Assembly: GCA_048213135.1 (NCBI GenBank)
Contig: PS015015.1
Location: forward strand, 220,925 to 251,006
DNA length: 30,082 nt
Direction of reading: 5' to 3'
Source: Reclinomonas americana ATCC 50394
Lineage: Eukaryota
The notes under the pieces were generated by a model. It made no database searches. It was not told where the DNA came from and saw nothing but the letters and a program-made list of their open reading frames with translations. This document shows positions 1 through 30,082 of this stretch, one piece after another. Position 1 is the stretch's first letter. The number at the start of each line of letters is the position of its first letter. A program made the position numbers and the translations under genes.

Positions 1-2309
1 GACTCCACGTCTGCCATGTCCTTCCACGCAGGTGCTGAATCGATTTTGCCCCCACCTCATAGTACAGCATCAAGGGCACTGGCCAGTTGCTGGAGGTTCG
101 TGTGTCGCGCAGACTACGACGATCAACTGGCGAGAACCGTGCCGCCGAGATCAGTGCCTCGCTGCCGTTCTTGGAGTACGACATGCACCAACAGCTCATG
201 AACAAGCTGCGCGTGGGTGGCATGAATGCCGTCTTCTCGCTCAAGTTCCAGGTGGCATTTTGTGAGCACACCATTAGTGCCATTGCGACTGGCACAGCAG
301 TTGCGTTGTCGTTGCTGCTGCTGATGCCCGAGATGAGAATGCGTCGCGTGACCACGCCCGCGAACAGGTATTCATGTGCGCTCTGCCACCACCGCAAGTG
401 TTGGCGATTGAGCGCATAAGTACGACTCTGAGTCGGGCGCCGAACATTGCACAGATCGTGGCGCATGTGCAGGCCATGAGCGAGCATAATGTTGCGTCTG
501 CCTGCGTGGTGTTGCCGCTGTAGTCACTGCTCTCACATTCCTTCTCTGCAGCACGATGTTTGGCAAGATATGCCGGTGCTGGAAGCCCCGTCGGCGGTTC
601 GTGAGAGAGTAGAGCGTGCCTTTCCTCGCCAGCTCATCCTGCTACCCCTCTCACCCCCATTCATTTCACCAGGATACGGACGAGAGCGGAACAAGTGAAT
701 CAGCAGGCGAAAGTACAGGATCGGAGGGTTCCAGGTCGGTTGCTTCAATCTCTTTCTGTAATCGCCACTTCTTGCTGGCTGAGCCGAGGTGTCGCCGTGC
801 AGTTCGTCTACGGAATCGATTGACTCGGACGCGCGCCCCGATGGCGATGGTCGACCTGCTTTTGTTATGCAGGTACGTCACAACGCCCTTTTGTAGCTGC
901 ACTTGGATATACTCGCCCTCATCATGCGAACAACATTCGCAGCTTGACGACTCGACAGATGCCGATAATCTTGCCTGCTTGTTGGACGTGCTTCCGCCGC
1001 CCATAAAGCAAATTCCGCACGAGGTGCACGGCAGCCTCTACTCACCGGCCACTCGGCAAGGGCTGGAGTCGGGTGGCGGTGGGCGCACACCACCCCTGCA
1101 AATGTACGATCCGGAATGTTTCCTGTCGACGACCGAGTCGGTGCCTGGACTGCGATGTGCGCCGCTGTTGGACGCACAGTACGTGACGATTGTGAGGAGG
1201 TATCCGTACACTGGCGCTCTGCCTGGTCCGAATCAGGATTTGAGTGCCTGTCTCACGGATGCCTACGGATACATTCGTTTCAAGGTGAGGAGCTGCAGTG
1301 TCCAGTGGTGGAGTTTGTGATGTAGTTTCTCACACGTCTGTGCAGGCTCTGAGTTTATTCCACACATCTGCGGCCAGTGGTCTGGATGTGGACGTGTCGT
1401 TTGTGTCGGAGCACTTTATTCAAGTGATTGTGTCTGGCATGCTGTCGGCCTACGATGCCGAGGTTTGTGTGTGACGATGCTCTCTCCCGCAACCGAGTCA
1501 ACAATAGACTGAATTCTTTTTCGTTGCTGTGCAGGAGGTGCAACAGTGTCTAGGTGGTCGCATGTTGCCGCCGGCGCAGCCGCAGCATGTGCCAGAGAGT
1601 CGGCCGACTGCGCGTAGCGCCGGCGGTACGCCTCTGCTCCAGTCGACTCCCTCGGTCGTGCCGGCCGCTGAAGCAGACGACGAGCTGTTGTTCCAGTTTG
1701 AGACGGCGACCACCATTGGGACGGCCGGGGCGCCGGGTGCCGCCGCCGCACGACGTGAGTGAGCTTCTCCGTTTTGCGAAGATGCCATGCATGCATCTCT
1801 GACGCCTGCTGCACTGCAGACCATTCTATGCTGGAAGTTGGCACGTACGACGACGACTCCAGCCGTCTCGGCTCCAAGGTGGCCGTGGAGCACGTGTACA
1901 TGAGCAATCTCGGCCAATGCACCGGTGAGTGAGCGGCTCGTGCGCCAAGCATGCTGCGCCTTGATCGCTAACTGCCACACGCACAGGCTCCACCATCATC
2001 CGCAACTTTGGTCGCATGGGCCTGCAGATTGTGCGCGAAACCTCGTCGCTGCGCGAAATGGGCGGCCACGGTGGCTTCCTGCACACGGTCATTAGCGACG
2101 CGTACTCGATGCTGCAGTCGCGCGCACGGAGCATTGGTGCCAACGCCGTCATGTCCATCCGCCTCGAATCCCTGCGCATTGTCGACAATATTGTGCGCAA
2201 TCAGGCCTACGCGCTGCTCTCTGTGGCCGGCGACTGCGTGGAGCTGTACTCAAGTAGTGGGAACGATGTGGTCGGCGATATGCTCTCGCGCACGCAGTAC
2301 GTCATCTGA
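1..2309 (+). CDS. C2CD5: C2 domain-containing protein 5-like (YbjQ-like repeats), 5'-truncated, about 9 introns
   Basis: Peptides EISASLPFLEYDMHQQLMNKLRVGGMNAVFSLKFQV...IATGTA|VFMCALP and C-terminal GRMGLQIVRETSSLREMGGHGGFLHTVISDAYSMLQSRARSIGANAV...RNQAYALLSVAGDCV match recalled C2CD5 motifs. Stop TGA at 2307-2309. Confidence 0.85.
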
Positions 2310-2420
2310 CAATGCCAACACTGGAAGGAAAAGAGTACACGTGGAGATTGATTCGCGCCGTCGTCCTGTCGTCAGCTCGTACACACAGCGCGTTAACATC
2401 GTCCTTGAGAGCATAGAGAG

Positions 2421-2659
2421 ATGATGCGTTCAACTGCCGTGTTGCTCCTAGTCGCCATGACCGTGGGCGCTCTCATGGCCATGATGGTGGTGGCCTCTAG
2501 CCCGCTGGCCGACTATCCCGCCGGCTATCAACTGCGCAATGTGCAAGTGGTGATGCGCCACGGAGCGCGGTGAGTGTGACAAGAGGGGTGGTAAAGAGAG
2601 AGGAGAAGGCCAGGGGAAGGTGCTCACACGTGCGCACGAGCGCATTCCTCTCTCTCTCG

Positions 2660-2692
<33 letters not shown>

Positions 2693-4159
2693 CCTCTATC
2701 TCACACGCATCTCTCTCATCACACGCAGCACACCCATTGACCCGGTGGTGCCACCTGCGTACCAGCAAGAGTGGGACTGCAAAATGCATCTGGCTGGCAT
2801 CACCTCCCATGATGATTCATCAGTACAAAGTTTCGTGTGTTCGTCTCCTCCCGTACTTGCCACCCATACGCAGCAACTCATCCACTCGCACAGCTGTCGA
2901 TCGTCTCTACCGCAAGGTGTACATGTCAGACGTGGAACTGCAACGCGGAAACTGTGGAGCAGGTATTGTTGGCACACATCCTTTGCTGCTTCTTTGCTGC
3001 GTGTGCTAACCAACGGGCGCGCGGCAGGCATGTTGACCAGCACGGGTGCCGCGCAGCAGTTCGCGCTCGGATCGACCTTGCGTGCCGTGTACGTGGATCA
3101 GTTGGGGTTCTTGCCGCCGACGTATGACCCGTCGGTGGTCTACATTCGCTCCACTGATAGTGCGTGCTTGTGTGTGAGCTCCTTGTGTCTGCATTCCATG
3201 ACCTCACTCTTGACGCTGGCTGGCTGGCTGGCTGGCTGGGCGCAGTTCAACGCACGCAAGAGTCCGCCATGAACCACATTGTGCGTTTGCTGATATTCGT
3301 TCAGTGCTCACTTTCTGTGATCGAGCTCACCACCACTCACTGCTCGCAGTACGGCCTCTACCCACCGTCCTCGCGGTCTGGCGTCGCGACCACGGAGATG
3401 CTCAACATCAACACATGTGATTTGGGCAATGACATTNNNNNNNNNNNNNNNNNNNNTTTTGCTCGTGGACTCACTTCGTGTGCGCGCGCGAAGACCACCC
3501 TCGCCCGTCGTCTCGGATTCGGACGCCTTCTGAGTGTGCTTCTCGGCAACATGCGTGGCGCGCAGAACGGACGCAACCAGTACAAGGCATGTTGTTGGGT
3601 CCATGGCCAAGGAAGAGTCGTCGCTTTCTTGCTCACCTTACCGTGCCCCCACAGTACCAACTCTACAGCGCACATGACACCACGGTGGCGCCCCTGCTGG
3701 CCTCGCTCTCCGTGCCGTGCAGCACTTGTGAGTCGTCGTGCGCGCCTGTGTCCGTGTGATGGCATACTATGCTCATTTACTGGAACACAGATCCTCCGTT
3801 TGCGGCAAACGTTCGGCTGGAGACCTTTACGAATGCAACGAGTTGCGTGACAAGCGAGGAGAAGAAACGATGCGATTGCATACTGACACGACGCTTGCGA
3901 CATGCAGACAACTGGTTTGTGCGTGTGCTGTACCAGGGCGCACCGCAGGTGGTGCCCGGATGCCCGAGCGAGTTCTGCCCGCTCGACACGTTTGCCTCTA
4001 TCGTACAGCCGGTACGCCAATGAGCTGCTTGGTTGTGCGTGCGGGCCGGTCTCACTGAACGCGACAATGCAGTTGATCCCGACCAACTACGCCGCCGAGT
4101 GCTCCATGCAAGGCCGCCACTACGCTCACGAGCATGATGCCGCCACTCATCGTGCGTAA
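2421..4159 (+). CDS. Secreted/lysosomal histidine acid phosphatase (ACP6/ACP2-like); middle hidden in gap 3437-3456
   Basis: Signal peptide MMRSTAVLLLVAM..., catalytic VQVVMRHGAR|TP, GMLTSTG, YIRSTD|IQRTQESA, YSAHDTT, VRVLYQG...GCPSEFCPL. Stop TAA at 4157-4159. Confidence 0.9.
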
Positions 4160-4417
4160 CTTGCACGATGGCAATATCGTCCCCATGTGTGTGTATCACT
4201 CACTTGCTTCTCACAGCGTGGACACCGATGGAAGGCGAGGAGCTGGTGGCGTGGGCGTAGAGAGGGAGGAGTACTGGCTTGGTTTCTCGCAAAGTACAAG
4301 TTTGTTTTGTTTTCATTACCACATGCGTGTGTGTAAGGTTGTGAGTGTGTAATGTGTTTCTCTGCATCATCGCGTGCGTTCTTGCGCGCGCGGGGAAAGC
4401 TGCCGAAACGTGTCGTC

Positions 4418-4722
4418 TCAGATGTCTTGCGCAAACTCGAGCGGCTTGACGTCGACCGGCACGCTCATCTTTGCAATCACGCTCTTGGCACGACGGCGGC
4501 CATTGATGGCCTGCGAGATGGGCGACAGCACCGAGTCGGTGGGTGAGTGCACGGCCAGTCCGGCCTTCTTGTTGTGCACGGCCCTAAGGAGGAGGAGGAG
4601 TGAGCGATCAAAGGAGTGAGGAAAGGGAGTGTGTGCGCGCAACTTCTTGATGGCCTCGACGGAGGGGTTGCGCGCAAAGGTGATCTTGCCGTTGGCGGGG
4701 GCGGGGAGAAGACGTTTTCCAT
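4418..4722 (-). CDS. Small (~80 aa) protein with Spo12-like SPTDxxLSP motif; one 60-nt intron; apparent 1-nt frameshift in a C run near 4703-4706
   Basis: ATG at 4722 (MENVFS). Coding-like codons continue one frame off as APANGKITFARNPSVEAIK|KAVHNKKAGLAVHSPTDSVLSPISQAINGRRRAK...FAQDI*. Intron 4584-4643 (GTTGCG...TAG). Confidence 0.55.
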
Positions 4723-5082
4723 GATTGACGAAAAGAAGAAGAGGGGAAAGGAAGGAGAAATCGAGTTGTCTTCTCTCGCAATAAGCAACAAATGCAGTTT
4801 TGGAACGGTCACCTGGCGCGTGCTTTCTTTGCAAATCTCCGGCACTCGCCCTCCGTATACATTGCGACGTGGCGATGACGAGGGCATGGAGTACGAGTTA
4901 GTGCGATACGCAGAGGACGTGCTGTTGCCCGGCAATGGTCGGGGAAAGCACATGCATTTGTCGCGATGATTGATATCAACATCTGACTGATACAGCTCCA
5001 ATCCCCACAGGTGACTTAGATAAAACAACCACCGTTCACTAGTTATTCTAGGCAGGAGAGCCAATAGCTTCCTGCTGCATGC

Positions 5083-9017
<3,935 letters not shown>

Positions 9018-9275
9018 TCAGCCAGAGATGGACGGGAACAAGCGACTGAGACAAGTGGACGGCATCGGAAGCACTAACACGAAGCGCGAAGGAAGATCTG
9101 CAATCGTCGAATGGATACATCGCGATCGATATACCCGATATTATGATCAGCGGTCCAGCGGCCGCTCTCGTACTACGGATCGCAGCAATTGCGCTGCGAT
9201 TAGTATAGCGACACATGCCTCCAAGGAACCGTAACACCTGCATCACGCGAACGCCACAGGTGAAACTGCATTGAA

Positions 9276-10023
9276 TTACATTGACATCTCCTCCTCCTCC
9301 TCCTCCTCCACCTCCCCGTCCCATTCCCATTCCCATTCCCTCTCATCATGCTCCCCGTGCTGCTCCACCCACTCCTGCATCACCTCATCCATCACCTCCT
9401 CCACCTCCAGCTGTCCACCGGACCCCGTACCGGTTACCGTTCCCGATACGTTGCCTTCACCAGACTTCTCCTGACTCCGCCCGCGACCCTTGAAAGACGG
9501 CCACCGCAGACGCCGACGCGAGCTCTCGCCCAACGGCAGCATCCACGTCTCCAGCCCCGTCTTCTTGGCATGAATCGTCAGCAACGAATGCAGCGGCAGC
9601 AGGTCCGGAAGAACATCGTTGCACGCCTGCGCCTGCCGCCTCATCACTCCCGTGTACTGCCCGCCGCCCAGGATATCAACAGGCTCGTTGAACGACTTGC
9701 ATATCGAGTGGATTGCGCGAGAGAGCGTGCCAATGGCCTCCACCAGCAGCTGCACATTGTCCTCGGTCGCACCCAACGCCTTGGGCACATTCTTCTCCAG
9801 CTTCTCCACGCGGGCAATGGTGGCCGGGTCAGGCTCCTCGGCAAGCCTGCGCACACGACTCGTGAGAAACCATGAATGGCCAGCATGCGCGCGCGTGTGT
9901 GTGAGGTACATACACTCACGATTGCATCGTGTCCGCTATCTCGCGTGTGGCCGAGGCATTGATCGACAGCAGCGCGACGAGCAGCAGAAGCACGAATGAC
10001 AGTGCAGCACTGCGACGGTTCAT
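9276..10023 (-). CDS. Orphan secreted protein, one intron, acidic Glu/Trp-rich C-terminus
   Basis: Signal peptide MNRRSAALSFVLLLLVALLSINASA. Donor GTGAGT near 9919 joins in frame to a long ORF (LAEEPDPATIARVEKLEK...EREWEWEWDGEVEEEEEEEMSM*). No family recognised. Confidence 0.7.
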
Positions 10024-10115
10024 GTGTGCGCGCGTGTGTGTGAGAGAGAGAGAGAAAGGAGGGAAGTGGATATCGCGAGTGGACAAAGGAGAGAGTTGTC
10101 ACCTTATTGTGAACG

Positions 10116-10256
10116 ATGGAGAGCAGCACAGCTGTGGCGGTGCCTGTGCGAGGCCAAAAGTTTGTGGTGGCCGGTGGCTCTGGCTACCTCGGGCGCACGC
10201 TTGCGCGGATGCTGTTGGAGCGAGGAGCGGCGTTGGTTCGAGTGTTTGACTTGCGG
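10116..10256 (+). CDS. First exon of an extended-SDR / 3-beta-hydroxysteroid dehydrogenase (NSDHL/SDR42E1-like) gene; remainder lost in gap
   Basis: MESSTAVAVPVRGQKFVVAGGSGYLGRTLARMLLERGAALVRVFDLR has a GGxGxxG Rossmann motif plus VRVFD. Donor GTGAGT at 10257. Confidence 0.7.
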
Positions 10257-10282
10257 GTGAGTAGCAGAGAGAGGGAGAGTGA

Positions 10283-10326
<44 letters not shown>

Positions 10327-10664
10327 CGGGAGGAAAGGGGAGGGAGAGAGGTGAAGGGAAAACGAGAAGCGAGTGATCGAATGGTTGCATGCACGAGTGA
10401 GTTGACTCTCCCTCANNNNNNNNNNNNNNNNNNNNNNNNNNNNNNNNNNNNNNNNNNNNNNNNNNNNNNNNNNNNNNNNNNNNNNNNNNNNNNNNNNNNN
10501 NNNNNNNNNNNNNNNNNNNNNNNNNNNNNNNNNNNNNNNNNNNNNNNNNNNNNNNNNNNNNNNNNNNNNNNNNNNNNNNNNNNNNNNNNNNNNNNNNNNN
10601 NNNNNNNNNNNNNNNNNNNNNNNNNNNNNNNNNNNNNNNNNNNNNNNNNNNNNNNNNNNNNNNN

Positions 10665-11846
10665 GCACACCGTCAGCACCGACACCGCCAGTGGCCCGAG
10701 AATGGCCAGGGCCAGCCAAGCACCATTAAAGTGACTGTAGAATGCCATGAGGCCGGCGGTGCCGAGGAACGCCATGGCCACTCCGCTGGCAATCAGGAAC
10801 ACGGTCAACAACGTGTCGTCGGAGATACTGCGCGCGGAGAGGACGAGGAAAAACAGGCCGAGAAGCATCAGCACGTACGGCATGCTGTAGAAGAGCAGGC
10901 CACCGAAAATCGCGTGCACGAGGAACGCCGCCGGTGCCGTCCACAGCACGTGATAGGCGGAGGCGTAGAGGCCTCGTCGAACGTCGTTCTTGGGCACCAG
11001 CAGACGGAGCAGAGGGACGCGCACGACAATGGCATGCACGACACTGAAAAAGAGAAACACCATGAAGAACGTGTACCTGCACGTGCATTCACAGCAAGTC
11101 AACAACAATAGAGGGCGACGACCAACAGAGCACCGCACGCAACAGCGGATACACGGCCTCGCTGGCACACTCGGTTCTCCCATCGGGCGGCTGATGAAAG
11201 TACGTGTACCAATCATCGACACTCTGCGTGCCGCACGACGGAAACGCAAAGTGTCCGCCCGTCATCGACAACACCGCAAAGCACGCCGACGCCAGCGTCT
11301 CCACGGCCACCAGCAGCAACGTAATGACCACCAACCAGCCCGACTGCTCACCGTGCTGCTCCTCCACGGCCTTGACACGCACCAGCATGCACAGGCCGAG
11401 AAGCATCACGTACACGACAATCTCCGAGACCACAAAGAAGACGTCGTACTGCGAGAACGAGTCGGTGCATGGCACGCATACCCAGCCATCTGTGCGACTG
11501 CCACGCTTGCAGAACTGCACCGCCACAGGCTGTCAGTGGAGAGTGAATGAGAGAGTGAGAATGAGTGAGAATGACGCGACTGTGCATGCAGAGGCCTCGG
11601 GCGCGGCAAACGATTGCGCGTCCAGTCGACGTCCACAGTAGCGACCAGCGCAGGCGGCATTGTCGGCCTGGAAGAGCGCGCGATCGGCACCACTCACGTA
11701 CGACTCTTTAACAAGGCAGTCAGCACAGACAGAGAGAGAAGAGATGCACAGTCAGAGAGACAGAGCGCACCGTGTGGCAACTGTGCATACGCGACAGCAG
11801 CAAAGCAGCACAGCAGACACACAGTGAGCAGCAGTGGTCGCCGCAT
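10665..11846 (-). CDS. JKAMP: JNK1/MAPK8-associated membrane protein (JAMP); 3' end in gap
   Basis: Signal peptide, then CAGRYCGR, CKRGSRTDGWVCVPCTDSFSQYD, SCGTQSVDDWYTYFHQP...CASEAVYPL|YT and VHAIFGGLLFYSMPY. These parallel recalled JAMP motifs (CPGLYCG, CPRGQRT, CTHEAVYPLYT, GGLLYYAFPY). Confidence 0.85.
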
Positions 11847-11900
11847 TGACGCGTGACAGACGGACAGCAACGAAGAGGACACAAAGGACACACAGTGGAA

Positions 11901-13640
11901 ATGAAAGCAGAGAGCGCGCGCTCACCGACCAGCGCCAGTCGCGGTGCCAGCAGCAGCAGTGGAGCACCCACAGCAGCAACAGTGGGAGTGGGTCCCACAG
12001 AGTACCACCACCCTGCACCGTGGCACACACACGTGCATCGCGTGGAGGAGGCGACTGTGACCTCGCCGGCGATGAGTGGCGTGCGGCGTCGACTGGTGTT
12101 GCGTGTGGTCACTGCGGTGGTGTTGGTGGCGCTGATGGTGGCAGTGTGGGGAGTCATTGGGCGACTGAGCTCGTCGGATGTGGTCGGTGGAGGTGGCGCG
12201 CAGTGGGCCAATGGGAAGAAGAGAAGTGGTGCTGGTGCTGGTGCAGCAAAGGTTTGGTTTCACGCATGATGCGGTGGAAAAGGCGGCTCTGTCTCACGTG
12301 TGTACGATGGGGAGAAGAGTGGAGGAGCATCGGGCATTTCGGATGCCGAGCGCAAGGACATTGATGGGGGTGGTGAGGCGTCGTTGGGCGTGGACTCTGA
12401 TGTCACGTCGCCCATTGGATCAGAGGCGCTGGCGGCCATTGGAGCGCCACTGGTGCGCATGGACTCCCTCTCTCTGCCGGTGTTTGTCACACGTGCTCAC
12501 CACCGACCACGTGCGCAGGTGCTGGAGGGATCGCTGCCGATTACGGCGTCGGTGATTTGGTTGCACGGCATTGGCGATCACGGCGAGTCGTATCGCCCGT
12601 TGGCGGAGCAGCTGATTGCGCGCTTCCCGTTCTTGCGCGTGGTGTTGCCATCGGCGTGAGTTGTCGTCGTCTGTGTGGTGCTGTTGTCCATTTCTCTGTC
12701 GCTGATTCGGGCATGACAGACCACTGCGCAAGTGCGCCATCTATCCGTCTCCTCTGCGCGCATGGTACGAGGTCAACTCACTGGATCCGCATGCCCCTGG
12801 TGCGTATCTTTCTCCTTCGCCGTGCGTGTGTGCCTCCCCCTCCTGACCTTATGGTGCAGAGGAGGAGAGCAGTATTAAGTGGGCGGCCAAGGAGGTGCAT
12901 CGTCTCATTCGTGAAGAGGCGGTGGCGAGCAGCATCTCCACGCAGCGCGTCTTTGTCGGCGGTTTCAGCCAGGGCGGCGCTGTGGCACTGTATGCGGCGC
13001 TGACGAGCCCCGTGGAGGTGGGTGGTGTTGTGGTGCACGGCGGCTACATCCCGCTGCGCCAGCAATTCCCGGCCGCCACCGCCGACTCGGCATTTGTCTC
13101 CCAGTTGCATGTGCTGATGACGCACGGTGTGTGTGGGCGCGCACATGTTGTCTCTCTGTGTGAATTGCTTTTTGTGTGACTTTCGTACCCCTCGCAGGAG
13201 CACTGGATTCGCGTGTACCTCTGCAATGGGCCGAAGTTTCGCGTGACATTGTCCGCAGCACCGGCGCGCACGTCAAGTTTGTCAAGGTGTGCACCCACGG
13301 TTGTGCTGGTGGTCGTGGGTTGTCATTTATCCCCGTGCACCCCCAATAGTACTCGTCCGTGGGCCACAAGCTGCCGCCAGTGGCACTCGCCGACACTGCC
13401 AAGTGGCTGCAAAGTTGTGTTTTGTTTCACTCTCTCACACGCAACCACTTGCCACTCTCCTCTCACTCATCTTGGCGTGTGGCAGAGCGCTTGGCTGACG
13501 ACGACGACGACGACAAATCCGAATCACACAATGGACGGAGGAAAGAAGACGCTGCCGACGAAAACGACAGCGACGACGACGACGACGACAAGAAGGACGA
13601 CAAGGACGACCGTGACAGCGACAGAGGGCACGAGGACTAG
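11901..13640 (+). CDS. Acyl-protein thioesterase/lysophospholipase (LYPLA-like alpha/beta hydrolase) with N-terminal TM anchor and acidic tail
   Basis: VIWLHGIGD, VVLPSA|P, RAWY, GGFSQGG (Ser), THG|ALDSRVP (Asp), YSSVGH (His). Hydrophobic segment VLRVVTAVVLVALMVAVWGVI lies upstream. Stop TAG at 13638-13640. The N-terminal join near 12252-12317 is uncertain. Confidence 0.85.
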
Positions 13641-13701
13641 CATCCAATCTCGAAACGAAATAACCCAATCCTGTGAACACAATTCTCGATGTTTATTCCA
13701 A

Positions 13702-15119
13702 TCATGGGGGTGCAGGCTGCCGCTCCACCACTTGCAACTTGGCTGCCTTACGTCGCAGTCGACGAGTCTGCAGATCGTCGTCATCGTGATCCCCATCATC
13801 ATCGTCGTCATCATCGTCATCGTCGTCCTCTAGCTCATCTCCATCATCGTCGGTGGCGCGCGGTCGATACTTGTGCGGAAGCCAGTGCGTGCTGCAGAAC
13901 TGGTGTAAGACAACACAAAGCATGTCGCCCACATGGCGAGTGCCGCGACGCAACTCCTCGGCAAAGTTGGCAAACGCCTCAAAGTACGTCGACTCGGCCT
14001 CATCAGTCGACAGGCCAGTCAACGCGAATCCGTTCGCCTTGTCGGCCAGCGTCAGCACACGCCACACACTCTCCTTCTCCGTAATGTCCAGCGGCTGGTA
14101 CGAGACCAACCCAAAGTCCTGGATCAACTCGATCAGGCGGTCAGACAGCTTGGCAAAGCGCTCCGACGCCTGCTGTCGCAGCAAGCTCGGTCGCAACGCC
14201 TCCAGCTCCAGCACCTCGGTGTAGTACTCTAGGCCGAGCTCTACGACACGACACGCGGTGAGATTCCGTATTGCCTATCCCCCACAAACGCTGCACACAC
14301 ACGCACCGAGCTCGCCCATGCTCTCCACGAGATCGATCTTGGAGAGCACATTGACATGCGGCAGCTCCACGTGCAGCATGGTCACCAGCGAAACGAGAGT
14401 CGCCGAGATGAACTTGGAGGCATCGGAGCAGTAGTGCGAGTCCACCAGATGCATGGCCACGAGCTGCGCACAGCAGCAACACGGTCAAGGACCATCGACG
14501 ATCGAGATAAGAGATGGCGACCGACCTGAAAATGCATCTCGCGACACAGCCGCTGCACGATCGCTCGCACCGTCTGGTGGTGCGTGTACAGCTCCACTTG
14601 CCCGGGACAGTCAAAGAGCACGTACGCGTCTGCACAGACCAATGTGTGAGACTGGCATGAGCTCGAGGGGAGTGCGAGGAGACAAGTCCGCACCGGGAAA
14701 TCGCTGCAGCTGCTCCTGCAGCCAGTCAAAGTTGGCCTCCAGGTACTCGATGGCATACACCAGGCCTGCCACGGAGCACAGAGTGTGAGAGCTCACCACA
14801 TCGGACTCAGTCTCTCTCTCTCTCTCTCACACACACACACCGCCATTGGGTCCGAGATTGTAGGTGGCACACACGTCGGCCACAGTCACCAACTCGCGCA
14901 AGTCAATGTCGCACTCGTACCTGTGGTGTGTGGCACGTGAGATGCACGACGGAGAGAGAGGAGGTGATGTCGAATGCGCAACGGAAGTGAGTCGTTGGCC
15001 GGGTCCAAGTTGACCACGCACACGGGTCGCTTGAGGGCGCGCAGGAACTGTTGCATGCCTGCACAGTAGGTGGTCTTGCCGGAGCCTGGTGGCCCGATGA
15101 CCACCTGCCCGAACGGCAT
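13702..15119 (-). CDS. GPN2: GPN-loop GTPase 2
   Basis: [77 protein letters not shown]. Six GT-AG introns give an open frame. Confidence 0.93.
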
Positions 15120-15175
15120 TCGCTCCTCTTTCAAAGACAAAAGACAAGTCCTCCAATGAGTCGTAATCTATAGTT

Positions 15176-15867
15176 TCACTGCGTTGACTCCTCCTCTGCC
15201 TCACTCCCTGACGAGTCTCCACCATCGTCATCCTCGCCACCGTCAGCTTCTCCCTCATCCTCGCCTCCTCCATCTGCCCCTGCGCGGGCAGAACCGGGTG
15301 AGGAGTGGGCGAGACGGGCACGACGTTTGGCGGCCTTCTCGGCTCGGAAGCGCGCAGCCACGGTGGCCAGGTCCGGCGAGCTTACGCTCTGTGATGGTCC
15401 AGGACCCGACGACTGGGCACTGGTGGCGGTGGTGCTGGGGTCGGAGCCGGCCGACGGGGCAGCGCCAGGCTCCGATGCAGGGTTCTCGCTCATCACCCAG
15501 TGCGTGTCCTTGAAAACCTCCGAGACGAAGCGCTCGCTGAGCTCCTTCAGCTTGTGCTCGTACTGCGCACTGAACTGTGGCGCACACACAGAAACAGGCA
15601 AGGGTCAACAAGGTTGCCTCCTCCTTCTCCCCGCTCCACCATGATCCCACGCACCTTCTCAATGTAGAACGTGGCGCCATTCCACACCGAGGCCGACAGA
15701 ATCGCCACCAAGAGCACCAGATGCACGTAAAAGTGCTCAAACATGAACTTGACCGGCAGCGCGGTAATAAAGGTGAACGCCAGCTGCAGGCCTGCGCAAG
15801 AGACCGTCAGCCTTCACACCCCGTGCATCGCTTTCCTTTCAAGCTCTTGCCCCCCACCCCCCCCCCC

Positions 15868-15913
<46 letters not shown>

Positions 15914-17507
15914 GCGCGCGTCGCGCGACGACGACGACGTACGTACGGTACGGACGGACGGTACGGTCGGTTACGGGTTACGGGTACGGACGTACGTANN
16001 NNNNNNNNNNNNNNNNNNNNNNNNNNNNNNNNNNNNNNNNNNNNNNNNNNNNNNNNNNNNNNNNNNNNNGACGACGGACGGTAACGGTAACGGTAACGGT
16101 AACGGTAACGACGACGACGCGCGCGCGCGACGACGACGACGACGACCCCCCCCCTCTCTCTACTCTCTCTCCCCCCCCCCCCCCCCACCCCACCCACACA
16201 CACACACACACACGCACCCACAAACATGATGAACTCTGAGCCGGGCTTGGCCACGCGACACAGCTTGGAGACGACGGCGTTGTAGGTGAGCATGTAGCGC
16301 AGCGACGTCATGATGCTGGCATCCTTCTTCAGCATGTCGCGGTCGACGTACTCGGTCTTCAGCAGATACGAGGTCTGCCAGTAGGCGTAGAACAGGAACA
16401 TGCCCAGCATGTTCATCCCGTAGTTGTACTCGCAGTTGGCGTGGTTGTTGCACACGGCGTACTTTCCGTCCGACGGATACCAGCGCAAGCAAAAACAGAC
16501 TGCACACGCAACAAACAACAGCGTCACGCACGGTGGTCACGAGAGGCAAAACATCAAAGGAGCACGCACCGACAGGTGGAATGGAGTGAATAAAGACCGA
16601 GGTGACCTTGTCGACCGAGTGGAAGACGAGGGAGTTGCGCCACGTGGGAATGGCCCATAGCAGCGTGCCGTTCGAGATGGTGAACACGAGCTGGAAGAGC
16701 GCCGCACTTGTCGGATAGAAAACCAAGTAGACCACCAGCGCCATGTTCGCAAAGTAGCAAAAGTCGATCAGGAAGTAGTGATCCTTGTTGGAGTGGTAGC
16801 TGAAGAAGCGCGTGATGACCAACTGCAAGCAGCACGAGGGCATGAATGAATGATTATATTGCGGAACTCGCTCACGCACTCACTCACCAGCGGCATCCAG
16901 AACAAGTAATAGTACGGTGTGAGATGCGGAACGCGACCAGCCATGTACGCAAGCATGACTGTGTTCAACACGCCTATTTCCGGAGAGTGGGGTTCGTGAG
17001 ACAAGTGGAAAACAACTCTCATTCTCTCTCCGCAAGCTGCCCTCACCCAAGTAGAACGCGATCTTGTCCCTGAGCTTGACAACGACGGGATTCTGCAGGC
17101 CACGCAGCAACTTCTGCTCTCCACGCGCTCAGTCAATCGCGAGGCCAACACGAGTGCGAAGGAAAACACGCAACAAGTCTCCTCTTTTGCACCGCGTGCA
17201 CCATGGCGGTCTTGCGCGCGGAGAAGAGCGATCGCAGTCGCGCCGCCTTGTTCTTGATTCGAGATCCGAGACTATCCAACGACACATCGCTGTCTCACAC
17301 GCATTGCCACTCAGTCTCTCTCTCACACACACAGACGCGCACACTCCTCTCCACACACAAACCCTTTGAGCTTCTCAAACACACTGAACGCGCTGTTGTC
17401 GATCTGTGCGCGACGTGATGAGTACACACGCACACACACACGCGCGTGTACACACACACCTCGCCAATGTCATAGTCGGCATCGACCAGGTAGCCCGTGG
17501 CTGCCAT
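15176..17507 (-). CDS. GPC1: Glycerophosphocholine acyltransferase (Gpc1/GPCAT, DUF2838 family)
   Basis: VKLRDKIAFYL|GV, RFFSYHSNKDHYFLIDFCYFAN, NGTLLWAIPTWRNSLVFHSVDKVTSVFIH, YAYWQTSY, TSLRY, SVWNGATFYIE. Confidence 0.88.
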
Positions 17508-17602
17508 TCTCGCGATCGCCACTTGTCCGTCACACACAGCGAAGGAGGACGAGCTTCGTGTGTCCTCTCTCTCTCTCTCTCAGTCACTTTGGGGTTTGCA
17601 TC

Positions 17603-20067
17603 ATGCGAGTGGCACTGCTGCTGCTGCTCGTGCTGGTGGTGGCCATCACCACCACTGCTGCTGCCAAACCCGGCAACAAGCATGCAACTGCATCGTCTGC
17701 CTCGCTGGGTATGTGCGCTGCAGACAGACATGTCGAGCAAGCCATGACTCTCTCTCTTCCCTCACACACACGCATGCATGCACACACAGTGTTCACCTGG
17801 CAGCATGTTGACGACGCCAATCAACACGTTTCACCGTCACTCATCGGGCGTCGCGTGGGTCATGTCAGTGCGGCGGCCACATGCAATCGCAGTGTGTTTT
17901 GGTGGGGTGGTCGGACGTCGCCAGTGGCCTTTTCCGATTCGCTTGTGAGCAGCTCGTGGATGGAGTCGGGCGATATGGAGTCGATCAAGGAGCTGAGTGT
18001 GCGTGGCGACGTGCCCAGTGGTCGTATGGGTGCATCGATGGTCGCCGTGCGCGCGAACGAGGAATGCACGCAGCAGCGATTGCTGCTGTTTGGAGGGCGC
18101 GATAGTGTGTTCTCGGGCGCCCCGTTGGCGGAGGCGGTGGTCCACGAGTACTCGACTGGTGCGTCTGTGTGTGTGTCTGCGAGTGGGCTTTTGCCTCGCC
18201 TCATCCTGCTTCCTGCAAAAGAGTACGAAAGTTGGCAGACGCTGCCGAGCAATCGCCACTCGCCGTCGCCCCGCACCGGTCACTGCTCGGTGCTGGTCGA
18301 CAACTCGCTGATGTACATCATTGGTGGTTTCGATGGAACGCACCGACTCGCCGATGTGCACGTCTTCAACGCCGAGCGCAAGGAGTTTGTGCCGGTGCAG
18401 ATTGGTGGCAGCGGTTCGCTGTCACCGCGCGAGGGCCACCGATGCGTGGCGATCGGCACCAACATTTACGTGGTGGGCGGCTCAGATGGCGATGTGTTCT
18501 TTGATGATGTGCACGTGTTGGACACGAGTTGCGTCGTTTGCATGATGGCACCACCACGACCCGATCGATGGTTCGCTGACGTGGCGCGACACAGAGACGC
18601 GCAAGTGGGCCAAGATGTCCACACGTGGCCAGTTTACTGCGNNNNNNNNNNNNNNNNNNNNAGTCGTCTATCCGCTGACTTGGTGTTCTGACGCGCACAC
18701 TTTTCTCTACACAGACAAAGCTTCGCGACCGCCATGGAGCGCCTCCGTTCGGTCGAGAACCAGGTCACCGAGTTGTGTATGCGCTTGAGTGCCCTGGATG
18801 ATGATTTGCAGGTTGCGTGTGCAGTGTGTTGCCGACGGTGTGTGCATGTGTGCGTTTGGCTCACTGGCTTGCGTGCGTACAGCGCATCGTGTCGAGTTTG
18901 GAGGAGTCGGAGAGGACCGAGGTGACCCTGATCTCGCGCAGCAAGTCCCAGAAGTCGGAGCTGGAGTCGATTGACCGCGAGTCAGAGGAGTCGCTGGCCG
19001 AGCGCAAGTCACTAGAGACGGAGCGCGATGAGGTGTATTCGAGGTTGCGCGCGGCCGTGCGAGAGCACCGCCCAGTGGTGCAGCGACTCAAGCGACTTCG
19101 CAAGGTCGGCAACTGTCGTTTCTCCTTCGTTTCTCCCCCCTGCTACTCACACTGCCCGACAGAAAACCGAAGAGGTCAACGACAAACTGCGCCTGCTGGC
19201 CGACCTCGACCAGACGCTGAAGCATGCTCACGTACGTCTCTCATCAAACTGCGTGTCACTGCCACTTTGCCTGTGCGTAATGTCGCTTCCGATGCAGAAC
19301 GTCGAGGAGCAGCTGCAGAAGCAGCAAGTGGNNNNNNNNNNNNNNNNNNNNNNNNNNNNNNNNNNNNNNNNNNNNNNNNNNNNNNNNNNNNNNNNTATCC
19401 GCGTCCAGCGCGATTCGCTGCTGGTGGAGCGCGAGCGCCTGCTGGAGCAGCTGACCAAGTGGATTCAGTTTGCGAATGCCGACACGTGCACCGGCATTCT
19501 GTCGCACGCTGATTGGGTGAACGTGTTCAAGAGCGAGTCCGCGTCGCAGTGTCCGGGTGGACCGGCCAGTTCGAAAGTGGACGACGTGGCTCGGTGCATC
19601 CAAGATGGCGAGTTCATCTCCGTCATGAAGCAAGTGGTGGACTTGGAGAATCAGGTCCGGGCGTTGCGGCAAAAGCTGAAGGAGCTGGATGCCGAGTTGC
19701 ACGAGTACGTGCTGAAGACTACACCTGTGAAGACGGTGCGTCGCGAGGCTGTGAGAGAGATCGTGTGTACGCTGTGCTTAATTCTCGCGGATTCTTGCAG
19801 CACGCGGAGGACGCACGCCGTGATTACGTGTCCCTGTTGTCGCAGCGTGATCAGTGAGTTGCCTCGCGTTGTGCTTCTTCTGTTTGCAGCTGTGGTTCTC
19901 ACATATGTTTGGCGTCTCTCTCCAGTCTCAAGGAGCTGCAGGATGCAGTCCGCAACTTTGAGAAGCTGCGATGCGAATTCCTGCTGGCCGTGGAACACAC
20001 TCGTACCGTCACCGGCACGCCTGCCCTCGAACCGTGCTCTGGCCCTGCTGCATCGTCGTCGGCATAA
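17603..20067 (+). CDS. Signal-peptide Kelch-repeat protein followed by a long coiled-coil region (two N gaps inside; could be two genes)
   Basis: MRVALLLLLVLVVAITTTAAA, then Kelch blades (PSGRMGASM...LLLFGG, PSPRTGHCS...MYIIGGFDG, SPREGHRC...IYVVGGSDG). Downstream exons are rich in E/L/R heptads. Stop TAA at 20065-20067. Confidence 0.7.
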
Positions 20068-20147
20068 CAAAATATCTCTGTATCTTTTTTCTTTAATGCA
20101 CAAGTGCGAACAACAATCATTAGTTACAGTTTATCGTGACAGCGTGC

Positions 20148-22827
20148 TCATATTCTGGGTGGCGAGGTGGCCTCACGGAGCGGCACTCGAGCCTCCTCCG
20201 GTGAGCTGAGCATGCGGGGTGTGGGTGGTGGCGACGACGATCGCGGTGGCGACTGCTGTGCTCGTCTCTGTCGCCGCTGTCGACGCGGCTTCTTGGTGGG
20301 CGGCCGTCGTCGACATCTGCAGCATGCGAATGGCAGCCACACGTCACCGTCGTGGAAGAAGCACGTGTACACGAACAAGCCGAGGGCGCACACGGGCAGG
20401 AGTATGGTGGCCAGCATGAGTGGCGATATTCCGCCACCACTGCCCCCGGTGGCGCCTGCATCACTGCCACTGCCACTGGAGGCCAGTACGGCACACCACT
20501 GCACGATTACGGGGTACGAGGACTGCGCTTGGTATAGGAGACAAGTCAGTTGTCGTTCAGTCGCGGTGGCCTCCAAGCTCACGCAACAGTCACCACGGAG
20601 GCGTAGCCGGGGTCGCACTCGCATGCCAACGTGGTGTTGGCTGCCGGGCGGGAGTGTGGCGCGGTGCAGTTTGCACGGATGCCGGTGGCGGCGGCTGCGG
20701 CTGAGTCGATGATCAAAGTGTCACTGTCGCTTCCGCTTCCGCTTGCTCCCCCCGTGTTGCCGCTGGTCGTGTTGGAGGTGACTGCGCGTTGCACACACGA
20801 GTTCAGCGCCGCCTGTCGCACTTGATCGCCGGTGCACGACACTGTTGGTTCGCACAGGCCGCTCAGCGGGTTGTAGTAGTCACGCGCTCCATTGTACTTG
20901 GCGACGCAGCCGACGGCAGTCGGTCGGCACGATGCCGTCGCGGAGTCGAATTGCTGGTCCATTGTGCACGCATCCTGGCAGTAGAGACGACCCTGAACAG
21001 TGACTACACGCCGAGGTGCGACGCAGGTGGTGCTGTTGGTGACCAGTGCCGACGCGGTCTCCTGGAACCAGCCCACAGTGGAGAAGTCGACGCGACCCGT
21101 GGCTGCGACCACACCGCGCTGTCTCACGGTGACTGCGCAGTATCCTGTGGCCTGCAGCACTTGCTGTGCTCGAGAAGAACGTGAGCAAGGAAAACTCTTG
21201 CGTCCACACACAATCGCAACAAGTGAACCTTCGCGGTGACTACAAACAAGAAGCGACGGGTGCTATTGGCTGCCACCGACTGCTCCACCGGTGGTGACAC
21301 GTCGAGCGGCTGCACGTACACAGAAGTTGGAATGGAATATGCACGCCAGAGCACGCATAGAGCACGCACCGTGCAAGTGGAGTTGCGCTGCAGGCAGCAG
21401 TCAGAGACGGTCGTGGCAAATGCCGCGGCGGTGGTGCCGATGTTTGTGACATCGACCGCCACGAATGCATCTGTAGCACCGGCCACGAACGGTAGCAGGG
21501 AGGCAGCCGCGATGCTTGGTCGCCCGTCGACCTGACGCACACTGATCGACGAGGTGCTGAGCCGCAGAATCACGTCCACGCTCCCGACGGCGCACTTTAC
21601 TGCCACTTGTCCATCCGAAGCCCTGTGTCGATATGTCGTGTGAGATCTTTCTGTTGTTGTAGAGAGCGAACCCATCTCTGGCAGAACGCACGTGGTGCTG
21701 TCGGTGCAGCCTGTGAGTGCCGCCCCACTGGCCAATGTTGCAGCTCGAAACGGCGAAAACTGATCGTAGAGTGAGGCATTGGGCAACTGGGTGGGATCCA
21801 CGCTGGGCGCACGACAAGAGAACGCTGCCGACCAGGCGGCATCGTTCACGCCGATCTGGTTCTTGGCCGTGCCGATGCGCGACTTGGGCACAAGGAACGA
21901 CGACGAAACGTCCATGTCACGCACGAGCGTGTAATCAATGGCCACCTGTCGGAGGTCTTGTACTCGCTGCATGATGGCGTTGGCGGAGGCCTGTGTCGCG
22001 AGTTAGGCATTGCGATGTGGACAAACTGAGAGAGAGAGAGAGGCCAGGGGAGGGTCACACAACTGTTAGCACATTGCGCACCGAAGCCTCGCGCGTCGAC
22101 TCGGTGAGTGTGGTGGAATACGATTGCGCGGTGCCACTCTGCGACGCAGTCACTGCGATGGAGTAACGCAGTGTCGGCGCCGACAACTCGAACGCCAAGT
22201 ACGTGGTGCTGTTCCGCGCGACATCGTACACGCTAATGTCGGTACCGTCGGAGTGGACACAGCACACCGACGCCGTCGGACACGTGAACGACGATAAGGC
22301 GACTCGCTGTCGGCGTCGAGTGTAGGCATTACGCAGCGTGGTGGGTGGAGAACTCAGTCCGTACACTGTTGTTTGGACAAGGTCAAGGATTTCGAAGAAA
22401 AGAGGATCGAGCTTCCTCACTCACCGACGCTCCAGTCTTGAAGTGCAACAGTGACAGCAAGCGGCTCTGTCAACGACCACATGGTGGCACCACCGGCGGC
22501 GTCCGGGATCAACTCGCCTGCGACACACACAATCAGTCGTGCGCACAGAAACGAGTCGTGCTCCGTCGGCGCTCACTTGGATCCACGCTGAAGGAGAGAG
22601 TCGAGTCAGAGGCCGCGTTCAACGTCGCCGCCACGATCAGCGTGGGAGAGCAACCCGTGCTGCGTGTTGAAGATCGATGAGCAGATGCGAACGCGAACAC
22701 AACAAACGCGCAGTCAGTCGCCGTACCTCCCGCTGGCACACGGCACGACTTGAAGCGATACGGCCTCGCCCAGTGTAGCCACACAGGCGAGAAGGATGAT
22801 CACCGCTGCCGCAACCCGCAGGCGCAT
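20148..22827 (-). CDS. Divergent HAP2/GCS1-like fusexin, type I membrane protein, about 714 aa, 8 introns
   Basis: Hand model with introns 22660-22726, 22518-22576, 22366-22424, 21991-22081, two in-frame introns (69 and 60 nt), 21164-21228 and 20523-20587 gives a 2145-nt open CDS. Segments follow HAP2 order: CxxxxxGCxxTLIVAATL; LTEPLAVTV...VYGL; YLAFELSAPTLRYSIAV; FLVPKSRIGTAKNQIGVNDAAWSAAFSCRAP; domain III-like FVAGATDAFVAVDVTNIGTTAAAFATTVSDC...CAVTVR...VDFST; then TM, CCRC and a basic tail. Confidence 0.72.
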
Positions 22828-23048
22828 CGCAGTTTTGGCGAGAACGGGTGAAAATGGGCAGGGCGCGAGCACCCTCTCCTGTACTGTGCGTGAGAGAGAG
22901 AGAGAGAGAGTGCGTCGCATCGTCGCTCTGTGCGTGGTAGCTGTGCGTGTGTGCGTGTGAGAGAGAGAGGGTTGGTTGCTATCCTCTGTTGATTGGGGAG
23001 AGCGTGTGCATTTGTGTGTGTGTGTGAGTTTGCGTGTGACTTGCCACC

Positions 23049-24200
23049 ATGGGCCAGTGCTGCGGTGCACGCGAACGACCGCGTGCGTCGTCGCACTCGG
23101 AGCCAGTGCAGCTGCCTCCGCGGTTTCCCTCAATGACTGATTTCGCCGCGGTGCCTGAGATACCCGGTGACGGCAATCGCCAGTCTCGCGGATCGCGACC
23201 CGCCGCCAAGCCCGGCTCCGTGCCGCCGCCCTCCGTGCCCGATTCGTTGCTCCGTCGACGATCGTCGGGAACTGCGGCGTCGGATGCCGCCGATCCAGAA
23301 ATCACTGGCGACGGAGATGGGAGCACGTCGCAGCTCGACTCGGAGCACGCGTCGCAAAGCAGCCACCCATCGGCTGTGTCGCAGCGTATCCTCGGCGTGC
23401 CGCTCGCCGAGTCGCTCATCTGCGACTACTCTGTTCATCAGTTTTGTATCTTTTCCACCGTATGCATGCGTTGCTGGTGGTGGCTCATTGCTCCCGCGCG
23501 CGCGCGCAGTTCCATGTTTGCGGTCCCGCGATTCCCGCTGGCCATCCTTCGCGAGCTCCACGAGCGCAGTTGCGTGCGCAGTGTTCTCGTCGTCGAGGGA
23601 GCAGCAAGATGCTCACACACTTGCCACGCATTAGTGTTTGCCGATCCTCGCATGCCGTGGGTGCCGCCTGCGGGGCGTTCCGTCGAGCTGTCGGAGCTGC
23701 GCTCGTTGGTGAACTCGCTGCCGAACAGCGGCGACCGGTGTCTCTGGGGTCCCTTTATGGCAGCCTGCAACGACCAAATGCTGATCGACTTGCTCATAAT
23801 CTGGCTGGTATGACTCTCCTCGTTGTTTATTTGTTGCATGCACTCACTCACTCACTCACGCGCATACGACGCACTGTGCACCAGAACGAGTTGCCGACGC
23901 CTTTGTTTGGCTCGTTGGAGCGGCTAGCCTGGGACCCGAACGGAGTTGAGCCGCCGTCGGATGCGGCTCTGGCACTATTCTTGCGAGAACAGCTGACGCC
24001 GCCGGCGCTGAGTATGCTGTGCCATCTTGCGCGTTGCGTGGCGTGTGTGTGTCTCCCCCCGCAGACCGCGTCTTGCTTGTCTCTCATCTCGTGGCGCAGA
24101 TATCACATCGCTCGCCGCCCACTCGCGACTGCGCAGCCACCCTTCGCATCAGGCGGCCAGCGTCGCCGTCGCCGAGTGGTTTGTCGCCGTCACGCACACC
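23049..24200 (+). CDS. RhoGAP-like domain protein with N-terminal MGQCC acylation motif; 3' end unresolved near gap 24268-24346
   Basis: RILGVPL...VPRFPLAILRELHER|MF...ELSELR...DQMLIDLLIIWL|NELPTPLF...LREQLTPPALSMLCHL resembles the RhoGAP consensus (FGVPL, LLKxWLRELPEPL). Confidence 0.6.
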
Positions 24201-24346
24201 GTCGCCTGCTTAACAGTCCCGCTCACCCTCTTCTCTCTGTGTGTGTGTGTGTGTGCGTCTTTTGCGCNNNNNNNNNNNNNNNNNNNNNNNNNNNNNNNNN
24301 NNNNNNNNNNNNNNNNNNNNNNNNNNNNNNNNNNNNNNNNNNNNNN

Positions 24347-27300
24347 NACCACCGTCCTCGTCGACCTCAATCTTTGGCAGCTTCGGGTAGGTTGGCACGA
24401 GATCGTTGAACGCCTGCGCAATGCCGGCAAGAGCAAGTGAGTGCTCCCATCTATAGCACACGCACACGCACACGCACACAGAGGACGTGGTGTTTACGGA
24501 CCTTGAATGCCTCGGCATTGTGCTGATACATGTAGTGCTTGTTCATGCGCGCCAGCTCCAGCAGGAACTCTTCGTCGTGCAGCGGAATGTCTTCCATCTG
24601 TCGAGACAGGTCAGCGACAATTCCAGTGTGTGCTGTGGTGCGAGTGAAGGGCACCCGCACGCAACTCGAGCCAAGCGCTTGGTGGTGAGAACTCGGCGAA
24701 TCGCCCGTACCACCTGGCAGGACAGAGAAAGAGTGTGAGCTCCCCTGGCTCATGAAAATGTATCGAGTCATATCTGCACGGACGCAACTCCGCCACTGCT
24801 GAACCCGTGCGTAATGTATGCAAACACTTGCGGATGCAACGCGTGCGGCATGGGCACGCCGCACTTGACAGCCGTCTCGCGCCACAGCTTCTGCCGCGTC
24901 TGATATTGCGGCAGCCCGAGATACAGATGTGTGCCGAAGCTGTCCACCAGCGGTTTCTCGTTCCGTGCACGATGACCAGGGTAGGAAGTCAGCACGTAAT
25001 CAACAAGCGCGCACAAGGGGATTGCGATGCAGAAACATATCTTCCACTTGCGAGGTGTTGCCAATGACCATCACTCGCGGAATGCGCTTCACCTCCGTGA
25101 GGTGGTGATCCTCTCCCGACAGGGACGACATGAACACCTTGTTGCGAGCATGTCAGCACATCCTTGCCTTTGGTAGGTGGAGACACACATACACACCTCC
25201 TTGCCAAGTGCGTCCCACAAGAACTTCTTGATGCGACTCGCTGGCAACGACGGCACATCCGACGGCACACCTTCTGCGCCCACCAGCGACTCCGTGGGCT
25301 CTGGGGCCGCAGACTTGCCCTTCTTTCCCTTCTTGCCTTTCTTCTTGCCCTGCGGGGAGCAGATCACGTGTCATGCATGGGCGAGGTGGCGGGTGAGGGA
25401 CAGGATGGCGTGGCGCGCAACTCCGGCATCCACAACGACCTGATGCACTTGATCAATGTACACCACAGCCGGTACGTCGAGATGTGCGGCCAGCTGCGCA
25501 TCTGTGAGTTTCTCTCTCTCTCTCACGGAAAAGCTCTTCTCCATCCACACGCACCTTGAAGACGGCGTCGGTCATGTACTTGGTGGCGGCCTCCGAGTCG
25601 GCCAGCTTGCCGTAAATGTTGGACGGACTGAAGTCGAAGAACAAGGCATTGGTGTCGTTGGCGGCCGCGTATGAGAGCATCGTCTTCCCGCTGCCGCTGG
25701 GACCGTACAACAGCACGCTCTTGGCTGCCGGGGCGTACAGCAAGTCGCAACCGAGCGGATACACCACCTTCTCCACAAACAGCTGTCGTACCTGAGCCAA
25801 ACTCGGCTCAGGTAGCGGCTTTTGCGGTGGCGGCGCTTCACCCTCGGCCAGACGCTGCGGCTTCAGAGCCTCCTCGACTGCCACCTTCTCGGCCAGACCG
25901 GCCAAGTTGTTGAAGTCGCAGATAAAGTCACTGACACTCACAGAGGGGATCTGCGCACAATGCATTCACACTGATCAACTTGTGCGGCGCGAGTACAGCA
26001 TTGAACGGCAGTGCCACCGACGCACTCGACGAAGGAGTCCGAGTGAGAACATTTCCGTGAGAAGCTTGCGATCCTCGTCGTCTTGTTCGCGCATGGTCTT
26101 CAGCACTGTGCGAGAATCAGAGTGAATACGTCGCAAGACATCAGTTATCTACGTCGAAAAAGCTCTCACCAACAGGAGCCTCCTCCTTGACCTTCTTGCC
26201 CTTGGCGCCCTTCTTGCCCTTCTTCCTGCACACGTGGCGAGAGCGCATGTCAACACCGATTTAATGATATGTGTGGAAGCAGCAGCTCATGTTACGCACC
26301 CTTTGGCACCCTTGCCTTTCTTTCTGCGCCACAGAAGAGTTCACACACACACACGCACATGAGTCATCACATGACATCAAACCTTCCGCACACTAAAGTA
26401 CACCAGTAACACACCCTTTCTTTCCGCTGGCGCCCGGATCGCCCACCAGTTGCGCCTTGAGGTTCTCCATCTCCATTTTCAGCAGAAGATCAAGATCGGC
26501 GTTGGCCTACACGCTCGCCCTCCGTCAGTTCTCACTTCATGCCGGTGACAAGTTAGGTGTGCACCCACTCACCTCGGCCTGCACTTCCTCCTTGGCCCTC
26601 TGTCGCACAATGTCCAGCCGGTACTTGTGTTCGTGCTCCGCCATGTCCGACTCGGCAGCCTGCCACTTGCTAATGTACTGCTGCAGGCTGTCGCTGATGA
26701 CTCCAGTGACAGCTGGGTTCAACACTTTCTCCTCCGGTGGCCCCTGCACTGCGAGTCAGACGCGCACCGCTGGCAACTGGCTATCACGAAAACGCACCTC
26801 ATCGTCGCCGCCCTTGTCCTTCTTGCCCTTGCCTTTCTTGCCCTTCTTGCCCTTTTTGCCTTTCTCGCCCTTGCCTTTCTTGCCCTTTTTCCCCTTGCCG
26901 CCCTTCTTGCCCTTCTTGCCTCCCTCTTCCTCGTCGTCTGCGCGGCGACGAGATGATGGCACGTGTTGGCGAGTGATGGTGATACAGCACGACAAGAGCA
27001 ACAGATAGTCGACATACCTGGATCGCCCTTCTGGTACTTTTCCGGATGCTCCAGCCGATCCAGCACGTACATGTATGTGCTGTTGGGTACGTCGCTCGGC
27101 GCGACAGGAGCGCCTTCGGCGGGAGGTGGCGGCCCTTCAAACTCGAGAAACGTACACACACGCCAGTCAAGGACAACCACAAGCGAACATGAGATTGACA
27201 AGGAGAGGAGGAGAAAAGCACACAAAAGGATATTCTCCAGTCGCACGCCAGTTGCTGATGATCTTTTCGACGAATTCCCGCGACCTCTCCTCCGTGTACT

Positions 27301-28400
27301 CCGACTTCATCTGCTCACGTACTCTGCAGCACGTACGTGAACAGTCAGTGTGAAATCGTACGTACTCGCACAACATCAAGTCGGGTGCACACAACTCTCG
27401 TTTGATCTGCGTGATGGTCATCTGCAGTTCCTTCTCGTACTGTTGCTGGAGATTCTTCTTGCGTGCGCTCACGTCATTGACATGCGTACGCAGGGCTGTC
27501 AGCTTGTCGCGAGGTGGAACAAGACCCAAGAACACCAGGTCGTCCTGCTGGAACTGGCGAGCGGCCTTGCGAGCTCGGTGCATGCGCCATCTGCCGCACA
27601 GCGAGTACGGTGAGAACGAGCTGGGAGCGCCTCGCTCCTGCCTACCGCATACATGACGCACACTGACTGAATCTTGGTGGCCGCTGCATCAATGTCGACA
27701 TCGAAACGACCGGCAGTGAACGAGTGATGACTCTGCCCGGCATCCTCCTCGGTGATGCGTCGAATGATGCGCGCACGCTGACGACCCTGGCGTCCACGCT
27801 CATTCCGTTGCAAAATGAGTACCGCCTCCTGCACAGAAATCGCGCGCTCGGTGTACACGTCGCGCAGCTGGAACCCGTCCGTCGGCATCGCCTGCGTCAG
27901 CGGACCCGAATACTGTGCGGCCACGGCATCGAGCCACGCGCGCTTTTCAGAGTACACATTGCGCCCCTCACGGAAGTACCGCGGAACGGGCAGGTGCAGT
28001 GCAATAGGATCGACTTGCAAGTCCACCAGATGATCGTCGAAATTGATGTAGGCGCCCTTGTGCTCCACCAGACTCTGCATCCCGAGCAAACCCTCATCAG
28101 TCACACCGCTGCGTTCCCCCCAACCTTTCAGTGACACACGCACGTCTTTGAGTTCCACTGTGCGATACATCACCGCCTCGAGCAGGCGCCGCACAAAGGC
28201 GCGCTTCTGTGGTTGCATGATCTGTGCGAGGCCGAGATATAAGCATTGTGGCAGTTCTCTCTCCCTCTCTCCCTTACACACACCTCATCATGGGCGCGCT
28301 CCAGTCGTCGCAAGAGGCCAATGTAGACCAAGTACTGACGCTCGCGCAGTGGCAGCTGCACCTTGGGATCGGGATTCTGCCGCACCGCACCCATGATCAG

Positions 28401-28461
<61 letters not shown>

Positions 28462-28597
28462 CTCTCTCTCTCTCTCTCTCTNNNNNNNNNNNNNNNNNNN
28501 NGGTACGGGACGGTACGGTCGACCTACCGTACGTACGGACGGGTACGGTTACGTTAGGTCCGTACCGCCGACCCGAACCCAACCGACGTACTACGTC

Positions 28598-28659
<62 letters not shown>

Positions 28660-28882
28660 CTCTCTCTCTCTCTCTCTCTCCCTCTCCCTCTTTCTCTCTC
28701 TCTCTCCGCCACACACCGCATACAGTGCCGCGACCTCGGGCACCGCCGGCTGACTGCCCAACTCCCAGATGGCCCGACGAAGTTCTTCCTCCGCAGATCT
28801 GTGCGTGTCAGTTGAGTTCCACACACACACACACACTACACCATCTGCGTGCGCAGGCAGGCCAACGCAACGCGCTCGACAT
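24347..28882 (-). CDS. IQCA1: IQ and AAA domain-containing protein 1 (dynein regulatory complex subunit DRC11), about 22 introns; stop codon in gap
   Basis: YIGLLRRLERAHDE|IMQPQKRAFVRRLLEAVMYRTVELK, FDDHLVDL...LPVPRYF, ILQRNERGRQG, IQ motif AATKIQ, GKK repeats, EPSLAQVRQL...YPLG, Walker A GPSGSGKT, FFDFSP. Confidence 0.9.
26815..26925 (-). repeat. Coding tandem repeat (GGC/AAG/AAG-type) encoding KKGKKG
   Basis: GGKKGKKGGKGKKGKKGKGEKGKKGKKGKKGKGKKDKGG inside IQCA1. Similar shorter tracts near 25320 and 26200. Confidence 0.85.
28401..28707. repeat. (CA)n-(TC)n compound microsatellite in an IQCA1 intron, present on both sides of an N gap
   Basis: Directly visible. Similar CA/TC tracts at 2648-2690, 10266-10325, 14810-14840, 15850-15910 and 16150-16215. 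Confidence 0.85.
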
Positions 28883-28998
28883 GAGGACAACACTCACTCG
28901 TGTGTCAACGGCACGACACCCCGTCCATCACCGCATGTCATCACGGCCCATCATTCTCATAACAAATCGATTTTTTATTACAGGCGGAAATTGGTGTG

Positions 28999-30082
28999 TC
29001 ATCTCTCCGTCAGCTCGATCTCGGCGCCACGCGCCCACGGTGGTCGGGGCATGACGGACGAGTGCGAGCGCGGAGTTTGCAGCTCGACTTCCCGCGCACC
29101 ACCGTGCACCGAGGACGGAGTGGTCGTGAGTACGCCGTGGCCGGCAGCTGCCGCAGCAGAAGAAGACGGCCCCGCCGGCATCTCCATGTCGTTGAGGAAC
29201 GGAGTGGCGATGCTGGATTTGGAGGCGCCCATGCGCGAGCGTTGTCGACTGCTACGAACGCGCCTGATAAAAGCACGCGACTGGCGAATGATGTTGCGGA
29301 TAACTCGCCACACAATCGGCACAGTCAGCAGCACAAAACCGATAAAGAACACCACCAGCCCTGTCGTTCGTCGCAAAGGTGAGAGGCAGTGGGGCATGAG
29401 CACATGCAATACCCACACGCAACTGGTCACACGAACAGCATTGGAGGTCTGGTCGACTTCGGTGGAGCCGGCGGCGGAGCCCACCAGACCCGACAGCAAC
29501 ACGAGGGTGGAGAGCGAAATGGTCTCCAGCACGTTGTCTTTCAGCAGCATGTACGGTCGCAACAGCACTTGCACGCCCAGGAACAGGAACTGAACGCCAC
29601 ATCACCGTCGCCGTGTAAGTGAGAGGCGAAACGACGAAACGAAGAAAAGACAACACACAGGCACGCACCGACAGGAGCCGCAATGCAAAATGCAAGGGGA
29701 ACAGGTCCTCCTGGCGTGCAAGAAGCACAAAGGCCAGCACGAGCACCACACGACGTGCCAACTGCACCGATTCGTACCAGAACAGCTGCGGGCGGAAGAC
29801 GGAGATCAGGCCGCCCAGGCGCCACTGCGCGGCCTCACGCGGATCGCGAGCCATCGAGAACGAGCTGGCTGTGGAGAGCGCCACGGAATGCTGACTTCCG
29901 CGATTGCTCCGCATCACGGGCTCTACGGCAATGCCGATTGCGGACTCTGCAGCGGCACTTAGGGGCGACGCTGCACCCTTGTTGACACGCTCGCCGAGGT
30001 GATCGTCAATGTCTGCCCGAGCGGCAGCCATCATGTCATCCTTGTTGCCGCTGCGCAATTTTTCGTCACGTTCCTCCTCGTT
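28999..30082 (-). CDS. Multi-pass membrane protein, C-terminal TRP-like region typical of large protist surface proteins; 5'-truncated
   Basis: RLGGLISVFRPQLFWYESVQLARRVVLV...VQVLLRPYMLLKDNVLETISL, followed by further TM helices. Two introns; stop at 28999-29001. Confidence 0.7.

Follow-up and report, generated by a model that had tools for sequence, protein, structure and literature searches.

Of the markers of gamete fusion, only HAP2/GCS1, a fusexin of class II, is widely conserved. HAP2 structures have been solved from Chlamydomonas (5mf1, 6dbs and 6e18), Arabidopsis (5ow3), Cyanidioschyzon (7s0k) and Trypanosoma cruzi (5ow4) and, for domain 3, from Plasmodium berghei (7lr3 and 7lr4). Passages of PMC6263441 take the presence of HAP2 as evidence of sex in protists. 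HAP2 was undetected in some amoebae by surveys that, by their own account as given in parts of PMC5892394, may have used homology methods too insensitive to find it.

The window analyzed is a stretch of 30,082 nucleotides from Reclinomonas americana ATCC 50394 and contains a gene whose product very probably belongs to the HAP2 superfamily. Our favored reading, held with moderate confidence, is that the gene codes for a highly divergent HAP2/GCS1 family protein with a role in membrane fusion during mating; fusion and action in sex would both follow by analogy with HAP2. Literature searches on HAP2 in Acanthamoeba/Amoebozoa, Mastigamoeba and Balamuthia and on fusexin paralogs turned up no description of this protein family, although supplements of such papers may list gene ids.

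The gene is intact and real. The start codon (22827-22825, ATG) and the stop codon (20150-20148, TGA) on the minus strand coincide exactly with the limits given in the first-pass annotation (Table 1). The introns are 67, 59, 59, 91, 60, 65 and 65 nt long, each with GT...AG ends, and the donor of exon 7 has two in-frame options. The ORF listing (table 11) split the gene into pieces over three frames rather than showing one open frame. An intact model of 714 aa had been proposed earlier; the intactness held, and the difference from the 737 aa obtained here comes down to the choice of splice sites, that of the exon 7 donor in particular. A relative of 691 aa from an unrelated source, P0004, aligned with the spliced model from end to end (residues 6-661 against 9-662, 150 bits), beyond what chance would give, and this alignment validates every predicted exon at the level of sequence. 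A neighboring conserved exon had its best named relative in Acrasis kona (64%), followed by a Stygamoeba transcriptome (59%).

Table 1. Features of the HAP2-like gene, in positions of the window.
Feature	Position	Strand	Content or basis
Whole gene	20148..22827	-	Start to stop codon; about 737 aa in 8 exons split by 7 GT-AG introns
Exon 1	22727..22827	-	First ~23 codons (22827-22759) are a hydrophobic signal sequence, by hydropathy (peak aa 1-10)
Exon 2	22577..22659	-	Aligned to N-terminus of P0004, P0005 and P0008
Exon 3	22425..22517	-	Gene model and alignment with relatives
Exon 4	22082..22365	-	Carries some of domains I and II, including the conserved pair Cys127 and Cys128
Exon 5	21370..21990	-	207 aa; remainder of domains I and II, beginning of domain III; query that retrieved the relatives
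Exon 6	21229..21309	-	27 aa; middle strands of domain III
Exon 7	20588..21163	-	End of domain III, then Cys-rich stem (aa 459-613; whole stem reaches aa 625)
Exon 8	20151..20522	-	Stem end, TM helix (20429-20352), cytoplasmic tail (20351-20151)
Cys cluster and polybasic run of tail	20327-20262	-	Hydropathy and composition of exon 8 product
First HAP2-like segment (counterpart of HAP2 domain II signature)	21805..21897	-	Family profile alignment to 5ow4_A
Conserved motif after first HAP2-like segment	21768-21730	-	
Domain III (Ig-like), aa 344-458	21053..21522	-	Split by introns 5 and 6; placed through alignment with P0004 residues 326-434
Second HAP2-like segment	21468-21397	-	In domain III; closing strands at 21139-21077

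The predicted protein has a type I membrane topology, with a signal, a large ectodomain, a single TM helix near the C-terminus and a tail. Signal and TM helix were called from a hydropathy scan, in which aa 1-23 (signal) and aa 645-669 (TM) were the sole hydrophobic stretches. The cytoplasmic tail of 67 aa has Cys at 680, 681 and 683 with an Arg/Lys-rich run directly after, and the 69-aa stretch from aa 669, tail included, contains 17 Lys and Arg residues. The signal peptide, TM helix, Cys cluster and polybasic tail of the first-pass annotation were thereby all recovered by hydropathy and composition. The protein has 31 Cys in total and 8 N-x-S/T sites, and relative to other family members it carries an insertion of 21 aa, partly Ser/Thr-rich, after aa 282. 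Eleven conserved Cys columns in the exon 7 stem are common to P0001, P0004, P0008 and P0010, and a conserved Trp-Cys ahead of the TM helix is common to P0001, P0004 and P0008. The parts would be ordered as signal, domains I and II, domain III (Ig-like), a Cys-rich stem of unusual length, TM helix and tail, as in a type I surface glycoprotein.

A search of 1.84 billion proteins with the exon 5 product retrieved 16 at E <= 1e-3, led by one with an E of 8.4e-8 and 34% identity. The best relative, P0001, is annotated as a 'hypothetical protein' of Balamuthia mandrillaris (KAL6066032.1). The spliced model aligned with P0004, P0001 and P0005 at 150, 145 and 121 bits, respectively, collinear from signal to TM helix, and the collinear relatives were 23-28% identical to it. 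The window's protein keeps each of the 21 Cys columns that four or more of six sequences have in common. P0001, P0004, P0005, P0008 and P0010 were the closest relatives found and have the same Cys pattern and stem modules; nevertheless they are distant, none exceeding 34% identity even over exon 5, and in P0001 the N-terminus and some of domain III are missing, probably because of its own gene model. Another relative, P0018, came from a transcriptome labeled Stichococcus (a green alga), a label that may reflect a culture contaminant. Proteins from Musa (P0009 and its cluster) were rejected because their matches, which fell on the Ser/Thr-rich insertion, were of low complexity, with several short repeated stretches and no collinearity, and were excluded from alignments A1-A3. 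Other searches added no relatives: a word-index protein search detected nothing at E <= 0.01 with exon 5 and its own first row only with alignment A1, exon 5 gave 342 pattern matches among metagenome contigs of which none was confirmed, and a protein-language search with P0004 gave no usable match.

The relationship to HAP2 was evaluated first against Pfam, where the gathering cut-off of the HAP2-GCS1 family (PF10699) is 27.4 bits. P0005 exceeded this cut-off (43.8 bits, E 1.8e-11) with only part of the profile matched (positions 332-501 of 515), and P0004 fell under it (20.2 bits). Scans of the window covered contiguous translations, namely five exons singly and one read-through running from exon 5 across intron 5 into exon 6. 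The five single exons gave no HAP2 match, and an exon 4 match to Reo_sigma1 was dismissed as chance level. For the read-through, PF10699 was the sole Pfam family at E <= 10; the match followed a collinear part of the profile and covered the segment at the start of domain III, although at 12.4 bits (E 0.059) it was sub-threshold. The outcome of the Pfam comparison is divided, with a relative passing and the contiguous pieces of the window falling short. The earlier expectation that standard annotation may miss the gene was borne out, since the sole named relative is called 'hypothetical protein' and the single exons were without a HAP2 match.

Family profiles, built from the relatives and the window's exons, were searched against 177,635 PDB sequences. 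Profile A1 gave three matches at E <= 10, all of them Chlamydomonas HAP2 at a weak E of about 0.02, and aligned the exon 4 region to these chains. Profile A2 gave a single match, T. cruzi HAP2 (5ow4_A), with a weak E of 0.0029; the 213 profile positions aligned take in both HAP2-like segments. Neither profile matched Fsx1, EFF-1 or viral class II proteins. The Cys that closes the domain II signature segment is found in every family member, and the exon 5 invariant columns N44, G47 and C59 lie within the first HAP2-like segment. The protein also has an Ig-like domain III with a conserved start segment ending in Cys, which the family profiles align to Chlamydomonas and T. cruzi HAP2. The two HAP2-like segments pointed out in the first-pass annotation are thus present and are aligned by family profile with their counterparts in solved HAP2 chains, and the profile match on which that annotation had staked its proposal was found, HAP2 being the only protein matched in PDB. 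Single sequences did not reach HAP2 in PDB: exon 5 by phmmer gave nothing relevant, P0018 gave no match and P0005 gave three chance-level matches, none to HAP2. The link to HAP2 consequently needs profiles or structure.

Structural evidence came from an AlphaFold model of P0004, the full-length collinear relative; AlphaFold may have learnt HAP2 structures, which bears on this model. The mean pLDDT was 67.4, with most 10-residue blocks in 41-520 lying at 65-92 and lower values of 52-61 at 191-220, 281-300 and 431-440. The eight top-ranked Foldseek matches were all HAP2 (E 1.2e-17 to 8.2e-16, about 480-550 columns), followed by hantavirus Gc (2e-13), Fsx1 (4e-12) and EFF-1 (4e-11). VIA-align Z scores against five HAP2 entries were 16.3, 14.9, 14.4, 14.1 and 13.3, in contrast to 10.6 for Fsx1 and about 10.5 for other class II proteins. 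Residues 326-434 superposed on domain 3 of P. berghei HAP2 with a Z of 11.5 and an rmsd of 2.6 over 96 of 99 residues. Good superposition was limited to single domains, and whole-chain TM-scores against HAP2 were low (0.31-0.35 by query and 0.42-0.51 by target). As modeled, the fold is closer to HAP2 than to EFF-1/AFF-1, Fsx1 or viral class II fusogens. Of the window's own sequence, exon 5 alone was modeled; this model was poor (mean pLDDT 53.8, no Foldseek match below E 6) and is uninformative rather than negative. The class II fold sought by the first-pass annotation was therefore obtained for P0004, as three domains closest to HAP2, but not from exon 5. Because P0004 and the spliced model align collinearly at 150 bits, the same fold may be carried over to the window's protein, which would be expected to adopt it.

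These data also address whether the gene encodes a surface glycoprotein specific to its lineage, built of Ig-like and Cys-rich modules, that is unrelated to HAP2 and resembles its motifs by chance. The sub-threshold Pfam scores of the window's pieces would fit such a protein, as would the leads from the protein-language search with exon 5, which were weak, Ig-like and scored 0.79 or less, and the many glycosidase Ig-like domains that match domain III of P0004 at Z 10-12. However, two different family profiles match HAP2 alone among the PDB sequences, the resemblance extends beyond domain III in that domains I and II of P0004 also superpose on HAP2 (Z 14.9, rmsd 3.5 over 266 residues), and the Foldseek match spans about 480-550 columns at an E of 1e-17. 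This explanation is very unlikely and close to refuted. The analysis establishes an intact spliced gene and its topology, kinship with a small set of protist proteins, profile matches from that set to HAP2 and, for a collinear relative, a HAP2-like fold of three domains; the link of the gene to HAP2 is supported by the Pfam, profile and fold results.

The structural matches also included viral proteins, as would be expected if a class II envelope glycoprotein had been captured from a virus or mobile element and were not a vertically inherited HAP2. Bunyavirus Gc, alphavirus E1 and a nematode endogenous retrovirus envelope matched the P0004 model at E 1e-10 to 6e-14, the best viral class II matches being 6e-14 in BFVD and 2e-13 in PDB, yet HAP2 structures outscored every viral protein in both libraries. 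The gene also contains seven short host-type introns, the G+C content of its 1-kb blocks (59-62%) lies within the range of the window (44-62%), and its neighbors are ordinary cellular genes, with no viral or mobile-element gene seen beside it. Capture of this kind is extremely improbable.

The position of the protein within the HAP2 superfamily is less certain. The protein could be a HAP2-like paralogue, an old side branch beside canonical HAP2 that acts in adhesion or recognition, in non-gametic cell fusion or as an accessory in mating. None of the 16 exon 5 relatives resembles canonical HAP2 and only one passes PF10699, partially. These relatives carry labels from lineages as different as Balamuthia (Amoebozoa) and the Stichococcus green-alga transcriptome, and are closer to the window's protein than is any canonical HAP2 in the 1.84-billion library. 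Moreover, the alga-labeled P0018 matches neither Chlamydomonas nor Arabidopsis HAP2 in PDB at E <= 10, which would be odd for the HAP2 orthologue of an alga. Against this, a coexisting canonical HAP2 is hypothetical in all of these organisms, the alga label derives from a culture transcriptome that may be contaminated, and HAP2 orthologues are known to diverge beyond detection by BLAST and HMMER, as stated in parts of PMC5892394. The architecture, with signal, three domains, stem, TM helix and a tail of Cys and basic residues, is that of a working fusogen. A paralogue in this sense is possible, although we regard it as rather unlikely.

The same relatives raise the tentative and somewhat doubtful possibility of an ancient HAP2-like sister clade, distinct from canonical HAP2, mostly invisible to the Pfam model and spread across an amoebozoan, a green-alga-labeled transcriptome and this protist. 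Such a clade, if true, could be the 'missing' fusogen where HAP2 went undetected or, alternatively, an additional fusexin that acts in recognition or in fusion outside gametes. If a canonical HAP2 coexists with the gene described here, an old and unrecognized branch of fusexins would be revealed.

As a divergent HAP2, the reading that we favor, the protein would sit on the surface of a cell competent for fusion, in all likelihood a gamete, as for HAP2. The tip of domain II would insert into the membrane of the partner; trimerization would follow, and domain III and the stem would then fold back to merge the two membranes. The gene and its small family would represent a form of HAP2 that routine tools name 'hypothetical', including a protein of the pathogenic amoeba Balamuthia, and a profile of this family would allow surveys of HAP2 to be redone.

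Comparison with known fusogens places the protein nearest to HAP2/GCS1. Archaeal Fsx1, nematode EFF-1/AFF-1 and viral class II proteins have the class II three-domain fold in common with the P0004 model but match it more weakly than HAP2. There are also differences from HAP2/GCS1. P0004 is only 12-19% identical to solved HAP2s in structural alignments, the contiguous pieces of the window's protein score below the PF10699 threshold, the first Cys of the 5ow4_A signature segment has no counterpart in the window's protein or in most relatives, and the stem is long, with about 11 conserved Cys. The likenesses to HAP2/GCS1 are a type I topology, three beta-rich domains in equal order, as seen in the model of P0004, a domain II signature segment and domain III start that align by family profile, and a cytoplasmic tail with Cys and basic residues. 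Such a tail, to judge from the title of work by Liu and colleagues from 2015, reportedly matters for the targeting of HAP2.

The gene under study lies on the minus strand, with an ATG at 22827-22825 and a TGA at 20150-20148, exactly the interval given by the first-pass annotation. Its 737-aa product is spliced from eight exons, and all seven introns (67, 59, 59, 91, 60, 65, and 65 nt) begin with GT and end with AG; a bacterial ORF listing split the region into pieces in three frames. The intact membrane-protein model proposed earlier stood as an intact spliced gene, but its length of 714 aa did not, and slightly different splice choices must lie behind that figure. Two in-frame donors are available for exon 7. 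Intron 5 (21369-21310; 60 nt) is stop-free and in frame, and its retention would add 20 residues within domain III and keep the frame; it was taken as a true intron because the relatives have no such insertion. The spliced protein is collinear end to end with its relatives, which validates every exon of the model and shows a gene under constraint rather than a relic.

A hydropathy scan detected only two hydrophobic segments (aa 1-23 and aa 645-669). The protein contains 31 cysteines and eight N-x-S/T sites, its 67-aa tail starts with Cys 680, 681, and 683 and an Arg/Lys run, and the 69-aa stretch from aa 669, tail included, holds 17 Lys and Arg residues. The scan and residue counts thus recovered the predicted anatomy of signal peptide, ectodomain, transmembrane (TM) helix, Cys cluster and polybasic tail. 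The juxtamembrane cysteines and basic run are plausible candidates for lipidation and targeting signals. Domain positions were transferred from P0004, a distant relative, through a MAFFT alignment. A partly Ser/Thr-rich insertion of 21 aa (aa 283-303, about 21705-21643), with an extra Cys at aa 288, is absent from all five of the closest relatives.

Features of the gene under study and its surroundings (window positions)
Feature	Residues	Position	Strand	Remark
Exon 1		22827-22727	minus	
Exon 2		22659-22577	minus	
Exon 3		22517-22425	minus	
Exon 4		22365-22082	minus	
Exon 5		21990-21370	minus	207 aa
Exon 6		21309-21229	minus	
Exon 7		21163-20588	minus	
Exon 8		20522-20151	minus	
Domains I and II	aa 20-338	22770-21538	minus	mapped from P0004
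Domain III	aa 344-458	21522-21053	minus	interrupted by introns 5 and 6; mapped from P0004
Cys-rich stem	aa 459-625	21052-20487	minus	mapped from P0004
TM	aa 645-670	20429-20352	minus	
Tail	aa 671-737	20351-20151	minus	
First HAP2-like segment		21897-21805	minus	on HAP2 domain II signature, A2 vs. 5ow4_A
Conserved motif after first segment		21768-21730	minus	on next conserved HAP2 motif, A2 vs. 5ow4_A
Second HAP2-like segment		21468-21397	minus	on first strands of domain III, A2 vs. 5ow4_A
C2CD5-type YbjQ-like domain		63-416	plus	Pfam
JAMP		11092-11532	minus	Pfam
Phospholipase/carboxylesterase		12847-13176	plus	Pfam
GPN-type ATP-binding protein		14385-15381	minus	Pfam
DUF2838 (glycerophosphocholine acyltransferase)		16163-16879	minus	Pfam
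AAA ATPase exon		25456-25965	minus	Pfam AAA, E 3.9e-6
Open frame reading like IQ-motif region		27502-28284	minus	
N runs		3437-3456, 7120-7238, 10416-10664, 15999-16069, 18642-18661, 19332-19395, 24268-24347, 28482-28501		

Exon 5 was searched against 1.84 billion representative proteins and matched 16 at E<=1e-3, none of them below 1e-10. The best match was P0001, a Balamuthia mandrillaris "hypothetical protein" (E 8.4e-8, 34% identity), followed by P0002, P0003, P0004, P0005, and P0008. The spliced model aligned with P0004 at 150 bits (residues 6-661 on 9-662), with P0001 at 145 bits and with P0005 at 121 bits (3-503 on 7-499), and identity to these three, P0008 and P0010 was 23-28% in the MAFFT alignment. 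Cysteine is kept by the window protein in 21 of the 21 columns in which at least four of the six aligned sequences have it. The Ser/Thr-rich insertion attracted spurious low-complexity matches from banana proteins, and one of these, P0009, was excluded as a relative since it matched only that part of the query, through repeated short stretches.

Three independent lines point to HAP2 for the family: Pfam, profiles searched against the PDB, and structure. The Pfam HAP2-GCS1 model, PF10699, covers the ectodomain in 515 positions with a cut-off of 27.4 bits. Relative P0005 passed it (43.8 bits, E 1.8e-11, positions 332-501), whereas P0004 remained below (20.2 bits) and the other 14 of the 16 relatives had no PF10699 match at E<=0.1. 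Pieces of the window gene also stayed under the cut-off: five exons scanned singly gave no HAP2 match, and a contiguous reading from exon 5 across in-frame intron 5 into exon 6 reached 12.4 bits (E 0.059), with PF10699 the sole family at E<=10 and its positions 351-409 matched collinearly with the relatives' matches. Against 177,635 distinct PDB sequences, profile A1 (nine relatives and four window exons) gave three matches at E<=10, all Chlamydomonas HAP2 (E about 0.02), and profile A2 (17 relatives and five window exons) gave a single one, Trypanosoma cruzi HAP2 5ow4_A (E 0.0029, 213 profile positions). These weak values still count because HAP2 was the sole thing matched. The A2 alignment places the two segments singled out in the first-pass annotation on their HAP2 counterparts, so both matches and their order are borne out. 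In contrast to 5ow4_A, the window protein and most relatives have no counterpart of the signature's first Cys.

For the structural line, a model of P0004 (26% identical to the window protein) was predicted from alignment A2, which has 22 rows (mean pLDDT 67.4, pTM 0.42); within residues 41-520 most 10-residue blocks had pLDDT 65-92, with dips to 52-61 at 191-220, 281-300, and 431-440. The first eight PDB matches in Foldseek were all HAP2 (6e18, 7s0k, 5ow3, 6dbs, 5mf1; E 1.2e-17 to 8.2e-16, about 480-550 columns), as compared with E 6e-14 for the best predicted viral protein, 2e-13 for hantavirus Gc, 4e-12 for archaeal Fsx1 and 4e-11 for nematode EFF-1. VIA-align gave Z scores of 16.3, 14.9, 14.4, 14.1, and 13.3 for five HAP2 entries and about 10.5 for Fsx1 and alphavirus E1. 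Domains I and II superimposed on 6dbs_B with an rmsd of 3.5 over 266 residues, and domain III on P. berghei HAP2 domain 3 with 2.6 over 96 of 99 residues. Whole-chain TM-scores against HAP2 were low (0.31-0.35 by query); the domain arrangement of the model is unlike the post-fusion crystal forms, and stem plus tail make up one third of its length. The class II fold was found in the relative. The model of window exon 5 (alignment A3) was poor (mean pLDDT 53.8) and had no structural match, an expected outcome for a single exon, given that segments far apart in the sequence combine to form each class II domain.

A second group of relatives (P0013, P0016/P0018-P0020, P0003, and P0002) has domains I to III in common with the window protein, followed by Pro-rich and other regions and no Cys-rich stem; none matched Pfam HAP2-GCS1. 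It includes one green-alga label, P0016 and its cluster coming from a Stichococcus transcriptome. The family may be a separate, old and unrecognised branch within fusexins rather than orthologous HAP2, since no relative is a canonical HAP2 by Pfam, the labels of the relatives span very distant groups, and a search with alga-labelled P0018 returned no Chlamydomonas or Arabidopsis HAP2 at E<=10. However, a coexisting canonical HAP2 was not shown in any organism, the alga label may reflect a contaminant, and HAP2 is already on record as diverging too far for BLAST and HMMER to detect (PMC5892394).

G+C content is 57-62% across most 1-kb blocks of the window. Its eight N runs (643 bases) lie mostly within or beside long two-base repeats (CA, CT, GA), which suggests that microsatellites interrupted a draft assembly; such repeats, read from repetitive translations and sequence, occupy much of the intergenic space. 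Otherwise the window carries ordinary cellular genes (C2CD5-like, lipase, histidine phosphatase, JAMP, carboxylesterase, GPN-type GTPase, DUF2838, and AAA ATPase), and the source organism is an intron-rich protist. Short introns split the DUF2838, JAMP, C2CD5-type, phospholipase/carboxylesterase and GPN-type genes. The conserved DUF2838 exon was most similar to P0029 (67% identical), and its best named relatives were from Acrasis kona (64%) and a Stygamoeba transcriptome (59%). The AAA exon lies downstream of the IQ-like frame on the same strand; a Pfam scan of that frame gave no match, and together the two are reminiscent of the flagellar IQ-plus-AAA protein.

The gene is very probably a new, very divergent member of the HAP2 family, invisible to routine annotation as had been anticipated, and no paper on its own small family was among those listed by literature searches on HAP2 and fusexins. 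It anchors a small family, with a Balamuthia protein among its members, that may be an unrecognised fusexin branch. Surveys place HAP2 in Acanthamoeba and Dictyostelium genomes (PMC6263441). By analogy, the window protein most likely works as HAP2 does: the tip of domain II would enter the partner membrane, the protein would trimerise, and fold-back of domain III and the stem would lead to merger of the two membranes. This course of events, membrane merger included, is established for class II fusogens. Since HAP2 is a familiar and widely distributed protein, the gene counts as an addition to a known kind.
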